This document shows, one piece after another, positions 1 to 64,000 of a DNA stretch of 64,000 bases. The first letter of the stretch is position 1. Each line of letters opens with the position of its first letter. Under the pieces are notes generated by a model. That model was not told where the DNA came from. It saw nothing but the letters and a program-made list of their open reading frames with translations, and did not search any database. The DNA is from a candidate division WOR-3 bacterium (GTDB lineage Bacteria; Hydrothermota; Hydrothermia; Hydrothermales; JAJRUZ01), in NCBI GenBank assembly GCA_039803925.1, contig JBDRZL010000004.1, forward strand, positions 17,168 through 81,167. Reading direction: 5' to 3'. The position numbers and the translations under genes were made by a program.

Positions 1-275
1 CCTGTGAAATCCTGTAAAATAACTCTTGCAGGATAAAAAGGTATTTCTATTTTTTCCCTTATTTTCCCGTCCCAGTTTTTGAAAATCTCTAATAATTTAT
101 CTAAATTGTTATCTTTTTCATAATTTCTAAGTATGTTTTCAAGGAGTATTCTGATAGAAAATGGGAGTTTCTGGATATCTATTCCAAATTTTTTTGATGC
201 TTTTTTAAGAGAAAAAATGTAATATTTTTTAGAATTTATATTTATTTCCTTTAAAATTTCTTTTATACCTTTCAT
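1..275 (-). CDS. acnA: Aconitate hydratase (aconitase A family), N-terminal fragment running off the window edge
   Basis: Reverse-strand translation from ATG (275-273) gives MKGIKEILKEINI...KLPFSIRILLENILRNYEKDN...EIPFYPARVILQDFTG. This matches the conserved aconitase N-terminal signature (LPxSxxxLLENxLR ... PARVxLQDFTG). It is absent from the ORF track because there is no stop inside the window. Confidence 0.75.
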   Translation of the reverse strand, partial: MKGIKEILKEININSKKYYIFSLKKASKKFGIDIQKLPFSIRILLENILRNYEKDNNLDKLLEIFKNWDGKIREKIEIPFYPARVILQDFT

Positions 276-332
276 AATTTTATTTTATGATAACACTTGA
301 ATAATTTAAAAGTAAGAGTTATAATTAAGAAC

Positions 333-1019
333 ATGAAAATAAAAAAGAAGAAAAAACTGACAAAAAAGGAATTAAAAAAGGACCCCTTTATAGAATTTGT
401 TAATAATATTTATGAAAAGCTTAAAGAAAAGCCGAGGGAGTATATTGGTTCTATTTTGTTAATAATAGCAGTAATCTTTTTAATTTTTATATTAAGAACA
501 GGAGAGGTAGGGGATTTTCCAATGGCAAGGCAGATGTGGTTTCAGGCAGTATCCCTTATGCAAGCACAAAGAATTAATGAAGCAATTCAGGTTTTTCAGG
601 ATATTTCAATAAGATTTCCTGATTCACCTGAAGGTAAAAAGGCGATCTTTTATCTTGCTAATTTTGCCTTTTTACAGGGTGATTATATAACTGCAAAAGC
701 AAGATATGAAAGTTATCTTTCAAAAAAACAAAGTGATCCACTTCTTGAGGCATCAGCAAATGAGGCTCTTAGTATTATAGATTTTAATATGGGTAATATT
801 GAAGGAGGTAAAAAAAGATTAAAAGAGGCTATAAGAAAAACCCCTTATAAAACCTTTAAGAGTTACTTTGCTTATAGATTTGTTAAATTGCTTATTAATA
901 AGGAATTATATAAGGAAGCCTATGAAATTCTTAATGAATATAAGGATGAAATTTCTCAAGAATTTAAAGCTGACTTTGTTAGATTTGAAAGTTTTCTTAA
1001 AGGTGTTCTAGAATTGTAA
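333..1019 (+). CDS. Membrane-anchored TPR-like protein (YfgM-like topology)
   Basis: Lys-rich N-terminus, one TM helix (IGSILLIIAVIFLIFIL), then helical repeats with a TPR-like pattern (AIFYLANFAFLQGDYITAKARYESYL). I prefer the ATG at 333 over the track's TTG at 297. TATAAT (320-325) lies 7 nt upstream of that ATG. Confidence 0.6.
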   Translation: MKIKKKKKLTKKELKKDPFIEFVNNIYEKLKEKPREYIGSILLIIAVIFLIFILRTGEVGDFPMARQMWFQAVSLMQAQRINEAIQVFQDISIRFPDSPEGKKAIFYLANFAFLQGDYITAKARYESYLSKKQSDPLLEASANEALSIIDFNMGNIEGGKKRLKEAIRKTPYKTFKSYFAYRFVKLLINKELYKEAYEILNEYKDEISQEFKADFVRFESFLKGVLEL

Positions 1020-1030
1020 TTTAGGATGCC

Positions 1031-1408
1031 ATGAATGAAAATACAGAATTAAAGGAAATGAAAAAAAATATCGGAAATGAAAGACATATTTATGCTTCCT
1101 TTTCTTATATACCATTTTTAAATTTTATTCCACTTTTTGATAGTGAGGCAGGTGATTTTGTTCATTTTCACGCAAAGCAAGGGTTTTTAATTTTTGTTAT
1201 TGAATTTATAGGGCTTTTATTCTTTTTTGCCCTTTATCTTCTTGTTGGCTCAATTCCTGTAGTTCGTTATATTTTTATCAATTTCTTTTTTGCCTTTTAT
1301 ATACTTTGTGTAGCTGTTTTGATCATTATAGGAATTTATGGTGCTTTAACCGGAAAAAAACTTCAAATTCCCTTTATAGGAGAATTTGTAAATAAATTAA
1401 ACCTTTAA
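1031..1408 (+). CDS. Small integral membrane protein, DUF4870-like
   Basis: 125 aa with 3 predicted TM segments and the motif SYIPFLNFIPLF...HFHAKQGFLIF, which I associate with the DUF4870/Tic20-like small membrane protein family. Confidence 0.55.
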   Translation: MNENTELKEMKKNIGNERHIYASFSYIPFLNFIPLFDSEAGDFVHFHAKQGFLIFVIEFIGLLFFFALYLLVGSIPVVRYIFINFFFAFYILCVAVLIIIGIYGALTGKKLQIPFIGEFVNKLNL

Positions 1409-1421
1409 AAGGAGGTAAATT

Positions 1422-3893
1422 TTGTTAGGAGAATCTTATTTTGATAAGTTTACACAGAGGGCAAAAAAAGCTTTCCAGATTGCAAAGGATGAAGCTATAA
1501 GATTATCCCATTCTGAAGTAGGAACAGAACATTTATTACTTGCCCTGACCCGTATGACAGATTCAGTAGCAGCCATGGTTCTTTCAAACCTTGGTGTTGA
1601 TTTTGACCTTTTGAGAGAAAGAATTGAAACAGCACATCCTCCTGGAAATTATGTGACTCCAATGCAGGATCTACCTATGAGTGCAAGTTTGAGAAGAGTT
1701 ATTCAATACGCAGCTGAAGAAGCAAGAAAACTTGGACACACCCATATTGGTTCAGAACATTTACTTATAGGTATAATGAGAGAAAAAAGAGGTTTGGGGG
1801 CGAAAATACTTTCCCAATTTGGTCTTGATTTTGATCTTGTTGTTGAAGAGACTTTAAGGCTTTTATCCAGTCTTGAAGAACCGCAACCTGAACAGAAAAT
1901 GAGCCAATCTATGGGATTTAAGAAAACAAAACTTATTGAACAATTTGCCACTGATCTTACTTTACTTGCAAAACAGAATAAACTTGACCCTGTTATCGGA
2001 AGGGAAGTGGAGATAGAAAGGGTTATGCAGATACTTTCACGAAGAAAGAAAAATAATCCTGTTCTTATAGGAGAACCAGGTGTTGGTAAAACAGCTATTG
2101 TTGAAGGTCTTGCACAGAAGATAGTTAAAGGTGAAGTGCCTGATTCTTTAAAGGATAAAAGAATTTTGGCTCTTGATCTTGCTGCAATTGTTGCTGGAAC
2201 TAAATACAGAGGACAATTTGAAGAGAGATTAAAGGCTATTTTGAGTGAAGTAATTATGAGTAAAAACATAATTTTATTTATAGATGAGCTTCACACCCTT
2301 GTTGGTGCAGGAGCAGCTGAAGGTGCTATTGATGCATCAAATATTTTAAAACCAGCTCTTGCAAGAGGTGAAATTCAGTGTATCGGTGCTACCACAATGG
2401 AAGAATACAGGAAATATATAGAAAAAGATGGAGCACTTGAAAGAAGATTTCAGCCAATTATAGTTGATCCGCCAACTGTTGATGAAACTATAGAAATTTT
2501 GAAGGGGCTGAAGGAAAAGTATGAAAACTATCACGGAGTTATATATACCGATGAAGCAATTGATGCAGCTGCAAGGTATGCTGATAGGTACATATCTGAC
2601 AGATATTTGCCGGATAAGGCTATTGATGTTATCGATGAAGCAGGAGCAAGGGTTAAACTTATGTCAGGATTTCAAGACGAAGTTATTGAAAGGTATAAGA
2701 AAGAAATAGAAAAATTAAAGGAGGAGAAAAATAGAGCTGTTATGGAACAGATGTATGAAAGAGCTGCAAGAATAAGGGATGAAATAATGAGATTAACCCA
2801 ACTTATTGAAAGCAGAAAAGAGGAACTCAAGTTAAAAAGAGAAAGACCCAAAGTAACAGAAGATGACATAGCTTATGTTGTTTCAAGGTGGACTGGTATA
2901 CCACTTACAAGGATAGAAGAGGAAGAACAAATGAGGCTTTTAAGGATGGAGGAAGAACTTAGAAAGAAAGTAATCGGTCAGGATGCAGCAATTGAGCTTA
3001 TTTCAAGAGCAATTAGAAGATCAAGAGCAGGTATTAAAGATCCAAGGAGACCTATTGGTTCCTTCATTTTCCTTGGTCCTACAGGAGTTGGTAAAACACA
3101 TCTTGCAAAAATTCTGGCTGAGTTTTTATTTGGTGATGAAAATGCCTTAATAAGAATTGATATGTCAGAGTATATGGAAAAATTTAATGTTTCAAAACTC
3201 ATAGGGGCTCCACCTGGTTATGTGGGTTATGAAGAGGGTGGTCAGCTAACCGAAAGAGTTAGAAGGAAGCCTTACTCTGTTGTTCTTTTTGACGAATTTG
3301 AAAAGGCTCATCCAGATGTTTTCAATATTCTTTTACAGATACTTGAAGATGGTGTTCTTACAGATAGTTTTGGTAGAAAGGTTAATTTTAAAAACACGGT
3401 TATAATTTTAACAAGTAATATAGGTACAAAATTTTTAAAATCCCATCATGGGCTCGGTTTCCACAAGGGCGAAGAAGGCGAATATGATTTTGAAGCAATG
3501 AAGAACTTTTTGATGGCAGAAGTAAAAGAACTCTTACCACCTGAATTTTTGAACAGAATTGATGAAATAATAGTTTTCAAACCTCTTACAAAAGAAGAGT
3601 CAATTAAAATTTCTGAAATTTTGTTAAATGAACTTGCTCAAAGAGTGTTTTCTGATAGAAAGATAAAAGTTGTGTTTACAGAAAAAGCCATTCAATTCAT
3701 AACAGAGAAGGGTTTCGATCCTGATTTTGGTGCAAGACCCTTAAAAAGAGTCATAAGAACTCATATTGAAGATCCACTTTCAGAAGAAATTTTAAAGGGA
3801 GTTTTTGAAGAGGGAGATGAAGTAGAAGTTGATGTTAAGGATGAAAAGATAGTTTTTAGAAAACTTGAAGGAGCGCATGTAGAAAAAAGTTAA
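1422..3893 (+). CDS. clpC: ATP-dependent Clp protease ATP-binding subunit ClpC
   Basis: Duplicated Clp_N repeats, two AAA+ modules ([15 protein letters not shown]; [15 protein letters not shown]) and a UVR-like linker ([15 protein letters not shown]). TTG start preceded by AAGGAGG. Confidence 0.93.
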
Positions 3894-3916
3894 AATTAAA
3901 TATTAATTAAATTTAT

Positions 3917-6190
3917 ATGAAATTTTTTCTTTTTTTGTTACTTATAACACGAGAAGAAGTTATTTCTGATATTAAAGTTGAAGGTAATGTAAATGTTTCC
4001 TCAGAATTTATAATTAGTTCCTCAGGGCTTAAAAAGGGTAACCTTTTAAAAGAAGAGGATATTAAAAGTGCTATAAAAAATCTTTATAATACAAAGAATT
4101 TTAAAAAGGTTTTTATTGAACTTTTAAAGGGAGAAAAAGAAAAGGAGATAGAAGTTTTAATAAAAGTTGAGGAAAATCCGAGGGTTTCGGGTATTAAAAT
4201 TGAAGGAACAAGAAAGGTTAAGGAAAGTGAGATAGTAGAAAAGATAGGACTTACGAAGAATACACCTTTAACAGGTAGTGACCTTAAGGAGTATGAAAAT
4301 AAGATAATTTCATTATACAGGGAAAAGGGATTTTCAGGAACAAGAGTGGAAACAGAAATTATAGAAACTGAAAGACCACTTTTTGTTGATGTTTTATTTA
4401 AAATACATGAAGGAGAAAAAGCAAGGATAAAGGAAATTGATATTGTGGGTAATAAGAGTTTTGATGATAAAAAACTTGAGATTCTTTTAAGAAACAGGGA
4501 AAAGACTTGGTATAGGAAGGCTGTATTCAGGGAAGAATACTTTGAAGAAGACCTTTCCAAAATAGAGGAATTTTACAAAAATAAAGGATTTCTTGATGCA
4601 AAGGTTGACTCCTATAAAATTAATCCTGAGGGTTTATGGCTTTTCATAAAAATTTTTGTTACAGAGGGTAAAAAATATTATTTTGGAAAACACAGTTTTG
4701 AAGGTAATAAATTCTTTGATGATAAAACTCTTTCAAAAAAACTTAAATTAAAAAGGGGAAGTGTTTTTTCCTTTAAAAAATTTATGGAATCTATTCAGGA
4801 AATTCAGGGCATATACGCAGATTCAGGCTTTTTACTCATTAAAGTAGTTCCAGAGGAGAAGAGAAAAAGTGAAGAAAAGGATACCATAGATGTTATTTTT
4901 CATATAAAAGAAGGACCTCCTTGTTTTGTTAGAAAAATAGAAATTGAAGGGAATGAGAGAACAAGGGAATATGTTATAAGAAGGGAACTTGATATTTTCC
5001 CAGGTGATAAATTCAACAGACAAAAGGTAATAAAAAGTTTAAGGGATCTTTATTTTTTGAATTTTTTTGAAAAGGTTGATTTCTCCTTTAAAATTCTTGA
5101 GGATTCTCAGCATGTGGATTTAATTTTTAAAGTAAAGGATAAACCAACAGGAACACTTCAGGCAGGTGGTTCCTGGTCACAAACTCAGAAGGGTTCCTTA
5201 CTTTTATCAGTTTCTGAAAATAACCTCTTTGGAAGAGGACAGCAGGTTTCATTATCCCTTGAACTTGGACCTTATAGACAAAATATAAGATTTGATTTTA
5301 CAGAGCCATGGATGTTTCAAAGACATTACCTATTTGGTTTTGATATTCACCACTACATTGATGTTTTCCCTTATGAGTATTCTATTCAGAGAACAGGTTT
5401 TTCATTATCATTTGCAAGACCCTATGATTTAAATGAATATATATGGGCAAGTTCAAGGTATGAGTTTGATAGAACTAAGGTATTTGATTTTTATACTAAT
5501 TACAATCCTCAGGGAATTTTTGATTTAAGGAAAGAAAAATGGCCAAAAATTGTTTCAAGAACAATAAATGCAATTTATTATGATTCAAGGGATAGAAAGT
5601 TTAATACAAGGAAAGGTTTAAGGTCAGAATACAGATTAACTTTATCCGGTGGAATATTCCTTGGAGATGAACACTTTCACAGGCATATCGTGAACATTTC
5701 CTATTATAAACCTTTTTTTAAAGAAAAATTTGTTCCTACCTTTAATCTTAAATTAGGTGTAATGTATCCATATACTAAATCAAAGCCAATTCCAGTTTAT
5801 GAGTATTTTAGACCAGGAGGCGTTGCCTTTACGGATTTTGTTATAAGGGGTTATGATGAAAGGTCTGTTGGTTATAGATCTCAAGGTGTTGTAATTGGGG
5901 GCCAGGCTGCTTATGCCTTTAATTTTGAACTGAGATTTGTTATTACAGAACAGCTTTATCTTAATCTGTTTTTTGATATGGGGAATGGATGGATTACTCC
6001 TTATTATATGGAAAAGGAATTTAAGAGATTTTTAGAGGGAAAATCAGTGAGATTAAAAAGGGGATTTGGAGTTGGAGTTAGAATGGAAATTCCCATGCTG
6101 GGAATAGTGGGTGTTGACCTTGGTTATGGACTTGATAAATTAGAGAAGGGTTTTATACCTCATTTTATTCTTGGCTTCCCCTTATGGTAA
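3917..6190 (+). CDS. bamA: Outer membrane protein assembly factor BamA (POTRA repeats + Omp85 barrel)
   Basis: Repeated POTRA-like segments (I..I.VEGN / IKEIDIVGNKSF / VRKIEIEGNERTREYVIRREL). C-terminal beta-barrel with alternating aromatic pattern ending ...HFILGFPLW. Followed by a skp-like gene, as in canonical bamA-skp loci. Confidence 0.9.
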   Translation: MKFFLFLLLITREEVISDIKVEGNVNVSSEFIISSSGLKKGNLLKEEDIKSAIKNLYNTKNFKKVFIELLKGEKEKEIEVLIKVEENPRVSGIKIEGTRKVKESEIVEKIGLTKNTPLTGSDLKEYENKIISLYREKGFSGTRVETEIIETERPLFVDVLFKIHEGEKARIKEIDIVGNKSFDDKKLEILLRNREKTWYRKAVFREEYFEEDLSKIEEFYKNKGFLDAKVDSYKINPEGLWLFIKIFVTEGKKYYFGKHSFEGNKFFDDKTLSKKLKLKRGSVFSFKKFMESIQEIQGIYADSGFLLIKVVPEEKRKSEEKDTIDVIFHIKEGPPCFVRKIEIEGNERTREYVIRRELDIFPGDKFNRQKVIKSLRDLYFLNFFEKVDFSFKILEDSQHVDLIFKVKDKPTGTLQAGGSWSQTQKGSLLLSVSENNLFGRGQQVSLSLELGPYRQNIRFDFTEPWMFQRHYLFGFDIHHYIDVFPYEYSIQRTGFSLSFARPYDLNEYIWASSRYEFDRTKVFDFYTNYNPQGIFDLRKEKWPKIVSRTINAIYYDSRDRKFNTRKGLRSEYRLTLSGGIFLGDEHFHRHIVNISYYKPFFKEKFVPTFNLKLGVMYPYTKSKPIPVYEYFRPGGVAFTDFVIRGYDERSVGYRSQGVVIGGQAAYAFNFELRFVITEQLYLNLFFDMGNGWITPYYMEKEFKRFLEGKSVRLKRGFGVGVRMEIPMLGIVGVDLGYGLDKLEKGFIPHFILGFPLW

Positions 6191-7140
6191 AAAATTTTTT
6201 TTTATTTGTTTTTTTCCCTGTTTTTCTTTTTGCTCTTGAAACAAAAATAGGCATAGTTGATTTAAAAAGAATAACTGAAAACTACGAAGGAATGAAGGAA
6301 GCAAAAGGTGATATTGAAAGACTTGTAAAGGAATGGGAAGGTGAATTGAATAAAAAAAGAGCAAAAATAGATTCTTTGCAGAGGCTATATGAAGGCGAAA
6401 AACCAGGACTTTCTCCTGAAGCAAGGTTAAAAAGAGAAAAGGATTTAGAAAATTTAAAAAGAGAATATCAGAATTTTATAAAGGAAATCTGGGGAAAAGA
6501 TGGAAGATTAGAGCAGAAGACAAAAGAAAGAATACAGCCCATAACAGAAAAAATTAGAAAGGTTATTAAAGAAATAGCACAAGAGGAAAATGTTGATATT
6601 ATTTTTGATTCTTCAAAGGATGATATTCTCTACGCAAAGGATGTTATAGATTTAACAGATAGGGTTCTTGAAAGGTTAAATATGGAATATAAGGGTAAAG
6701 AGATAGCAGAAACAGGGATAATAAGGAGATTGAGACTTTCTATTTTCCCCTTTAAACTTTCTGGAGAACTGGTAGGTTCTATTTATCCAAATATTTTTAT
6801 GAATGAACTTGAAAAGGGTATTAGAAAATCACCTAAATTTGATGTTACAGGAAGTGATGTTTCTGAGAATAGTATAAAGTCCGTAGGTTACGATAGAAAC
6901 ACTTTACCTGAAGCACAGATTCCTTTTGTAATAACACAACTTGGAGTTGATTATGCTTTATATGGAGAATTGAAGAAAAAGGGAGGTGATGTAATTGAAG
7001 TTAATTTTTACATTTATAACATTAAGGGAGAAAAGGTTTTTGAAAATACATTAACTTTCAAGGAAACTGAGGAAAAAATTAAAGAAGGAGCTTACTCAGT
7101 AGCACAGAGTGTTATTAATTATTTTTCTGAAGGTAAGTAG
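6184..7140 (+). CDS. Skp/OmpH-like periplasmic chaperone fused to a C-terminal LpoB/TolB-N-like domain
   Basis: Signal peptide followed by an OmpH-type coiled coil (IGIVDLKRITENYEGMKEAKGDIERLVKEWEGELNKKRAKIDSL...). An extra ~140 aa follows (RRLRLSIFPFKLSGEL...VDYALYGELKKKGGDVIEVNFYIYNIKGEKVF). Its start overlaps the bamA stop (ATG inside ttATGGtaa). Confidence 0.75.
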   Translation: MVKNFFLFVFFPVFLFALETKIGIVDLKRITENYEGMKEAKGDIERLVKEWEGELNKKRAKIDSLQRLYEGEKPGLSPEARLKREKDLENLKREYQNFIKEIWGKDGRLEQKTKERIQPITEKIRKVIKEIAQEENVDIIFDSSKDDILYAKDVIDLTDRVLERLNMEYKGKEIAETGIIRRLRLSIFPFKLSGELVGSIYPNIFMNELEKGIRKSPKFDVTGSDVSENSIKSVGYDRNTLPEAQIPFVITQLGVDYALYGELKKKGGDVIEVNFYIYNIKGEKVFENTLTFKETEEKIKEGAYSVAQSVINYFSEGK

Positions 7141-8374
7141 AGTTTATTTCCTTTTCAAGGATTTCAAAAGGATTTTGTGATAGAATTTCTTCCCCTTTTA
7201 TCATATTTTTTAAACGATAGGTATTTTTTCTTAATTCCTCTTCTCCAATAATAAGTACCCACTTTGCCTTTTTCTTATCTGCTTTTCTTAACTGGGATTT
7301 TAAACTCTTTGTATCCCATTCCATATCAGAATAAATTCCCTTTTCCCTTAATTTTCTAACCCATTTTATTGCTTCTTCTTTTTCCTTTTCAGAAACATAA
7401 ATAACATAAATAAGATTTTTTTCTTTTTTTTCATAATTTTCCATTGCAATCATTAATCTTTCAACACCAAAAGCAAAACCAATACCAGGTGTATCTATTC
7501 CTCCTATTATTTTCATTAAATAATCATATCTTCCCCCACCTCCAAGAGCATCCTGGGCTCCTAATTTTTTAGAAATAATTTCAAAAGCTGTTTTTGTATA
7601 GTAGTCAAGACCTCTAACAATAAATGGATTTTCTATGAAATTGAAATTTTCTTTTAAAAGTAAATTTAAAAGTTTTTCATGGTGATTTAAACATTCATTG
7701 CATAAAAATTTTTTTAAAGGCTTTAAAAATTTTATTTTTTCCCTATCTATTTTACAATCTAATATTCTAAAAGGATTTCTCTCATATCTTTGCTGACAGT
7801 TTGAACAGAAATTCTTTATTTTTTCTTTTAATTCTTCTTTTAAATATTCTGAATATTTTTTTCTATCTTCCAGACAGCCAACAGAATTTATTTCAAATAC
7901 ATAATCCTTAATATTTATTTCCTTTAAAATATCTTCAGCAAGAATTAAAATTTCAAGGTCAATGTAAGGTTCTTTATAACCTACAGCTTCAGCACCCAGT
8001 TGATAAAATTCCCTGTATCTTCCCTTTTGGGGCTTTTCGTATCTGAACATATTTAGAAAGTAAGAAAATTTTGAAGGGAGTTCTATATTTTCTTCAACAA
8101 TTGCTCTTAAAACAGGAGGTGTTCCCTCAGGTCTTAAGGCAAGTTTTCTTCCTTTTAAATCTTCAAAAACATACATTTCTTTTTCTACAATATCAGTTGT
8201 TTCACCTGTTGATTTTTCAAAGAGTTCTTTAACTTCAAAAGTTGGCGTTATTATGAAGTTATATCCGTAAAGTTCACAAACTTTCTTTGATTTTTCAAAG
8301 ATAAAGATGAATTTATCAAATTCTTCTCCATATATATCTCTTGTTCCACGAATTCTTTGATATTTTTTTTCCAT
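7115..8374 (-). CDS. hisS: Histidine--tRNA ligase
   Basis: RGTRDIYGEEF, LRPEGT, class II motifs (FRYEKPQKGRYREFYQLG; GGGGRYD) and a C-terminal anticodon-binding domain. Confidence 0.95.
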   Translation of the reverse strand: MEKKYQRIRGTRDIYGEEFDKFIFIFEKSKKVCELYGYNFIITPTFEVKELFEKSTGETTDIVEKEMYVFEDLKGRKLALRPEGTPPVLRAIVEENIELPSKFSYFLNMFRYEKPQKGRYREFYQLGAEAVGYKEPYIDLEILILAEDILKEINIKDYVFEINSVGCLEDRKKYSEYLKEELKEKIKNFCSNCQQRYERNPFRILDCKIDREKIKFLKPLKKFLCNECLNHHEKLLNLLLKENFNFIENPFIVRGLDYYTKTAFEIISKKLGAQDALGGGGRYDYLMKIIGGIDTPGIGFAFGVERLMIAMENYEKKEKNLIYVIYVSEKEKEEAIKWVRKLREKGIYSDMEWDTKSLKSQLRKADKKKAKWVLIIGEEELRKNTYRLKNMIKGEEILSQNPFEILEKEINSTYLQKNN

Positions 8375-8394
8375 TTAAATTAAAATTTTATAAT

Positions 8395-8411
8395 AAAGGT
8401 TCAAGCCCTTT
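8395..8411 (+). promoter_or_regulatory. T-arm-like mini-hairpin AAAGG-TTCAAGC-CCTTT in the hisS / surA-like divergent intergenic region
   Basis: TATAAT (8389-8394) is immediately followed by aaaggTTCAAGCccttt, 21 nt before the GTG of the 8432 gene. Confidence 0.5.
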
Positions 8412-8431
8412 CTATTTTAAAAGGAGAACCT

Positions 8432-9271
8432 GTGAAAAATTATTTTATATTATTAATAATGGCTCTTCCTTTTATTTTGTCCTGTAAAAAGAAAGAGGAA
8501 AAAAAGTTGACTGGAACCCCGATAGCAAAGGTCGGTAATGTTTATATTACTCAGGATGATCTTGAAAAGGGTTTGCCTCAATTTGCTTACCAGTTAATGG
8601 GAGAGGAACAGAGAAAAGAATTTTTTAATTATGTTATTGACCTTGTTATTTTTTCTCTTGCAGCTGAAAAGGATGGGATAGATAAAGAGCCTTTGATGAA
8701 AGAAAGATTGTTGTGGGCAAGAAGAATGGTTTTATCAGATGAGTATTTCAGGAGAAAAACTCAAAATATAATTATTAGGGAGTCAAAAGTTGATTCCTTT
8801 TACAAAAGTTTTGAAAATGACTTTTTAAAGGAAATAGAGTTTGTTTATTTCTTTGTGAATACATTGAGAGATGCTGAGAATATAAGGAACATATTAATGC
8901 AGGGTGTTTTAACTCCTAAACTGATTGAAGAAATTACAGCAAAATATAATGCAATTGGTGATATTACCAGTGTAAATGCAGGATATTTACATCTTGAAAC
9001 AGCTCTTCCTTTTCCAAAAGAAATAGCACAGGCTCTTTTAAACCTCCCGAAAGGACAAGTTTCTGATGTTATTTCTGTTCAGAATCCACCTGGGTTTGCT
9101 ATTGTTAAAATATTGAGCACTTCGCCCACTAAACTTTCAAAAAACGATATTTTGAGCGATATAAGGCAGTATATCCAGTTAACAAAAATTATAAAGGTTA
9201 AAGATTCTTTGCGAGAGGAGCTGAAGAAAACTTTCCCTGTTGAAATTTATACAAGAGGGGGTACAAAATAG
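8432..9271 (+). CDS. SurA/PpiD-like periplasmic chaperone or parvulin-type PPIase lipoprotein
   Basis: Lipoprotein-type signal ([11 protein letters not shown]), a SurA_N-like helical region, and a C-terminal parvulin-like stretch ([21 protein letters not shown]). GTG start preceded by AAGGAG. Confidence 0.6.
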
Positions 9272-9305
9272 GTTCAATTCCTTTATAAAAATTAACAAAA
9301 AATTT

Positions 9306-10154
9306 ATGAAAGTTGGAATCTGTGGTGCAGGAACAATGGGAAATGGTATAGCCCATGTTTTTGCTTTAGAAGGGTTTGATGTTATTTTACAGGATATTTC
9401 AATGGAGATTGTTGATAGGGCAGTAAATACAATTTCATCCAATATGGATAGGCAAATTAAAAAGGGTATAATTGATGAGAGAAAAAAGAAGGAAGCTCTT
9501 TCAAGGATAAAAAAAACAGTTTCCCTTGATGATCTTTCTGATTGTGACCTTATAGTTGAAGCAGTTTTTGAGGATGTAGAAGTTAAAAAAGAACTTTTCA
9601 GGAAATTAGATAAAATTGTTAAAAAAGATGCAATTTTTACTTCTAACACTTCATCAATATCAATAACTCTTCTTGCCTCTCAAACTGAAAGACAGGAGAG
9701 ATTTTTAGGTATGCATTTTTTTAATCCTGTCCCAGTTATGAAACTTGTTGAAATAGTTAAGGGAATAAGAACAAGTAATGATACAATAAATTTTGTTTTT
9801 GAACTTGCGAAAAAAATTGGAAAAGAACCTGTTATTGTGAATGATTATCCTGGATTTGTTTCAAATAGGATTTTAATGCCTATGATAAATGAGGCAATTT
9901 ATGCTTTAATGGAAGGTGTTGCTTCAAAGGAGGAAATAGATAAAGTTATGAAACTTGGTATGAATCATCCAATGGGACCCCTTGAACTTGCAGATTTTAT
10001 AGGGCTTGATGTTTGTCTAAATATATTGGAGGTTTTATACAGGGATTTAGGAGACCCTAAGTATAGACCCTGTCCCCTTTTAAGAAAAATGGTAGAAGCA
10101 AATTTACTTGGAAGAAAAACTTTAAAGGGTTTTTATGATTATACAAAGGGGTAA
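9306..10154 (+). CDS. hbd: 3-hydroxybutyryl-CoA (3-hydroxyacyl-CoA) dehydrogenase
   Basis: Rossmann motif at the N-terminus when started at ATG 9306 ([20 protein letters not shown]). 3HCDH signatures follow ([47 protein letters not shown]). The track start at 9240 overlaps the previous gene and adds non-homologous residues. Confidence 0.88.
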
Positions 10155-10159
10155 ATTTA

Positions 10160-10822
10160 ATTAATAAAAAAATTGATTTTGAGAAATTAAGAGAGATACA
10201 AAGAAATCTTGCAAAGAAATTAAAATTTAAAAAGATTAATTTAAAGAAAATAAGGTATGTGGGAGCCTGTGATGTTTCTTATAAAGAGAAATTCGCAAGA
10301 GGAGCAATAGTTTTATATGATTTAAAGGAGGAAAAGATAATTTATGAGAAAGTAGTTGAAAAAAAAATCAGCTTCCCCTATGTTCCAACTTTCTTATCTT
10401 TTAGAGAGATTCCTGTTTTAGAGGAGCTTTATAAAAAATCACCTATTAAGCCTGATGTTTTATTTATTGATGGTCAGGGCATACTACATCCTTTTAAACT
10501 TGGACTTGCTTCTCATTTTGGAGTGCTTTATAATATTATTACAATAGGTATTGCTAAAAACAAACTGGAAGGAGAAATTAAAAAAATGCCAGAGAAATTA
10601 ATGAAAGCAGAACCAGTATATATGGATGGAAAAATATCGGGCTTTTGTTTAAAGCTATCAAAGGGAAAAAAATATTTATGGATATCTCCAGGAAACCTGA
10701 TTACCCCAAGAGAAGCCCTTCATTTTACTTTAAAATTCATAAAAGATGGGTATCATTTCTTAATGAAAAGAGCAGATATATTGAGTAAAAAATGTGATTT
10801 AAATCACTTGAAAAAATTTTAA
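10160..10822 (+). CDS. nfi: Endonuclease V; 5' end uncertain (probable non-canonical ATT start)
   Basis: YVGACDVSY ... FPYVPTFLSFREIPVLEELY ... DVLFIDGQGILHPFKLGLASHFGV ... IGIAKNKL are EndoV motifs. The in-frame region upstream of the track's GTG (10259) encodes IDFEKLREIQRNLAKKLKF, which resembles the EndoV N-terminal helix. It contains no ATG/GTG/TTG. ATT at 10160 sits 8 nt after AAAGGGG. Confidence 0.8.
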   Translation: MNKKIDFEKLREIQRNLAKKLKFKKINLKKIRYVGACDVSYKEKFARGAIVLYDLKEEKIIYEKVVEKKISFPYVPTFLSFREIPVLEELYKKSPIKPDVLFIDGQGILHPFKLGLASHFGVLYNIITIGIAKNKLEGEIKKMPEKLMKAEPVYMDGKISGFCLKLSKGKKYLWISPGNLITPREALHFTLKFIKDGYHFLMKRADILSKKCDLNHLKKF

Positions 10823-10836
10823 ATGGATGTTATAAT
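10808..10836 (+). promoter_or_regulatory. Sigma70-like promoter candidate TTGAAA-17-TATAAT upstream of the 10891 cargo gene
   Basis: TTGAAA (10808-10813), 17-nt spacer, TATAAT (10831-10836). It overlaps the nfi stop. The T-arm-like hairpin and AAGGAGG follow downstream. Confidence 0.5.
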
Positions 10837-10856
10837 TAACTTTATTTTAAAATTAT

Positions 10857-10871
10857 AGGGTTCAAATCCCT
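10857..10871 (+). promoter_or_regulatory. T-arm-like mini-hairpin AGGG-TTCAAAT-CCCT in the 5' region of the 10891 gene
   Basis: agggTTCAAATccct, 20 nt before the ATG and just after TAAAAT/TATAG boxes. It is one member of the recurring GGTTCRAANCC motif (see findings). Confidence 0.55.
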
Positions 10872-10890
10872 TAAAAATTAAGGAGGTTTT

Positions 10891-13722
10891 ATGAAGAAGT
10901 TATTAGTACTGGTGATAGGTTTTGCCTATCTGGTAGCTTCTCCCCTATCCCTTTTCCGTCCCTCTGATAAAAAGGGTCTTGATATACCCCTTAGGGCAAA
11001 ACCAATTTATAATAAAAGGGTAAAAGGTTCTTCAAATTACCAAATTCTCCAGACATGGACTACAATATTTTCAGAAGATTTTGAATCTGGAACAATGCCC
11101 ACTGGATGGACTGTTACTGATGGAAATAATGATGGATATAGTTGGACTGTTGGTGTTTCAAATGATCCCTTCTATCCGCCGAATTATGGAACAAATTATT
11201 TATACTATTCAGATGATGATGCGGGTTCTTCTGCACCACCTGGTGATGAAATTCTCACAACAAGCTCTTATTATATACGGAAAATTGCTAACTTGAGGTT
11301 TATATATGCCTATGATTTTGAGGAATACTTAGGACAACCTTATGAATATGGAGAAATCCATGCGAGGTTCTTTTCAGGAGGAACATGGTCTCCATGGAAC
11401 ATGCTTGTTCAGTATTACCAAGATACAGGTCCAAAATGGGATACCCTTGATCTAACATCCTTTTTACCAGCAGATTCTGTTCAGCTTAGATTTATATATA
11501 GAGACCCTTCTGGTGAGTGGGCCTGGGGATTTTATCTTGATAATTTCCTTCTTGAAGGAATTTTGCAAATTAATGTCCTTTTTGTTGATGATGACCAAGG
11601 ATTAACATATGAAAGTTATTTTGTTAATTCTCTTTCTTTTTTAAATGTTGACCATGATACTTTTGTGGTTCCTGCAGGTGCAAATAATGGTCCTGATTCT
11701 CTCTATATGTCAAATTATGATATTGTTATATGGAATACAGGTGATGATTGGACCTATACACTTACAGCACAGGATACAGTTGAAATCAAAAAATACTTAA
11801 ATGCTGGAGGTAGATTATGGTTATCTTCACAAGATGTGCTCTATAATCTCGGGACAAGTGTCTCCTGGATGCACATAACAGGTTTTACAAATGATATAGG
11901 CTGTCAATATGCAACAGGTTTGGGTCCTGTTATGCAGGGATTCAGTTTTGCTACAAATGGGAATGCTATGACTGATTTTGCAGATGCTATTAATCCTGAT
12001 CCATCAGCCTATCCTGAGGTTGTAAATCAGGATAATTATATAAATTCACTTTCATACTCAGGAACATACAAACTTTTCTTCAATACCTTTGCTTTTGAGA
12101 ATATAGCAGATCCTTATGATAGACATGAATTTGCAAGGAGAGTTTTAAGGTTTTTTGGTTATATTTTGCCCAAAAGGGATGTGGGAGTAAGCTCAGTTTA
12201 TCCAACAGGTTTAATGCAAATTGGTGATACAGTTCAGATATCGGCTACATTTAACAATTTTGGAACTCTTTTCCCTGAGAACTTTGCTGTTCATGTAGAA
12301 GTTAGAGATCCATTAAATAATGTTATTTTAACAAAAGATAGTATTATTACGGGATTTCAGCCTCTTGCAAAGGATACAATTTGGGCAGGAAGTGTTATAC
12401 TTTCCTTGGAGGGAATATATACTATAAAGGCTTATACAACAAGTAATTTTGATGAGGATGCTACAAATGATACTGTTATCGGTCAAATATATGCTTCTCC
12501 ATGGGGTTCCTGGACAATTTATCCTTCTCCGAGTGTAAATTATGACAGGTTAACTCACGCAACAGTTTACGATTATGATAACGATAGGATTTATATGATA
12601 GGTGGGACACCAAATGGACAAGCAGGTTCAAATGTTTCATATAATTACAGGTTTGATCCTTTAAATAATACATGGGAAACTAACCTTGCACCCATGCCAA
12701 CACCGAGGGGTTGGATACAGGGTGTTTATTATAATGGCTTTATATATGTGGCAGGTGGGTATTCTAACTCTCAAACTGCCCTTTCTGTTTTTGAAGCTTA
12801 TGATATACAGAATAATGCATGGGTAAATCTTCCTGCTTTACCATCCCCAAGATTAGCTTATGGAGCTGTTGCATGGAACGGTAGTGTTTATATTCTTGGG
12901 GGACTTGATGCAAGTTTTAATGCAACAAACACTGTTTTAAGGTATGATATATCAAATAATGCATGGACTTCCGCTACAAGTCTTCCTTTAAACTTCTTTA
13001 TGGGTGGTGTAACTCATATTAAGGATACTATATACATAGTTGGAGGTTATACAGGAACAGGAGCCTGGACAAATCTGTATAGGGGAATAATTGATCAGAA
13101 TAATCCGGATCTGATTACATGGCAGGATCTTGGTCCTCTTCCCTATCCTAATATGAATAATGCTGCTGTTAGTTTACCGGGTTCAATTATAATGATAGGA
13201 GGTTTTGTAAATGCAGCAACAGTTACAGATTCTGTATGGGAATACAAAATTCAATCAGGAACATGGGGACCTATACCTAATTATGTTGTCCCTGTTGTAA
13301 GAAATCATTTTGCAGTAGGAAGAAAAGCAAGAGGTGGAACAGGAGATAGAATTTACGTTGTTGCAGGTGATGCATATGGAGACTGGGATCCACCCAACAA
13401 TTATTACTATTACCTTGAAAGACCTGCTGCAATTTCTGTATCTGAAAAGGGAGAGAAAGTGAATAAGCCTTATCTTTTTGTTAAGAGTAATCTTTCAAAT
13501 GGAAGCTTTGTTATTAATTTTCTCCTTACAGAAGATAAGGATGTTGATATAGGTCTTTATAATATCCTTGGTCAAAGGGTGGCAACAATTTTCAAGGGAA
13601 CAAAATCAAAGGGTGAGTATACAATAAACTTTAATAAAAAAGACCTGAAATCTGGAATATACTTTATCAAAATGGAAACAGGAGATAGGATTCCTGTTCA
13701 GAGGATTGTAAAGATAAAGTAA
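10891..13722 (+). CDS. Large secreted T9SS cargo protein: jelly-roll domain + unassigned alpha/beta module + CARDB-like + Kelch beta-propeller + T9SS C-terminal sorting domain
   Basis: Signal peptide. An FSEDFESGTMPTGWTV...GFYLDNFLLEG jelly-roll (choice-of-anchor-J/MAM-like). The VLFVDDDQG...YDIVIWNTGDDW...LNAGGRLWLSSQDVLY module. Repeated Kelch-like units (IYMIGG / IYVAGGY / VYILGG / IYIVGGY / IIMIGGF / IYVVAGD). C-terminus ...DIGLYNILGQRVATIF...SGIYFIKMETGDRIPVQRIVKIK, typical of Por/T9SS CTDs. Confidence 0.8.
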   Translation: MKKLLVLVIGFAYLVASPLSLFRPSDKKGLDIPLRAKPIYNKRVKGSSNYQILQTWTTIFSEDFESGTMPTGWTVTDGNNDGYSWTVGVSNDPFYPPNYGTNYLYYSDDDAGSSAPPGDEILTTSSYYIRKIANLRFIYAYDFEEYLGQPYEYGEIHARFFSGGTWSPWNMLVQYYQDTGPKWDTLDLTSFLPADSVQLRFIYRDPSGEWAWGFYLDNFLLEGILQINVLFVDDDQGLTYESYFVNSLSFLNVDHDTFVVPAGANNGPDSLYMSNYDIVIWNTGDDWTYTLTAQDTVEIKKYLNAGGRLWLSSQDVLYNLGTSVSWMHITGFTNDIGCQYATGLGPVMQGFSFATNGNAMTDFADAINPDPSAYPEVVNQDNYINSLSYSGTYKLFFNTFAFENIADPYDRHEFARRVLRFFGYILPKRDVGVSSVYPTGLMQIGDTVQISATFNNFGTLFPENFAVHVEVRDPLNNVILTKDSIITGFQPLAKDTIWAGSVILSLEGIYTIKAYTTSNFDEDATNDTVIGQIYASPWGSWTIYPSPSVNYDRLTHATVYDYDNDRIYMIGGTPNGQAGSNVSYNYRFDPLNNTWETNLAPMPTPRGWIQGVYYNGFIYVAGGYSNSQTALSVFEAYDIQNNAWVNLPALPSPRLAYGAVAWNGSVYILGGLDASFNATNTVLRYDISNNAWTSATSLPLNFFMGGVTHIKDTIYIVGGYTGTGAWTNLYRGIIDQNNPDLITWQDLGPLPYPNMNNAAVSLPGSIIMIGGFVNAATVTDSVWEYKIQSGTWGPIPNYVVPVVRNHFAVGRKARGGTGDRIYVVAGDAYGDWDPPNNYYYYLERPAAISVSEKGEKVNKPYLFVKSNLSNGSFVINFLLTEDKDVDIGLYNILGQRVATIFKGTKSKGEYTINFNKKDLKSGIYFIKMETGDRIPVQRIVKIK

Positions 13723-13746
13723 AAAAGTTTAAATCTTTTAATTTCT

Positions 13747-13779
13747 AAGGGGAGGTTCAAAGCCTCCCCTTTTTATTTT
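13747..13779 (+). terminator. Rho-independent terminator after the 10891 gene
   Basis: Perfect 9-bp stem aaggggagg (13747-13755) / cctcccctt (13763-13771), 7-nt loop TTCAAAG, followed by a T-rich tract tttatttt. Confidence 0.8.
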
Positions 13780-13784
13780 ATAAT
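13779..13784 (+). promoter_or_regulatory. -10 box TATAAT 6 nt upstream of the ndk ATG (leaderless-type arrangement)
   Basis: tataat-aataat-ATG, with no Shine-Dalgarno between the box and the start codon. Confidence 0.45.
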
Positions 13785-13790
13785 AATAAT

Positions 13791-14186
13791 ATGGAAAAAA
13801 CTCTTTTAATAATAAAACCAGATGCTGTTAGAAGAAATTTGATTGGTAAAATAATTTCAATGTGTGAGGAAAATGGATTTAAGGTATTGAATATAAAAAT
13901 GGAAAAATTAACAAGGAAAAAAGCAGAAAGTTTTTATAAGGTTCATAAGGGAAAGGATTTTTTTGAAAATCTTGTTAATTATATCACCTCCGACTATGTT
14001 GTTGCTATTTTACTTGAAAAGGAAAAAGCAATTGAAACTTTAAGAGAACTTGTTGGGGCAACTGATCCAAAAAAAGCAAAAAAAGGCACAATAAGGCATC
14101 TTTTCGGGATAAGTATAACAGAAAATTCTGTTCATGCCTCTGATTCAAAGGAAAGTTTTGAATATGAAGTAAAGCACTTCTTTTAA
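13791..14186 (+). CDS. ndk: Nucleoside diphosphate kinase
   Basis: LLIIKPDAVRRNLIGKII..., and NSVHASDS containing the active-site His. Confidence 0.95.
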   Translation: MEKTLLIIKPDAVRRNLIGKIISMCEENGFKVLNIKMEKLTRKKAESFYKVHKGKDFFENLVNYITSDYVVAILLEKEKAIETLRELVGATDPKKAKKGTIRHLFGISITENSVHASDSKESFEYEVKHFF

Positions 14187-15511
14187 TGCATTTTTCTGAA
14201 TTTTTTTTCCCAGTTTTAAAAAAAGAAATAGATGAAATATTTAAGGGGAAGAGGGTTAAAAAATTCTTATTTAGCGATAAAAAATTTTTTGTCATTTTTG
14301 ATGATAAAAATGTTTTAAAAATATCACTTGAGTCACAGAATTATTACTTTTTGCCTTGTATTTCTCCCCTTACAGAAAATAAAAACTTTTTAGAATTTAA
14401 AGAGCTTCCATATTTAAAGGATTTTGTTTATAAAAATTCAAAAATAATAGAAGGGGAAAGAATTTTTATAGCAAATTTTGTTAAGAAAAACCCTCTTGGA
14501 GAAATTGAAAAAAGAAAATTAATAATTGATTTTACGAGAAGAAAAAAAGAACTTTTGATATTGAAAGATGAAAAGGTTATATATTCCTTTTCAGGATTAA
14601 AAGAATTTAAAATAGAATTTCCTGATAAAATTAATATTTTTAAAGAAAATAATTTAGAAAAGATAAAAGAGTACACTCAAAAATTCTTACCCTTTTTATA
14701 TGAGGTTATAGAAAGAGAAAAAGAAATTTCAGATTTTAAAGAAATTCTTTATAAATATTTTAAAGGCCCCTTTTATGTTGATAAGGAGAAAAAATTGCAT
14801 TTGATCAAGAAGGGTAATTTTTTTGAATTTAAAAAATTAAGAGAAGCTCTTTTTTATATATACAGGGACCTTGAAAAAACAGAAATTGAAAAAACAAAGG
14901 TAAAAGAAAAAAAAGAAAAAATTTTAAAAAAAGAAAAATTTGACCCTGAAATATATAAAATTAAAGGGGAAACAATTTTACTTAATTTAAATCAGATTTT
15001 AGATAAAAGGGGGGTATTTAAACTAACTCACCCTGAAAATGGAGAAGTTGAGGTTGAAATAAAGTTTTCTGAGACACCCCAAAAAGCAGCAGAAAGGTAT
15101 TTTGAAAGATATAAAAAACTTAAAAGAGCTAATTTAATTAAAGAAAAAGTTGAAATTGAAAAAGAAAAAATACAAAGTTACAAAGTTTATATTTCACCTT
15201 CTGGTTTTAAAGTTTTAGTTTCAAAAAGTAAGGAATATGCCAATGAAGTTACCTTTAAAATTGCTAAACCTAACGATTATTTTTTCCATGTTAAAGATAT
15301 AAGAGGAGCACATGTTATCTTGAAATATGAAAAAAATAAAGAATTAAAGGAAGAAGATGTAAAATTTGCTGCTGAATTAGCAAAAAAACATAGCAAACTA
15401 AAAGGTGATGAAAAAGTTTATGTTCTTTATACTTTGAGAAAATATGTTAAACCTATCAAAGGAGAAAAAGGACTTGTTAGAATAAAAAGAGAAAAGGTTA
15501 TACTTGTATGA
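14186..15511 (+). CDS. NFACT-family protein (RqcH/FbpA-like) with C-terminal NFACT-R/DUF814 domain
   Basis: C-terminal YKVYISPSGFKVLVSKSKEYANEVTFKIAKPNDYFFHVKDIRGAHVILK matches the DUF814 signature. There is a central K/E coiled coil. The N-terminus resembles NFACT-N. At 441 aa it is shorter than typical RqcH. Confidence 0.7.
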   Translation: MHFSEFFFPVLKKEIDEIFKGKRVKKFLFSDKKFFVIFDDKNVLKISLESQNYYFLPCISPLTENKNFLEFKELPYLKDFVYKNSKIIEGERIFIANFVKKNPLGEIEKRKLIIDFTRRKKELLILKDEKVIYSFSGLKEFKIEFPDKINIFKENNLEKIKEYTQKFLPFLYEVIEREKEISDFKEILYKYFKGPFYVDKEKKLHLIKKGNFFEFKKLREALFYIYRDLEKTEIEKTKVKEKKEKILKKEKFDPEIYKIKGETILLNLNQILDKRGVFKLTHPENGEVEVEIKFSETPQKAAERYFERYKKLKRANLIKEKVEIEKEKIQSYKVYISPSGFKVLVSKSKEYANEVTFKIAKPNDYFFHVKDIRGAHVILKYEKNKELKEEDVKFAAELAKKHSKLKGDEKVYVLYTLRKYVKPIKGEKGLVRIKREKVILV

Positions 15512-16149
15512 TAAAATTTTTGCTTTTTCCTTCCACTCTTTTTATTTTTTTTAATTTAAAGAACTATTATATAAAAGTTTTTCCCCCTGATACTTTAAAC
15601 TTTGAGAAACCTTTTAATTTCGTAGATGTTAAAACTGACGGTTTATTCATTTATTTTTTAACAAGGGATGGAAAGGTTAAATCCATCAATCCCTATAATG
15701 GAACTCTCAAATCAGAATTTAAAATTAATTCCCTTTTATATGCTTTATACTTTGATGTTACAGATAGGGGTAATTTTTATTTTTTTATTTCAAAGGGGGG
15801 AACATCAAAAATTTTAAAAATAAAGTTTTCTCCCTTTGATACTACAGTTTATTATTATGATATTGATAAAAATTTGTTTGATTTTTTCTGTATAGATGAT
15901 AGTTTTTTTATTTTTGTTTTTAAAGACAGAATTTCAGTTTATAAAAATGGGAAACTAACCAAGATATTCAAAAAAAATTATAAAAATTATTTCAAATATA
16001 AAAATTCCTTTTATGTATATAGTGGAGATACTCTTTTTTCTCTGCTCATGGGAGAAAAAAAAGAATATAAAGGAAGTTATGATTTTTTGTTTATAATAGA
16101 TAAAGGTGAGATAGTTAATAAAGATAACAAATGGTTTTTAAAAAATTGA
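15508..16149 (+). CDS. Hypothetical exported protein
   Basis: Hydrophobic N-terminus (MIKFLLFPSTLFIFF). ATGA overlap with the upstream gene. Beta-rich, N/K/F/Y-rich sequence with no recognisable family. Confidence 0.5.
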   Translation: MIKFLLFPSTLFIFFNLKNYYIKVFPPDTLNFEKPFNFVDVKTDGLFIYFLTRDGKVKSINPYNGTLKSEFKINSLLYALYFDVTDRGNFYFFISKGGTSKILKIKFSPFDTTVYYYDIDKNLFDFFCIDDSFFIFVFKDRISVYKNGKLTKIFKKNYKNYFKYKNSFYVYSGDTLFSLLMGEKKEYKGSYDFLFIIDKGEIVNKDNKWFLKN

Positions 16150-19118
16150 TTAATTTGTTTATTTTCATAACACTGAATTCTCAAAATTTTGAATATAAGA
16201 GGGAAATAATAACCTTTGAAAGACCAATTATTATACTTGAATCTCCTCTTTTAAATTCCCTCAAAGTTTTTAAGGATACTTTTAAAATCCCTTTTAAATT
16301 AAAAAGTGACACTTTATTTCCTCTTTTGCCTCTTACGGAAAAAGATACCTTTTTTGTTGAATATCTTTCCTTTTTTTATAAAAAGGATACAACAGTTTTA
16401 AAAATAAAAAGTTTTTTATTGGAAGAAGAATACAGTGAAGAAAAAAAGAAAAGTATGGAAGAGGAGATGAATGTGGAAATAAAGGGTGAGAAAACCCTTT
16501 CTGCTTCCTATTCAGGTTACGGTTTTAAGATAGATCAGAGGTTAAATTTTGAAATTGATGGAGAACTTTCAAAGGGTTATAGAGTGAGGGGGAAAATAAG
16601 TGATGAATCATTTCCTGAAGAGGAAAATTTCACAAGGAATTTAACAGAACTTGAGGAAGCAAGTTTTAATTTTGAAGGAGAAAATTTGAAGGCTAAAATA
16701 GGTGAATTTACTATGAAATCAAATTTTTATCCAAAATTCAGCAAGGAAATTCTCGGTCTTGAATTTAATGCCTATGGTAATAAAAATAATTTTACCTTAA
16801 TCCTTGGTTATCCAAAGGGAAAATTTAAAACTTTATATATAGAACTTGATAAAAGTAATTTAAATAACTTTTTACTTATTGATCCTTTAAAGGAAAAAAT
16901 TGTTCCAAATTCTGAAAGAGTTTATCTTGATGGAAGATTATTAAAAAGGGGAAGGGAATTTGATTATATCATTGATTATTCAAATGGAACTCTCACTTTA
17001 ACTCAAAATGTAAGTTATTCTCTTAATTCAAAGTTAAGATTAGATTTTGAGATTGTAGAAGATGCTTATAGTAATTATATTTTTTCATCAGAGTATCAAA
17101 GAACCTTTGCCTTAATGAATTTAAATTTTATGTACATAAATGAAAGTGATATAGCTTCAATGCCTAAATTTCTTTTGAAAGAAGAAGATAAAGAGAATTT
17201 AAAAAATGTAGAGGATTCTTCTTGGGTTCTTTTAAATGGTATAAACCTTGTTGATTCAGGGAAGGGAGATTATATTTTGAAAAGTGATACTCTAATTTAT
17301 GTTGGAAAAAATAAGGGTAATGTTTTACCAAATTTTGTTTTTGTTGGTCCATTTGAAGGTGATTATGAATTTGTTGATGGAAAAAATTATTTTGTTTATG
17401 TAGGTGAAGGTAAGGGGTCTTATAAACCCGGAAAATGGGGTATTACTCCAAAAAGGAATCAGAATTTAATTTTTAGTTTAAAATCAGAAAATAATTTTTT
17501 AAAAATTGATAATACTTTTGGTTTTTCTCTTTTTAATCCTAATCTCTTTATTCGCAAGAATATATCAGGTTTTTATGGAGATTTTAGATTTAATGTTGAA
17601 AAAGGTAAATTTGGCATAGATTTTAATTTTTTAGGTAAAAAAAATTTTAAATCACCCTTTAGAATTTTTGAGGAAAATTATTTCTATTACTGGGGTAAAA
17701 ATATAAAGGGGAATTTTTATGATACAAGGATAAAACCCTATTTAAAGTTAAATGAAATTTTTAATCTCTATTACACTTACTCAAATTTAAAAAGTGAAAA
17801 TTTTTTTATAGATAAAAATTCTTATGGATACGAATTGAATTATTTTTTTAAAAATAAAACTGATATAGAGTTTTTTAGTTATAGAAAAAACAGTTGGAAA
17901 AGATTTAATTTATATTTTGAAAAAAAATGGATACTATCACCTTTTTATAACTATTTTTATGAAATAGATACACTCAAAATTAAAAAAATTAACGAAAGTT
18001 TTGGATTTAAAATAGATTTTAAAAATAAAAGTTTTTTATATGAAATTATATCCTTTAGAAGAAAAAGTTTAAGGGAGTTAAAAAATAATTTCAGAATTCT
18101 TTACAGTTTTGATAAACTAAATTTAAAGTTAAGTTCAAGTTTAATAAATTTGAAAGATTCAATAATTTCAAAAAGGGATTTTAATTATTATTTAGAAGCA
18201 AATTTTTATCCCAGGAACAATTTATCTTTAAATTTTGTATCAAATTTAATAAGAATGAATGGTTTAAGGAGGGTTTTTGAATATGTAAAAGTTCCAGAGG
18301 GAAGAGGTTCATATAGTTATGATTCTCTCAGCAATACTTTTTATCCTGATCCAGATGGTTCCTATATAAGAAAAATAAGAGATATTCCATTGAATGAAGG
18401 AATTTTGAAATCTGAAAATGATTTTTCCTTTAATTTTAATGGAGAGAAGTTTTTTTATATAACAAGTGTTTCATATAGAAGGGATAAAAGTTTTGAGCCA
18501 AGAACCTATTTTTCACTTATAAAGAATTTAAATTTTAATATTTTTTTGAGTCCCTTTTTGAATTTTATTTACATAAGGGATTTTAATAGAATTTTTGAAG
18601 GTTTTAATAGAAATGAAAGTTATGAAATTTTAACTGGAATTAAAAAAACTTATTTTAAAAAAATTTTAGAAATCTCAATAAATTTTAAAAGGGATATTTT
18701 TGAAGAACTATTCATTTTTAACAGAAAAAAAACTTATGCTTTACCTTTTTCTATTGTTATCTCTGAAAGTAATATTAATTCTAAAATAAAGCTTTCGCCG
18801 GGTTTAGTTATTCTTGAATATTTTAGACCAGAATCTAATAGAGAAAGAATTCCTTTTTTGGAATTTAATTTTAATTTATCATCAATTTTTATATTTAAAA
18901 CAAAGATTTTTTTTGATTTTAATTTTATAATAAAAAAATCCTATAAAAGAAGTTTTGCTTCCAGTTTTGAAAGGGATAATTGGAGATATAATTTTAGTTT
19001 TAAAGTAGAAAGGAATATTACAAGTAATACTATAGTTATTTTGAAATCAGATTTAAGGAGGGGTTCTTTCTCAAAGTCTTTTTATAATTTTTATCTTGAA
19101 ACAAAGTTGCTTTTTTAA
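16131..19118 (+). CDS. Large (995 aa) hypothetical outer-membrane protein, probable beta-barrel; family unassigned
   Basis: N-terminal hydrophobic leader. Long stretches of alternating aromatic/polar short strands. C-terminal residue Phe (...YLETKLLF), as in many OMPs. It overlaps the upstream ORF by 19 nt. Confidence 0.55.
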   Translation: MVFKKLINLFIFITLNSQNFEYKREIITFERPIIILESPLLNSLKVFKDTFKIPFKLKSDTLFPLLPLTEKDTFFVEYLSFFYKKDTTVLKIKSFLLEEEYSEEKKKSMEEEMNVEIKGEKTLSASYSGYGFKIDQRLNFEIDGELSKGYRVRGKISDESFPEEENFTRNLTELEEASFNFEGENLKAKIGEFTMKSNFYPKFSKEILGLEFNAYGNKNNFTLILGYPKGKFKTLYIELDKSNLNNFLLIDPLKEKIVPNSERVYLDGRLLKRGREFDYIIDYSNGTLTLTQNVSYSLNSKLRLDFEIVEDAYSNYIFSSEYQRTFALMNLNFMYINESDIASMPKFLLKEEDKENLKNVEDSSWVLLNGINLVDSGKGDYILKSDTLIYVGKNKGNVLPNFVFVGPFEGDYEFVDGKNYFVYVGEGKGSYKPGKWGITPKRNQNLIFSLKSENNFLKIDNTFGFSLFNPNLFIRKNISGFYGDFRFNVEKGKFGIDFNFLGKKNFKSPFRIFEENYFYYWGKNIKGNFYDTRIKPYLKLNEIFNLYYTYSNLKSENFFIDKNSYGYELNYFFKNKTDIEFFSYRKNSWKRFNLYFEKKWILSPFYNYFYEIDTLKIKKINESFGFKIDFKNKSFLYEIISFRRKSLRELKNNFRILYSFDKLNLKLSSSLINLKDSIISKRDFNYYLEANFYPRNNLSLNFVSNLIRMNGLRRVFEYVKVPEGRGSYSYDSLSNTFYPDPDGSYIRKIRDIPLNEGILKSENDFSFNFNGEKFFYITSVSYRRDKSFEPRTYFSLIKNLNFNIFLSPFLNFIYIRDFNRIFEGFNRNESYEILTGIKKTYFKKILEISINFKRDIFEELFIFNRKKTYALPFSIVISESNINSKIKLSPGLVILEYFRPESNRERIPFLEFNFNLSSIFIFKTKIFFDFNFIIKKSYKRSFASSFERDNWRYNFSFKVERNITSNTIVILKSDLRRGSFSKSFYNFYLETKLLF

Positions 19119-19136
19119 TTTTTTATTTTATATAAT
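19107..19136 (+). promoter_or_regulatory. Promoter candidate TTGCTT-18-TATAAT placed 6 nt before the fadD ATG (leaderless-type)
   Basis: TTGCTT (19107-19112), 18-nt spacer, TATAAT (19131-19136), then acggtt-ATG (19143) with no SD. Confidence 0.5.
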
Positions 19137-19142
19137 ACGGTT

Positions 19143-20801
19143 ATGGAGAGAATATGGTTAAAGTTTTATGATAAGGGTGTAAAAAGTGATATAGAAATAC
19201 CAAAGGTTCCTCTTTTTTACTTTCTTCTTGAAACTGTAAAAAATTTTCCAGAAAAGGATGCTTATATATTTTTTGACAAAAGAACAAAATTCAAAGAACT
19301 TCTTTTTAAATGTAGAAAATTTGCTTCTTTTTTGAAAGAAAATGGAATAAAAAAGAAAGATAGGGTAGCTTTTCTTTTGCCCAATACTCCCCATTTTGTT
19401 ATTTCCTATTATGGAACTATGATGGTAGGTGGGATTGTTGTTCAGTTAAACCCTTTACTTTCTGATAGGGAAGTTTCTCTTCTTTTAAAGAATTCAGGTT
19501 CTAAAATCTTAGTAATTCTTGATATTTTACTGCCAAGATTTCTGAATTCCATTAAAAGTTCAAATATTGATTTTTTAATTGTTGCTCAGATTGACGAATA
19601 TTTTCCACCTTTTAAAAGAATTGGTTTCAAATTTTTTAAAATTTTGAAGGGAATAAATCGAAAGTTGAAAGGTTTAAAGAGAAAATATTTCTTTTTTAGA
19701 GAAATTGAAAATTATAAGGAAATAGAAAATTTTGAAAAAATAGACCCAGAAGAAGATATAGCTTCCCTTCAATATACAGGTGGGACAACAGGGATTCCAA
19801 AGGGTGCAATGCTCACTCATTACAATCTTGTTGCAAATACTTTGCAAACGATGGAATGGGTTCCTGATTTAAGAAAAGGTGAAGAAGTTGTTATGGGTGT
19901 TTTACCCTTTTTCCATGTTTATGGAATGTCAGTGGCTTTAAATTTTTCAATAGCTTCTGGTTCAACTTTAATAATTGTTCCTAAATTTCATACCAAGGAA
20001 ATTCTTGAAAAGATAGAAAAATATAAGGTAACAATTTTTCCTGGTGTTCCACAGATGTATCAGGCAATAAATAACTTTAAGGATATTAAAAAATATAAAT
20101 TAAGTACAATAAGAGCATGTATTTCAGGAGCAGCACCTTTACCACCTCAGGTCAAGGATAAATTTGAAGAGTTAACAGGTGCAAAACTTGTTGAGGGTTA
20201 TGGATTATCTGAAGCTTCACCTGTTACCCACTGTAATCCCCTTTACGGTAAAAATAAAAGGGGAAGTATAGGTGTTCCTTTTCCAAATACCTTAGCAAAA
20301 ATTGTTGATCTTGAAAAAGGTGAAAAAGAAATGCCCATTGGTGAGCCAGGAGAATTAATCCTTAAAGGTCCACAGGTAATGAAAGGTTATTGGAACAATG
20401 AAGAAGAGACTAAAAAGGTTATAAGGGATGGATGGTTATATACAGGTGACATAGCAAAGATGGATGAGGATGGTTACTTTTATATTCTTGATAGAAAGAA
20501 GGATTTAATAATTGTGAGCGGATTTAATGTTTATCCAAGAAATATTGAGGAGGTTCTTTTAACTCATCCAAAAATCAAGGATGTTGCCTGTGTTGGTATC
20601 CCCTATGAAAAAACAGGAGAAGGTGTTAAAGTATTTATAGTGCCAAAGGAAGGAGTCAGTTTAACAAAGGAGGAGGTAATTGAATTTTCAAAGAAAAATC
20701 TTGCAAAGTATGAAGTTCCTGTTGAGGTTGAATTTGTTAAGGAAATTCCAAGAACAGCAGTTGGTAAAACTTTAAGAAGGGTTTTAAAGGAAAAAAGTTA
20801 A
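19143..20801 (+). CDS. fadD: Long-chain fatty acid--CoA ligase (AMP-dependent synthetase)
   Basis: AMP-binding motif LQYTGGTTGIPKGAMLTH, plus GYGLSEASP, YTGDIAKMDEDGYFYILDRKKDLI and a C-terminal ...GKTLRRVL. Confidence 0.88.
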   Translation: MERIWLKFYDKGVKSDIEIPKVPLFYFLLETVKNFPEKDAYIFFDKRTKFKELLFKCRKFASFLKENGIKKKDRVAFLLPNTPHFVISYYGTMMVGGIVVQLNPLLSDREVSLLLKNSGSKILVILDILLPRFLNSIKSSNIDFLIVAQIDEYFPPFKRIGFKFFKILKGINRKLKGLKRKYFFFREIENYKEIENFEKIDPEEDIASLQYTGGTTGIPKGAMLTHYNLVANTLQTMEWVPDLRKGEEVVMGVLPFFHVYGMSVALNFSIASGSTLIIVPKFHTKEILEKIEKYKVTIFPGVPQMYQAINNFKDIKKYKLSTIRACISGAAPLPPQVKDKFEELTGAKLVEGYGLSEASPVTHCNPLYGKNKRGSIGVPFPNTLAKIVDLEKGEKEMPIGEPGELILKGPQVMKGYWNNEEETKKVIRDGWLYTGDIAKMDEDGYFYILDRKKDLIIVSGFNVYPRNIEEVLLTHPKIKDVACVGIPYEKTGEGVKVFIVPKEGVSLTKEEVIEFSKKNLAKYEVPVEVEFVKEIPRTAVGKTLRRVLKEKS

Positions 20802-22294
20802 ATTTCAAATCCAAGGGGACAATATTTAAGGGATTCTTTATTTTCTTTGCTTATTTTTAAGTTGCCTTTTATTTTACTTAAGAATATTTCACCCCTTGTT
20901 CCTTTATCTTCTCTTAAAAATTTTTTATAATTATCTGAATATAGATTACATAGGGAGCAGAGAATACACATTTTTTTATTTTCTCCAGGTTCATATTTAT
21001 TAACTTTAAATTCACCTTCTATTTTTGATGGGTTAAAAAGATCATAAGGGTCAAGGGCTTTTTTAATTTTCTTCATTATCTCATATTCTTTAAATCTCTT
21101 TGTATACATAATGTATTTTATTCCAAAACCATGCTCCCCTGTTACAGTTCCTCCTATATCAAGGACATATTCGCATATTTCCCTCTTCATTTTTTCTGCC
21201 TTACCATTTTCTCTTTTTTCAAAAATAATACTTGTATGAATGTTTCCATCCCCGAAGTGTCCGTATGGAATTATTTTAATTTTATATTTATTTTCAAGTT
21301 TTTCATAGAAAAGAATAAGAGAATCTATTTTTGAAACAGGAACTGTGACATCTATGGACTTTTTTCTTCCTTTTAAATTCCACATTAAATTTGAATATTT
21401 TTTTCTTAGAGATAAAATTTTTTCTTCCTCTTCTTGATTAAAAGGTAAAATTAAATTACCTTTGATAGTTTTTTTTAATTTTTCAATTTCTTGAATTACA
21501 TCTTCTTTTTTTCCGATATATTCAGTCCATAATAAAAATTTATTTTCCCATTCCATAATTTCGCATAGGGTTATATTTTCCTTTTTTATAAGTTCTTTTG
21601 AAATTTTAAGAATTTCTTTTTTTTCTGACTCAATTAAAATACTTTTTTTATACTCAGGAATTCTTATAACCTTTAAATATATTTCTGTTATAAGCCCTAA
21701 TGTTCCTTCTGAACCTACAAAGATTTTTTCAACTGGATAAAAGAGTTTATTCTTTTTTAAAAGTCCCCTTGTATTTAGAACTGTTCCATCTGAAATTAAA
21801 ACAGAAAGTCCATTTACATAGTTAATGGTTACTCCATATCTTAAAGCCCTTGGTCCTCCTGCATTTGTTGCAACAGTTCCTCCTATGCTTGCTATATCAC
21901 TTGAAGCAGGGTCAACTGGATAAAAGTATCCATAATTTTTTAAAAATTCATTTATCTCATCAATTGTAAAACCAGGTTCTAAATAAAGTATTTCATCCTC
22001 TATGAAGAATTCAATTTTATTTTTAAGTCTTTCAGTGCTAACAACAACACTTTCAGGGTGAGGAACACATCCACCGCTTCTTCCTGTCGCTTTTCCCCTT
22101 GGTGTTACTGGAATTTTATTTTCAAGGAGTAAAGATACAATATCAATAAGTTTATTTTTTTCCTTTGGAATAAAAACTGCCTTTGGTAATGAATAAAAAA
22201 AAGATGTGTCAAAGGAGTATGCATAGAGGACTTCTTCCTCAATAAAAAATTCCTCAGGAAATTTTTTCTTTAATTCCCTAAAAAGTTTCTTCAT
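20798..22294 (-). CDS. FAD-linked oxidase (GlcD/D-lactate dehydrogenase-like) with a short C-terminal Cys-rich (GlcF-like Fe-S) tail
   Basis: FAD_binding_4-type motifs (VTPRGKATGRSGG, ATNAGGPRALRYG, VGSEGTLGLITE) and the FAD-oxidase_C motif (GTVTGEHGFGI). The tail contains CILCSLC...RGEIFL...KYCP. Confidence 0.8.
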   Translation of the reverse strand: MKKLFRELKKKFPEEFFIEEEVLYAYSFDTSFFYSLPKAVFIPKEKNKLIDIVSLLLENKIPVTPRGKATGRSGGCVPHPESVVVSTERLKNKIEFFIEDEILYLEPGFTIDEINEFLKNYGYFYPVDPASSDIASIGGTVATNAGGPRALRYGVTINYVNGLSVLISDGTVLNTRGLLKKNKLFYPVEKIFVGSEGTLGLITEIYLKVIRIPEYKKSILIESEKKEILKISKELIKKENITLCEIMEWENKFLLWTEYIGKKEDVIQEIEKLKKTIKGNLILPFNQEEEEKILSLRKKYSNLMWNLKGRKKSIDVTVPVSKIDSLILFYEKLENKYKIKIIPYGHFGDGNIHTSIIFEKRENGKAEKMKREICEYVLDIGGTVTGEHGFGIKYIMYTKRFKEYEIMKKIKKALDPYDLFNPSKIEGEFKVNKYEPGENKKMCILCSLCNLYSDNYKKFLREDKGTRGEIFLSKIKGNLKISKENKESLKYCPLGFEI

Positions 22295-22943
22295 TCTTTT
22301 TGAGAGTATCTTTTAGAAAGGGCAAAAGGGTTAAAAGAATGTTTATTGTTAAATTTATAGGGAATTTTGAAAAGGGAATTAAAAATCCTAAAAATTCCTG
22401 AATAAAAAGATAGGATAAATCTTTTTCATATTCCCTTTTAATTTTTTCTTTTAATTCTTTTTCATCAGGATAAATAACCATTATTGCTTTGATAAGAGCC
22501 TCTTTACCTTGCGTTTCATAAATTTTCTTAAATAGTTCTTTTTCCTTTAAGCTCTCTTCTTTTTTTCTTTTTAATTTTGAAATTTCTTCTTCTTTTTTTC
22601 TTGTAAATTTTAATAGTTCACCGTGATTAAAAAACATTCCTTTACAGTTTTCACAGAAAAGGATAAGTAAATCCTTATATTTTGGATTTAAATATTTTCC
22701 CATTTTTTTATTACATTGAGGGCACTTAAAGTTTTTATTTATATCTAAGGGTAATTTTGTTTTTAAAAGGGGTAAATTAATTTCCTCAAGTTTTTCTGCT
22801 TCTTTTTCTTTTATTCTTAAACCTGAAAGCTCAGAGAAAAAAATCCCCCCGCACTGGAAGCATTGATACGAAGTTTCAATTTGACCGTAAATATTTTTAA
22901 ATTTTCTTTCCTCTAAATTTATATTACATAGAGGGCAATTCAT
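22278..22943 (-). CDS. Double zinc-ribbon (TFIIB-type zf) protein with coiled coil and C-terminal hydrophobic segment
   Basis: Two CPxC...CxxCxGxFF units (CPLCN...CFQCGGIFF; CPQCN...CENCKGMFFNHGEL), a K/E-rich linker, and a hydrophobic C-terminus (FLGFLIPFSKFPINLTINILLTLLPFL). Both ends overlap the neighbouring genes. Confidence 0.6.
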   Translation of the reverse strand: MNCPLCNINLEERKFKNIYGQIETSYQCFQCGGIFFSELSGLRIKEKEAEKLEEINLPLLKTKLPLDINKNFKCPQCNKKMGKYLNPKYKDLLILFCENCKGMFFNHGELLKFTRKKEEEISKLKRKKEESLKEKELFKKIYETQGKEALIKAIMVIYPDEKELKEKIKREYEKDLSYLFIQEFLGFLIPFSKFPINLTINILLTLLPFLKDTLKKNEETF

Positions 22944-24184
22944 TTAAAAAAGTATTTCTTAATTTCCTCAAGAACAGAAACAAATTTATCAACCTCCTCT
23001 TTTGTGTTATATAAATAGAAGCTTACCCTTGCTGAGTTTTCAATTTTAAAATGTCTCATTAAGGGTTGTGTGCAGTGATGTCCACTTCTTATAGCAATTC
23101 CTTCCTCATCGCATATTCCTGCTATATCGTGCGGGTGAATTCCTTTTATGTTAAAGGAAATGATTCCGAGGGTTTTTTGTCCCTTATGTCCATAAATTTC
23201 AATCCCTTCAATTTCCTTCATTTTTGAGAGAGCATATTCTGTTAATTCATTTTCATGTTTTTCTATATTTTCCATTCCTATTTCTTTAAGGTATGAGATA
23301 GCAGCAGAAAGTCCTATTCCACCTGCTATATTGGGTGTTCCTGCCTCATATTTCCAGGGCAGTTCATTCCATGTTGCCCCTTCAGTTGTTACTTCAAAAA
23401 TCATATCGCCACCGTATAAAAAAGGTTCCATTTTAGAGAGTAATTTTTTCTTTCCGTATAAAAATCCAATTCCTGTTGGTCCAAGCATTTTATGTCCACT
23501 TACAGCAAGAAAATCAATATCAAGTTCTTTCACATTTATTTTTGTATGTGGAACAGCCTGAGCACCATCGCAAACTACTATTGCATCACTATTTTCTCTT
23601 ACAATTTTAATAATTTCTTCTGCTGGATTAATTGTTCCAAGGAAATTTGAGGCAAGTGTAAAGGTTACTATCTTTGTCTTTTTATTTAAGAGTTTTTTAA
23701 GATGTTCAAGGTCAAGGGTTCCGTCTGAAAGAACATTTACATAGTTTAATTTTATTTTTTTTACTTTCCTTAGCATCTGCCAAGGGACTATGTTTGAATG
23801 GTGTTCCATTAAGGTTGTTATAACTTCATCACCTTCTTCAAGTTGATGTATTCCTATTGAATAGGCGCAAAGGTTAAGGGCTTCAGTTGCGTTTCTTGTA
23901 AAGATAATCTCTTCCATTGAATTTGAGCCAATAAAGTCTGCTACTTCTCTGTGGGCTTCTTCGTATTTAATGGATGCTTCGTAACTTAAAGTATGGACAC
24001 CTCTGTGAACATTTGCATTATAGTTTTCATAGAATTCTAAAATTGCATCAATAACCCTTTTGGGTTTTTGTGTTGTTGCAGCATTATCAAAATATATAAG
24101 GTCTTTTCCCCTTATTTTTCTTTTTAAACAGGGGAAATCTTCTCTAATTTTTGTTAAATCTAAAAAAGTCTCTTTTGTTTTCAT
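22940..24184 (-). CDS. sufS: Cysteine desulfurase SufS (class V aminotransferase)
   Basis: YFDNAATTQKP, the PLP-Lys motif AVSGHKMLGPTGIGFLYGK, and the catalytic Cys motif RSGHHCTQPL. Confidence 0.92.
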   Translation of the reverse strand: MKTKETFLDLTKIREDFPCLKRKIRGKDLIYFDNAATTQKPKRVIDAILEFYENYNANVHRGVHTLSYEASIKYEEAHREVADFIGSNSMEEIIFTRNATEALNLCAYSIGIHQLEEGDEVITTLMEHHSNIVPWQMLRKVKKIKLNYVNVLSDGTLDLEHLKKLLNKKTKIVTFTLASNFLGTINPAEEIIKIVRENSDAIVVCDGAQAVPHTKINVKELDIDFLAVSGHKMLGPTGIGFLYGKKKLLSKMEPFLYGGDMIFEVTTEGATWNELPWKYEAGTPNIAGGIGLSAAISYLKEIGMENIEKHENELTEYALSKMKEIEGIEIYGHKGQKTLGIISFNIKGIHPHDIAGICDEEGIAIRSGHHCTQPLMRHFKIENSARVSFYLYNTKEEVDKFVSVLEEIKKYFFK

Positions 24185-24200
24185 AAAATTTTTTTAATTT

Positions 24201-24217
24201 AAAGGATTTGAACCTGC
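24201..24217 (-). promoter_or_regulatory. T-arm-like motif GCAGGTTCAAATCCTTT in the sufS 5' region
   Basis: The reverse strand reads TATAAT-ataattttattagc-AGGTTCAAATCCTTTAAATTAAAAAAATTT-ATG(sufS). It shares the core with the other loci. Confidence 0.5.
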
Positions 24218-24244
24218 TAATAAAATTATATTATACTCTTAATT

Positions 24245-24715
24245 ATGAAGAAATTTATATTTTTTATTCTTTTTCAAACTCTTTTATTTTCAAAGGTAAA
24301 TTTAAAATTTGGAATAAAGTCCTCCATAGTTTATGAAAATGGTGAGGCCTATCCATTAATTGGGATATCTCTTGGTTATTATCCTTTTTCCTATTTTTTT
24401 ATTGAAGGTAATGGTGAATATATTATGAAAAGTTCCTATAAGGAATTTGCTTTTCCTTTGACATTTAATTTTATTTATAAGAGAAAATATTTTTCACCTT
24501 ATATAGGACTTGGACTTGCTTACCACTTTTATTCCTATGACTCCTATTCTGATAATTCTCTCGGGTATAGATTTAAAGGAGGAACAAGCTTCTTTGATAA
24601 AAGTGGTGCCACTATTTATTTTGAGGCAATTTATGATGTCCCTGATTTTTCAAAAGGAAGAGGAAGGTGGCAGTTTACAGGTAGAATTGATAAGGATTTT
24701 AATTTTGAATTTTAA
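24245..24715 (+). CDS. Small outer-membrane beta-barrel protein (OmpW/porin-like, 8-strand class)
   Basis: Signal peptide, alternating aromatic beta-strand pattern, and a terminal Phe (...DFNFEF). Confidence 0.6.
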   Translation: MKKFIFFILFQTLLFSKVNLKFGIKSSIVYENGEAYPLIGISLGYYPFSYFFIEGNGEYIMKSSYKEFAFPLTFNFIYKRKYFSPYIGLGLAYHFYSYDSYSDNSLGYRFKGGTSFFDKSGATIYFEAIYDVPDFSKGRGRWQFTGRIDKDFNFEF

Positions 24716-25112
24716 GAAGGTTAACCATATTTCACTTGCGGTTAGTGATTTTGATAAAGGCGTAGGAGTCTTTAAGAAGCTTTTTTCCCTTGAGCCTGAA
24801 ATTCATTTTTTTGAGGAAAGAAAATTGAAAATTGCAATATTTTACTTACAGAACTTAATGTTTGAAATTATATCACCTATGGAAGGTGAAGAAAAGGTGA
24901 AAAAATTTCTTGAAAAAAGGGGAGATGGAATTCATCATATAGCCTTTGAGGTTGAAAATGTTGAAGGTATTGTTAAAGATTTACAGGAAAAGGGATTTAA
25001 AATAGTTGAAGGTCCAAGAGAAGGTATTAAAAGTAAAAGTGTAATTTTTCTTGATCCAAAAGATACAGGAAGGGTTTTAATTGAATTGGTTGAAAAGAAA
25101 GAAAAAGTTTAA
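24705..25112 (+). CDS. Methylmalonyl-CoA epimerase (VOC/glyoxalase fold)
   Basis: VNHISLAVSDFDKGV...FEIISPMEGEEKVKKFLEKRGDGIHHIAFEVENVEGIVKDLQEKGFKI...IFLDPKDTGRVLIELVE is typical of this enzyme. The track's longer ORF (from 24510) overlaps the upstream gene out of context. TTG at 24705 gives MNFKKVNHI.... Confidence 0.8.
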   Translation: MNFKKVNHISLAVSDFDKGVGVFKKLFSLEPEIHFFEERKLKIAIFYLQNLMFEIISPMEGEEKVKKFLEKRGDGIHHIAFEVENVEGIVKDLQEKGFKIVEGPREGIKSKSVIFLDPKDTGRVLIELVEKKEKV

Positions 25113-25275
25113 AAGATTTTGGAAGGTGAAAATTAAGAAAGTGAGTTAAATGCAAGGAAAAATAGATTTTTGGGGATAAGAAATTCAGGATTTAAGTATT
25201 GAGTAATAGAAAAGGATAATTTGACCTTATCCTCTATTCTGTTTATTTTTGCATTTTTTTAGTTTACAATTTACT

Positions 25276-25875
25276 ATGAAAAAAATTTTAAGAGAAGAGG
25301 ATATTATAAAAATAATTGAAAAAAGACTTCCTGAGATTATTGAGAAATCACCATTTTTCAGATTAAAGATTGAAGAGATAATGGATAAGAGGGCAGTAAC
25401 AAGAGAGGAAATAAAAGAAATACTTAAGGAATTAAAGGCTCAAAGGGAAGAATTAAAGGCTCAAAGAAAGGAGATAGCAGATGGTTTTAGGGTTTTGAGG
25501 GATGCTATAACAGCATTAGGGGCAAGATGGGGTATATTTGCAGAGGAGGCTTTCAGGGAGAGTATGGAAGATATTTTGAAGGAACTCGGTTTTTATGATG
25601 TTAAAAAGTGAAAGGATCATGATAATGAGGGGATGGTTTTTGGTTATCCTTCAACAATTGAAGTAGACCTTGTTATAAAGGATGATAAACATTATTTAAT
25701 AGAGATAAAAAGCAGTGTATCAGATGGTGATGTTTTGAAATTTAAAAGAATTGGGGAGTTTTATGAGAAGAAAACAGGGGTAAAGCCGGAACTTTTTATA
25801 GTTTCTCCTTACATAAGGGAGGAGACAAAGAAAAAGTGTAAAGTTTTTGGAATAAAGTTTTATAGAAGAGATTAA
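25276..25875 (+). pseudogene. DUF3782 / PD-(D/E)xK-like protein interrupted by a single in-frame TGA (25609-25611)
   Basis: The track's two ORFs (25249-25611 and 25633-25875) are in the same frame, separated only by TGA plus 7 sense codons. Read through, the sequence is ...ALGARWGIFAEEAFRESMEDILKELGFYDVKK*KDHDNEGMVFGYPSTIEVDLVIKDDKHYLIEIKSS.... I recognise this as one contiguous domain (coiled coil + D...EIK nuclease-like core). There is no spaced SD before the second ATG. Confidence 0.6.
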
Positions 25876-25900
25876 AAAGAAATTGAAAAATTAAAGGAAG

Positions 25901-26551
25901 TTATTTTTCGCCTTTTATTTTTTTAATAAACTTGTTAATTTTCTTTTCCTTAAAAAAGAAGGATCCAATACATAAAACTTCTGCCCCAAGATTAATTACA
26001 TAAAAAATATTTTCCTTATTCAATCCCCCATCAACTGCTATTTCAAATTTTAAATTATCTTTTTCCTTTATTTCCTTTAATTCCTTTATTTTAAAAGATG
26101 CACTTTCAATAAACTTTTGCCCTGAAAAACCAGGATTTACTGTCATAACAAGGACTCTTTCAACATCTTTTAAGTAAGGTAAAACTCTTTCGAGAGGTGT
26201 TTCAGGGTTTATTGCAATTCCTGCCCTTGTAAAATGATGTATTTCTTCAATTGTTTCTTTAACTTTATCTGTTGCCTCTACATGAAAGGAAATAAGATGA
26301 GGTATGGAGTTTTTAAATCTTCTTATATATCTTAAAGGGTCAATAATCATTAGGTGAATATCAAGGGGTAAATTTGTTAATTTTCTGATTGCTTCAACTA
26401 TCATTGGACCAAAGGTAATATTAGGAACATACACTCCATCCATAACATCAATATGGATTAAATCCGAACCTGATTTTTCAATTTTTCTTATTGTTTTTTT
26501 TAAATCTGAAAAATCTCCCGCAATTATGGAAGGAGCGATTTTTATTTTCAT
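25901..26551 (-). CDS. rpe: Ribulose-phosphate 3-epimerase
   Basis: IAPSIIAGDF, HIDVMDGVYVPNITFG, MTVNPGFSGQKF, VDGG. Confidence 0.93.
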   Translation of the reverse strand: MKIKIAPSIIAGDFSDLKKTIRKIEKSGSDLIHIDVMDGVYVPNITFGPMIVEAIRKLTNLPLDIHLMIIDPLRYIRRFKNSIPHLISFHVEATDKVKETIEEIHHFTRAGIAINPETPLERVLPYLKDVERVLVMTVNPGFSGQKFIESASFKIKELKEIKEKDNLKFEIAVDGGLNKENIFYVINLGAEVLCIGSFFFKEKKINKFIKKIKGEK

Positions 26552-27933
26552 CTCATAAAATAAAAATAAATTGTAGTAGTTATTATAGTGAGAATATTCA
26601 TAAAAAATCCAATTTTTGCTAAATCCTTAACCCTAACATCACCAGTACTTAAAATTATTGCATTCGGTGGGGTTCCTGAGGGAAGCATAAAGGCAAAAGA
26701 AATACAGAGTGTTGAGGGGAGCATTAGAAAATATGGAGATAAATTTAAAGTCTTTGAAAATTCTCCAATTATGGGTAATAGAAGGGAAGCAGAGGCAGTG
26801 TTTGATGTAACTTCTGTAAAAAAAACAAGAAAAGTAACAAGGATTAAAAGAAATAAAAAGGGGGAAAATATTGAAGATATATTTTTTATGTAATTACCAA
26901 TAAAAACTGTAAAACCTGTTTTCTCATAGGCATCTGCAAGAGCAAGACCACCTCCAAAAACATATAAAATTCCCCAGGGGATTTCTTTTGCTTCCTTTGA
27001 ATTTAAAAGGGTTTCTTTTTCCCCTTTTCCTCTTTTAATGAAAAAAAGTAAAGAAGAGCAAAAAATTGCAATACTTGAATCCTCTATAAATTTAAGATTG
27101 GGAAATTTAGAAAAAAAGGGTCTTATAAACCATAAAATTATTGTTAAGATAAAAATTAAAAAAACTCTCTTTTCATATTCTGTCAATTTTAACTTTTCCT
27201 CTTCAATTTTTATTTCAAAACTTTCTCCTTTTATAAAGAAAAATTTAAAAAAAAGCAGCATAAAAATAAAGATTAATATGGCAAGGGGAGCAGCATATCT
27301 TATCCATTCAATAAAGGAAAAAACATATTCCTTTCCAAAAATTTTCTCCACTATTCCAAGATAAATAATGTTAGGGGGAGTACCTACAGGTGTTAAAATT
27401 CCTCCTATGGAGGAGGAATAGGCTGTTGAAATTAATAGAATTTTTTTAAAATTTGAATTTTCCCTTAGCTTTATACCTTTTAAAAGGGAGATAGCAATGG
27501 TATATGAAATGATTGTGGCAGCAGTATTTGATATCCATCCTGAAATTAAAAAAGTGGCAAGAGAAATTCCAGCAAAGGAAAAAAATGGACTTTTTGGAAA
27601 AATTGAGATAAAAAAAAGAGAAATTTTTTTAGCAAGTCCTGATACTTCAATTGCCTTTGCTATAAAAAAAGATCCAAGGAATAAGAAAATAAGGTGGTTT
27701 CCATAGGATAGAGCAGTATCTTTAACACTCAAAATACCAAAAAGAGGAAAAAGAAAAAGCGGAAAGAGCCCTGTTATTTCTATCGGAACAATTTCAAATA
27801 TCCAGGAGTAGGCCATTAAAAGGGTAATTGAAAAAATTTTATTAAACTTAAATGGAAAAATTAAGGGAATAAATAAAATCAAAAATAATATGAAAATTTT
27901 TAAATATGATTTTCTATTTGTTTTTGTGATCAA
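26548..27933 (-). CDS. SLC13/DASS-family anion:sodium symporter (permease)
   Basis: About 12 TM segments with the duplicated hairpin motifs SNTAATIISYTIA and SNTASASLLLPI, characteristic of the DASS/ArsB-NhaD superfamily. Confidence 0.8.
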   Translation of the reverse strand: MITKTNRKSYLKIFILFLILFIPLIFPFKFNKIFSITLLMAYSWIFEIVPIEITGLFPLFLFPLFGILSVKDTALSYGNHLIFLFLGSFFIAKAIEVSGLAKKISLFFISIFPKSPFFSFAGISLATFLISGWISNTAATIISYTIAISLLKGIKLRENSNFKKILLISTAYSSSIGGILTPVGTPPNIIYLGIVEKIFGKEYVFSFIEWIRYAAPLAILIFIFMLLFFKFFFIKGESFEIKIEEEKLKLTEYEKRVFLIFILTIILWFIRPFFSKFPNLKFIEDSSIAIFCSSLLFFIKRGKGEKETLLNSKEAKEIPWGILYVFGGGLALADAYEKTGFTVFIGNYIKNISSIFSPFLFLLILVTFLVFFTEVTSNTASASLLLPIIGEFSKTLNLSPYFLMLPSTLCISFAFMLPSGTPPNAIILSTGDVRVKDLAKIGFFMNILTIITTTIYFYFMR

Positions 27934-27936
27934 AAT

Positions 27937-28905
27937 TCAATCATAAACTGTATTTAAAATAAATAAGACAAGTTCTTCGTAGCTTAGTCCATAGGCTTTT
28001 GCTTCAGCTGGTAAATCAGATAAATCGGTCATACCTGGCAGAGTATTTACCTCAAGTATATAGGGTTTTTCATCTTCAGATACAACTCCGTCAACTCTTG
28101 AAAAGCCTCTGCATTCAAGAGCCAAATGAGCTTTAAGAGAGATCCTCTGGACCTCTTCAGTCAATTCAGGAGAAAGTTCTGCTGGTAAAATAAATTCTGT
28201 TTCTCCTTTTGTGTATTTTGCTGTATAGTCATAGAATTCTCTTTTTAAAGGTCTTAATTCAAGGATAGGTAATGGGAAAGCCTTTTTGCCTGTTCCAAGA
28301 ATTCCAGTTGTTATTATTTTCCCTTTAATATATTTTTCAAGGAAAAAGTCTTTAAATTTATTTTTATTTTCCTCAAAATTTTTTATCACATCTTCTCTAC
28401 TTTTACAGATTGAAACACCAAGACTTGAACCCTCATCTTTTGGTTTAAACATCATAGGGTATCCGAATTTTTCCTCTGCTTCCCTTAATTTTTCTTCAAA
28501 ATTTTCGTAGTGGTATATTGTTACAAAGGGTGGTGTAGGAATTCCCTCACTAATAAATATCTTTTTTGAAATTATTTTATTCATTCCAAGAGCAGATCCA
28601 AGGACACCACTTCCTGTATACGGAACTCCAAGCAGGTCAAGAAACCCTTGTACAGTTCCATCCTCTCCTGGTTTTCCATGCAGAATATTAAATATAATAT
28701 CAAAGGGTTTACTTTCAAGTATTTCTCTAACAAAATCATTTTTAATTTCGAGAATTTTAACATTTAAATTCCAGTATTTAAGGGCTTCAAACACTTTTCT
28801 TCCAGATCTTATGGAGACTTCTTTTTCACCTGAGGTTCCACCACAGATAACAAGTATAATTTTATCTTTAAATTCTTTTAATATTTCTTCCTTATTAAAT
28901 TTCAT
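27937..28905 (-). CDS. ddl: D-alanine--D-alanine ligase
   Basis: ICGGTSGEKEVSIRSG, HGKPGEDGTVQGFLDLLGVPYTGSG, and the ATP-grasp motifs (MFKPKDEGSSLGV, EVNTLPGMT). I prefer the ATG at 28905 (MKFNKEEIL...) over the track's TTG at 28932. Confidence 0.92.
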   Translation of the reverse strand: MKFNKEEILKEFKDKIILVICGGTSGEKEVSIRSGRKVFEALKYWNLNVKILEIKNDFVREILESKPFDIIFNILHGKPGEDGTVQGFLDLLGVPYTGSGVLGSALGMNKIISKKIFISEGIPTPPFVTIYHYENFEEKLREAEEKFGYPMMFKPKDEGSSLGVSICKSREDVIKNFEENKNKFKDFFLEKYIKGKIITTGILGTGKKAFPLPILELRPLKREFYDYTAKYTKGETEFILPAELSPELTEEVQRISLKAHLALECRGFSRVDGVVSEDEKPYILEVNTLPGMTDLSDLPAEAKAYGLSYEELVLFILNTVYD

Positions 28906-29095
28906 AAATTTTAATAATAAAAAATAACCCAATCAATAGTCAAAAAATTCCTCTAAAAATTAAGTTATTCTAATAAGTGAGATGCTTTATAAAATGGACG
29001 AGACTTTAAGGACTATGGAAAAGAATGCAGGGGAAAGACATAGAAAAGTAATAGAACTTATAAGAAATTTAAAATAAAAAAAAATTTTACTATAA

Positions 29096-31699
29096 CTATT
29101 TAATATAAATAATCTTTTTGCCTCCTCCTTTTATTCTGGTGTTTATGAAATATATTCCACTTTCTTTGAGTTTTAATTCTGTTTTTCCCTCGCCTTTTAT
29201 TTTAAAAGATTTAATATTTCTTCCCTGTATATCAAAGACCTTTATTTCAAAGGGTTTATCTAAGCCTTTATAGTAAAGGAAGGGTTTTCCCTTTGAGTAA
29301 AAAATCCTTATATCACTATCTTTAATTAATTTTTCTTTTAGGTCTGTTAAACCACTGTTATAGATTTCACAAACAGCCATAATTACAGGGTCTGCAGGAT
29401 GGTTGCTGTTTATATCCAAAAGAGGTTGCCAGGATGTTCCATCATAAATAAAACTACGATTAGAAGAAGGTGAATAATCTTCCCAGCATATTGCTGGATA
29501 TCCATTTATATTAATTATTTCAAGACCCACAAAAAACATTTCACCTGATAAGAATTTTATTGGAGAAGGTAAAGGAGCAAAATTGAGAGAATATCTTCTC
29601 TGAGGATTATTCTCAGGATAATCTTTAAAGGAAAGGATAGGATTTATATTAGGCATACTACCGGAGGAATTAAAAATTTGGACAAAAAGAGAATCAATTG
29701 GTGTTCCATCATCACTATAAGTTAAATATAAAACTCCTTTAAGTTTTATAGAATCATAAGGCACTGTAAAACCAGTTGCAACTCTGTAAGAGTTTGGTAA
29801 CAAAACAATGTTCGGATTTGTTATTTCATTATGATTATAGAAGAGTTTCCCAAGGGTTTTTTCATAAATTGAACTTTTACCAATATTAGAAAAGGCATCT
29901 TTTGCCTCAAAAAAGTAATATATTCTTTTACCAGCACCTAAATAAGGGAGGGTAAAATAGAAAAATTCTCCCCTTGTGCTATCAAAAGGGATTGTAAAAG
30001 TATCAATGTTTGAAGTTTCTTCAAAATATTTAAGATAGGCTTCAGTAACAGGAGTAGGATCAATTATCCTTGCTTTTAATACCTTTTGAAAATAAAAACT
30101 TGAAGTATCCGGAGGTTTATTATATATTATAAAAGGTTTGCCTTTATCTTTTGTTTCACCCACAACCATGAGATTATCAAAGAAAATACCGAACATATTT
30201 AGACCTGGGTCTGATTCAAATCTTAATCTTATATAAGCGGAATCTTCTCCTGCAAGCCCTGATATGTCAAGATTCTGACTTATCCATGTTCCCTGATAAC
30301 CAGTATATTTTGCTATATTGTTGAAATGAATACCATTCCGGGATATATCAATATAACAGTAATCAAAACCGGTCTCTATCTGATACATCGTGTAAAAAGT
30401 GAGTTTTACTGTTTCAAAACCTCTTAAGTCAAGGGGTTTTGATTTTGAATAAATACGAGCCATATTGGGATAATTCTGAAATGCCTTTTCACAGAAGGAA
30501 TAGTTTCCTCTATAAGAGGTTTCAGAAGTTCTTTCAAAACCGGGTTCAAAATTGGAAAGTGTCCTTTGAGAATTTTCAAAATCATCCCATAAGGGAACAT
30601 AGAGAGTTTTGAATGTATCAGCAAAAATGTTATCTATATAGTTTGCATCAGAAGAAGGTAAAAGTTCAACTTTAAAAATGTATCTCTTCGGAACATTATA
30701 ATAAACTGGTTTATTAAAAGTAATAACTGTTTTCTCAAAAGGCATAAGAGGAATTACATACTCAGTATCAGAGACAAGAACTATTGATGTATTTTTCTCC
30801 CTTATTTCAAGAATACACGGTGTAAGAGAAGAATTAGTGGCACCTAAATTTTTTACTTCAATGCTATAATTATATAAAACATAGGGATTTTTTACTGGAT
30901 ATATGCTATCAAAGGCAATTTCATAGGGATAAAGGGTATCAATTGCTAAATTGGGGAGAAGAGGTTTTTGATATTTTAGAAGCCCCTCAATAACTTTTGA
31001 TATAAAGGTATCTCTCTTAAAGGAAGAAGAAATGTCTTCAAAAGAAGCAGAAAAGAAAACAAGGCGACCAGTATCATTAACTAAAGGGAACTTTCTATAA
31101 AGCATTATACAGGAATCAGGTATATAACTTGGATGTTTGTTAGCAATTAAAATCCTCATAGCTCCCTGTGTTAAGGTAATAAGATCCTGAAACCCATAAG
31201 CATTAGAATTGTTTGAAAAATCGTCAAAGGAAAAGGAAAAACCACTGAAATAAGGTGCAGAAGAAACACCACTTGCACTGACATTTGCAAGGTCTGTTTC
31301 CTGATATGCTTGAACACCAATGAATTTTGGCCAGGTACCCCAGCCAAGACCCCACTCAAAATTGAATAAAACATCAGGTCCCAAAAGGAAAAGTTTACCC
31401 CCCTGGTTTAAATATTGATACATAACCTGTGAATCTGAGGCTGAAAAAGGACCTGAAGTCCAAGCAGGGTTATCCCAGACAACAACTTTATAACTCAAAA
31501 GGGTATCAAGAGGTGGTATTCCCTTCACTGAATAATCCCAAATTTTATAAATGTACCCAAGATTGGAAAAGGAATTAATAATAATCTGTTCATAAGGGGT
31601 TCCGTTATTAAGAGTCCCTCCTCCATCATGGTCAATGAGAAGTATTTCGCCCCCACTCAATAAGGAGAGAAAAATAAATAAAATTAATAATCTCTTCAT
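29096..31699 (-). CDS. Secreted T9SS cargo protein: unassigned alpha/beta module + CARDB-like + MAM/jelly-roll-like domain + T9SS C-terminal domain
   Basis: Signal peptide. Module EILLIDHDGGG...YKVVVWDNPAWTSG...LNQGGKLFLLGPDVLF...LVFFSASFEDI. Jelly-roll LWDDFENS...GIFFDNLMVVG. C-terminus FEIKVFDIQGRNIKSF...SGIYFINTRIKGGGKKIIYIK. It lies 11 nt downstream of the S8 gene and has its own SD. Confidence 0.75.
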   Translation of the reverse strand: MKRLLILFIFLSLLSGGEILLIDHDGGGTLNNGTPYEQIIINSFSNLGYIYKIWDYSVKGIPPLDTLLSYKVVVWDNPAWTSGPFSASDSQVMYQYLNQGGKLFLLGPDVLFNFEWGLGWGTWPKFIGVQAYQETDLANVSASGVSSAPYFSGFSFSFDDFSNNSNAYGFQDLITLTQGAMRILIANKHPSYIPDSCIMLYRKFPLVNDTGRLVFFSASFEDISSSFKRDTFISKVIEGLLKYQKPLLPNLAIDTLYPYEIAFDSIYPVKNPYVLYNYSIEVKNLGATNSSLTPCILEIREKNTSIVLVSDTEYVIPLMPFEKTVITFNKPVYYNVPKRYIFKVELLPSSDANYIDNIFADTFKTLYVPLWDDFENSQRTLSNFEPGFERTSETSYRGNYSFCEKAFQNYPNMARIYSKSKPLDLRGFETVKLTFYTMYQIETGFDYCYIDISRNGIHFNNIAKYTGYQGTWISQNLDISGLAGEDSAYIRLRFESDPGLNMFGIFFDNLMVVGETKDKGKPFIIYNKPPDTSSFYFQKVLKARIIDPTPVTEAYLKYFEETSNIDTFTIPFDSTRGEFFYFTLPYLGAGKRIYYFFEAKDAFSNIGKSSIYEKTLGKLFYNHNEITNPNIVLLPNSYRVATGFTVPYDSIKLKGVLYLTYSDDGTPIDSLFVQIFNSSGSMPNINPILSFKDYPENNPQRRYSLNFAPLPSPIKFLSGEMFFVGLEIININGYPAICWEDYSPSSNRSFIYDGTSWQPLLDINSNHPADPVIMAVCEIYNSGLTDLKEKLIKDSDIRIFYSKGKPFLYYKGLDKPFEIKVFDIQGRNIKSFKIKGEGKTELKLKESGIYFINTRIKGGGKKIIYIK

Positions 31700-31710
31700 T
31701 TTAAACCTCC

Positions 31711-34263
31711 TTATTTTATTATTAAAACCTTAACATTTTTGTTTTCTTTCTTTAAAAGATAAATTCCATTTCTTTTAGGATTTGAAACCTTTTGACCTGT
31801 TACAGAATACTTTGAATAAGATTCAAAAATTTTATTTAATCTGTTAGAATTGGTTATAAAAGAAAATTTAATTCTTTCTTTTTGTTTAAATTCTGCGATA
31901 TTCTCCTTCACCTCTACTATGCCAAAATATCTCAATATATCGTATATTACCTTGTGCAAAAGGGTAAGTGTACTTGAACCTGTAAGTGGAACTGATTCAA
32001 GAGGAAAAGCAAAAAATACTGTATTTGAGGTTCTTACTCCTGCTCCTCTATATTGACCAGTTGTCCCATATTTTAAACAGATTGTTCCATTTAATGTATC
32101 ATTTAAAATTTCATCAGGGGAGATATTATTATCAGCACCACTTGAGCTTCCAAGATATAAAAACCATCCACTGGTGAGAGGATCACCTGATAGACCTTTT
32201 GCATAATTTTTTCCTGATCCAAGAGGAACATAAAACTTATCAACTCCAAGATAGTCCCTAAAGAAAAGGGTGTCAAGGGTAGTATTTATATTTTCAGCAG
32301 CAAACTGGGAGGTAAAAACAAGTTTTCCTCCTAAGGTTAGGTAATTTATCATTGTGTCAATTTCAGAGGAACTTAGAACATTTAAACTGTCATTCCCAGT
32401 AGCCCATATAACAATTGGTGGCATTGAAGTGGAAAGAGTGGGAATTCCTCTTGCACTTGATTTCCAGATATCGTAAGTAATATTAAGTCCATAAATCTCA
32501 TTCATTTTTAAAATTGCTTTCTCGTAATAGGTATAAAATTTATTTATATTGTCTGTATAATAAACAAGAATCTGGGGGATACCTATAAAGAAAGTAAATT
32601 TGTTAAGAGGATAAAAAGTTTGAGGAGATGCATTAATTTCAAATAAAAGAGTATCCCTTGCATTTAAATTATTTAGTAAAATTTTAAAGGTATCAGAGGT
32701 AATGTTGACAGAGACACCTTTAGGAATAACTTGATTATATTCAACAATACTATCAACAATACTGTATCCAAAAGAAGGTTTTAATGTAACCCTGAGGTGA
32801 TTAACCGGTTGTGGACCTTTATTCAGAACAGTGATTAAAATTCCAATCAGTTCTCCACCTTCATAAAACCTGTCATTATCTCCGATTATTTCTACAATCT
32901 GGAAATCGATTATTTTAGCACCTGAAGTAAAAGGATAAAGCAAAGACCTATAAGCATTTACTCTCCCTGCTCCAAGTTTACCTTCAAACCCAGGATTTAA
33001 AGTATCAATATTTTCTGCTCCACCTTCCAGATACTCTTCAACCTGTTTTGGTGTTAAATTTGGGAAATGGGAAATTATAAGGGCACATACTCCGGCTGCA
33101 TTTGGACAAGCCATACTTGTCCCCATCCAGGAATCGTATCCATTGTTGGGAATAGTGCTCCATATATCAACCCCTGGTGCTGTAACATCAACTGAATCAC
33201 CATAGTTAGAAAAGAAGGCTTTTCTATCCAACTGATCAGAAGCAGCAACAGAAATAACACCTCTTAAACTTGCCGGATAAAGATAAGAACTTGTGTTTTC
33301 ATTCCCGGCTGCTGCAAGAACAGTTACCCCTTTTAATCTTGCATAGTCAATAGCTGCCTGCATCATATTTCTGTAGGAAGAAGGCCAGCCATAACCACCC
33401 CATGAATTGTTTATTACCTTTAATCCCATATTTGCTGCATAATAATGGGCTTCAACAGTCCCGTAAAAATTTATATAAGAAGTATCATTATAAATTAACT
33501 GACAGTTCATTCCTACAGCCTTTATTTTCCACCCAATACCTGAAATACCAATACCATTATCTGTAATTGCTGCCATTGTTCCCGTAACATGTGTCCCATG
33601 ATCCCATCCGACACTCGGCTGAGGAGAAGGATTCCATGTTCCCCATGTAAAATTCCATCCTATAAGATCATCCACATAACCATTACCATCATCATCAATA
33701 CCATTTAAATCCTGTGGATAATCAAATTTACCATTTCCGTTTAAATCTTCACCAGGATTAACCCATAAGTTATCCCTTATATCAACATGTTCCCACCATA
33801 GACCTGTATCAGCAGCTCCAACAACAACTGAGGAATCACCCCTTTCTATATCCCATGCTTCGGGAACCTGCATTTTTGTGAGATTCCACATTTGACTGAA
33901 ATAAGGGTCATTGGGAATTACATCAATAGGGTAAGCTATATTGGAAAAGGCATCTTTAACAATTTCAAGTCCTTTAAGATTTTCTATTAATTTTTTATTT
34001 TCTATTTCCTCAGGAAATTTAATAAGAAAAATGAGATCAAGATCAAATTGCTTGGTTTCTTTAGGAATTACTCCTTTTGTTAATCTATCCAACTCATAAA
34101 CAGAAAATTTTTTTAAAACAAGATCAATATCTGGGATCCCTGTTTCATTTTTTTCCTTTTCATAAACTATAAGATTTCTTGCTTCCGGTTTTAGCCATAT
34201 TATTACCTGCCCCTTTATTTCTTTACCGATACCTAAAAAGCCTATTAGTAATAGTTCTATCAT
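31711..34263 (-). CDS. Secreted subtilisin-like serine protease (S8) with C-terminal unassigned alpha/beta module and T9SS-type tail
   Basis: Catalytic triad contexts AADTGLWWEH (D), DHGTHVTGTMAA (H) and GTSMACPNAAGV (S). Asp/Gly-rich Ca-binding-like insert NGNGKFDYPQDLNGIDDDGNGYVDD. Later module ILVYYTDN...PPIVIWATGNDS...LTLGGKLVFTSQ...VFFAFPLES. Tail ...NGIYLLKKENKNVKVLIIK. Confidence 0.88.
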   Translation of the reverse strand: MIELLLIGFLGIGKEIKGQVIIWLKPEARNLIVYEKEKNETGIPDIDLVLKKFSVYELDRLTKGVIPKETKQFDLDLIFLIKFPEEIENKKLIENLKGLEIVKDAFSNIAYPIDVIPNDPYFSQMWNLTKMQVPEAWDIERGDSSVVVGAADTGLWWEHVDIRDNLWVNPGEDLNGNGKFDYPQDLNGIDDDGNGYVDDLIGWNFTWGTWNPSPQPSVGWDHGTHVTGTMAAITDNGIGISGIGWKIKAVGMNCQLIYNDTSYINFYGTVEAHYYAANMGLKVINNSWGGYGWPSSYRNMMQAAIDYARLKGVTVLAAAGNENTSSYLYPASLRGVISVAASDQLDRKAFFSNYGDSVDVTAPGVDIWSTIPNNGYDSWMGTSMACPNAAGVCALIISHFPNLTPKQVEEYLEGGAENIDTLNPGFEGKLGAGRVNAYRSLLYPFTSGAKIIDFQIVEIIGDNDRFYEGGELIGILITVLNKGPQPVNHLRVTLKPSFGYSIVDSIVEYNQVIPKGVSVNITSDTFKILLNNLNARDTLLFEINASPQTFYPLNKFTFFIGIPQILVYYTDNINKFYTYYEKAILKMNEIYGLNITYDIWKSSARGIPTLSTSMPPIVIWATGNDSLNVLSSSEIDTMINYLTLGGKLVFTSQFAAENINTTLDTLFFRDYLGVDKFYVPLGSGKNYAKGLSGDPLTSGWFLYLGSSSGADNNISPDEILNDTLNGTICLKYGTTGQYRGAGVRTSNTVFFAFPLESVPLTGSSTLTLLHKVIYDILRYFGIVEVKENIAEFKQKERIKFSFITNSNRLNKIFESYSKYSVTGQKVSNPKRNGIYLLKKENKNVKVLIIK

Positions 34264-34289
34264 TTATTAACCTCCTTTTAAAACACTTC

Positions 34290-34318
34290 ATTATAATATA
34301 AATTTTTATACTTGTCAA
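34290..34318 (-). promoter_or_regulatory. Consensus sigma70 promoter TTGACA-17-TATAAT driving the S8/cargo bicistron
   Basis: The reverse strand reads TTGACA (34318-34313), 17 nt, TATAAT (34295-34290), about 20 nt, AAGGAGG (34277-34271), ATG (34263). Confidence 0.7.
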
Positions 34319-34397
34319 ATTTTTTTTAAAATCCAAAATTTCTTTTAAAAAAATCGAAGGGAAGATTTTACAATTTTTAAAGATTTGTTAAATAATT

Positions 34398-36983
34398 TTA
34401 TTCTAAAACTATCAATTTGTTTTTAATTTCTTTTCCTTTATTTTTCAAAATTAAAATGTAGGTCCCTGAAGTTATATTGTAATTTTTAAGTGGAATTTCA
34501 AAGGAGAATATTCCTCTTTCAATTAATCTATCAGTAAAAATTATATGTTCTCTTCCAGCTGTATTAACAAGTATAAGGTCAATTTTTCCTTTCTCTGGAT
34601 TAAAAAGGATAAATTTTAAATTTTTATTTTTTGATAAAACTGTATTTTTAATTTCAAGTCCAAAATCAAATCCCATAAATCTCACTTTAAGGGGTCCCAT
34701 ATATTTTTTTCTTCCATCTGAACTAATTGAAATGAGTTCATATTTATATTCCTTATTATCTTGAATATCACTATCTATATACTCAAATTCTTCTCTCAAA
34801 GATATTTCAGTGTAAATAGTTTTTCCATCTTTTTTAAGTATAGAGGTTCCATTTTTAAAAATTCCTAAAGCTTTTAGATGAATCCTATCCTTGAAAGGAA
34901 TTGCCACAAAGTAACTTTCTTCTTCTCCCATCTGGCTCCCAAGGTCTCCTGTGATAACAAGAGCAAAAGGAACACCATTTGCACCAGGTACTGGAATATT
35001 TCTCCCTATAATGTCAATATAATAAGTCCCAGGTGTAGGAGTTGTTCTATAGACAAGTTCAACTGTATTTATATTATCAAAACTTCCACCTGTTGAACTC
35101 TGACCACCTGAAAAAACATTTCCTCTATATAAATTTGAATTTGGGTCAATTACTTTAAGATCAAGGTTATTCACTATAGCAGGATTTGCATTAACAGCTG
35201 CAGGAGCATCAAACCATACAAGAACAATTTTTAATGGGACACTGTTTGAAAGAACTGATACAAGATACCTCAGGGAATCACCTGTTCCTGTTATTACATT
35301 TTCAAAAATTCTTAAGTCTTTTACATCACCTGAAAAATATAGGGTGTTTCTCACATTAACTCTTCCCCATCCAAAATCTTGGTCATAAACATTTGTTGCT
35401 AAAAAATTTGTTGAGGATATTGCCATTGCTTTTAAAAGAACTCCTGATGGAATAAAGGCATCAGATGGATTTTTTGCTCCTGATGGATACCATCCTTCTG
35501 TAAAGTATTGCCTTATTAAAGAAAGAGCTCCTGCAACAGAAGGGGTTGCCATAGAAGTTCCAGCCATTCCTAACTGGTTACAGTAAGAATGGGGAGGATA
35601 ATTTGGCTGATCATTCCAAGCAGAATGCACATAATCATTTCCTGCCCCTCTTCCCCCAATTCCACATACATCCGGTTTTATTCTACCGTCAAAAGCCCAT
35701 CCTCTACTTGAATAGTTAGCAATATTATTTATATTATTATGCTGTAAGGCTCCTACACTTAGAGAGTTTTTTGCAACAGAAGGTGCGGTAACTGTATTAT
35801 TAGAAGGACCTTCATTTCCTGCTGCAAATACAAGTAAAAAGTCTCTATTATTCCACATAAATTGATCTACTTCCCGTGCTGCACTTGAATAAACGTTATT
35901 TGGTGTATTGCAATTTGGGTCTCCACATTCTCCCCAGGAGTTAGAGTGAATTCTTACTCCACGATTTCTCGCATTATTTAAAGGATTTGTAAGATTTGTC
36001 CCGTAATCAAAACTTGTGCCATCATACACATCCTGTATAACAAGTCTTGCATTTTTTGCAATACCGTTGTAATTTTTATCACTTGCATCCTGAGTATTAT
36101 CACTTGGATCAATTTTACCTGCAAGGGTTCCTCCAACATGTGTTCCATGGTCAGCCCCACCGTTTGGCTGATTATCACCTGCACCATAATTTTCATAGGC
36201 TAAAACCTTTCTGTGATTATTCCCAGGTGGATCTCCTTGAGGATCCCAGAAATAACAATCATAAAAGTCAAGACCTGTATCCATATAACCTATTATCTGG
36301 TTTTCCCCTCTTATACCTTTTCCCCATATAAAGGTATCATTTGTTGTGGCAGTCTGTAATGACCATCTTATTACTTCATTTAAAGGCTTATTCTTTGGTC
36401 TTTCTTCAATATACTGAATGTCAGGAATAAAGGCGAGTTTATCTACTTCTGAAGGAGAGGCTCTTATTATTACCTTTTTTGTGTATTCATAAGATTTACC
36501 AATTACTTTAAAGGAAAAGGAAGAAACAATTTTTTCAACATAATCAGGTTCACTATCTTCAAAAAGCAAAAGATTTATATCCCTTTCAAAATTACCTTCT
36601 GAAAATTTTAAAATCTTAAAACCCGGATGAAAAGGTAAAATGGATCTAACATTTTCATTTTCTTTTATTTTATTTAAGAATCTATCCTTAATTTTTTCTT
36701 TTATTTTAACAATGTAAGCATAATATGGGATATAATCATAAATTAAAACTCCTTCACTATTAAGGAATTCAATCCATTCTCTTTTTATAGGACCCTTAAA
36801 TTGAATTATAAAATACTCGGTTTCCTTTTCATCAACCTTTAAAGAAAAGGGTAGAGGGTCTTCTTTTAATGGGTCAAAGCTGTATTTTCCAATATTTATT
36901 CTAAAATCCTCAGAAAAAAAGCTTTCATCTGCATTTAAATTTATAATCAAAAATAAAGTAAATAATACTATTTTTAAACTCAT
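34398..36983 (-). CDS. Secreted subtilisin-like serine protease (S8) with I9-like propeptide, P-domain-like region and T9SS-type C-terminal domain
   Basis: Signal peptide. Propeptide YFIIQFKGPIKREWIEFLNSEGVLIYDYIPYYAYIV. Triad contexts GYMDTGLD (D), DHGTHVGGTLAG (H) and GTSMATPSVAGA (S). C-terminal beta-sandwich ending SGTYILILKNKGKEIKNKLIVLE. Confidence 0.88.
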   Translation of the reverse strand: MSLKIVLFTLFLIINLNADESFFSEDFRINIGKYSFDPLKEDPLPFSLKVDEKETEYFIIQFKGPIKREWIEFLNSEGVLIYDYIPYYAYIVKIKEKIKDRFLNKIKENENVRSILPFHPGFKILKFSEGNFERDINLLLFEDSEPDYVEKIVSSFSFKVIGKSYEYTKKVIIRASPSEVDKLAFIPDIQYIEERPKNKPLNEVIRWSLQTATTNDTFIWGKGIRGENQIIGYMDTGLDFYDCYFWDPQGDPPGNNHRKVLAYENYGAGDNQPNGGADHGTHVGGTLAGKIDPSDNTQDASDKNYNGIAKNARLVIQDVYDGTSFDYGTNLTNPLNNARNRGVRIHSNSWGECGDPNCNTPNNVYSSAAREVDQFMWNNRDFLLVFAAGNEGPSNNTVTAPSVAKNSLSVGALQHNNINNIANYSSRGWAFDGRIKPDVCGIGGRGAGNDYVHSAWNDQPNYPPHSYCNQLGMAGTSMATPSVAGALSLIRQYFTEGWYPSGAKNPSDAFIPSGVLLKAMAISSTNFLATNVYDQDFGWGRVNVRNTLYFSGDVKDLRIFENVITGTGDSLRYLVSVLSNSVPLKIVLVWFDAPAAVNANPAIVNNLDLKVIDPNSNLYRGNVFSGGQSSTGGSFDNINTVELVYRTTPTPGTYYIDIIGRNIPVPGANGVPFALVITGDLGSQMGEEESYFVAIPFKDRIHLKALGIFKNGTSILKKDGKTIYTEISLREEFEYIDSDIQDNKEYKYELISISSDGRKKYMGPLKVRFMGFDFGLEIKNTVLSKNKNLKFILFNPEKGKIDLILVNTAGREHIIFTDRLIERGIFSFEIPLKNYNITSGTYILILKNKGKEIKNKLIVLE

Positions 36984-37004
36984 ACTTTTTAAAATTTTTT
37001 TATT

Positions 37005-37019
37005 AAGGATTCGAACCTC
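37005..37019 (-). promoter_or_regulatory. T-arm-like motif GAGGTTCGAATCCTT at the predicted 5' end of the 34398-36983 S8 mRNA
   Basis: The reverse strand reads TAAAAT-tacatta-TAGAGGTTCGAATCCTTAATAAAAAAATTTTAAAAAGT-ATG. GGTTCGAATCC is identical to the tRNA T-arm consensus, but no other tRNA arms are present. Confidence 0.55.
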
Positions 37020-37028
37020 TATAATGTA

Positions 37029-37057
37029 ATTTTAAAAGTTAATTTTTCTAAAATCAA
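37029..37057 (-). promoter_or_regulatory. Promoter candidate TTGATT-17-TAAAAT for the 34398-36983 S8 gene
   Basis: The reverse strand has TTGATT (37057-37052), a 17-nt spacer and TAAAAT (37034-37029). The predicted TSS is about 37021-37022, immediately before the T-arm-like motif. Confidence 0.5.
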
Positions 37058-37094
37058 GTAGTAAATTTAATAAATTTTTATTTAAAATTAACAT

Positions 37095-38375
37095 ATGAAA
37101 ATATTAATCTTTTTAATTTTTGGAAATTTTAACCCACCTATAAATAGTTTTGTGTTAAAAAATAAACTTAATGTATATCTTGTTAAAAATGAAATCTCAC
37201 CAATTGTAACTGTCCTTCTTGCTTTCAGAGCAGGAGGGGAATACCAGTCTCCTCATGATGCCGGCCTCTTTCATCTTGTTGAACATATGTTCTTTAAGGG
37301 TAATAAAAAATATAAAACCCAGGAAGAATTTATGGAAAAAATAAGGGAACTGGGAATTTTATACAATGGTGCTACATCTTTAAACTATGTGATTTATTAC
37401 TATACATCTACAAAGGAAAATTTAAAGAAAGTTCTTGAATTCTCCTATAATGCTATAACAGGGATACTTTTTGATGAAAAAGAACTGGAAAAGGAAAGAA
37501 CGGTTGTTCTTGATGAATATAACAGGGACTATTCTGACCCTTTAGAAAATTTCTATATGGATATTTCAAGGTTATTTTATGAAGAACTATATTATAAAAC
37601 AGACCTTCTCGGACCAAAATATAACATTTTAAAGGCAGATAAAAAAATAATGCTTAATCAGTATGATAAATTTTATGGTCCTGAAAACTGTTTTCTTATT
37701 ATATCAGGAGATATTGATTTTGAAAAAACTGAAAAAATTGTAAGAAAGATTTTTGAAAGATGGAATAAAAAAGTCTTTTATCAGAAACCTGAAAAATTAC
37801 CTGAATTAAAAACAAAAAAACTTTTAAATATCAAATCATCCCAAGTTAGGTCTGCAAGAATTGAAATAATCTTTAGAGGACCCGGAACCCTTTATGAAAG
37901 AAAAGATACATATATAGGAGACCTTGTAGCAAAAATTTTTTCTCTACCCTATTCACCATTTCAGAAAGAATTTGTGAATACAGGACTTTCAAGTAGTGCC
38001 ACACTATCCTATTACACAAAATCTGCAACAGGTGAAATTTACTTTTCCTTTGAACTTGAAAAGGAAAAAATTGAGGAAGTGAAGAAGAAAATAGATGAAC
38101 TTTTAAATTCTATTGATGATGAAAGATGGTTTCCCGAGGAAATAATTGAAGATGCTAAAATATCAATTGAAAATGAATTTTCTCTGAAAACAGAAAATCC
38201 TGAAGGATTTGCCCATGAACTTGCTTTCTGGGTTACAACCGCAGACCTTGATTACTTTGTAAATTACATTAATGAAATCAAAAAAATAAATAAGGAAGAT
38301 ATTAAAAATTTCTTTAATAAATACATAAAAAATAAAAATTTTGTTATGGGAATAATTGAACCTGAGGGGGACTAA
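37095..38375 (+). CDS. M16 (pitrilysin/insulinase) zinc peptidase, active-type subunit
   Basis: Inverted zinc motif HLVEHMFFKG (HxxEH) with a downstream E in LDEYNRD. Two-domain M16 layout. Confidence 0.85.
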   Translation: MKILIFLIFGNFNPPINSFVLKNKLNVYLVKNEISPIVTVLLAFRAGGEYQSPHDAGLFHLVEHMFFKGNKKYKTQEEFMEKIRELGILYNGATSLNYVIYYYTSTKENLKKVLEFSYNAITGILFDEKELEKERTVVLDEYNRDYSDPLENFYMDISRLFYEELYYKTDLLGPKYNILKADKKIMLNQYDKFYGPENCFLIISGDIDFEKTEKIVRKIFERWNKKVFYQKPEKLPELKTKKLLNIKSSQVRSARIEIIFRGPGTLYERKDTYIGDLVAKIFSLPYSPFQKEFVNTGLSSSATLSYYTKSATGEIYFSFELEKEKIEEVKKKIDELLNSIDDERWFPEEIIEDAKISIENEFSLKTENPEGFAHELAFWVTTADLDYFVNYINEIKKINKEDIKNFFNKYIKNKNFVMGIIEPEGD

Positions 38376-38376
38376 A

Positions 38377-39615
38377 ATGAAAAAATTAATAATTAGTTCT
38401 ATTCTTTTTAATCTTTTATTTTCAGAAGTTTTATTTTTAAAAAATGAAATTCCCCTTATATACCGGAAAGTTGAAGGGATTGATGTAATAAGTGCAGGTG
38501 TTTTATTTAAGGGAGGTGTAGCTAAATATAAAGAAGGGATGGATGGAATAGAGTTTTTTGCTTTAAACTCCCTTCTTGAAGGAACAAGGGAATACCCCTT
38601 CCCGGAGCTTCAAAAAATTTTTGTTAAGGAAGGGATTCTCACAAGAGTCATAGCTGACCATGATTATTCTGCTTTAATTTTAAAATCTCCTACAAAAAAT
38701 TATAAAAGGGTAATTGAAATTTTATTTAAAATTCTGAATGAACCTGAATTAAATCCTCAAAGGATTGAAGTTGTTAGAAATAACTTAATTTTAAGAGCAA
38801 AAAGAAAAGAAGAGGACCCAGACCAGAAATTATTTATTTTGCTAAATGAAGTTTTTTATAAAAATCATCCTTATAAAATAGAACCTGAAGGAAAAATAGA
38901 AACTCTTAAGAACTTTAAAATAGAGGATATAAGAAATTTTCTTGAAAATAATTTTCATTCAGGAGGTATTGTTCTTGGTTTTGTTGGACCCCTCGAAAAA
39001 GAAGAATTTTTAAATCTCTTTGATGAACTATTCGGAAAAATTGAAAAAAGAGAAAATATAACCCCCGAAATTCCTGATTTTTCAAAAAAAGATACATTTT
39101 TTTATATCAAAAAAGATGATTACGAGACAAGTTATATAGCAACAAAATTTCCATTTCCTGATATAAAAGATAGAGATTACCCTGCAATTTTAGCCTTATC
39201 AGAGATTTTATCCCAGAGATTTGAAGAAAAGGTGAGAACAAAAGCAGGTATTTCCTATGCAGTTTGGGCTGGTGCTTCAATGAAAAAAAAGAATTATGGT
39301 TACTTTTATGTTTCTTCCTCTTTCCCTGATTCAGCCTGGAAATTGATGATTAAAGAAGTTAATGAAATAAAGGAAAAAGGTGTTAAAGAAAAGGAAATTA
39401 AAGAGTCTCTCAATCTTTTTAAAACTTATAGATTTTTACAGAATGCCTCCACCGATGGTGTTCTTATTTCTCTTTTTAGGTCTTTTGTAATTGCAGAAGA
39501 TCCTGAATTCTTAGATTCAATGCTCAATAAAATAAATGAAGTTAAACCTGAAGATATTAAAAGATGTGCTAATTTATACTTTAAGAATTTTATAACTATA
39601 AGAATTGGACCTTAA
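38377..39615 (+). CDS. M16-family peptidase-like protein, non-catalytic-type subunit
   Basis: M16 fold pattern, but the HxxEH position reads FFALNSLLEGT. ATG at 38377 lies 1 nt after the upstream stop. There is a signal-like N-terminus. Confidence 0.75.
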   Translation: MKKLIISSILFNLLFSEVLFLKNEIPLIYRKVEGIDVISAGVLFKGGVAKYKEGMDGIEFFALNSLLEGTREYPFPELQKIFVKEGILTRVIADHDYSALILKSPTKNYKRVIEILFKILNEPELNPQRIEVVRNNLILRAKRKEEDPDQKLFILLNEVFYKNHPYKIEPEGKIETLKNFKIEDIRNFLENNFHSGGIVLGFVGPLEKEEFLNLFDELFGKIEKRENITPEIPDFSKKDTFFYIKKDDYETSYIATKFPFPDIKDRDYPAILALSEILSQRFEEKVRTKAGISYAVWAGASMKKKNYGYFYVSSSFPDSAWKLMIKEVNEIKEKGVKEKEIKESLNLFKTYRFLQNASTDGVLISLFRSFVIAEDPEFLDSMLNKINEVKPEDIKRCANLYFKNFITIRIGP

Positions 39616-39623
39616 ATAATATT

Positions 39624-39699
39624 AGCGCCCGGCGGGAATTGAACCCGCAACCTTCTCCTCCGGAGGGAGACGCTCTATCCGGAGTTGAGCTACGGGCGC
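39624..39699 (-). tRNA. tRNA-Arg (anticodon CCG)
   Basis: The reverse complement folds as a cloverleaf: acceptor GCGCCCG/CGGGCGC, D-arm GCTC/GAGC, anticodon stem TCTCC/GGAGA with loop CT-CCG-GA, variable AGGTT, T-arm GCGGG-TTCAATT-CCCGC, discriminator A. No CCA is encoded. Confidence 0.9.
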
Positions 39700-39708
39700 A
39701 GAAATATT

Positions 39709-41007
39709 TTATTCTTTTATATTTTCTTTCAACCATTCAAGAGTCACACTCTTTGGTCTTTCAATAGGAAGACCAAGAGCTCTATCCCATATTAATTGAA
39801 CTGAAATACCTATTGCCCTTGAAACACCAAACAAAACAGTATAAAAGGGGAATTCTGTAATTCCATAATGATAAAGAACACAACCAGAGTGGGCATCTAC
39901 ATTAGGCCAAGGATCCTTTATTTTCTGTAACTGCTGTAAAATCGGAGGAACAACCTCATAAAGCATTGAGACTATTTTAAAAATCGGATCATCCGGCATA
40001 TATTTCAATGCAAATTCTCTAAAAGCAATATATCTTGGATCAGTTTTTCTTAAAACAGCGTGTCCATATCCAGGGATTACCTGTCCTGAATTTATTGTAT
40101 CCCAGCAATATTTTTCAAGAATTTCCTTTGTAATCTCTTGACCCTTGAATTTTTCCTGAAGATTTAAAATCCATCTTAACACTTCCTGATTTGCAAGTCC
40201 ATGTAAGGGTCCTGCAAGTCCATTTATGGCAGCTGATATTGAATAATAAACATCAGATAGAGCAGAGGCAACGAGATGTCCTGTATGGGCTGAAACATTT
40301 CCACCTTCATGGTCGCAGTGTAAAACCATATAAAGCCTCATTAGTTCGTATACCTCAGGATTATCATAACCCATCATATGAGCAAAATTAGCAGCCCAGT
40401 CAAGTTTGGAATCAGGTTCAATAAATTTACCTTTCTTATACAAATATCTATACACATAAGCAGCAAGAACCGGAATTCTTGCAAGTAAATCAAGGGTATC
40501 TTCATAAAAATATTCCCAGTAATTTGTTTTTGGAATCCCTTCCCAGTATGCCTTTGTAAATTTTGACTCCTTCTGCATGGCAAGAATACCCATTGAGAAG
40601 AGAACCATGGGATGAGAGTCTTTTGGCATCTTCTTTATAACATCAAATACATAAGAGGGCACTTCCATCCTTTTCTTGAATTCTTCCTGAATTTCCTTAA
40701 TATTTTCTTCTGTTGGAAGATCACCTGTTAAAAGTAAATAGAAAATCCCTTCAGGAAGTGGTTCATTACCTCCTTTTGCCTTTGGAAGTTTTTCTCTAAC
40801 TTCAGGTATGGTATATCCTCTAAATCTTATTCCTTCATTAGGATCAAGAAGAGAACCTTCCCATACCATGCATTTTACATCCCTCATTCCACCGTAAGCC
40901 TGTTCAACTGTTACCTCGGAGATTACCTTTTTACCGAATTTTTCCCTGAACTCCTTTACTTCTTTTTGTCTTTTTTCTATTTTTTCCTTTAATGTTTGTT
41001 TTAACAT
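39709..41007 (-). CDS. gltA: Citrate synthase
   Basis: GLAGPLHGLANQEV, GYGHAVLRKTDPR and NVDAHSG active-site motifs. AAGGAGGG SD. Confidence 0.93.
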   Translation of the reverse strand: MLKQTLKEKIEKRQKEVKEFREKFGKKVISEVTVEQAYGGMRDVKCMVWEGSLLDPNEGIRFRGYTIPEVREKLPKAKGGNEPLPEGIFYLLLTGDLPTEENIKEIQEEFKKRMEVPSYVFDVIKKMPKDSHPMVLFSMGILAMQKESKFTKAYWEGIPKTNYWEYFYEDTLDLLARIPVLAAYVYRYLYKKGKFIEPDSKLDWAANFAHMMGYDNPEVYELMRLYMVLHCDHEGGNVSAHTGHLVASALSDVYYSISAAINGLAGPLHGLANQEVLRWILNLQEKFKGQEITKEILEKYCWDTINSGQVIPGYGHAVLRKTDPRYIAFREFALKYMPDDPIFKIVSMLYEVVPPILQQLQKIKDPWPNVDAHSGCVLYHYGITEFPFYTVLFGVSRAIGISVQLIWDRALGLPIERPKSVTLEWLKENIKE

Positions 41008-41058
41008 TTTTTCCCTCCTTTTTAAATAAATTATTATAAAATATAAGGCAAAATATCT

Positions 41059-41064
41059 TATAAT
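41059..41064 (+). promoter_or_regulatory. -10 box TATAAT 6 nt upstream of the dapF ATG (leaderless-type arrangement)
   Basis: tataat-ttctaa-ATG (41071), with no SD. Confidence 0.45.
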
Positions 41065-41070
41065 TTCTAA

Positions 41071-41838
41071 ATGAAATTGAAATTTTTAAAAATGGAAGCA
41101 ACTGGTAATGATTTTATAGTGCCAATTGATATAAAACCAGAAAAGATAGAAAAATTTATTACCTTTTTATGTGAAAGGAGAAGGGGAATTGGTGCTGATG
41201 GGATTTTGTTTTCCTTAAGGGATAAAAATTATGACTTCAGAATGATTTATTATAATTCTGATGGTGGAAGAGCAGAGTTCTGTGCAAACGGTGCAAGATG
41301 CCTTATTTATTTAAATTATTTAAAAACTAAAAAGAAAAAATTTAAGTTTATTGCTGATGATGGTGAACATGAAGGTGAATACCTTGGCAAAAATAATGTC
41401 AAACTTAAAATGATAAACCCTATATTTCTAAAAAATTTAAAAATCTCAGAAAAGGACTACACACTTATAAATTCAGGTGTTCCCCATTTGATAAGAGAGG
41501 AAAAAGAAATAGAAAAAATTGATGTTGTAAAAGAAGGAAAATTTTTAAGGTATCACGAATTTTTTAAACCTAAAGGCACAAATGTAAACTTTATTGAAAT
41601 AACTGGTAATAAAATTAAAATAAGAACATATGAAAGGGGAGTTGAAGATGAGGTTTTATCCTGTGGAACAGGTGCTGTGGCTTCTGCCTTTTATACAAAG
41701 TTAAAAAATGGATTTAGTCAATTTGAAATATTAACAAAAGGAGGAGATATTTTGAAAGTTGTATTTAATGAGTCAGGAACATACCTAATTGGAAAAGTAA
41801 AATTATCTTTTAAAGGAGAAATTGATTTAAAATTTTAA
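41071..41838 (+). CDS. dapF: Diaminopimelate epimerase
   Basis: MEATGNDFIV, and both catalytic Cys contexts (FCANGARC and LSCGTGAVA). Confidence 0.9.
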   Translation: MKLKFLKMEATGNDFIVPIDIKPEKIEKFITFLCERRRGIGADGILFSLRDKNYDFRMIYYNSDGGRAEFCANGARCLIYLNYLKTKKKKFKFIADDGEHEGEYLGKNNVKLKMINPIFLKNLKISEKDYTLINSGVPHLIREEKEIEKIDVVKEGKFLRYHEFFKPKGTNVNFIEITGNKIKIRTYERGVEDEVLSCGTGAVASAFYTKLKNGFSQFEILTKGGDILKVVFNESGTYLIGKVKLSFKGEIDLKF

Positions 41839-41840
41839 TT

Positions 41841-42998
41841 ATGTTTGATGAATATAAAAATTATTTTTTAAAAGTTTGTAATGAAGCCCTTTTACCTGAA
41901 GGAATAGTAAATTTGATATTAGAACCTGAATTTATAGCCATACAAAACATTCCCTTTGAATATGAAGGAAGAATAAATTTATTTAAAAGTGTGAAAGTTA
42001 TACATTCCTCTATAAAACCTTACTATATTGGACCCTTAAGAATAAAAAGTAAGATTTCTATTGATGAATTAAAAATGCTTTCTTCTTTTTTTACATGGCA
42101 AAATTTTCTTTTAAATATGCCCTTTTCTGGTTTAAGTGCAGGTCTAGAAGTGGAAGAAAAATTTATAAAAAATTATAAAATGAAAAAATTTTTATCTGAA
42201 AAGTTTCTATCCTTTTTAAAGGATGAAAAGGAAATTTTTTATCCTGAAATGGGTTATGAGGAAAATGAAATTTATTGTGAGAACTTTACTGCTAAGGTTT
42301 TTGAAATGGGAGGATTTTTTAATAGAAGGGAAATCTTAAAAAGAGGAATAAAAATCATCTTGGATAAATTTTCTGAAATAGAGGATTTTGATTATAAGGA
42401 AAAAAAAGTTTTAATTCAGGGTTCTGGTAAAGTTTCACTTTTATTCTTTGAAGTTTTGAAAGAAAAAAATGCTAAAGTAGTGGGTTTGTCAGATACAAAA
42501 GGTGCAATAGTTTCAGATTCCTTTAACTATGATGAAGTAATAGAACTTAAAAAGAATAAAGGAAAAATTTCAGAAATTAAGGGTGAAAAATTAACAAATG
42601 CAGAGTTTCTTGAAAGGGAGTGTGATATTTTAATTCTGGCAGGACCTTCAAATGTAATCAATAAAAATAATTTTGATAAAATTAAAGCAAAAGTTATTAT
42701 TGAAATTGCCCCATCAGGAATTAATTATGAAATTTATGAAATGTTATCAAAGGAAAAGAAAATTATTCCTGATATTATTTCTGTTTTACCCTTTACCCTT
42801 ATAAATTCTATTGAAGCAATAAAGAAAAATGTAAGTTTTATTACAAAAGATAATCTTGAATTATATGATAACACTTTAAAAAATATTTTTTCTGATATAT
42901 ATGCTTATAGTGTTGCAAAAAATAAATCTTTAAAATTTTCAGGTTTTATGATTTCTTTACTCAGATATGCCAAAGTATTATCAATGAAAGGAGTATGA
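41841..42998 (+). CDS. Glu/Leu/Phe/Val dehydrogenase-like protein with degenerate catalytic and dinucleotide motifs
   Basis: Overall colinearity with GDH-family proteins (N-terminal substrate domain, then VLIQGSGKVSL...AKVVGLSDTKGAIV...DILILAGPSNVI...KVIIEIAPSG...IIPDII). The Gly-rich catalytic-Lys segment reads PFSGLSAGLEV and the GxGxxG reads GSGKVS. Confidence 0.5.
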   Translation: MFDEYKNYFLKVCNEALLPEGIVNLILEPEFIAIQNIPFEYEGRINLFKSVKVIHSSIKPYYIGPLRIKSKISIDELKMLSSFFTWQNFLLNMPFSGLSAGLEVEEKFIKNYKMKKFLSEKFLSFLKDEKEIFYPEMGYEENEIYCENFTAKVFEMGGFFNRREILKRGIKIILDKFSEIEDFDYKEKKVLIQGSGKVSLLFFEVLKEKNAKVVGLSDTKGAIVSDSFNYDEVIELKKNKGKISEIKGEKLTNAEFLERECDILILAGPSNVINKNNFDKIKAKVIIEIAPSGINYEIYEMLSKEKKIIPDIISVLPFTLINSIEAIKKNVSFITKDNLELYDNTLKNIFSDIYAYSVAKNKSLKFSGFMISLLRYAKVLSMKGV

Positions 42999-45391
42999 TT
43001 TTTTTTATATTTTTAAAAATTTATATACTTTCCCCTTTTCAAATAGCACCTCGCGAGTCTTCACCAGATTTTCTTTTACCAAATGGTGAAGAAAAATATT
43101 TAATTTCTTTAAAAGATACCTTCTATACAACCCTTTCAAAAAAAGGAAAAATTTTCTGGAGAGAGGTAAAACCTGATAAAGATGGTTATATTTTTATCAC
43201 CTCTGATACTCTTGAAATTAAAAGGGAATATGAGCATCATGGCTATAGTTTTAGCACTTTAAGTTATGTTTATATTGACACTTTTTTTAAAGATGGTTTT
43301 TATCTTGTATACCCTGAAAAAATTTCAAGATTTTATATTGATTCAAACCCTTACATTGGAAATCCTTATTATTATTCTAATATTCCGGTTCCCCTTTATT
43401 TAAAAGAAAAAAGATATAGAGTTCTACTTATAACTGGAGAAGAATACGGAAAAGTAAGAATTTCATTTAAAAGGGCTCCGGAAACTCCATTTGTATATAA
43501 AGAATGGGCTATATTACCTTTTATCTTGAGAGATTCCCTTTATGAATTTTATATTGGTTTCTGGATAATAAATCCGAGTGATAAATTCTTTAAAAAATTA
43601 ATTTTAGAAGGTTATGGAGAAAATCTTGAAGGAGAAAAAAAAGAAATTGATTTTCTTATGCCTTTTGAAATTATTTATGAGGATTTAAAATTTAAAATAT
43701 TAAATAAAAATTTTAAAAAGGAAACTCTTACAATTTCTGTTAAATTAAAAGGTGAAAACTTTGACACCATAACGAATTTTTATTTGCCGATAAAATCAAA
43801 AGATGAACCCTTAAAAATTACATTTAAGTCAAAAATTGATGAGGGAGTTAATTATTTTGCTATAAGATATCCCAAAGTAAAGGGTGATTATAAAAAGGGA
43901 GTTATATTTTCTCTTCATGGGGCAGGTGTTGAGGCAATTGATCTTGTAAGAACATATAAAGAGGAGGATTCTTTATTTATAGTTTCGCCTACAAATAGGA
44001 GACCCTTTGGTTTTGACTGGCAGGATCTTGGAACCTTAGATTTTCTTGAAGTTTTTAATTATGTTAAGAAAAATTTTAATGTTGATACTGATAAAATTTA
44101 TCTTACTGGACACTCAATGGGAGGACATGGCGCTTATTTCATAGGGTTCCATTTTGCTGATAAATTTGCCGCAATTATACCATCAGCTGGTTGGGTATCC
44201 TTCAGAACTTATGTTCCTTATTTTTTGCAGGGAGTAAGTTTATTTGGTGATCCTCTTCAAATAAAAATAAGGGAGAGGGTTTTATATTCAGAGGATATTC
44301 AAAAATTTATAAGAAATGCTTTAAATGTTCCTTTTTTAATAGTTCATGGAACAGAGGATAAATCTGTTCCAGTTTTTCATTCAAGATTTATGTTTTCACT
44401 TTTAAAGAGAAATAGCATAAGGGTAAAGTTATGGGAAGTAAGTGATATGGGACACTGGTGGGATATTGAAAATACAGAGGGTATTGATTGTGTAGATTCA
44501 GATACAATTATAAATTTTATAAAAAAACATAAAAGATTTTTGCCTGATTCCTTTGAGTTTTACTTTTCTGATTTAGGTATAAATAATTCCTTTTATTATT
44601 TAAAAATTTTAGATCCTGAAAAATATTTTTATCCAGGTTTTGTTAAATTAAAAAGAAAAGATAACAACATTATGATTAATACTTTTAATGTTAATGCCTT
44701 TGAGATGGATTTATCAAATTTTAATTTTGAGAAATTTTTCATAAATATAGATGGAAAAATTTTTGAGTTAAAGGGTAAGAATAAGTATATTTTTTTAAAA
44801 AGAAAAAACTGGGAAATAGTAAGTGAATTTAAGTTAAAGATGCCTTTAAAAACTCCTTCAAATCCAGGTCTTATAAAAAATATTATGCGTAACAAAATTT
44901 TGATAGTTTTTAGCACGGGAAAAAATTCCTTTGAAAATTATCATTTGGCAAGAAATCTTTCTTTTTCCCTTCTTACAAGGGGAAATTTAAAGGTAAAAAT
45001 TTTACCTGATACTTTATTTGATAAAAAGTTATCTTTATTTTACAATTTGATTTTAATAGGAAAAAAGGATGAATTTAGGGGAAAGGTTAAAGAGATTTTA
45101 AAAATTTTGCCTTTTTATTTATTTAAAAATAAAAAAATTACCGATGGTCTTTTAATTTTTATTTATCCCCTTTACCCTTTTTCTTATAATATGGGTCTTT
45201 TTATAATTTATTCAGATGTAAAATATTTAAGAGAAGTTTTTAGACTTCCCCTTTTTGTTTCAGGCATTGGATTTCCTGATGGAATTTTTGTTAAGAATCC
45301 TTATGATCTGAAATCAAAGGGTTTTTCAGGTCTTTCCTTCTTTTTATGGAATAAAAATTATAATAATTTTGATGAAATTGCCTTTCCCTAA
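42995..45391 (+). CDS. Large alpha/beta-hydrolase (S9/esterase-type) protein with unassigned N- and C-terminal regions
   Basis: Central hydrolase core: HGAGVEA..., nucleophile elbow LTGHSMGGHGA, then LIVHGTEDKSVP and a DMGHWW acid/His region. The flanking ~300-aa N-terminal and ~250-aa C-terminal parts have no motif I recognise. Confidence 0.65.
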   Translation: MIFFIFLKIYILSPFQIAPRESSPDFLLPNGEEKYLISLKDTFYTTLSKKGKIFWREVKPDKDGYIFITSDTLEIKREYEHHGYSFSTLSYVYIDTFFKDGFYLVYPEKISRFYIDSNPYIGNPYYYSNIPVPLYLKEKRYRVLLITGEEYGKVRISFKRAPETPFVYKEWAILPFILRDSLYEFYIGFWIINPSDKFFKKLILEGYGENLEGEKKEIDFLMPFEIIYEDLKFKILNKNFKKETLTISVKLKGENFDTITNFYLPIKSKDEPLKITFKSKIDEGVNYFAIRYPKVKGDYKKGVIFSLHGAGVEAIDLVRTYKEEDSLFIVSPTNRRPFGFDWQDLGTLDFLEVFNYVKKNFNVDTDKIYLTGHSMGGHGAYFIGFHFADKFAAIIPSAGWVSFRTYVPYFLQGVSLFGDPLQIKIRERVLYSEDIQKFIRNALNVPFLIVHGTEDKSVPVFHSRFMFSLLKRNSIRVKLWEVSDMGHWWDIENTEGIDCVDSDTIINFIKKHKRFLPDSFEFYFSDLGINNSFYYLKILDPEKYFYPGFVKLKRKDNNIMINTFNVNAFEMDLSNFNFEKFFINIDGKIFELKGKNKYIFLKRKNWEIVSEFKLKMPLKTPSNPGLIKNIMRNKILIVFSTGKNSFENYHLARNLSFSLLTRGNLKVKILPDTLFDKKLSLFYNLILIGKKDEFRGKVKEILKILPFYLFKNKKITDGLLIFIYPLYPFSYNMGLFIIYSDVKYLREVFRLPLFVSGIGFPDGIFVKNPYDLKSKGFSGLSFFLWNKNYNNFDEIAFP

Positions 45392-45412
45392 TTATACTAA
45401 TTAAAATAAAAT

Positions 45413-45940
45413 ATGATGCATTCAACTACTGTTCTTGGTATTCTAAAGGATGGAAAGGCTGTAATAGGGGCTGATGGGCAGGTTACCTTTGGAGAGACAG
45501 TTTTAAAACACAAGGCTAAAAAGGTAATGAAAATTTTTAATGGGGAAGTTCTTGTGGGATTTGCTGGTGCGGTTGCTGATGCCTATACTCTTTTTGAAAA
45601 CCTTGAAAAAAATTTGAAGGAATTTAAAGGAGACCTTATGAGGGCTTCCGTTGAACTGGCAAGAAGATGGAGGCAAGATAAATTTTTAAGGAGACTTGAA
45701 GCACTTATTGCTGTTATTAATAAAGAAAGGGCTCTTATAATCTCAGGAAACGGTGAAGTTGTTGAACCTGAATATGGAATAGTTGCCATTGGTTCAGGTG
45801 CACCTTATGCAAGATCAGCTGCCCTTGCCCTTTTAAAACATACTGATTTGGAACCAAGAAAAATAGTTGAGGAAGCTCTTAAAATTGCTGCTGAAATATG
45901 CATTTACACCAATGAAAATTTTACAATTTTAGAACTATGA
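45413..45940 (+). CDS. hslV: ATP-dependent protease subunit HslV
   Basis: N-terminal Thr context MMHSTTVLGILKDGKAVIGADGQVTFGETVLKHKAKKV, GFAGAVADAYTLFE, ISGNGEVVEPEYGIVAIGSG, ICIYTN. Colinear with E. coli HslV. Confidence 0.93.
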   Translation: MMHSTTVLGILKDGKAVIGADGQVTFGETVLKHKAKKVMKIFNGEVLVGFAGAVADAYTLFENLEKNLKEFKGDLMRASVELARRWRQDKFLRRLEALIAVINKERALIISGNGEVVEPEYGIVAIGSGAPYARSAALALLKHTDLEPRKIVEEALKIAAEICIYTNENFTILEL

Positions 45941-46614
45941 AAGATAAAGAGGAAATAAGTTACAAAAAATTTCTTGATTTTTTTAAAGAAAAAACAGAGG
46001 AAAGTAAAAAGGAAACACCTATAAAAGAAGAAACTTCAAAAAAGAAAATAAAAAAGAAAAAAATTGAGGAAAAAAAAGAAATAGTTGAAAAAGAAGAATT
46101 AAAGGAACCGGGATTTAAGCTCGAAATGAGTTCCGAAGTGAAACCCGAGGAAATAAAAGAAGAATTACCCGAGGCAATTGTAGAAGTGGAAGAAGTTAAA
46201 GATGAAGAATTTTTAATTTTCAGGTTAGGAAGTGAAAACTATGCAATTTATACTCAGGATGCATCAGAAGTTATAACTGGTTTAGAGGTTTTTGAAGCAA
46301 CTGATTTACCATCTTATGCTATAGGTATGGCTAATTTTAGAGATAGAATAATACCTGTTATTTCATTTTCTAAACTTTTAAATATTGAAGAAGAAAAAGA
46401 GCCTTATTCCTTTATTTTTATTGAAAAGAAAGATAAAAAAGAAAGTTTTTTCCTTAGGGTAGGTGAAGTGAGGGGAATTTATAAAAAAAGAGATGTAAAA
46501 TTACTTGAAGTCCCTTATGACCTGGATAAGGAAATTTTTAAAAAAATAATTCTTATTGATAAAGAACTTATTCCCCTTATAGATGTTATAAAGTTAATAG
46601 AAAAGAAGGAATAA
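45937..46614 (+). CDS. CheW-like domain protein with a long K/E-rich N-terminal extension
   Basis: The C-terminal ~135 aa (EFLIFRLGSENYAIYTQDASEVI...MANFRDRIIPVISFSKLLNI...FLRVGEVRGIY...LIPLIDVIKLI) follow the CheW pattern. ATGA overlap with the hslV stop. Confidence 0.7.
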   Translation: MKDKEEISYKKFLDFFKEKTEESKKETPIKEETSKKKIKKKKIEEKKEIVEKEELKEPGFKLEMSSEVKPEEIKEELPEAIVEVEEVKDEEFLIFRLGSENYAIYTQDASEVITGLEVFEATDLPSYAIGMANFRDRIIPVISFSKLLNIEEEKEPYSFIFIEKKDKKESFFLRVGEVRGIYKKRDVKLLEVPYDLDKEIFKKIILIDKELIPLIDVIKLIEKKE

Positions 46615-46617
46615 AAA

Positions 46618-47337
46618 TTGAAGGAAATAGCACTTGGTTTTTTACAGGGAATAACAGAGTTTTTACCCATCTCTTCCTCAGGTCATCTTCTATTTTTACA
46701 GGAGGTGTTTAAATTCAATTTGAAGGGAATAGGTATTGAAACCCTTTTTCATCTTGCAACATTTTTTTCTGTAATTGTATATTTTAGAAAAAGGCTTATA
46801 AATTATTATTTAAAAAATTGGTTTAAAATCTTATTAGGGATTTTACCTGCTTCTTTATTTGCCCTTCTATTTAGAAATAAAATTAAAGAATTTTTTGAAG
46901 ACCCTAAGTATCTATTTCTATTTTTTCTTTTAAATGGTTTTTACCTTTTATCTTCAAGAATAAGGGAAGGTGGAGAAGGTTTAGATAATAAAAAAGCCTT
47001 TTTAATTGGTGTTATGCAGATTTTTGCTCTTTTACCCGGAATTTCAAGGTCTGGAACCACAATTACCACAGCACTCCTTTTAAATATTAATCCAAAGGAA
47101 AGTTTTGAATTTTCCTTTTATATGTATTTACCCCTTGTTTTAGGTGCCTTTATTCTTGAAATAGGAGATTTAAAATATCTTGAAGTTTTACCTTCTTTAG
47201 CAGGATTCATTTTTGCTTTCTTATCAGGTCTTTTTGCACTTTTTTTAATTGAAGGCTCAATAAAAAAGAAACTTTTTCCCTTTTTTGGAATTTACACTAT
47301 AATTCTTTCAATTTTTTCATTTTTTCTTTTAAGATAA
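46618..47337 (+). CDS. uppP: Undecaprenyl-diphosphate phosphatase
   Basis: GITEFLPISSSGHL and the PGISRSGTTI motif. About 7 TM segments. TTG start. Confidence 0.9.
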   Translation: MKEIALGFLQGITEFLPISSSGHLLFLQEVFKFNLKGIGIETLFHLATFFSVIVYFRKRLINYYLKNWFKILLGILPASLFALLFRNKIKEFFEDPKYLFLFFLLNGFYLLSSRIREGGEGLDNKKAFLIGVMQIFALLPGISRSGTTITTALLLNINPKESFEFSFYMYLPLVLGAFILEIGDLKYLEVLPSLAGFIFAFLSGLFALFLIEGSIKKKLFPFFGIYTIILSIFSFFLLR

Positions 47338-47340
47338 AAA

Positions 47341-48618
47341 ATGAATTTTAATGAGGCAAATCTTTTTCTTGAATCTTTAATAAATTATGAGAAAAAAACT
47401 CCTAAAAATGATTTTGATTTTTTAAGGTTTATTGAAAATTTAAAGGAATTTGATAATCCTCAGAATTACCTTAAAAATACATGTATTATAGCAGGAACGA
47501 AAGGGAAAGGGAGCACAGCCCATCACATTGTAAGTGGTCTTTTAGAAAATAATTTTTCAAATACAGGGTTATACACTTCTCCCCATGTTATGAATGTAAG
47601 AGAAAGGATAAGGATAGGTGAAAATGATATAAGTGAAGAGGATTTTATCTATTATGTTTTAAAAATAAAAGAAAAAATTGAAAGTGGAATTAATCTAACA
47701 TATTTTGAAGCTCTTACAGTTATGGCTTTCTTATTTTTTAAGGAAAAAAATACTCTTTTTAATGTTTTAGAAATTGGTCTTGGTGGAAGACTTGATGCAG
47801 TGAATGCCACTCCATCCGATTTTTCAATAATAACACCTATAAGTTATGACCATGAGCATGTTCTAGGAAACACTTTAAGTAAAATTGCCTATGAGAAGAG
47901 TTTTGTTATTAAGGGAAAATACTCAATAATATCACCTCAACCTAAGGAAGTGCTTTATGTTCTTTTAGAAAGGGCTAAAAAGGTTAAAAGTGAAGTTTTT
48001 CTTCTCGGTATAAAAATTCCCTTTAAAATACTTGAACTTTCTGAAAGGGGGACATATTTTAAGATTTATTTTGATACGAGGTGGCATCATATTTTTACTT
48101 CTATGATAGGTGATTTTCAGGCAATCAATGCTTCCCTTGCTTTTATTTACTTATATTTAAATAATATAAGGTGTTATGATTTTAAAAAATTTAAACTTTT
48201 TGGAAGATTTGAAAGGATTCATGATAATCCTTTTTTTATAGTAGATGGTGCTCATAATCCAATTTCTTTAAGAGCTGTTACAAGGAATGTGAGAAAAATA
48301 ATAAAAAGGAAACCCAGATTTTTAATTTTCGGGACTAATAGAGACAAAAATATAAAGAAAATGCTTAAAATTTTACAGGAACTTGAACCTAAGTGCCTTA
48401 TTTTAACTCAATCACATATACCGAGGAGAGAAAATCCAGATAGTTTATATGAAATTGCTAAAACATTAAATTTCAAAAAAATTTTAAAGTTTGAAGATGC
48501 TTTTGAAGCCTTTAAATTTTCCTTTGAAAATTCTGATTCAAATTCCTTTATACTTCTAACAGGTTCCTTTTATCTTGTTGAACTTGCAAAAAGATTTATA
48601 ATTGAGAATAAGTTATAA
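47341..48618 (+). CDS. folC: Folylpolyglutamate synthase / dihydrofolate synthase
   Basis: Mur-ligase P-loop IAGTKGKGST, YTSPHV, EIGLGGRLDAVN, VDGAHNP. Confidence 0.85.
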   Translation: MNFNEANLFLESLINYEKKTPKNDFDFLRFIENLKEFDNPQNYLKNTCIIAGTKGKGSTAHHIVSGLLENNFSNTGLYTSPHVMNVRERIRIGENDISEEDFIYYVLKIKEKIESGINLTYFEALTVMAFLFFKEKNTLFNVLEIGLGGRLDAVNATPSDFSIITPISYDHEHVLGNTLSKIAYEKSFVIKGKYSIISPQPKEVLYVLLERAKKVKSEVFLLGIKIPFKILELSERGTYFKIYFDTRWHHIFTSMIGDFQAINASLAFIYLYLNNIRCYDFKKFKLFGRFERIHDNPFFIVDGAHNPISLRAVTRNVRKIIKRKPRFLIFGTNRDKNIKKMLKILQELEPKCLILTQSHIPRRENPDSLYEIAKTLNFKKILKFEDAFEAFKFSFENSDSNSFILLTGSFYLVELAKRFIIENKL

Positions 48619-48624
48619 TATAGG

Positions 48625-51198
48625 ATGCTTTCAAAGAAACTCGGTAAGTATGAGATTCTGAAATGGCTCGGTGGAGGAACTTTTGGTGATGTTTACCTTG
48701 TAAAAGACACTCTAATTGATAAACTTTTTGCAATTAAAATACCGAGAATAAAAGAAGAGGAATGGGAGATTTTAAAAAGAGAAGCAAAGATTCTTTCAGA
48801 ACTTCTTCATGAAAATATAGTTAGATTTTATTCCGTTGATATTATTGATAACAATCTAATAATGACAATGGAGTATGTTGAAGGTTCATCTTTAAGAAAT
48901 CTTATAAAATCAGCACCATTAAAGGAGGATCTTGTTGTTGATATTTTTAAAAAAGTTTTACTTGCCCTGGATTATGCACATAAAAAGGGAGTGCTTCATA
49001 GAGATTTAAAACCTGAAAATATACTTTTAACAAGGGAATTTGAACCAAAGATATCTGATTTTGGACTTGCCATGATTTTTCAGGAAAAAGTTTCCGGGCA
49101 AGTTGTGGGAACACCTTTATATCTTGCTCCAGAAGGATGGAGAGGCAATTATAATGAAAAAACTGATATATTTGCTGTAGGTTCAATTATGTATGAATGT
49201 TTTATGGGTTTTCCTCCCTTCCAGGGTAGAACCCTTGATGAAATAAGGGAAAAGATAAGAAAAGGAAGTTATCCCAAAATAAAGGAAAATGTTAGTGAAA
49301 ATTTAAAGAAAATTATTGAAAAGTCTATTAATCCTGAACCTGAAAAAAGGTTTAAAAATGCAATTGAGATGTTAAGGGCTATTGAAGGTGATTTCAAAGT
49401 TTCAGTGAGTCCCTTAGTAGAAGTTAAAATAAGTGAAAAGAAAAAAATTATCTTAGAAGATCTTACTGAGGAGCAAAAAGATGCTGTTACATCTGAAGAA
49501 AGGTTTATTCTTGTAAAAGGTGGAGCAGGAACAGGGAAAACTTTAAGTTTATTAAGAAGGGCAGCCTATTTAATTGAGATTAAAAAAATTGAACCTGAGG
49601 AAATTATTATAACAACATTTACAGGAAAGGGAATTGAGGAGATAAGGTCAAGACTTATGCTTTTACTTTCAAAGAAAAAGTATTTATCTTTAAACATCGG
49701 AACAATGCACAATCTTGCTTTACAGGTTCTTTATGTAGGTGGTTCAAGAATTGGTTTTGATATGGAAAAAACAAAAATTTTAACAAGGAGTGAGAGTTTT
49801 CAAATAGTTAAGAATATATTTCCTGATATATCACAGATAGAGCTGGAGGAAATAATGAAGACAATTTCAATTTCAAAAGCAAATCTTTTAAGTTACCAGG
49901 ACCTTTTAAGATCAGATTATGCCTGGCAGAGAAGATGTGGTATTGTTTATAAAAAATACTCAGAAACCTTAAAGGAGAATAATCTTTTAGATTACGATGA
50001 CCTTATCTATTATGCTAATTTACTTCTTGAAAATTACGATGATTTAAAAGAAAGATTTATCCATTCAATAAAACATTTACTTGTAGATGAATTTCAGGAC
50101 CTAACCTTTGGGGAAGTTTCTCTTTTAAAAAAATTAAGAGAAAAAGGGGGCTCACTTTTTGCAACTGGTGATGAAGATCAAGCTATTTACAGTTTTAGGG
50201 GTGCATCTAATGAATTTATAATTAATTTTGATAAGTATTTTGAAAATTCAAAAATATATTATCTTACAAAATCTTTTAGGATTCCTGAACAGATTTACGA
50301 AGCTGGTTTAAAAATTTTATCAAAAATAAAAAACAGAAAGGAAATTTTTTTTGTTCCTGCGGAAAAAAAAGGACAGAGAATCTTTATATATCATGCTGAA
50401 GATGAAAAGGATGAGGCAAAATTTGTTGCAGGTCAAATTAAACTTTTGTTTTCTGAAGGAATAAAGGAAGAAAAAATAGCAGTTCTTTCAAGGTATTCCT
50501 TTTATCTTAAAAATTTTCAGGAAATTTTTAAAAAGGAAAATATCCCTTACAATATTCAGGGTAAATCAAGATTTTATGTAAGGGGGATTGTAAGGGCAAT
50601 TATCAATTATCTTGAATCATTGGTAACAGGAAAAAAAACACCTTTTAATATGGCAATAAAGTTTTTTTTAGGTGATAAAAAAATTGATGAGGGAGTTTTG
50701 AAACTATGGAAGGAACATATTAGGGAAAAATTAAATAAGAGACCTCTTGAAATTGTGAATGAATTTCTTGAAAAAATAAAGTTTTATGAATTTTTAAAAA
50801 ATTTACCTCAAGATCAAGAAAAAGAGGAAAGGGAGATAATTGAAGAACTTTTCTTTTTATTAAAAGAGTATAGGGAAGGTGAGGTAAAAAAATTTTTAGA
50901 TTCTTTTTCAGTTTTAGAAAATCTTGAAACTGATACAAAGGAAGGAGGGGTTTTTCTTTCAACAATTCATGGTGCAAAGGGACTTGAATTTGATGTAGTT
51001 TTTATAACAGGAATGGCAGAAACAATTTTCCCAAAAACTCAAAGTTTAAGTAATAGAAAAGAATTAGATGAGGAAAGGAGACTTTTTTATGTAGCCTTAA
51101 CAAGGAGCTGTGAAAAAGTTTTTATAACAAGACCGAAAACAAAATTTGGAAGAAAACTTTTACCCTCAAGATTTATTGAGGAGATGATAATTACATGA
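48625..51198 (+). CDS. Fusion protein: N-terminal Hanks-type Ser/Thr protein kinase + C-terminal UvrD/PcrA/Rep-like SF1 DNA helicase
   Basis: Kinase (aa ~8-255): GGGTFGDVY, FAIKIP, EAKILS, HRDLKPENILL, DFGLA, GTPLYLAPE. Helicase (aa ~280-857): LTEEQKDAV, GGAGTGKT, LLVDEFQDLT, TGDEDQAIYSFRGA, KSFRIP, TIHGAKGLEFDVVFITG, ERRLFYVALTRS. It is one uninterrupted ORF. Confidence 0.85.
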   Translation: MLSKKLGKYEILKWLGGGTFGDVYLVKDTLIDKLFAIKIPRIKEEEWEILKREAKILSELLHENIVRFYSVDIIDNNLIMTMEYVEGSSLRNLIKSAPLKEDLVVDIFKKVLLALDYAHKKGVLHRDLKPENILLTREFEPKISDFGLAMIFQEKVSGQVVGTPLYLAPEGWRGNYNEKTDIFAVGSIMYECFMGFPPFQGRTLDEIREKIRKGSYPKIKENVSENLKKIIEKSINPEPEKRFKNAIEMLRAIEGDFKVSVSPLVEVKISEKKKIILEDLTEEQKDAVTSEERFILVKGGAGTGKTLSLLRRAAYLIEIKKIEPEEIIITTFTGKGIEEIRSRLMLLLSKKKYLSLNIGTMHNLALQVLYVGGSRIGFDMEKTKILTRSESFQIVKNIFPDISQIELEEIMKTISISKANLLSYQDLLRSDYAWQRRCGIVYKKYSETLKENNLLDYDDLIYYANLLLENYDDLKERFIHSIKHLLVDEFQDLTFGEVSLLKKLREKGGSLFATGDEDQAIYSFRGASNEFIINFDKYFENSKIYYLTKSFRIPEQIYEAGLKILSKIKNRKEIFFVPAEKKGQRIFIYHAEDEKDEAKFVAGQIKLLFSEGIKEEKIAVLSRYSFYLKNFQEIFKKENIPYNIQGKSRFYVRGIVRAIINYLESLVTGKKTPFNMAIKFFLGDKKIDEGVLKLWKEHIREKLNKRPLEIVNEFLEKIKFYEFLKNLPQDQEKEEREIIEELFFLLKEYREGEVKKFLDSFSVLENLETDTKEGGVFLSTIHGAKGLEFDVVFITGMAETIFPKTQSLSNRKELDEERRLFYVALTRSCEKVFITRPKTKFGRKLLPSRFIEEMIIT

Positions 51199-52049
51199 AA
51201 AGTATTTCAGTTATAATTGTAAATTATTATTCAAAAAATTTAATAGAAGAGCTTTTGAAAACTTTGCCAGAAGTGATAAAAAGAGAAGGTGAAATAATAA
51301 TTGTTAACAATTCACCAGAGGAAGTCCTTTCTTTTAATGGTTATGATAATTTAAAAGTTATAAATAATGAAAAAAATTTTGGTTTTGGGAAGGCTGTTAA
51401 TATTGGAGTAAGAGAAAGTGAAGGTGAGTATTTACTTATAGTAAATCCTGATGTGAAGTTCATAAAAGGTTTTGAGAAAGCCTTTGATTTTATAAAGAAA
51501 AAAAAGAGGATTTCTATGTTAATTCCACTTTTTGTTGATGAAGAAGGTAAAAAAATAGTGCCATTTAGAGATGTGGAATATGGTTTTCGTTGTTTTATTT
51601 ATATGATGGGGTACGATGAGTTTATAAAAAAGAAGGAAAAAAAGAGAATTAAAGAGAAATTTTTAAAGGTTTCTCCTGGAGCATGTTTTATTATACCTTC
51701 CAAAATTTTTAGAAAGATAGGGGGTTTTGATGAATCCTTTTTTTTATTTAAGGAGGATGAGGATTTAGAAAGAAGGTTGAGGAGGGAAAATTTTTATATT
51801 TATTTTTATCCAGATTGGGTAGTTTATCATAAATTTGGTGCCACTCATAAGGAGAGTGATTTTGCTTTTTATCACAGGGTTAATTCTCTTTACATTTTTT
51901 ATAAAAAACATCAAAGATATTTCTATCCTGTTATAAGGATTCTTTTGCCTTTATTTTATCTTCTAAAATCTTTTAAAAATAAAAAAAATTTTAAATATTT
52001 TTTGATTTCTTTAACTTCCAATTTTAAAAAGTTAAAGGAGATAAAATGA
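51195..52049 (+). CDS. Family 2 glycosyltransferase
   Basis: SVIIVNYYS...IIVNNS...NFGFGKAVNIG...LLIVNPDV...EDEDL are typical GT2 (rhamnosyltransferase-like) motifs. It overlaps the upstream gene by 4 nt. Confidence 0.8.
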   Translation: MKSISVIIVNYYSKNLIEELLKTLPEVIKREGEIIIVNNSPEEVLSFNGYDNLKVINNEKNFGFGKAVNIGVRESEGEYLLIVNPDVKFIKGFEKAFDFIKKKKRISMLIPLFVDEEGKKIVPFRDVEYGFRCFIYMMGYDEFIKKKEKKRIKEKFLKVSPGACFIIPSKIFRKIGGFDESFFLFKEDEDLERRLRRENFYIYFYPDWVVYHKFGATHKESDFAFYHRVNSLYIFYKKHQRYFYPVIRILLPLFYLLKSFKNKKNFKYFLISLTSNFKKLKEIK

Positions 52050-52082
52050 ACCTTTAAAACTTTCAAGCTGCAAAAATTTTTT

Positions 52083-54473
52083 TTATTCTATATAAATCTT
52101 TGAAAAATTTTCAAAAGAAAGGACTTTCTGAGCAATTTTTTTTATATCCTTTAAATTTACCTTTAAAATATTTTCTAACATAAATTTATCAAAATCGTGA
52201 GAAAGCCCTGAATAAATATAAAAACCCCTGTAAAAACTTCTTGTTTCAGGATTGGAAAGCCTCCTTAACATATTACCAACAAAAGAATTTATCGCAATTT
52301 CAAGTTCTTCTTTATCAATCTTTCTTTTTAAGTCCTCAAAGATATTTTCCATTGTTTTCTCAACAATTTTTATTTTTTCTTTATCAGTACCTATTTCATA
52401 ATAAAATAAAATTTTTGAAGGAAAAATTTTAACTCCTGAAGAAAGTCTATAAGATGCTCCCATTTTTTCCCTTATTATTTCCTGCATTCTATCAGTAAGA
52501 ATTAAAGAAAGGGCTATATAAGGAATTATTTCCTTTTTTTCCTTAAAACTGAAAACTCTTCCCCCTATTATATAACTTTGCTTTAAATTCAATTTAACTG
52601 AATCAATAAAATTTTCATCATTTAAATTAATTTCTTCTCCTTGTGTATTTGTTCCTAAACTTTTAATTTCTTTATAAAATAAGCTATCAATTTTATCCGA
52701 TTCATAAGTTATTATCATATTTTCTTTTTCAAAAATTTTTTTTGAATATTCATAAAGATCAAAAATTTTTATATTTTCAATTTCAGGAATTTCTCCATAT
52801 AAAGACCTTTTCAATTCATTTTTAAACAATCTATTTTCAAATTCTTCCCATGCTCTAACATAAGGGTCATTCTGTGAAATATTTTTGGCAAAAATTGCAT
52901 CCCTTTTTGCTTTTTTTAAATCAAGGGTATCAAATTCTGTATTAAGTAAGAGTGATAAAAATTTTTTAACTTTTTCTCTATTATCAGAAGGAAAAGTTAT
53001 TCTTATATAAGCAAAATCTCTCCTGTGATAATAATCATCAAAGGGTAAAAAGGGATTATCGTATGTTTTAACCTGAAAGCCTTCCTCTTCAATAATTTTT
53101 TCTATTTTTTTACTTATAAGTGCTCTGAAAAAGACCTGTGATAATCCATTTTTTGAATAAGGTTCATATAAAATTCTATTTTTCAAAAGTATATGAATTG
53201 CCTCAGGAAAGGCTTTTCTTTCCTCCTCTTCTTTTTTAAGTGTAACAAAAATTGTTCTTGAATTTTTTAGATAAATTTTATAAAAAGCTGAAAAATCTTC
53301 AAAATTTGTGTTTTTGATACTTTTGATTATTTTATCTTTTAAATAAGGATCATCATATATGAGATAATCAGTAAGATAAAATACTGAGTAAACTGGATCA
53401 AGTGCATCATAAATTTTTTCCTTTAAGATTTTATTTTTAACTCTATCAAAATCCTCATTTTTTAAATTTTCTAAAAAACTTTTAAGGAATTCATCAAGTT
53501 CTTTTTCTATAATAGTAATAGAATCTTTTTCTAAACTTTTTAAGGTTAAATTAATTCCAAAAACTCCAAATTTCCTTCTTGATTCATAACTTGATAATAT
53601 ATTCAAAATTTTTTTATTTTTTTCTTTCAGTTTACTTAAGGCAAAATCTGAGTTTAGTATTTCATTTAAAAGAATAAAGTAAAAAGAGGATGGGTGATTA
53701 AGAGGTGGAGCTTCAAAATATTTAAAAATATAAGAGTTTTTTATATCCTTAATTTCCAAAAATATTTTTTCACCCAAAAACTTTTCTAAATTCAGGAATT
53801 TCTCCTCAATTATAATTTTCTTTGTTGATTCATTTCCAAAAGTTTTTTTCAAAAGATCAATTAATTCCTTTTCATCAATATCTCCCATCACAAAAATTGT
53901 CATATTATTAGGGGCATAAAATCTCTTATAAAATTCAATGACCTTTTCCTTTTTTAAATTTTTAATTGTATTTTCATAACCTATAACAGGATGGGAATAA
54001 TTTGTCCCTTTATAAATTATTGAATCCACTTTTTCTTTAATAATGTTATATTCTCTTGATCTATCCTGATACATCTCCTGAAGCACAACACCCTTTTCCT
54101 TTTCAAATTCCTTATCAGGAAAATTAGATTTAAAGAGCATTAAATATAAAAGGTATATACCTTCTTTAAAATTTTTATCAGGACCTGAGAAAAAGTAAGC
54201 AGTGTAATCTTCTCTTGTAAAGCCGTTAACATAAAGTCCAAACTTATCAAAATTTTTTCTTAATTCTTCCCTTGAAAATTTTTCATTACCATCAAATAAC
54301 ATATGTTCAAGGAAATGGGTTAATCCTTCACAGCCCTTTTCCTCATTAAAGCTTCCAGAATTTACAAGAACAAGAAATGTAAATATATCACTTTTTTCCC
54401 TTTTATCATAGATAAGTTTAAGTCCATTTGAAAACTCTAAAGTTATGTAAGAGATAAATAAAAATTTTAGCAT
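52083..54473 (-). CDS. Double-length M16 zinc peptidase (PqqL-like, active N-half + inactive C-half)
   Basis: HFLEHMLFDG (HxxEH) in the first half. The second half is M16-like without the motif. 796 aa. Confidence 0.8.
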   Translation of the reverse strand: MLKFLFISYITLEFSNGLKLIYDKREKSDIFTFLVLVNSGSFNEEKGCEGLTHFLEHMLFDGNEKFSREELRKNFDKFGLYVNGFTREDYTAYFFSGPDKNFKEGIYLLYLMLFKSNFPDKEFEKEKGVVLQEMYQDRSREYNIIKEKVDSIIYKGTNYSHPVIGYENTIKNLKKEKVIEFYKRFYAPNNMTIFVMGDIDEKELIDLLKKTFGNESTKKIIIEEKFLNLEKFLGEKIFLEIKDIKNSYIFKYFEAPPLNHPSSFYFILLNEILNSDFALSKLKEKNKKILNILSSYESRRKFGVFGINLTLKSLEKDSITIIEKELDEFLKSFLENLKNEDFDRVKNKILKEKIYDALDPVYSVFYLTDYLIYDDPYLKDKIIKSIKNTNFEDFSAFYKIYLKNSRTIFVTLKKEEEERKAFPEAIHILLKNRILYEPYSKNGLSQVFFRALISKKIEKIIEEEGFQVKTYDNPFLPFDDYYHRRDFAYIRITFPSDNREKVKKFLSLLLNTEFDTLDLKKAKRDAIFAKNISQNDPYVRAWEEFENRLFKNELKRSLYGEIPEIENIKIFDLYEYSKKIFEKENMIITYESDKIDSLFYKEIKSLGTNTQGEEINLNDENFIDSVKLNLKQSYIIGGRVFSFKEKKEIIPYIALSLILTDRMQEIIREKMGASYRLSSGVKIFPSKILFYYEIGTDKEKIKIVEKTMENIFEDLKRKIDKEELEIAINSFVGNMLRRLSNPETRSFYRGFYIYSGLSHDFDKFMLENILKVNLKDIKKIAQKVLSFENFSKIYIE

Positions 54474-54475
54474 TT

Positions 54476-55114
54476 TTACCTCCTTTTTAAATTTTTTTGT
54501 GCTATTTCATTTGCTTCTTTTAAAAGATTTGTGAAAAGCTCTGAATCTATCATTTTTTTATTATAAACAAAAATGGGTGATGAAATATACACAGTGCATT
54601 TTGAAAAGGGTAAAGGAATCATGAATCTATCCCAGGAAGAAAGTTCTATTTTTCTATTAAAGGCGACTCCGACAAGATAAATCGGGGCTTTTGAGAGATA
54701 GGATATAAATAGTGCCCCTTCTTTAAAAGTCTCTCTTGGTCCTTTTGGTCCATCAGGAGTGATTGCTGCAAGTTTTTCCTTTTTTAAAGCTTTTATCATT
54801 TGCCTGAACCCCTTTTCTCCCAGTTTTGAACTTGAACCTCTTACAGGGATAAATCTGAATTTTTTTAAGGGTTTTATTAAAAGTTCTCCATCCCTTGAAG
54901 TTGATATTAAGATTCTTATTTTTTTATTTCTGTAAAAGTAAATTAGAGGGAAAAAAGTTCTATGCCAAAAACAGAAAAGTGCTTTTTTCTCTGGTAAATT
55001 TCCTATCTGTTTGAATTTTATAGTTTTTATATAAAAGTAATAAACTATTTCAAAAATTCCCTGAATTGTTCTTATAAAAAGATTATTTTGTAACAAGAGT
55101 TCCGAGATTTTCAC
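54476..55114 (-). CDS. DUF374-type lysophospholipid acyltransferase-like protein
   Basis: CFWHRTFFPL...SRDGELL...ITPDGPKGP pattern of the DUF374/LPLAT family. The start is uncertain: it overlaps the pyrH 3' end by 32 nt as drawn. Confidence 0.7.
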   Translation of the reverse strand: MKISELLLQNNLFIRTIQGIFEIVYYFYIKTIKFKQIGNLPEKKALFCFWHRTFFPLIYFYRNKKIRILISTSRDGELLIKPLKKFRFIPVRGSSSKLGEKGFRQMIKALKKEKLAAITPDGPKGPRETFKEGALFISYLSKAPIYLVGVAFNRKIELSSWDRFMIPLPFSKCTVYISSPIFVYNKKMIDSELFTNLLKEANEIAQKNLKRR

Positions 55115-55787
55115 CTAATAAAACTTTTTTAAGCATTCCACTTTTTGTGATATTGAATACTATTATTTCAATATTATTTTCCTTGCAGAGAGCTACAGCT
55201 GAAGCATCGAGTATTCTTAAGTCATTTTTTATTATTGTGTCATAGTCAATTCTATCATACTTTTTAACATTTTTGTCTTTCATAGGGTCACCTGAATAAA
55301 TTCCGTCAACTTTTGTTCCTTTAAGAAAATACTTTGCTCCTATTTCAATTGCCCTTAAAGCAGCTGCTGTATCCGTTGAAAAAAAGGGATTTCCAGTTCC
55401 AGAAGCAAATATTACTATTCTTCCCTTTTCCAGGTGTCTTATTGCTCTTCTTCTTATATAGGGTTCTGCGATCTGTTTTATTTCAATTGCTGACATAACT
55501 CTTGTTGTTTTACCCATTTTTTCAAGAATGCTTTGAAGGTAAAGGGAATTTATAAGAGTTGCAACCATTCCCATATAATCAGCAGTTGCTCTATCAATAC
55601 CCAGTTTTTTACTCTGAATTCCCCTTATTATGTTTCCTCCTCCAACAACGACTGCAATTTCAAAACCAAGGTCATGAATTTCTTTAATTTCTTCTGCAAC
55701 TTTAAGAAAAGAATCGGAATCAAGACCAAAATTTCCTCCTCCTAAGACTTCCCCGCTTATTTTTAATAAAATCCTTTTATTTTCCAT
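55083..55787 (-). CDS. pyrH: UMP kinase
   Basis: RILLKISGEVLGG, VVGGGNIIRG, ASGTGNPFFSTDTAAALRA. Confidence 0.93.
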   Translation of the reverse strand: MENKRILLKISGEVLGGGNFGLDSDSFLKVAEEIKEIHDLGFEIAVVVGGGNIIRGIQSKKLGIDRATADYMGMVATLINSLYLQSILEKMGKTTRVMSAIEIKQIAEPYIRRRAIRHLEKGRIVIFASGTGNPFFSTDTAAALRAIEIGAKYFLKGTKVDGIYSGDPMKDKNVKKYDRIDYDTIIKNDLRILDASAVALCKENNIEIIVFNITKSGMLKKVLLGENLGTLVTK

Positions 55788-56145
55788 CCTTTAATTTATA
55801 AATTAAAAAAACAGATAATTTCAATTTTAACGGAGTTTTTAGGATAAAAATTTTTCAGATACAGAAGATTATTAAGTTGTAAAAAGAGGTGTTTTGAGAT
55901 TATTATTAAATTTGGAGGATTGTAAAAAGTATTTGAAACAAGTCTTAATAAGAAGGCATATAGATTAATAAAATGAGCCTAATATTTTATTTCTTTATCA
56001 ATCTAACAGTTTTTTTATTTTTTCCATCTTTTAGTTTTTTAATAGTTTCATCCCCCATAGTAAAGGAATATAAAGGCAGAAAGGAAGTTTTAGAAAAATT
56101 GGATAAGAAAAATTGAATTTTTCTCTTAATAAAGGGTTTTAAAAA

Positions 56146-56745
56146 TCACTGTTCACCTATTCTGAATCTTGCAAATCTTTTAACAACTATATTTTCCCCA
56201 AATTTTGTTATATACTGTTTAATTAAATCTCCCACAGTTATTGATGGATCCCTTATATAACTCTGTTCAAGAAGACATTTTTCCTTATAAAAATTTTCCA
56301 TTTTCCCTTCCACTATTTTTTGAATTATATTTTCAGGTTTTCCACTTTCCCTTGCTTGCTCCTCATATATTTTCTTTTCTCTCTCAATTACTTCAGCAGG
56401 AATATTTTCTCTTTTAACAGCAATAGGATTCATTGCAGCAATCTGCATTGCTATTTCTCTTGCAAGTTTTATAAATTCTTCATTCTTTGCAACAAAATCT
56501 GTCTCACAGTTGAGTTCAACAAGAACCCCAAGTTTTGCACCAGGGTGTATGTAAGCCTCAATAACTCCTTCCTTTGCTTCCCTATCAAGTTTTTTTTCGG
56601 CTTTTGCTATTCCTATTTTTCTTAAAATTTCAACTGCTTTTTCAATATCACCATTTGATTCAAGAAGAGCCTTTTTACAATCCATAACTCCTGCACCGGT
56701 TCTTTCTCTTAATTCTTTAATCAAATCAAGAGATATATCAGCCAT
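56146..56745 (-). CDS. tsf: Translation elongation factor Ts
   Basis: IKELRERTGAGVMDCKKALLESNGDIEKAVEILRKIG and LVELNCETDFVAKNEEF. Confidence 0.95.
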   Translation of the reverse strand: MADISLDLIKELRERTGAGVMDCKKALLESNGDIEKAVEILRKIGIAKAEKKLDREAKEGVIEAYIHPGAKLGVLVELNCETDFVAKNEEFIKLAREIAMQIAAMNPIAVKRENIPAEVIEREKKIYEEQARESGKPENIIQKIVEGKMENFYKEKCLLEQSYIRDPSITVGDLIKQYITKFGENIVVKRFARFRIGEQ

Positions 56746-56746
56746 T

Positions 56747-57484
56747 TTATTCCTCCTCCTTTAATTTTGCTTTTCCTCTTAAATAAGCATCTGTTATAAG
56801 TCTTGTTATATATTCTATTGATTTCATTGCATCATCGTTTCCAGGGATGAGGTAATCTATAACTTCAGGATTTCCGTCTGTATCAATAAGTGCTACAACA
56901 GGAATATTTAATTTTTTTGCTTCTTTTACTGCTAATTCCTCTTTAACAGGGTCTATAATAAATAAAAACTGGGGCAGTTCAAACATATCTTTAACACCAC
57001 CAAGATTTTTCTGTAATTTTTCATATACTTTTAAAATTTTTTGCTTTTCATTTTTAGGATACTTTTCAAGCCTTCCATCTTCTTTCATCTTTTCAATTTC
57101 TCTCATTTTTTCAATTCTTGTTTTAATTGTTTCAAAATTTGTTAAAAGACCACCTGGCCACCTTTCAACAACATAATAAACACCTGCTTTTGATGCGTAT
57201 TCTTTAACTATTTCTTTTCCCTGTTTTTTTGTACAAACAAATAGTGGAATAGCTCCCTCCGAACCCTTTTTTTCAACAAATTCTAAGGCTTCTTTTAATT
57301 TCTGGAGAGTTTTGTGAATATTTATAATGTGTATTCCTTCCTTTTTGCCGTAGATATATTCCCTCATTTTCGGATTCCATCTGTAAACCCTGTGTCCAAA
57401 ATGGACACCGTTCTGTAAAAGTTCTTCTATGTTAATATTAACGTTTGGAGTATTGATGAGCTCTCCTGCGTTTGGTGAGACCAT
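56747..57484 (-). CDS. rpsB: 30S ribosomal protein S2
   Basis: ELLQNGVHFGHRVYRWNPKM, IHIINIHKT, FVCTKKQ, RWPGGLLTN, LIDTDGNPEVIDYLIPGNDDA. The start is uncertain: the only canonical start (57484) overlaps rpsI by 47 nt and adds ~15 aa. Confidence 0.93.
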   Translation of the reverse strand: MVSPNAGELINTPNVNINIEELLQNGVHFGHRVYRWNPKMREYIYGKKEGIHIINIHKTLQKLKEALEFVEKKGSEGAIPLFVCTKKQGKEIVKEYASKAGVYYVVERWPGGLLTNFETIKTRIEKMREIEKMKEDGRLEKYPKNEKQKILKVYEKLQKNLGGVKDMFELPQFLFIIDPVKEELAVKEAKKLNIPVVALIDTDGNPEVIDYLIPGNDDAMKSIEYITRLITDAYLRGKAKLKEEE

Positions 57485-57827
57485 ATTTCATCCTCTCTTT
57501 TATTCTTGAATCCCTTGTTAACATTCCCCTTGATTTTAAAACAGCCTTGAAACCTTCATTATACTTTACTAAAGCCCTGCTTAGAGCAAACCTTATAGCT
57601 CCTGCTTGTCCTGCAAGGCCTCCACCTTCAACCTTTACAGCAATATCAAAATCTTTTTCCTTTTGGACAACTTTTAGTGGTTCGAAAGCCTGTATCACAA
57701 GGTCTTCTCTTTTAAAATATTCAAGGGGTCTTTTCCCATTTACCCATATTTTTCCTGTACCAGGGCGAAGTCTTAACCTCGCCCTTGCTGTTTTCCTTCC
57801 GCCTGAAGTTAAAATTAGCTCACTCAT
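57438..57827 (-). CDS. rpsI: 30S ribosomal protein S9
   Basis: GRKTARARLRL..., GGGLAGQAGAIRFALSRAL, RDSRIKERMKYGLTKRRRAHQYSKR. Confidence 0.95.
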   Translation of the reverse strand: MSELILTSGGRKTARARLRLRPGTGKIWVNGKRPLEYFKREDLVIQAFEPLKVVQKEKDFDIAVKVEGGGLAGQAGAIRFALSRALVKYNEGFKAVLKSRGMLTRDSRIKERMKYGLTKRRRAHQYSKR

Positions 57828-57828
57828 A

Positions 57829-58272
57829 TTATTTTAATTTTTCTAATGCAATTGACTCTGGTTTTTGTGCCTGATGGGGGTGCTCTGGCCCCTTATAAAC
57901 TTTTAACCTTTTGAGCATCTTTCTTCCGAGTCTGTTTTTGGGCAACATTCTCTTTACTGCAAGTTCTATTATTCTCTCTGGATGTTTTTCAAGTAATTCC
58001 TTAAAGGTTCTTTGCTTTAATCCACCTGGATAACCTGAATGATGATAATAAATTTTATCTTTTAATTTTTTACCAGTTACTTTTACCTTTTCTGCATTTA
58101 TGACTACCACGAAATCTCCCAAATCAAGATGAGGTGAATACCCTGGTTTTCTCTTTCCCATCAATAAAAGAGCAATCCTTGTTGCCATTCTTCCAAGAAC
58201 TTGACCTGTGGCATCCACAAGGTGCCATTTCCTATCCACCGTTTTAAAACTCATTGGGGTTATTTTTTCCAT
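57829..58272 (-). CDS. rplM: 50S ribosomal protein L13
   Basis: [51 protein letters not shown] prefer an internal ATG (58272, or 58254) over the track's TTG at 58314. Confidence 0.92.
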
Positions 58273-58365
58273 AATATAAGTTTTATTATACAATTCATTT
58301 TGACCCTTTTTCAAATTTTTTTATCTTTTTGCTTTTTCTTCTTTTTTTATTTTATATTTTAAATT

Positions 58366-59259
58366 ATGAAAAAGGGATTTATAATCACTATTATTCCCTC
58401 TGAGAGTAATGGAAAAGTTAGAAGTGTTTTTATTAGTCCCTTTATAATTAAGTTTCTACTATTCACTTTCTTTTCAATTTTTATCCTTAATTCAGTTTTC
58501 CTTTACCATTTCTTTAACTTCGAAATTGATAGAAATAAACTCAATTTTCTCATAAAAGAAAATGAGACTCTTTCTAAAAAAATTGAAATAATGAAAATTA
58601 AAAATGATTCTCTCACAAGTAAAATTGAAAAATTAGTGGATAGAATAAACAAATTAAGAAGTTATGCTGGTCTTGAACCTTTTGAAGAAGATTTATTAAA
58701 AATGGGTATTGGTGGAGAGCTTTTACCTCGTGAAGAAAAGAAGGTTCTTGAAGAGAGAATTGATTTTATGTTAAATCTTGCCTCTGAGTTTGAAAAGAAA
58801 ATTAATGAGGTTGAAAATTATGTTGAGAATAAGAAAAAGGAACTTGAACACACGCCCTCTATTTCTCCTGTAGCTTCAGGATGGATAGTTTCAGGATATG
58901 GATACAGAAGAGACCCCTTCACAGGCAAGGTAAAACTTCATGAAGGTTTGGATATTTCTTCTAATTATCAATCTCCTGTCCAGGCGACTGCTAATGGAAA
59001 AGTTGTTTTTGCTGGATGGAAAGAGGGTTATGGACTCACGGTTGAGATTGACCATGGTAACGGATTTAAGACAAAGTATGCTCACAATTCAAGGATTTTA
59101 GTTCAGGTTGGACAAAGTGTTAAAAGGGGAGAAATAATTGCTTTAATGGGTTCAACAGGAAGAGCAACAGGAGTTCATGTTCATTATGAGGTTCAGCTTT
59201 TTAATAAACCCATAAACCCCTTAAATTATATAATACCAGATCATCTCTATTTTGACTAA
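58366..59259 (+). CDS. M23 family metallo-endopeptidase (murein DD-endopeptidase-like) with N-terminal TM and coiled coil
   Basis: HEGLDIS, GYGLTVEIDHGNGFKTKYAHNS and GSTGRATGVHVHYEV (HxxxD / HxH LytM motifs). Confidence 0.85.
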   Translation: MKKGFIITIIPSESNGKVRSVFISPFIIKFLLFTFFSIFILNSVFLYHFFNFEIDRNKLNFLIKENETLSKKIEIMKIKNDSLTSKIEKLVDRINKLRSYAGLEPFEEDLLKMGIGGELLPREEKKVLEERIDFMLNLASEFEKKINEVENYVENKKKELEHTPSISPVASGWIVSGYGYRRDPFTGKVKLHEGLDISSNYQSPVQATANGKVVFAGWKEGYGLTVEIDHGNGFKTKYAHNSRILVQVGQSVKRGEIIALMGSTGRATGVHVHYEVQLFNKPINPLNYIIPDHLYFD

Positions 59260-62008
59260 AAGATTAATTTTACTTTTATCTCTTTTTGTTTTATTTTCAG
59301 GTATAAATAAAATACAGTATAAGGATTTTGATTTTAAATTTATTGAGACAGAGCATTTTAAAATATATTATTATTCTGGTGGAGAAAAACTTGCAGAATT
59401 TGCTTCTTTTAATTTAGAGGAAGTTTTCCCTGATTTTTCTAATTTTTTTCAGATAAAGATAAATTATAAAATACCTGTTTTAATTTTTAATTCACCGAAT
59501 GATTTCAAGCAAAACAATGTAATTTTTGAAGTTTTGCCTGAAGGTGTTGGAGGGTTTACAGAAATATTTAAAAAGAGGATTGTGGTTCCCTTTAATGGTT
59601 CCTATGAAGAATTCAGGCATGTTCTTGTTCATGAATTAACCCATGTTTTTGAATATGAGCTTTTTTATGGAAAAGTTGGTCAGAATCTTTTTTCAGGAAA
59701 TGTTCCAGAAATTCCTCTTTTTGTTATGGAGGGGCTTGCAGAATATCTTTCAAAAGAAGAAGATGCTGAGACAAGGGGTTTTACAAGGGATCTCTTAATA
59801 AACAGCCTTTTGCCAGATTTATACAGATTTTCTATGAGTGGTGGGTATATTGTTTATAGATTAGGAGAAATGTTTTTTAGATTTATAGAGGAAAAATACG
59901 GAAAAGAAAAAGTTTCAGAGTTTGTAAGAGCTTTTGTTGTAGCAAAAACTCTTGAAAGAAATGTTAAAAAAACTTTTGGGCAGAATCTTTCAAGGTTTTC
60001 AGATTATTTCAGATGGTATTTGAAAGAAAAATTGTATGATGATTTTAAAAAATATGATTTTCCACATGAAATATCTGAACAGATTACGGTTCATTCAGAA
60101 GAGGGAGGTTTTTTAAATATAGGTTGTGCTATATCCCCTGATGGTTCCAAAATTGCTTTTATTTCCGATAAAACTGGATTTACTGACATATATATCACTT
60201 ACATAGGTAAAAGAAAATCTAAAAAAATAATTTCGGGTCAAAAAAATCCCTCTCTTGAGAATTTACATCTTGTAAGACCGGGTCTTTCCTTTTCAAGTGA
60301 TGGAAAATACCTTGTTTTTATTACTTCAGGTGGTAAAAGTGATGTTCTTTTTGTCTATGATACTGAAAGAGAAAAAACTGTGATAAAAAGAGAACTTCGT
60401 GAGCTTGATGCAGGGTATGAGCCTTCCTTTTCTCCTGATGAGTCTAAAATTGTTTTTACAGGATTGAAGGATGGATTTTCTGATCTTTATTTATATAATA
60501 TCCATACAGGGGAAATTATTTCCTTAATGGAAGATAAATTTGATGATAGAAATCCTCTTTTTATAAATGACACTTTGATTATCTTTATATCCGATAGAAA
60601 TTATGAGGATAAATTAGGTAGTTATGCAGTTTTTTCCTACAACCCTTTAAAAGGAAATTTTAAAAGATTGTCGCCTTACCTGGGAAAAATTGACGACCCT
60701 TATCTTCAAGGAGACAGAGTTTATTTTTTATATGATGATCCAGGAGGATTAAGGAACCTATATTTTTATGATATTAAAAAAGATTCTCTCTACAGATTGA
60801 CTAACTTCCCCACCTATATCCATGATGTTTCTTATTCAAAAGACTTAAGTTCTCTTTCTATTTCCCTTTTGTGGAAAGGCGGTTATGATATTTTTGTTAT
60901 AAATGATATATCTTCCTTAAAACCTGAAAAAGTACCTTTGTATGAGGGAAAAGTTATAAAATTTAAAGAAGTTGATTATACTCATAAGAATTATACAGTT
61001 ACTTTAACTCCAGACTGGGTGATTGCTGGATTTGGATATTATCCCCTCTATGGATATTTTGGTGGAGTTACCTTAGGTTTTTCAGATATTCCTGGTAATT
61101 GGGTTATTGAATTTTTTACAGAACTATCACAGGACATTATAAATTCTAACTGGGATTTAAGAGTTTTTTATCTTAAACAGAGAACTGATTATTTCTTTCA
61201 GCTGTACCAATATTTCCCTTATTACATTTTATCTGAAAGATATGATGCCCTTGATAAAGACCTTGGTACAAATCTTTTTATAACCTATCCTTTAGATATT
61301 TTTAATAGGATAGAGACAGGTTTTAATATCGGTTACAGAGAACGTTTCCTTATTGATTACATGCTTGAAAGAATTACTTTTGAAACTTTTATGGTTTATG
61401 ATTATATACTTTTATATATATATGATAGAAGTTTCCGATTTTATAACGGAAGTAAGGATGGTGAATTTTTCGGTATAGGATTCACTAAGGGGCTTTCAAG
61501 TGACTATAATTATTATGAGATTCAAGCTGATTTTAGAAAATATTTTAGACTAACACCAAGGTCAAATTTCGCTTCAAGGTTTCTTTTTGGTCAGATAGAG
61601 GGTAGCGAAAGAGTAATTACATATTTTATTGGTTCACCTTACATGATGAGGGGGTATGAACTTTTTTCAAAATGGGGTAGAGATTTTATTTATGGAACCC
61701 TTGAACTTAGAATTCCATTTCTTGATAGATTAAGGATTGGATTTCTTCCATTTGAAATTGGAGGTATAAGGAGTGTATTATTTACGGAAGCAATATTACT
61801 TGGAAAAAAAGAAGATTTTAAAAATTTTAAACTTATTGAAAAAGTAGACGGAAATTATAAAACAAAGGATTTACTTATGGATGTAGGTATAGGTTTTAGA
61901 TTTGATTTTGGATATTTTTATTTAAAACTTGATTTTGCTAAAAAATGGGATATGCAAAAACTTTACGGTTCCTGGCAATGGTGGTTGACTTTTGGAGATG
62001 ATTTTTAG
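59252..62008 (+). CDS. Multidomain envelope protein: HExxH (MA-clan-like) metallopeptidase domain + TolB/PD40-like beta-propeller repeats + C-terminal Omp85/surface-antigen-like beta-barrel
   Basis: Signal peptide. FRHVLVHELTHVFEYE ... MEGLAEYLS. PD40-like repeats (ISPDGSKIAFISDKTGFTDIYI; FSSDGKYLVFITSGGKSDVLFVYD; FSPDESKIVFTGLKDGFSDLYLYN). An aromatic-rich barrel ends ...WQWWLTFGDDF. TTG start overlaps the M23 gene end. Confidence 0.65.
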   Translation: MTKRLILLLSLFVLFSGINKIQYKDFDFKFIETEHFKIYYYSGGEKLAEFASFNLEEVFPDFSNFFQIKINYKIPVLIFNSPNDFKQNNVIFEVLPEGVGGFTEIFKKRIVVPFNGSYEEFRHVLVHELTHVFEYELFYGKVGQNLFSGNVPEIPLFVMEGLAEYLSKEEDAETRGFTRDLLINSLLPDLYRFSMSGGYIVYRLGEMFFRFIEEKYGKEKVSEFVRAFVVAKTLERNVKKTFGQNLSRFSDYFRWYLKEKLYDDFKKYDFPHEISEQITVHSEEGGFLNIGCAISPDGSKIAFISDKTGFTDIYITYIGKRKSKKIISGQKNPSLENLHLVRPGLSFSSDGKYLVFITSGGKSDVLFVYDTEREKTVIKRELRELDAGYEPSFSPDESKIVFTGLKDGFSDLYLYNIHTGEIISLMEDKFDDRNPLFINDTLIIFISDRNYEDKLGSYAVFSYNPLKGNFKRLSPYLGKIDDPYLQGDRVYFLYDDPGGLRNLYFYDIKKDSLYRLTNFPTYIHDVSYSKDLSSLSISLLWKGGYDIFVINDISSLKPEKVPLYEGKVIKFKEVDYTHKNYTVTLTPDWVIAGFGYYPLYGYFGGVTLGFSDIPGNWVIEFFTELSQDIINSNWDLRVFYLKQRTDYFFQLYQYFPYYILSERYDALDKDLGTNLFITYPLDIFNRIETGFNIGYRERFLIDYMLERITFETFMVYDYILLYIYDRSFRFYNGSKDGEFFGIGFTKGLSSDYNYYEIQADFRKYFRLTPRSNFASRFLFGQIEGSERVITYFIGSPYMMRGYELFSKWGRDFIYGTLELRIPFLDRLRIGFLPFEIGGIRSVLFTEAILLGKKEDFKNFKLIEKVDGNYKTKDLLMDVGIGFRFDFGYFYLKLDFAKKWDMQKLYGSWQWWLTFGDDF

Positions 62009-62333
62009 TTTAATTTCGCAAACCGGTAAAGATACTTTAAACCCGCTTGCTACATTTTTTATTTTTCTTTTTCCCTTAATTTTTATGTTTGTTTTTATGT
62101 ATCTTTTTTTCATAAGACCGCAGCAAAAGGAAGAAAAGGAAAGATTGAAAATGATAAATTCTTTAAAGAAAGGTGATAAAGTGATAACTCTTGGTGGAAT
62201 AATAGGAACTGTGGTTAAGGTAGATGATAGTGAGGTTATGTTAAGGACAGGTCCTGGAACACTTATTAAATTTGAAAAAAATGCAATAAGAAAGAAATTA
62301 GGGGAGGTAAGGGAAGTTGAAAAAAGTTCTTGA
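61992..62333 (+). CDS. yajC: Preprotein translocase subunit YajC
   Basis: A single TM segment followed by FIRPQQKEEKERLKMINSLKKGDKVITLGGIIGTVVKVDD. The exact start is uncertain. Confidence 0.85.
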   Translation: MEMIFSLISQTGKDTLNPLATFFIFLFPLIFMFVFMYLFFIRPQQKEEKERLKMINSLKKGDKVITLGGIIGTVVKVDDSEVMLRTGPGTLIKFEKNAIRKKLGEVREVEKSS

Positions 62334-62844
62334 ACTTAGGTATTATGGAGATCCAATTTTAAGAGAAAAAGCAGAACCTGTTAAAAAGATAAATGAATAC
62401 ATTAAAAAACTTGCACAGGGAATGATTGAGACAATGGAATTTTATGAGGGAGCAGGACTTGCTGCAAATCAAGTGGGTGAAAAGATTTCCCTTTTTGTTG
62501 TTTCAGGAAAGGTTTTGGGTGAAAATGAAAAGCCACTTATTGTAATAAATCCAGTTATTATTGATATATGGGGAAAAAGTGTTATGGAAGAAGGTTGTCT
62601 TTCAATACCAGGGATTTATGCGGAGGTTGAAAGACCTTTAGGTGTTCATTTAAAATATATAGATATAGATGGGAAAGAAAAAGATTTAAAAGCTGAAGAA
62701 CTTTTAGCAAGGGTCATTTTTCACGAGTATGACCACCTTAATGGAGTTTTGTTTTGGGATAGGCTTGATAGGGAAACAAAAAGAATTTTAATTGCTCAAT
62801 TTAGAAAGAACTTTTATACAAGGGAAAAGAAAATTAAAGTATAA
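62317..62844 (+). CDS. def: Peptide deformylase
   Basis: GAGLAANQVG, EGCLSIPG and HEYDHLNG motifs. TTG start. Confidence 0.93.
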   Translation: MKKVLELRYYGDPILREKAEPVKKINEYIKKLAQGMIETMEFYEGAGLAANQVGEKISLFVVSGKVLGENEKPLIVINPVIIDIWGKSVMEEGCLSIPGIYAEVERPLGVHLKYIDIDGKEKDLKAEELLARVIFHEYDHLNGVLFWDRLDRETKRILIAQFRKNFYTREKKIKV

Positions 62845-62846
62845 AT

Positions 62847-62862
62847 GGGTTAGACCCCCTTA
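62847..62862 (+). promoter_or_regulatory. Variant T-arm-like hairpin GGGTTAGACCCCCTTA upstream of fmt
   Basis: TATAAAT-GGGTTAGACCCCCTTAATATTC. It has the same TATA-box / GGG..CCC / CTTAA context as the 10857 and 37005 loci but a divergent loop. This is the weakest member. Confidence 0.35.
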
Positions 62863-62888
62863 ATATTCTAAAAAATCTAATTATTATT

Positions 62889-63815
62889 ATGTTTGAAGGT
62901 AAGTTAATATTTTTTGGAACAGGTGAATTTGCTGCCAAGGTATTTGTTTCAATGCTTAAAAATGGATTAAAGCCTGAGGTTATTGTTACTTCCCCTGATA
63001 AACCTCAGGGGAGGGGTTTAAAGGTTACACCTACACCGGTTAAGGAACTTGCTATCCAGCATGGTATTAAAAAAGAAAGAATTTTTCAACCCTATGATGT
63101 CAATCATCCTGCGCTTTTGAGTGAACTTAAGAAGTTTGAACCTGAAGTTATTTTTTTAACAGATTTCGGTCAGATTCTTGGCAAGGAGCTTCTTTCTTTG
63201 CCCAAAAATGGAGCAATAAATCTTCATCCTTCTCTTTTGCCTAAGTATAGAGGTGCTGCTCCTTTAGAAAGAGCAATGATGGATGGTGAAAAAGAAACAG
63301 GTTTTACATTTTTTATAATGGATGAAGGTATAGATACAGGGAAAATAATTTATCAGGAAAAAATTGAAATATTAGAAAAAACAAGAGGGGAAATAGAGTC
63401 AATAATAGCTGAAAAGGCTATGAGCATTTTCCCTGAAATATACAGTAAGTATAAAAAGGGGGAAATAAAACCAAAACCTCAGAAAGGAGAAAGTTCTTAT
63501 GCTAAAAAAATTGATGAAGATGAACTCTGGATTGACTGGAAAAAAGATGCTTTTCTTGTTATGAGACACATTCATGCTTTATCACCCAATCCTGGTGCAA
63601 GAACGCATTTTGATGGTAAGTATATAAAAATATATAGAGTTAGAGAAGTTCCTGATTATAATGGTCCCATAGGTAAGATAATTGTTGATAGTTCGAGACT
63701 CTTTGTTTTATGTGGGAAAGGTGCTGTGGAAGTACTTGAACTCCAGCCTTCAGGAAAAAAGAAGATGTCAGCAAGTGAGTTTGTGCAAGGGTATCATCCT
63801 TTCTGGGCAGAATGA
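62889..63815 (+). CDS. fmt: Methionyl-tRNA formyltransferase
   Basis: IFFGTGEFA, NLHPSLLPKYRGAAPLERAMMDG, and a C-terminal domain with LQPSGKKKMSASEF. Confidence 0.93.
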   Translation: MFEGKLIFFGTGEFAAKVFVSMLKNGLKPEVIVTSPDKPQGRGLKVTPTPVKELAIQHGIKKERIFQPYDVNHPALLSELKKFEPEVIFLTDFGQILGKELLSLPKNGAINLHPSLLPKYRGAAPLERAMMDGEKETGFTFFIMDEGIDTGKIIYQEKIEILEKTRGEIESIIAEKAMSIFPEIYSKYKKGEIKPKPQKGESSYAKKIDEDELWIDWKKDAFLVMRHIHALSPNPGARTHFDGKYIKIYRVREVPDYNGPIGKIIVDSSRLFVLCGKGAVEVLELQPSGKKKMSASEFVQGYHPFWAE

Positions 63816-64000
63816 AAATTTTTGAGGAATTTTTTAAATTTTTTATTTTTTTAGGATTTTTCTTTATAGGAATAGGTTTTATTTTTTACTTACTTTCAAA
63901 GATTGAGACAATAAAAAGTATTCCAAGACTTCCCCTTGATATAATAATTGAAAAGGAAAATTTTAAATTTTATTTCCCCCTCGGCAGTTCTATCCTCCTT
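63812..64000 (+). CDS. Small membrane protein, DUF2905-like, partial (runs off window)
   Basis: The ATG overlaps the fmt stop (ATGA). The translation MKIFEEFFKFFIFLGFFFIGIGFIFYLLSKIETIKSIPRLPLDIIIEKENFKFYFPLGSSILL resembles the DUF2905 pattern (LPGDI.I...F.FYFPI). It is not in the ORF track because there is no stop in the window. Confidence 0.5.
   Translation, partial: MKIFEEFFKFFIFLGFFFIGIGFIFYLLSKIETIKSIPRLPLDIIIEKENFKFYFPLGSSILL

Follow-up and report, generated by a model that had tools for sequence, protein, structure and literature searches.

Organization of the locus

We analysed a window of 64,000 nucleotides, the term being used here for the whole stretch of DNA under study, from a candidate division WOR-3 bacterium. 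An open reading frame on the forward strand, starting with ATG at positions 48625..51198, encodes a protein of 857 amino acids in which a Hanks-type Ser/Thr kinase is fused to a UvrD-like helicase; the gene is supported by the ORF list, by Pfam, by ~110 full-length homologous clusters and by a profile search. It lies 6 nt downstream of a Mur-ligase-family (FolC-type) gene (47341..48618, forward strand, Pfam Mur_ligase_M/C) and overlaps by 4 nt a GT2 glycosyltransferase gene that starts at position 51195 (51195..52049, forward strand, Pfam Glycos_transf_2). The first-pass annotation had described the same ORF and the same packing between folC and the glycosyltransferase gene, and both were found to be exact, the ORF in the ORF list and the spacing around two neighbours confirmed by Pfam. 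Genes for BacA, CheW, HslV and an M16 peptidase also surround the fusion, and the 64-kb window holds no second UvrD-family gene paralogous to it.

The two catalytic halves

The protein kinase domain, of the RD type, occupies residues 9-244 (48649..49356, forward strand) and matched PF00069 with a score of 186.8 bits (cut-off 31.7; E 6e-55). The motifs LGGGTFGDVY (residues 16-25), FAIK (K38), E53, HRDLKPEN (125-132), DFG (145-147) and APE (168-170) were all read in the translation. Comparison of 128 full-length family members showed that D127, N132, D145 and E170 are present in every one of them and K38 in 125, the other three having a gap at this position. All of the kinase signatures (G-loop, VAIK lysine, alphaC glutamate, HRDxKxxN, DFG, APE, subdomain IX aspartate and subdomain XI arginine) are present and are 96-100% conserved in the same 128 members, with the exception of G21 of the G-loop, which is found in 103 of them and is otherwise replaced by alanine or serine. 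The amino-terminal half is thus apparently an active Hanks Ser/Thr kinase.

The helicase half was covered by UvrD-helicase and UvrD_C together over residues 280-835. Its amino-terminal region, with domains 1A and 1B (residues 280-539; 49462..50241, forward strand), carries the Q motif, the Walker A motif (motif I) and motifs Ia, II (DEFQD) and III, and matched PF00580 with 194.6 bits against a cut-off of 23 (E 3.5e-57). The UvrD_C region (50242..51195, forward strand) comprises domain 2A and a shortened, all-helical domain 2B (approximately residues 667-775) along with motifs IV, V and VI, and matched PF13361 with 145.2 bits against 25.6 (E 4e-42). The complete SF1A set (Q, I, Ia, II, III, IV, V and VI) is therefore present, including GGAGTGKT (299-306), DEFQD (488-492), GDEDQAIYSFRGA (515-527), TIHGAKGLEFD (780-790) and LFYVALTRS (820-828). 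K305, D488, R552 and G786 are invariant in the 128 members and R827 is found in 127, while Q284, GxGKT (302-306), DExQD (488-492), GDxxQxIY (515-522), R552, HxxKGLEF (782-789) and VAxTR (823-827) are 96-100% conserved in the family. This half appears, from its motifs, to be an active DNA helicase of the PcrA/UvrD type. The kinase and UvrD/PcrA/Rep motif sets listed in the first-pass annotation were accordingly recovered in full, with Pfam scores far above the cut-offs for both halves.

The helicase half aligned end to end with residues 8-641 of PcrA, exemplified by the Geobacillus stearothermophilus protein (PDB 1PJR/3PJR), with an identity of ~30%, and PcrA was its top match among the NCBIfam models, the PDB sequences and the Foldseek targets. 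The four-subdomain 1A/1B/2A/2B fold was recovered in the top Foldseek matches to PcrA, UvrD and Rep (target TM 0.68-0.74). Residues 280-539 of the fusion correspond to residues 8-402 of PcrA, whereas residues 403-480 and 642-724 of PcrA have no counterpart in the fusion. The first of these segments, which we take to include the GIG duplex-binding region, stands opposite 41 query residues with which it could not be aligned, so that domain 2B, full-length in the PcrA/UvrD/Rep orthologues, is present in the fusion in a form ~40 residues shorter; no G-I-G was read in residues 667-775 of the translation. The window protein ends ~30 amino acids after motif VI, the tail after this motif does not exceed 43 amino acids in any of the 128 members, and Pfam gave no match to the carboxy-terminal Tudor domain (PF21196) in the window protein, unlike in an unfused PcrA (P0152). 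The helicase had been called compact from the letters alone, and what is missing is the Tudor domain and a part of domain 2B. The scores of the fusion in the equivalog models were far under the cut-offs for PcrA (TIGR01073, 356 versus 911 bits), UvrD (TIGR01075, 260 versus 1144 bits) and Rep (TIGR01074, 283 versus 951 bits).

The linker and the continuity of the reading frame

The two halves are joined by a flexible and poorly conserved linker of ~20 amino acids (residues 256-273; 49390..49443, forward strand), which is disordered in the AF2 model (pLDDT ~27), and the distance from R242 to Q284 varies from 35 to 58 amino acids in the 128 family members. A run of seven adenines (A7) is located at positions 49441-49447, in the region coding for the linker. 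The AF2 model as a whole had a pTM of 0.56 and defined neither an interface between kinase and helicase nor the orientation of the domains; because of this we claim no structural mechanism, and allosteric gating is neither supported nor dismissed.

The fusion could in principle be an assembly chimera, the product of an unnoticed frameshift joining two genes, or a decaying pseudogene, and the first-pass annotation had itself raised the chimera and the hidden frameshift. Homopolymer runs are error-prone under some sequencing chemistries, and the A7 run lies near the junction. However, a single frame is open throughout positions 49380-49480 while both other frames contain stops, GC and GC3 are equal between the kinase half, the helicase half and the neighbouring genes, and both halves keep their catalytic residues. 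Moreover, over 100 independent clusters (~110 at 90% identity) drawn from NCBI, JGI, ENA and Logan assemblies share the identical full-length architecture, and this recurrence excludes a chimera or a hidden frameshift for practical purposes. An artefactual or decaying gene is effectively refuted, and the fusion ORF is a genuine single polypeptide.

Distribution and conservation of the family

A domain-architecture search, which had been suggested along with the first-pass annotation, showed that the fusion is nearly restricted to WOR-3. The ~110 clusters that carry the full-length fused architecture range from 31% to 97% identity, and ~32 full-length clusters remained at 50% identity in a profile search of 1.84 billion representatives. 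Where the fused clusters bear a taxon label, it is WOR-3, Hydrothermota or Hydrothermales, the sole exception being one labelled Pacearchaeota. The fused clusters were followed in the profile ranking by ordinary unfused PcrA/UvrD proteins, which matched the helicase half end to end with 520-570 bits; the best unfused matches that carry names were ordinary PcrA, for example from Bacillota. The 80 matches listed from species-representative genomes (L001-L080), seeded on HRD[LI]KPEN and the G-loop, were all unrelated kinases.

The family tree groups by lineage, and both the length and the architecture of the protein are conserved. The fusion family has been inherited vertically and hardly occurs outside the phylum WOR-3 (Hydrothermota, Caldipriscota). 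With a conservation of at least 96% in the 128 full-length members, the catalytic residues of the kinase and of the helicase are, as judged from these alignments, under strong purifying selection throughout the family, and the initial view that both halves look active holds for the family as a whole. Our search of the literature found no paper on a Pkinase-UvrD fusion, in line with the earlier statement that no characterised example was known, and the WOR-3 genomics papers it returned do not mention one. The kinase-helicase fusion is an uncharacterised gene conserved across a little-studied bacterial phylum.

Gene neighbourhoods and the ARPP-1 partner

We compared the neighbourhoods of 13 family loci, over up to ~20 kb around each relative and over 64 kb in the case of the window. 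The FolC-type and GT2 genes are not kept beside the fusion in other lineages; in the relatives its neighbours are variable housekeeping genes for ribosomal proteins, cell division, tRNA modification and the cell wall. The proposal that this is a lineage-specific core gene rather than an island-borne defence gene fits these neighbours, the near phylum-restricted spread and the absence of any fusion from the best 80 matches on viral contigs.

The only recurrent partner of the fusion in the 13 neighbourhoods is a gene for an ARPP-1 domain (PF20208, E 1e-55 to 1e-61), located directly upstream in seven of them, with a 4-nt overlap in four loci and a 3-nt gap in two, a placement that is apparently one of translational coupling. 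The linked ARPP-1 proteins retain the diagnostic conserved cysteine and glutamine, and a kinase(-helicase) gene follows each of the 19 closest ARPP-1 relatives in metagenomes. In the family tree the ARPP-1-linked fusions occupy the deepest branches, and the pairing is probably ancestral to the family. In the clade of the window, ARPP-1 is not adjacent to the fusion; neither tblastn nor the ARPP HMM found it in the 64 kb, and none was found near the unlinked members L081, L087, L090 and L091. An ARPP-dependent mechanism may therefore not apply to the window gene. Most relatives outside its branch do have the pairing, which suggests a DNA-tracking phospho-signalling enzyme.

ARPP-1, a putative enzyme, was described in the context of biological conflict (PMC9503650; Iyer, Burroughs, Aravind et al. 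2022, Viruses 14:1977), and for this reason a defence role keeps some probability. Either the two-gene module or the fusion alone would then be an anti-phage or conflict system: on detection of damaged or foreign DNA by the UvrD-like motor, the kinase would respond with mass phosphorylation that leads to abortive infection or shutdown, a logic resembling that of GajB in Gabija and of kinases such as Stk2 or PD-T4-6. At the domain level, PADLOC gave strong matches to mad6 (242 bits), GajB (240 bits), PD-T4-6 and a DRT-associated helicase. The ARPP domain owes its definition to ARG-centred conflict systems, and elsewhere it pairs with nucleases, WYL regulators and an ADP-ribosylglycohydrolase. 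One linked locus (L092) adjoins VWA, Tubulin_2, DUF6361 and SbcC-like genes, and an outlier (P0151) is located among small toxin-antitoxin-like genes. However, the PADLOC and NCBIfam matches span generic kinase or helicase cores only and score far under the equivalog cut-offs (163 versus 460 bits for MAD6 and 82 versus 990 bits for PglW), no PADLOC model matched ARPP-1, and neither GajA nor a methyltransferase nor another system partner lies beside the window fusion. The near phylum-restricted spread, the lineage-grouped tree and the constant length and architecture are unlike the patchy pattern of defence genes, the relatives have the housekeeping neighbours given above, and among the best 80 matches on viral contigs not one spans both halves, which is weak negative evidence. 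We consider a defence function unlikely.

Membership in individual systems was also considered. No OLD or TOPRIM gene is next to the fusion in the 13 neighbourhoods, and a Gabija GajB-type assignment was rejected for want of an adjacent GajA (OLD-family ATPase/nuclease). Assignment to MADS MAD6, BREX PglW or PD-T4-6 was rejected as well, the scores being far under the cut-offs, the PADLOC matches covering the kinase core only and no methyltransferase or BREX genes being adjacent.

Discussion

Bacterial Hanks kinases are usually wired to extracellular or small-molecule sensor modules, and UvrD-family motors are usually steered by partner-binding tails or nuclease domains. The explanation that we favour for the fusion, with a probability of about one in two, is that a PcrA/UvrD-type motor, inherited vertically, brings a Hanks kinase to DNA, the mechanism being inferred, like the DNA-damage sensor or the autophosphorylation-gated helicase proposed in the first-pass annotation. 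The helicase half would be the PcrA/UvrD-like 3'-5' ssDNA translocase of the lineage, acting at gaps, stalled forks or lesions, and its translocation would deliver and concentrate the kinase on DNA, where the latter would probably be activated by trans-autophosphorylation between neighbouring molecules. The fusion would then be a DNA-dependent protein kinase, with itself and clients bound to DNA as its substrates. The candidate substrates are purely conjectural and could include ARPP-1, where it is present, and proteins of the RecA/SSB type, by analogy with YabT. ARPP-1, where present, may act on a DNA lesion at the level of the sugar (abasic or ADP-ribosylated), by marking or processing it, and the motor-kinase would then deal with that lesion. 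The carboxy-terminal (Tudor) domain of PcrA/UvrD contacts RNA polymerase (PMC5397179, PMC3797733), and the amino-terminal kinase may stand in for this lost domain by coupling the motor to other proteins.

The loss of the usual regulatory and partner-binding elements, namely a part of domain 2B, which controls the activity of UvrD-family helicases (PMC13646824, PMC11912403), and the whole Tudor domain, also suits a somewhat different explanation. The protein could be mainly a regulated housekeeping helicase, whose kinase has no external substrates and either autophosphorylates the linker or the helicase or answers a cell-cycle or stress input, switching the motor on and off in place of the autoinhibitory and partner-dependent control by domain 2B and the carboxy terminus. 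The kinase is of the RD type (its HRD is conserved), a class usually controlled by phosphorylation of the activation loop, and the flexible tether predicted by the model would permit phosphorylation in cis or in trans. Against this, no conserved serine or threonine acceptor was identified in the poorly conserved linker or in the helicase half, a kinase that is complete throughout the phylum, with its substrate-binding lobe intact, exceeds the needs of an on/off switch, and the apparently translationally coupled ARPP-1 hints at an external client. We regard a purely regulatory kinase as a tentative possibility, with about a quarter of our confidence behind it; it is compatible with the favoured explanation of a kinase carried to DNA, not exclusive of it.

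A bolder extension, which we hold to be quite improbable, is that the fusion, ancestrally with ARPP-1, forms a phylum-wide DNA-damage checkpoint device. ARPP-1 would covalently mark or process sugar-level ssDNA lesions (abasic or ADP-ribosylated), the motor would track along ssDNA until it reaches these sites or stalled complexes, and the kinase would broadcast their presence by phosphorylating repair, recombination or replication proteins. If so, the fusion would follow the logic of the DNA-dependent checkpoint kinases of eukaryotes, as an analogue borne on a helicase, and would take the place of the RNA-polymerase-coupled mode in which canonical PcrA/UvrD works. Should the favoured explanation of a kinase carried to DNA be true, a covalent kinase-motor with both active sites intact throughout a phylum would represent natural DNA-templated phospho-signalling in bacteria and give a first way into the function of the enigmatic ARPP-1 domain. 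A member of WOR-3, strain sy37 (PMC12285271), is now in culture, which is bringing genetics and phosphoproteomics within reach, and the fusion is attractive for biochemistry and structural work because it is derived from a thermophile, soluble-looking and modular.

The fusion differs from PcrA by its amino-terminal Hanks kinase. The kinase domain of Mycobacterium tuberculosis PknB is the best structural match to that of the fusion (Foldseek TM 0.82), and PknB_PASTA_kin is its top kinase NCBIfam model; however, the score is under the equivalog cut-off (194 versus 450 bits), the fusion lacks a transmembrane segment as well as any sensor module of the PASTA, FHA, TPR or WD40 kind, and the carboxy-terminal "sensor" position of the PknB/Stk1/StkP class is taken by an ATP-driven DNA motor. 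GajB, MAD6, PD-T4-6/Stk2-like kinases and PglW are similar at the domain level (PADLOC, NCBIfam), but those systems keep a UvrD-like motor or a Hanks kinase on separate proteins, their cognate partners (GajA, methyltransferases, PglX/Z) are absent around the fusion, and defence helicases and kinases are patchy and island-borne whereas the fusion is phylum-wide in a housekeeping context. The ARPP partner is DNA-related here, as it is in the HIRAN and WYL pairings already described, although the main text of that report names ARG systems, HIRAN, WYL and a deacetylase and no kinase-UvrD fusion (PMC9503650). The closest parallel in manner of working, with no claim of orthology, is YabT, a DNA-activated Hanks kinase of Bacillus subtilis that phosphorylates RecA (PMC3708118, PMC6333020), since it too couples a Hanks kinase to DNA binding and has a DNA-metabolism protein as its target. 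YabT is anchored in the membrane and contacts DNA with a short, basic juxtamembrane motif, whereas the fusion appears to be soluble and has a complete SF1 motor as its DNA-binding element.

Integrity of the gene and conservation of both active sites

The reading frame reported in the first-pass annotation was recovered as claimed (window 48625..51198, + strand, ATG start, 857 aa), and all of the motifs cited there were present in its translation. The Pfam scan suggested at that stage placed all three expected domains above their cut-offs: a protein kinase domain at residues 9-244 (186.8 bits, cut-off 31.7), a UvrD/Rep N-terminal helicase domain at residues 280-539 (194.6 bits, cut-off 23) and UvrD_C over the remainder of the protein, with its best stretch at 708-835 (145.2 bits, cut-off 25.6). 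The tight packing of the gene was also confirmed, the FolC-type Mur-ligase gene ending 6 nt before the fusion start and the GT2 glycosyltransferase gene overlapping its stop by 4 nt.

The junction, for which a chimeric assembly or hidden frameshift had been a concern, proved to be one open frame with stops in both others, and the GC and GC3 contents of the kinase half, the helicase half and the flanking genes were indistinguishable. An A7 homopolymer in the linker-coding part of the gene (window 49441-49447) is the one place at which an indel from sequencing could break the fusion or produce a false one; the frame is intact there. That the fusion is an artefact is exceedingly improbable.

Alignment of 128 full-length fusion members showed that kinase residues D127, K129, N132, D145, G147, T163, E170 and R242 are present in all of them (128/128), E53 in 126/128, and K38 in 125/128 with alignment gaps in the others. 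On the helicase side, Walker A K305, motif II D488 and D492, R552, R623 and G786 were found in 128/128, motif III Q519 and motif VI R827 in 127/128, and the Q-motif Q284 in 125/128. This conservation argues for selection on both enzymatic activities rather than for a decaying fusion, and supports from sequence the earlier proposal that both halves are apparently active.

Distribution of the fusion

How widespread the architecture is, a question raised by the first-pass annotation, was answered by a search of ~5.8 billion clustered proteins, in which full-length Pkinase, UvrD-helicase and UvrD_C recur together in ~110 clusters (90% identity), near-confined to one phylum. These clusters, drawn from NCBI, JGI, ENA and Logan assemblies, have lengths of 831-903 aa and range from 97% down to 31% identity to the window protein. 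The nearest carry a WOR-3 label (97%) or a Hydrothermales label (75-76%), and we accordingly assign the window to this lineage. Their taxon labels, where given, are candidate division WOR-3, Candidatus Hydrothermota or Hydrothermales with one exception, 'Pacearchaeota', which we suspect to be a mis-binned contig. Below them came matches to the kinase alone (~29% of the query) or the helicase alone (~67%).

An index-free profile search across 1.84 billion representatives at 50% identity returned ~32 fused representatives of full length (774-1186 bits) together with a few fragments and a single divergent fusion, P0151 (963 aa). Next below were ordinary 700-790-aa PcrA/UvrD proteins matching profile positions ~275-872 only, and among these a few long proteins matching the kinase part only. 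The results on both protein sets indicate that the kinase-UvrD architecture is rare in absolute terms, monophyletic-looking and essentially limited to one phylum; this phylum-restricted distribution appears vertical.

Genomic neighbourhoods and the ARPP-1 partner

The window gene lies in a co-directional housekeeping run (S9 peptidase, HslV, CheW-domain protein, BacA/UppP, FolC-type ligase, fusion, GT2), downstream of which an M16 peptidase, a DUF374 gene and a UMP-kinase-like gene, the last called from reading its translation only, are on the opposite strand. The CheW-domain gene (window:45937-46614), wedged between hslV (4-nt overlap) and bacA/uppP, encodes a Lys/Glu-rich, low-complexity N-terminus of ~90 residues; a CheW gene is also found just downstream of the fusion at L090, the locus of a relative. 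Elsewhere in the window, a 943-aa secreted-looking protein with Kelch-like repeats (window:10891-13722) has a C-terminal tail that resembles, by eye, a Por/T9SS sorting domain, and Por_Secre_tail proteins are numerous at relatives' loci (L081). Downstream of an Ndk-like gene, window:14000-20000 has a G+C of 0.24-0.25, as against ~0.30 elsewhere, and encodes proteins of 441, 213 and 995 aa.

Comparison of the window with 12 further loci of diverse fusion members (13 total), also proposed earlier, showed variable, mostly housekeeping flanks (S12/S7/EF-G, ftsZ/mur cluster, TsaB/TsaE, PheRS, IleRS, type IV pilus genes) and a single recurrent neighbour. This neighbour, a PF20208 ARPP-1 gene of 285-340 aa, is directly upstream of the fusion on the same strand in 7/13 neighbourhoods (L083:3179-4033, L085:3204-4073, L088:7122-7997, L089:7009-8004, L092:7099-8004, L093:7072-8004 and L255:6917-7939), overlapping the fusion start by 4 nt in four and separated from it by 3 nt in two and by 61 nt in one. 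Among 80 metagenome ARPP-1 loci listed, the 18 most like the WOR-3 type and one more have the kinase directly downstream (19/19), thirteen with the whole fusion and six on truncated contigs.

Neighbour-joining placed ARPP-1-linked members on the deepest branches of the fusion family, and the clade of the window protein and its near relatives P0010 and P0018 was unlinked in 3/3 sampled cases. The operon of ARPP-1 followed by the kinase-helicase is thus probably the ancestral state, and the window's clade would have lost it or moved it; tblastn and an ARPP HMM detected no ARPP-1 within the 64 kb of the window, nor at four further unlinked loci.

ARPP has an unknown fold affinity and an absolutely conserved Cys and Gln, is predicted to be enzymatic, is linked to ADP-ribosylglycohydrolase systems, HIRAN, WYL and a deacetylase, and was proposed to act on sugar moieties, possibly by a covalent Cys adduct as in the SRAP domain (Iyer et al. 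2022, PMC9503650). Both residues are retained in the WOR-3 partners (Q79 and C100, L083 numbering). The main text of the ARPP-defining paper (PMC9503650) makes no mention of a kinase-UvrD partner, and ARPP-1 matched no PADLOC or NCBIfam model.

ARPP-1 genes farther from the WOR-3 type have other partners. A 488-aa DUF2779 + RNase_H_2-like protein recurs directly upstream of them (L126:4400-5866; equivalents in L129, L141, L145 and L167; ORF fragments in L127, L140 and L156), and further partners are a DSP-phosphatase/ADP-ribosylglycohydrolase fusion (L129:2687-4267) and a WYL-WCX regulator (L137:1952-2959). Near some fusion members are genes with a possible role in DNA repair or phospho-signalling: an FHA-GGDEF protein, two genes downstream from P0090 (L083:8208-9104), an endonuclease V adjoining P0139 (L255:10865-11560) and an Ogg-type glycosylase ~3.5 kb from P0095 (L091:14171-14842), each a single case that may be coincidence. 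The divergent P0151 (L254:4090-6981) has a full-length UvrD_C (2B) region, is surrounded by small DUF433, CopG-antitoxin and TumE-like genes without ARPP-1, and may have arisen independently or been transferred laterally.

These neighbourhoods bear on whether the fusion is a defence system, which domain-level PADLOC matches and the pedigree of ARPP in conflict systems would favour. However, the scores are sub-threshold, the cognate partners are absent, the distribution is phylum-wide and the context is housekeeping, and we regard a defence role as distinctly unlikely.

Structure of the fusion

An AlphaFold model built on a 29-sequence alignment was confident in both globular parts (mean pLDDT 84.7), with a disordered linker at 256-273 (pLDDT ~27) and a whole-model pTM of 0.56. 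The modules are thus predicted to behave as beads on a string, and the model offers no fixed kinase-helicase interface of the kind sought after the first-pass annotation. Foldseek matched the helicase half to PcrA, UvrD and Rep (target TM ~0.7) and the kinase half to the PknB kinase domain (TM 0.82), and found no solved structure spanning both.

Residues 8-402 and 481-641 of G. stearothermophilus PcrA align with the helicase half, whereas ~40 residues of domain 2B, in the PcrA 403-480 region, and the whole of the C-terminal ~80 residues are missing. The window protein has no Pfam match to the PF21196 Tudor domain, which is present in the best unfused match, a Bacillota PcrA, and the tail past motif VI does not exceed 43 aa in any of the 128 fusion members. 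The Tudor domain of PcrA/UvrD is an RNA-polymerase-binding module (PMC5397179, PMC3797733, PMC8318588). The helicase had been called compact but complete; its motif set is indeed complete, and its compactness is that of a PcrA/UvrD core that lacks the usual protein-partner module and part of the regulatory 2B, with a kinase gained at the other end.

The loss of 2B and C-terminal control elements would fit a kinase that is purely an internal regulatory switch for the helicase. We consider this possible but unlikely, and it is not exclusive of a DNA-dependent kinase.

Classification and proposed function

The fusion is a conserved kinase-motor with two active sites, flexibly tethered, that has lost the Tudor partner module. 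Every defining feature tested of the Hanks kinase and UvrD-like SF1A superfamilies was found in it. A canonical PcrA, UvrD or Rep orthologue was ruled out by the absent Tudor domain, the shortened 2B and the equivalog score (PcrA gave the best score, 356 bits, far under its 911-bit cut-off), and membership of GajB, MAD6, PglW and PD-T4-6 was likewise rejected by the tests applied. Database names are generic (e.g. 'UvrD-helicase domain-containing protein'), and the literature searched, WOR-3 genomics included, yielded no published description of a kinase-UvrD fusion. It is a new conserved domain architecture and a new gene partnership made from familiar modules.

Our main reading, to which we give a probability of about 0.5, is that the motor half would act like PcrA/UvrD on ssDNA, that its engagement of DNA would localise the kinase there and activate it, and that the fusion would thereby be a DNA-dependent protein kinase acting on itself and on DNA-bound clients. 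Where ARPP-1 accompanies the fusion, it may serve as a client or as a partner that marks lesions. A kinase-PcrA fusion that occurs phylum-wide and is partnered by ARPP-1, the function of which we wholly infer, would surprise specialists in Ser/Thr signalling or bacterial DNA repair, and the existence of a WOR-3 isolate (PMC12285271) opens it to testing.

Among known systems, PcrA/UvrD-type motors act on RecA filaments, and RecA-type proteins are therefore an obvious guess as clients of the kinase. The closest parallel in function is YabT of B. subtilis, a Hanks kinase that DNA binding activates and that has RecA as a substrate (PMC3708118, PMC6333020).
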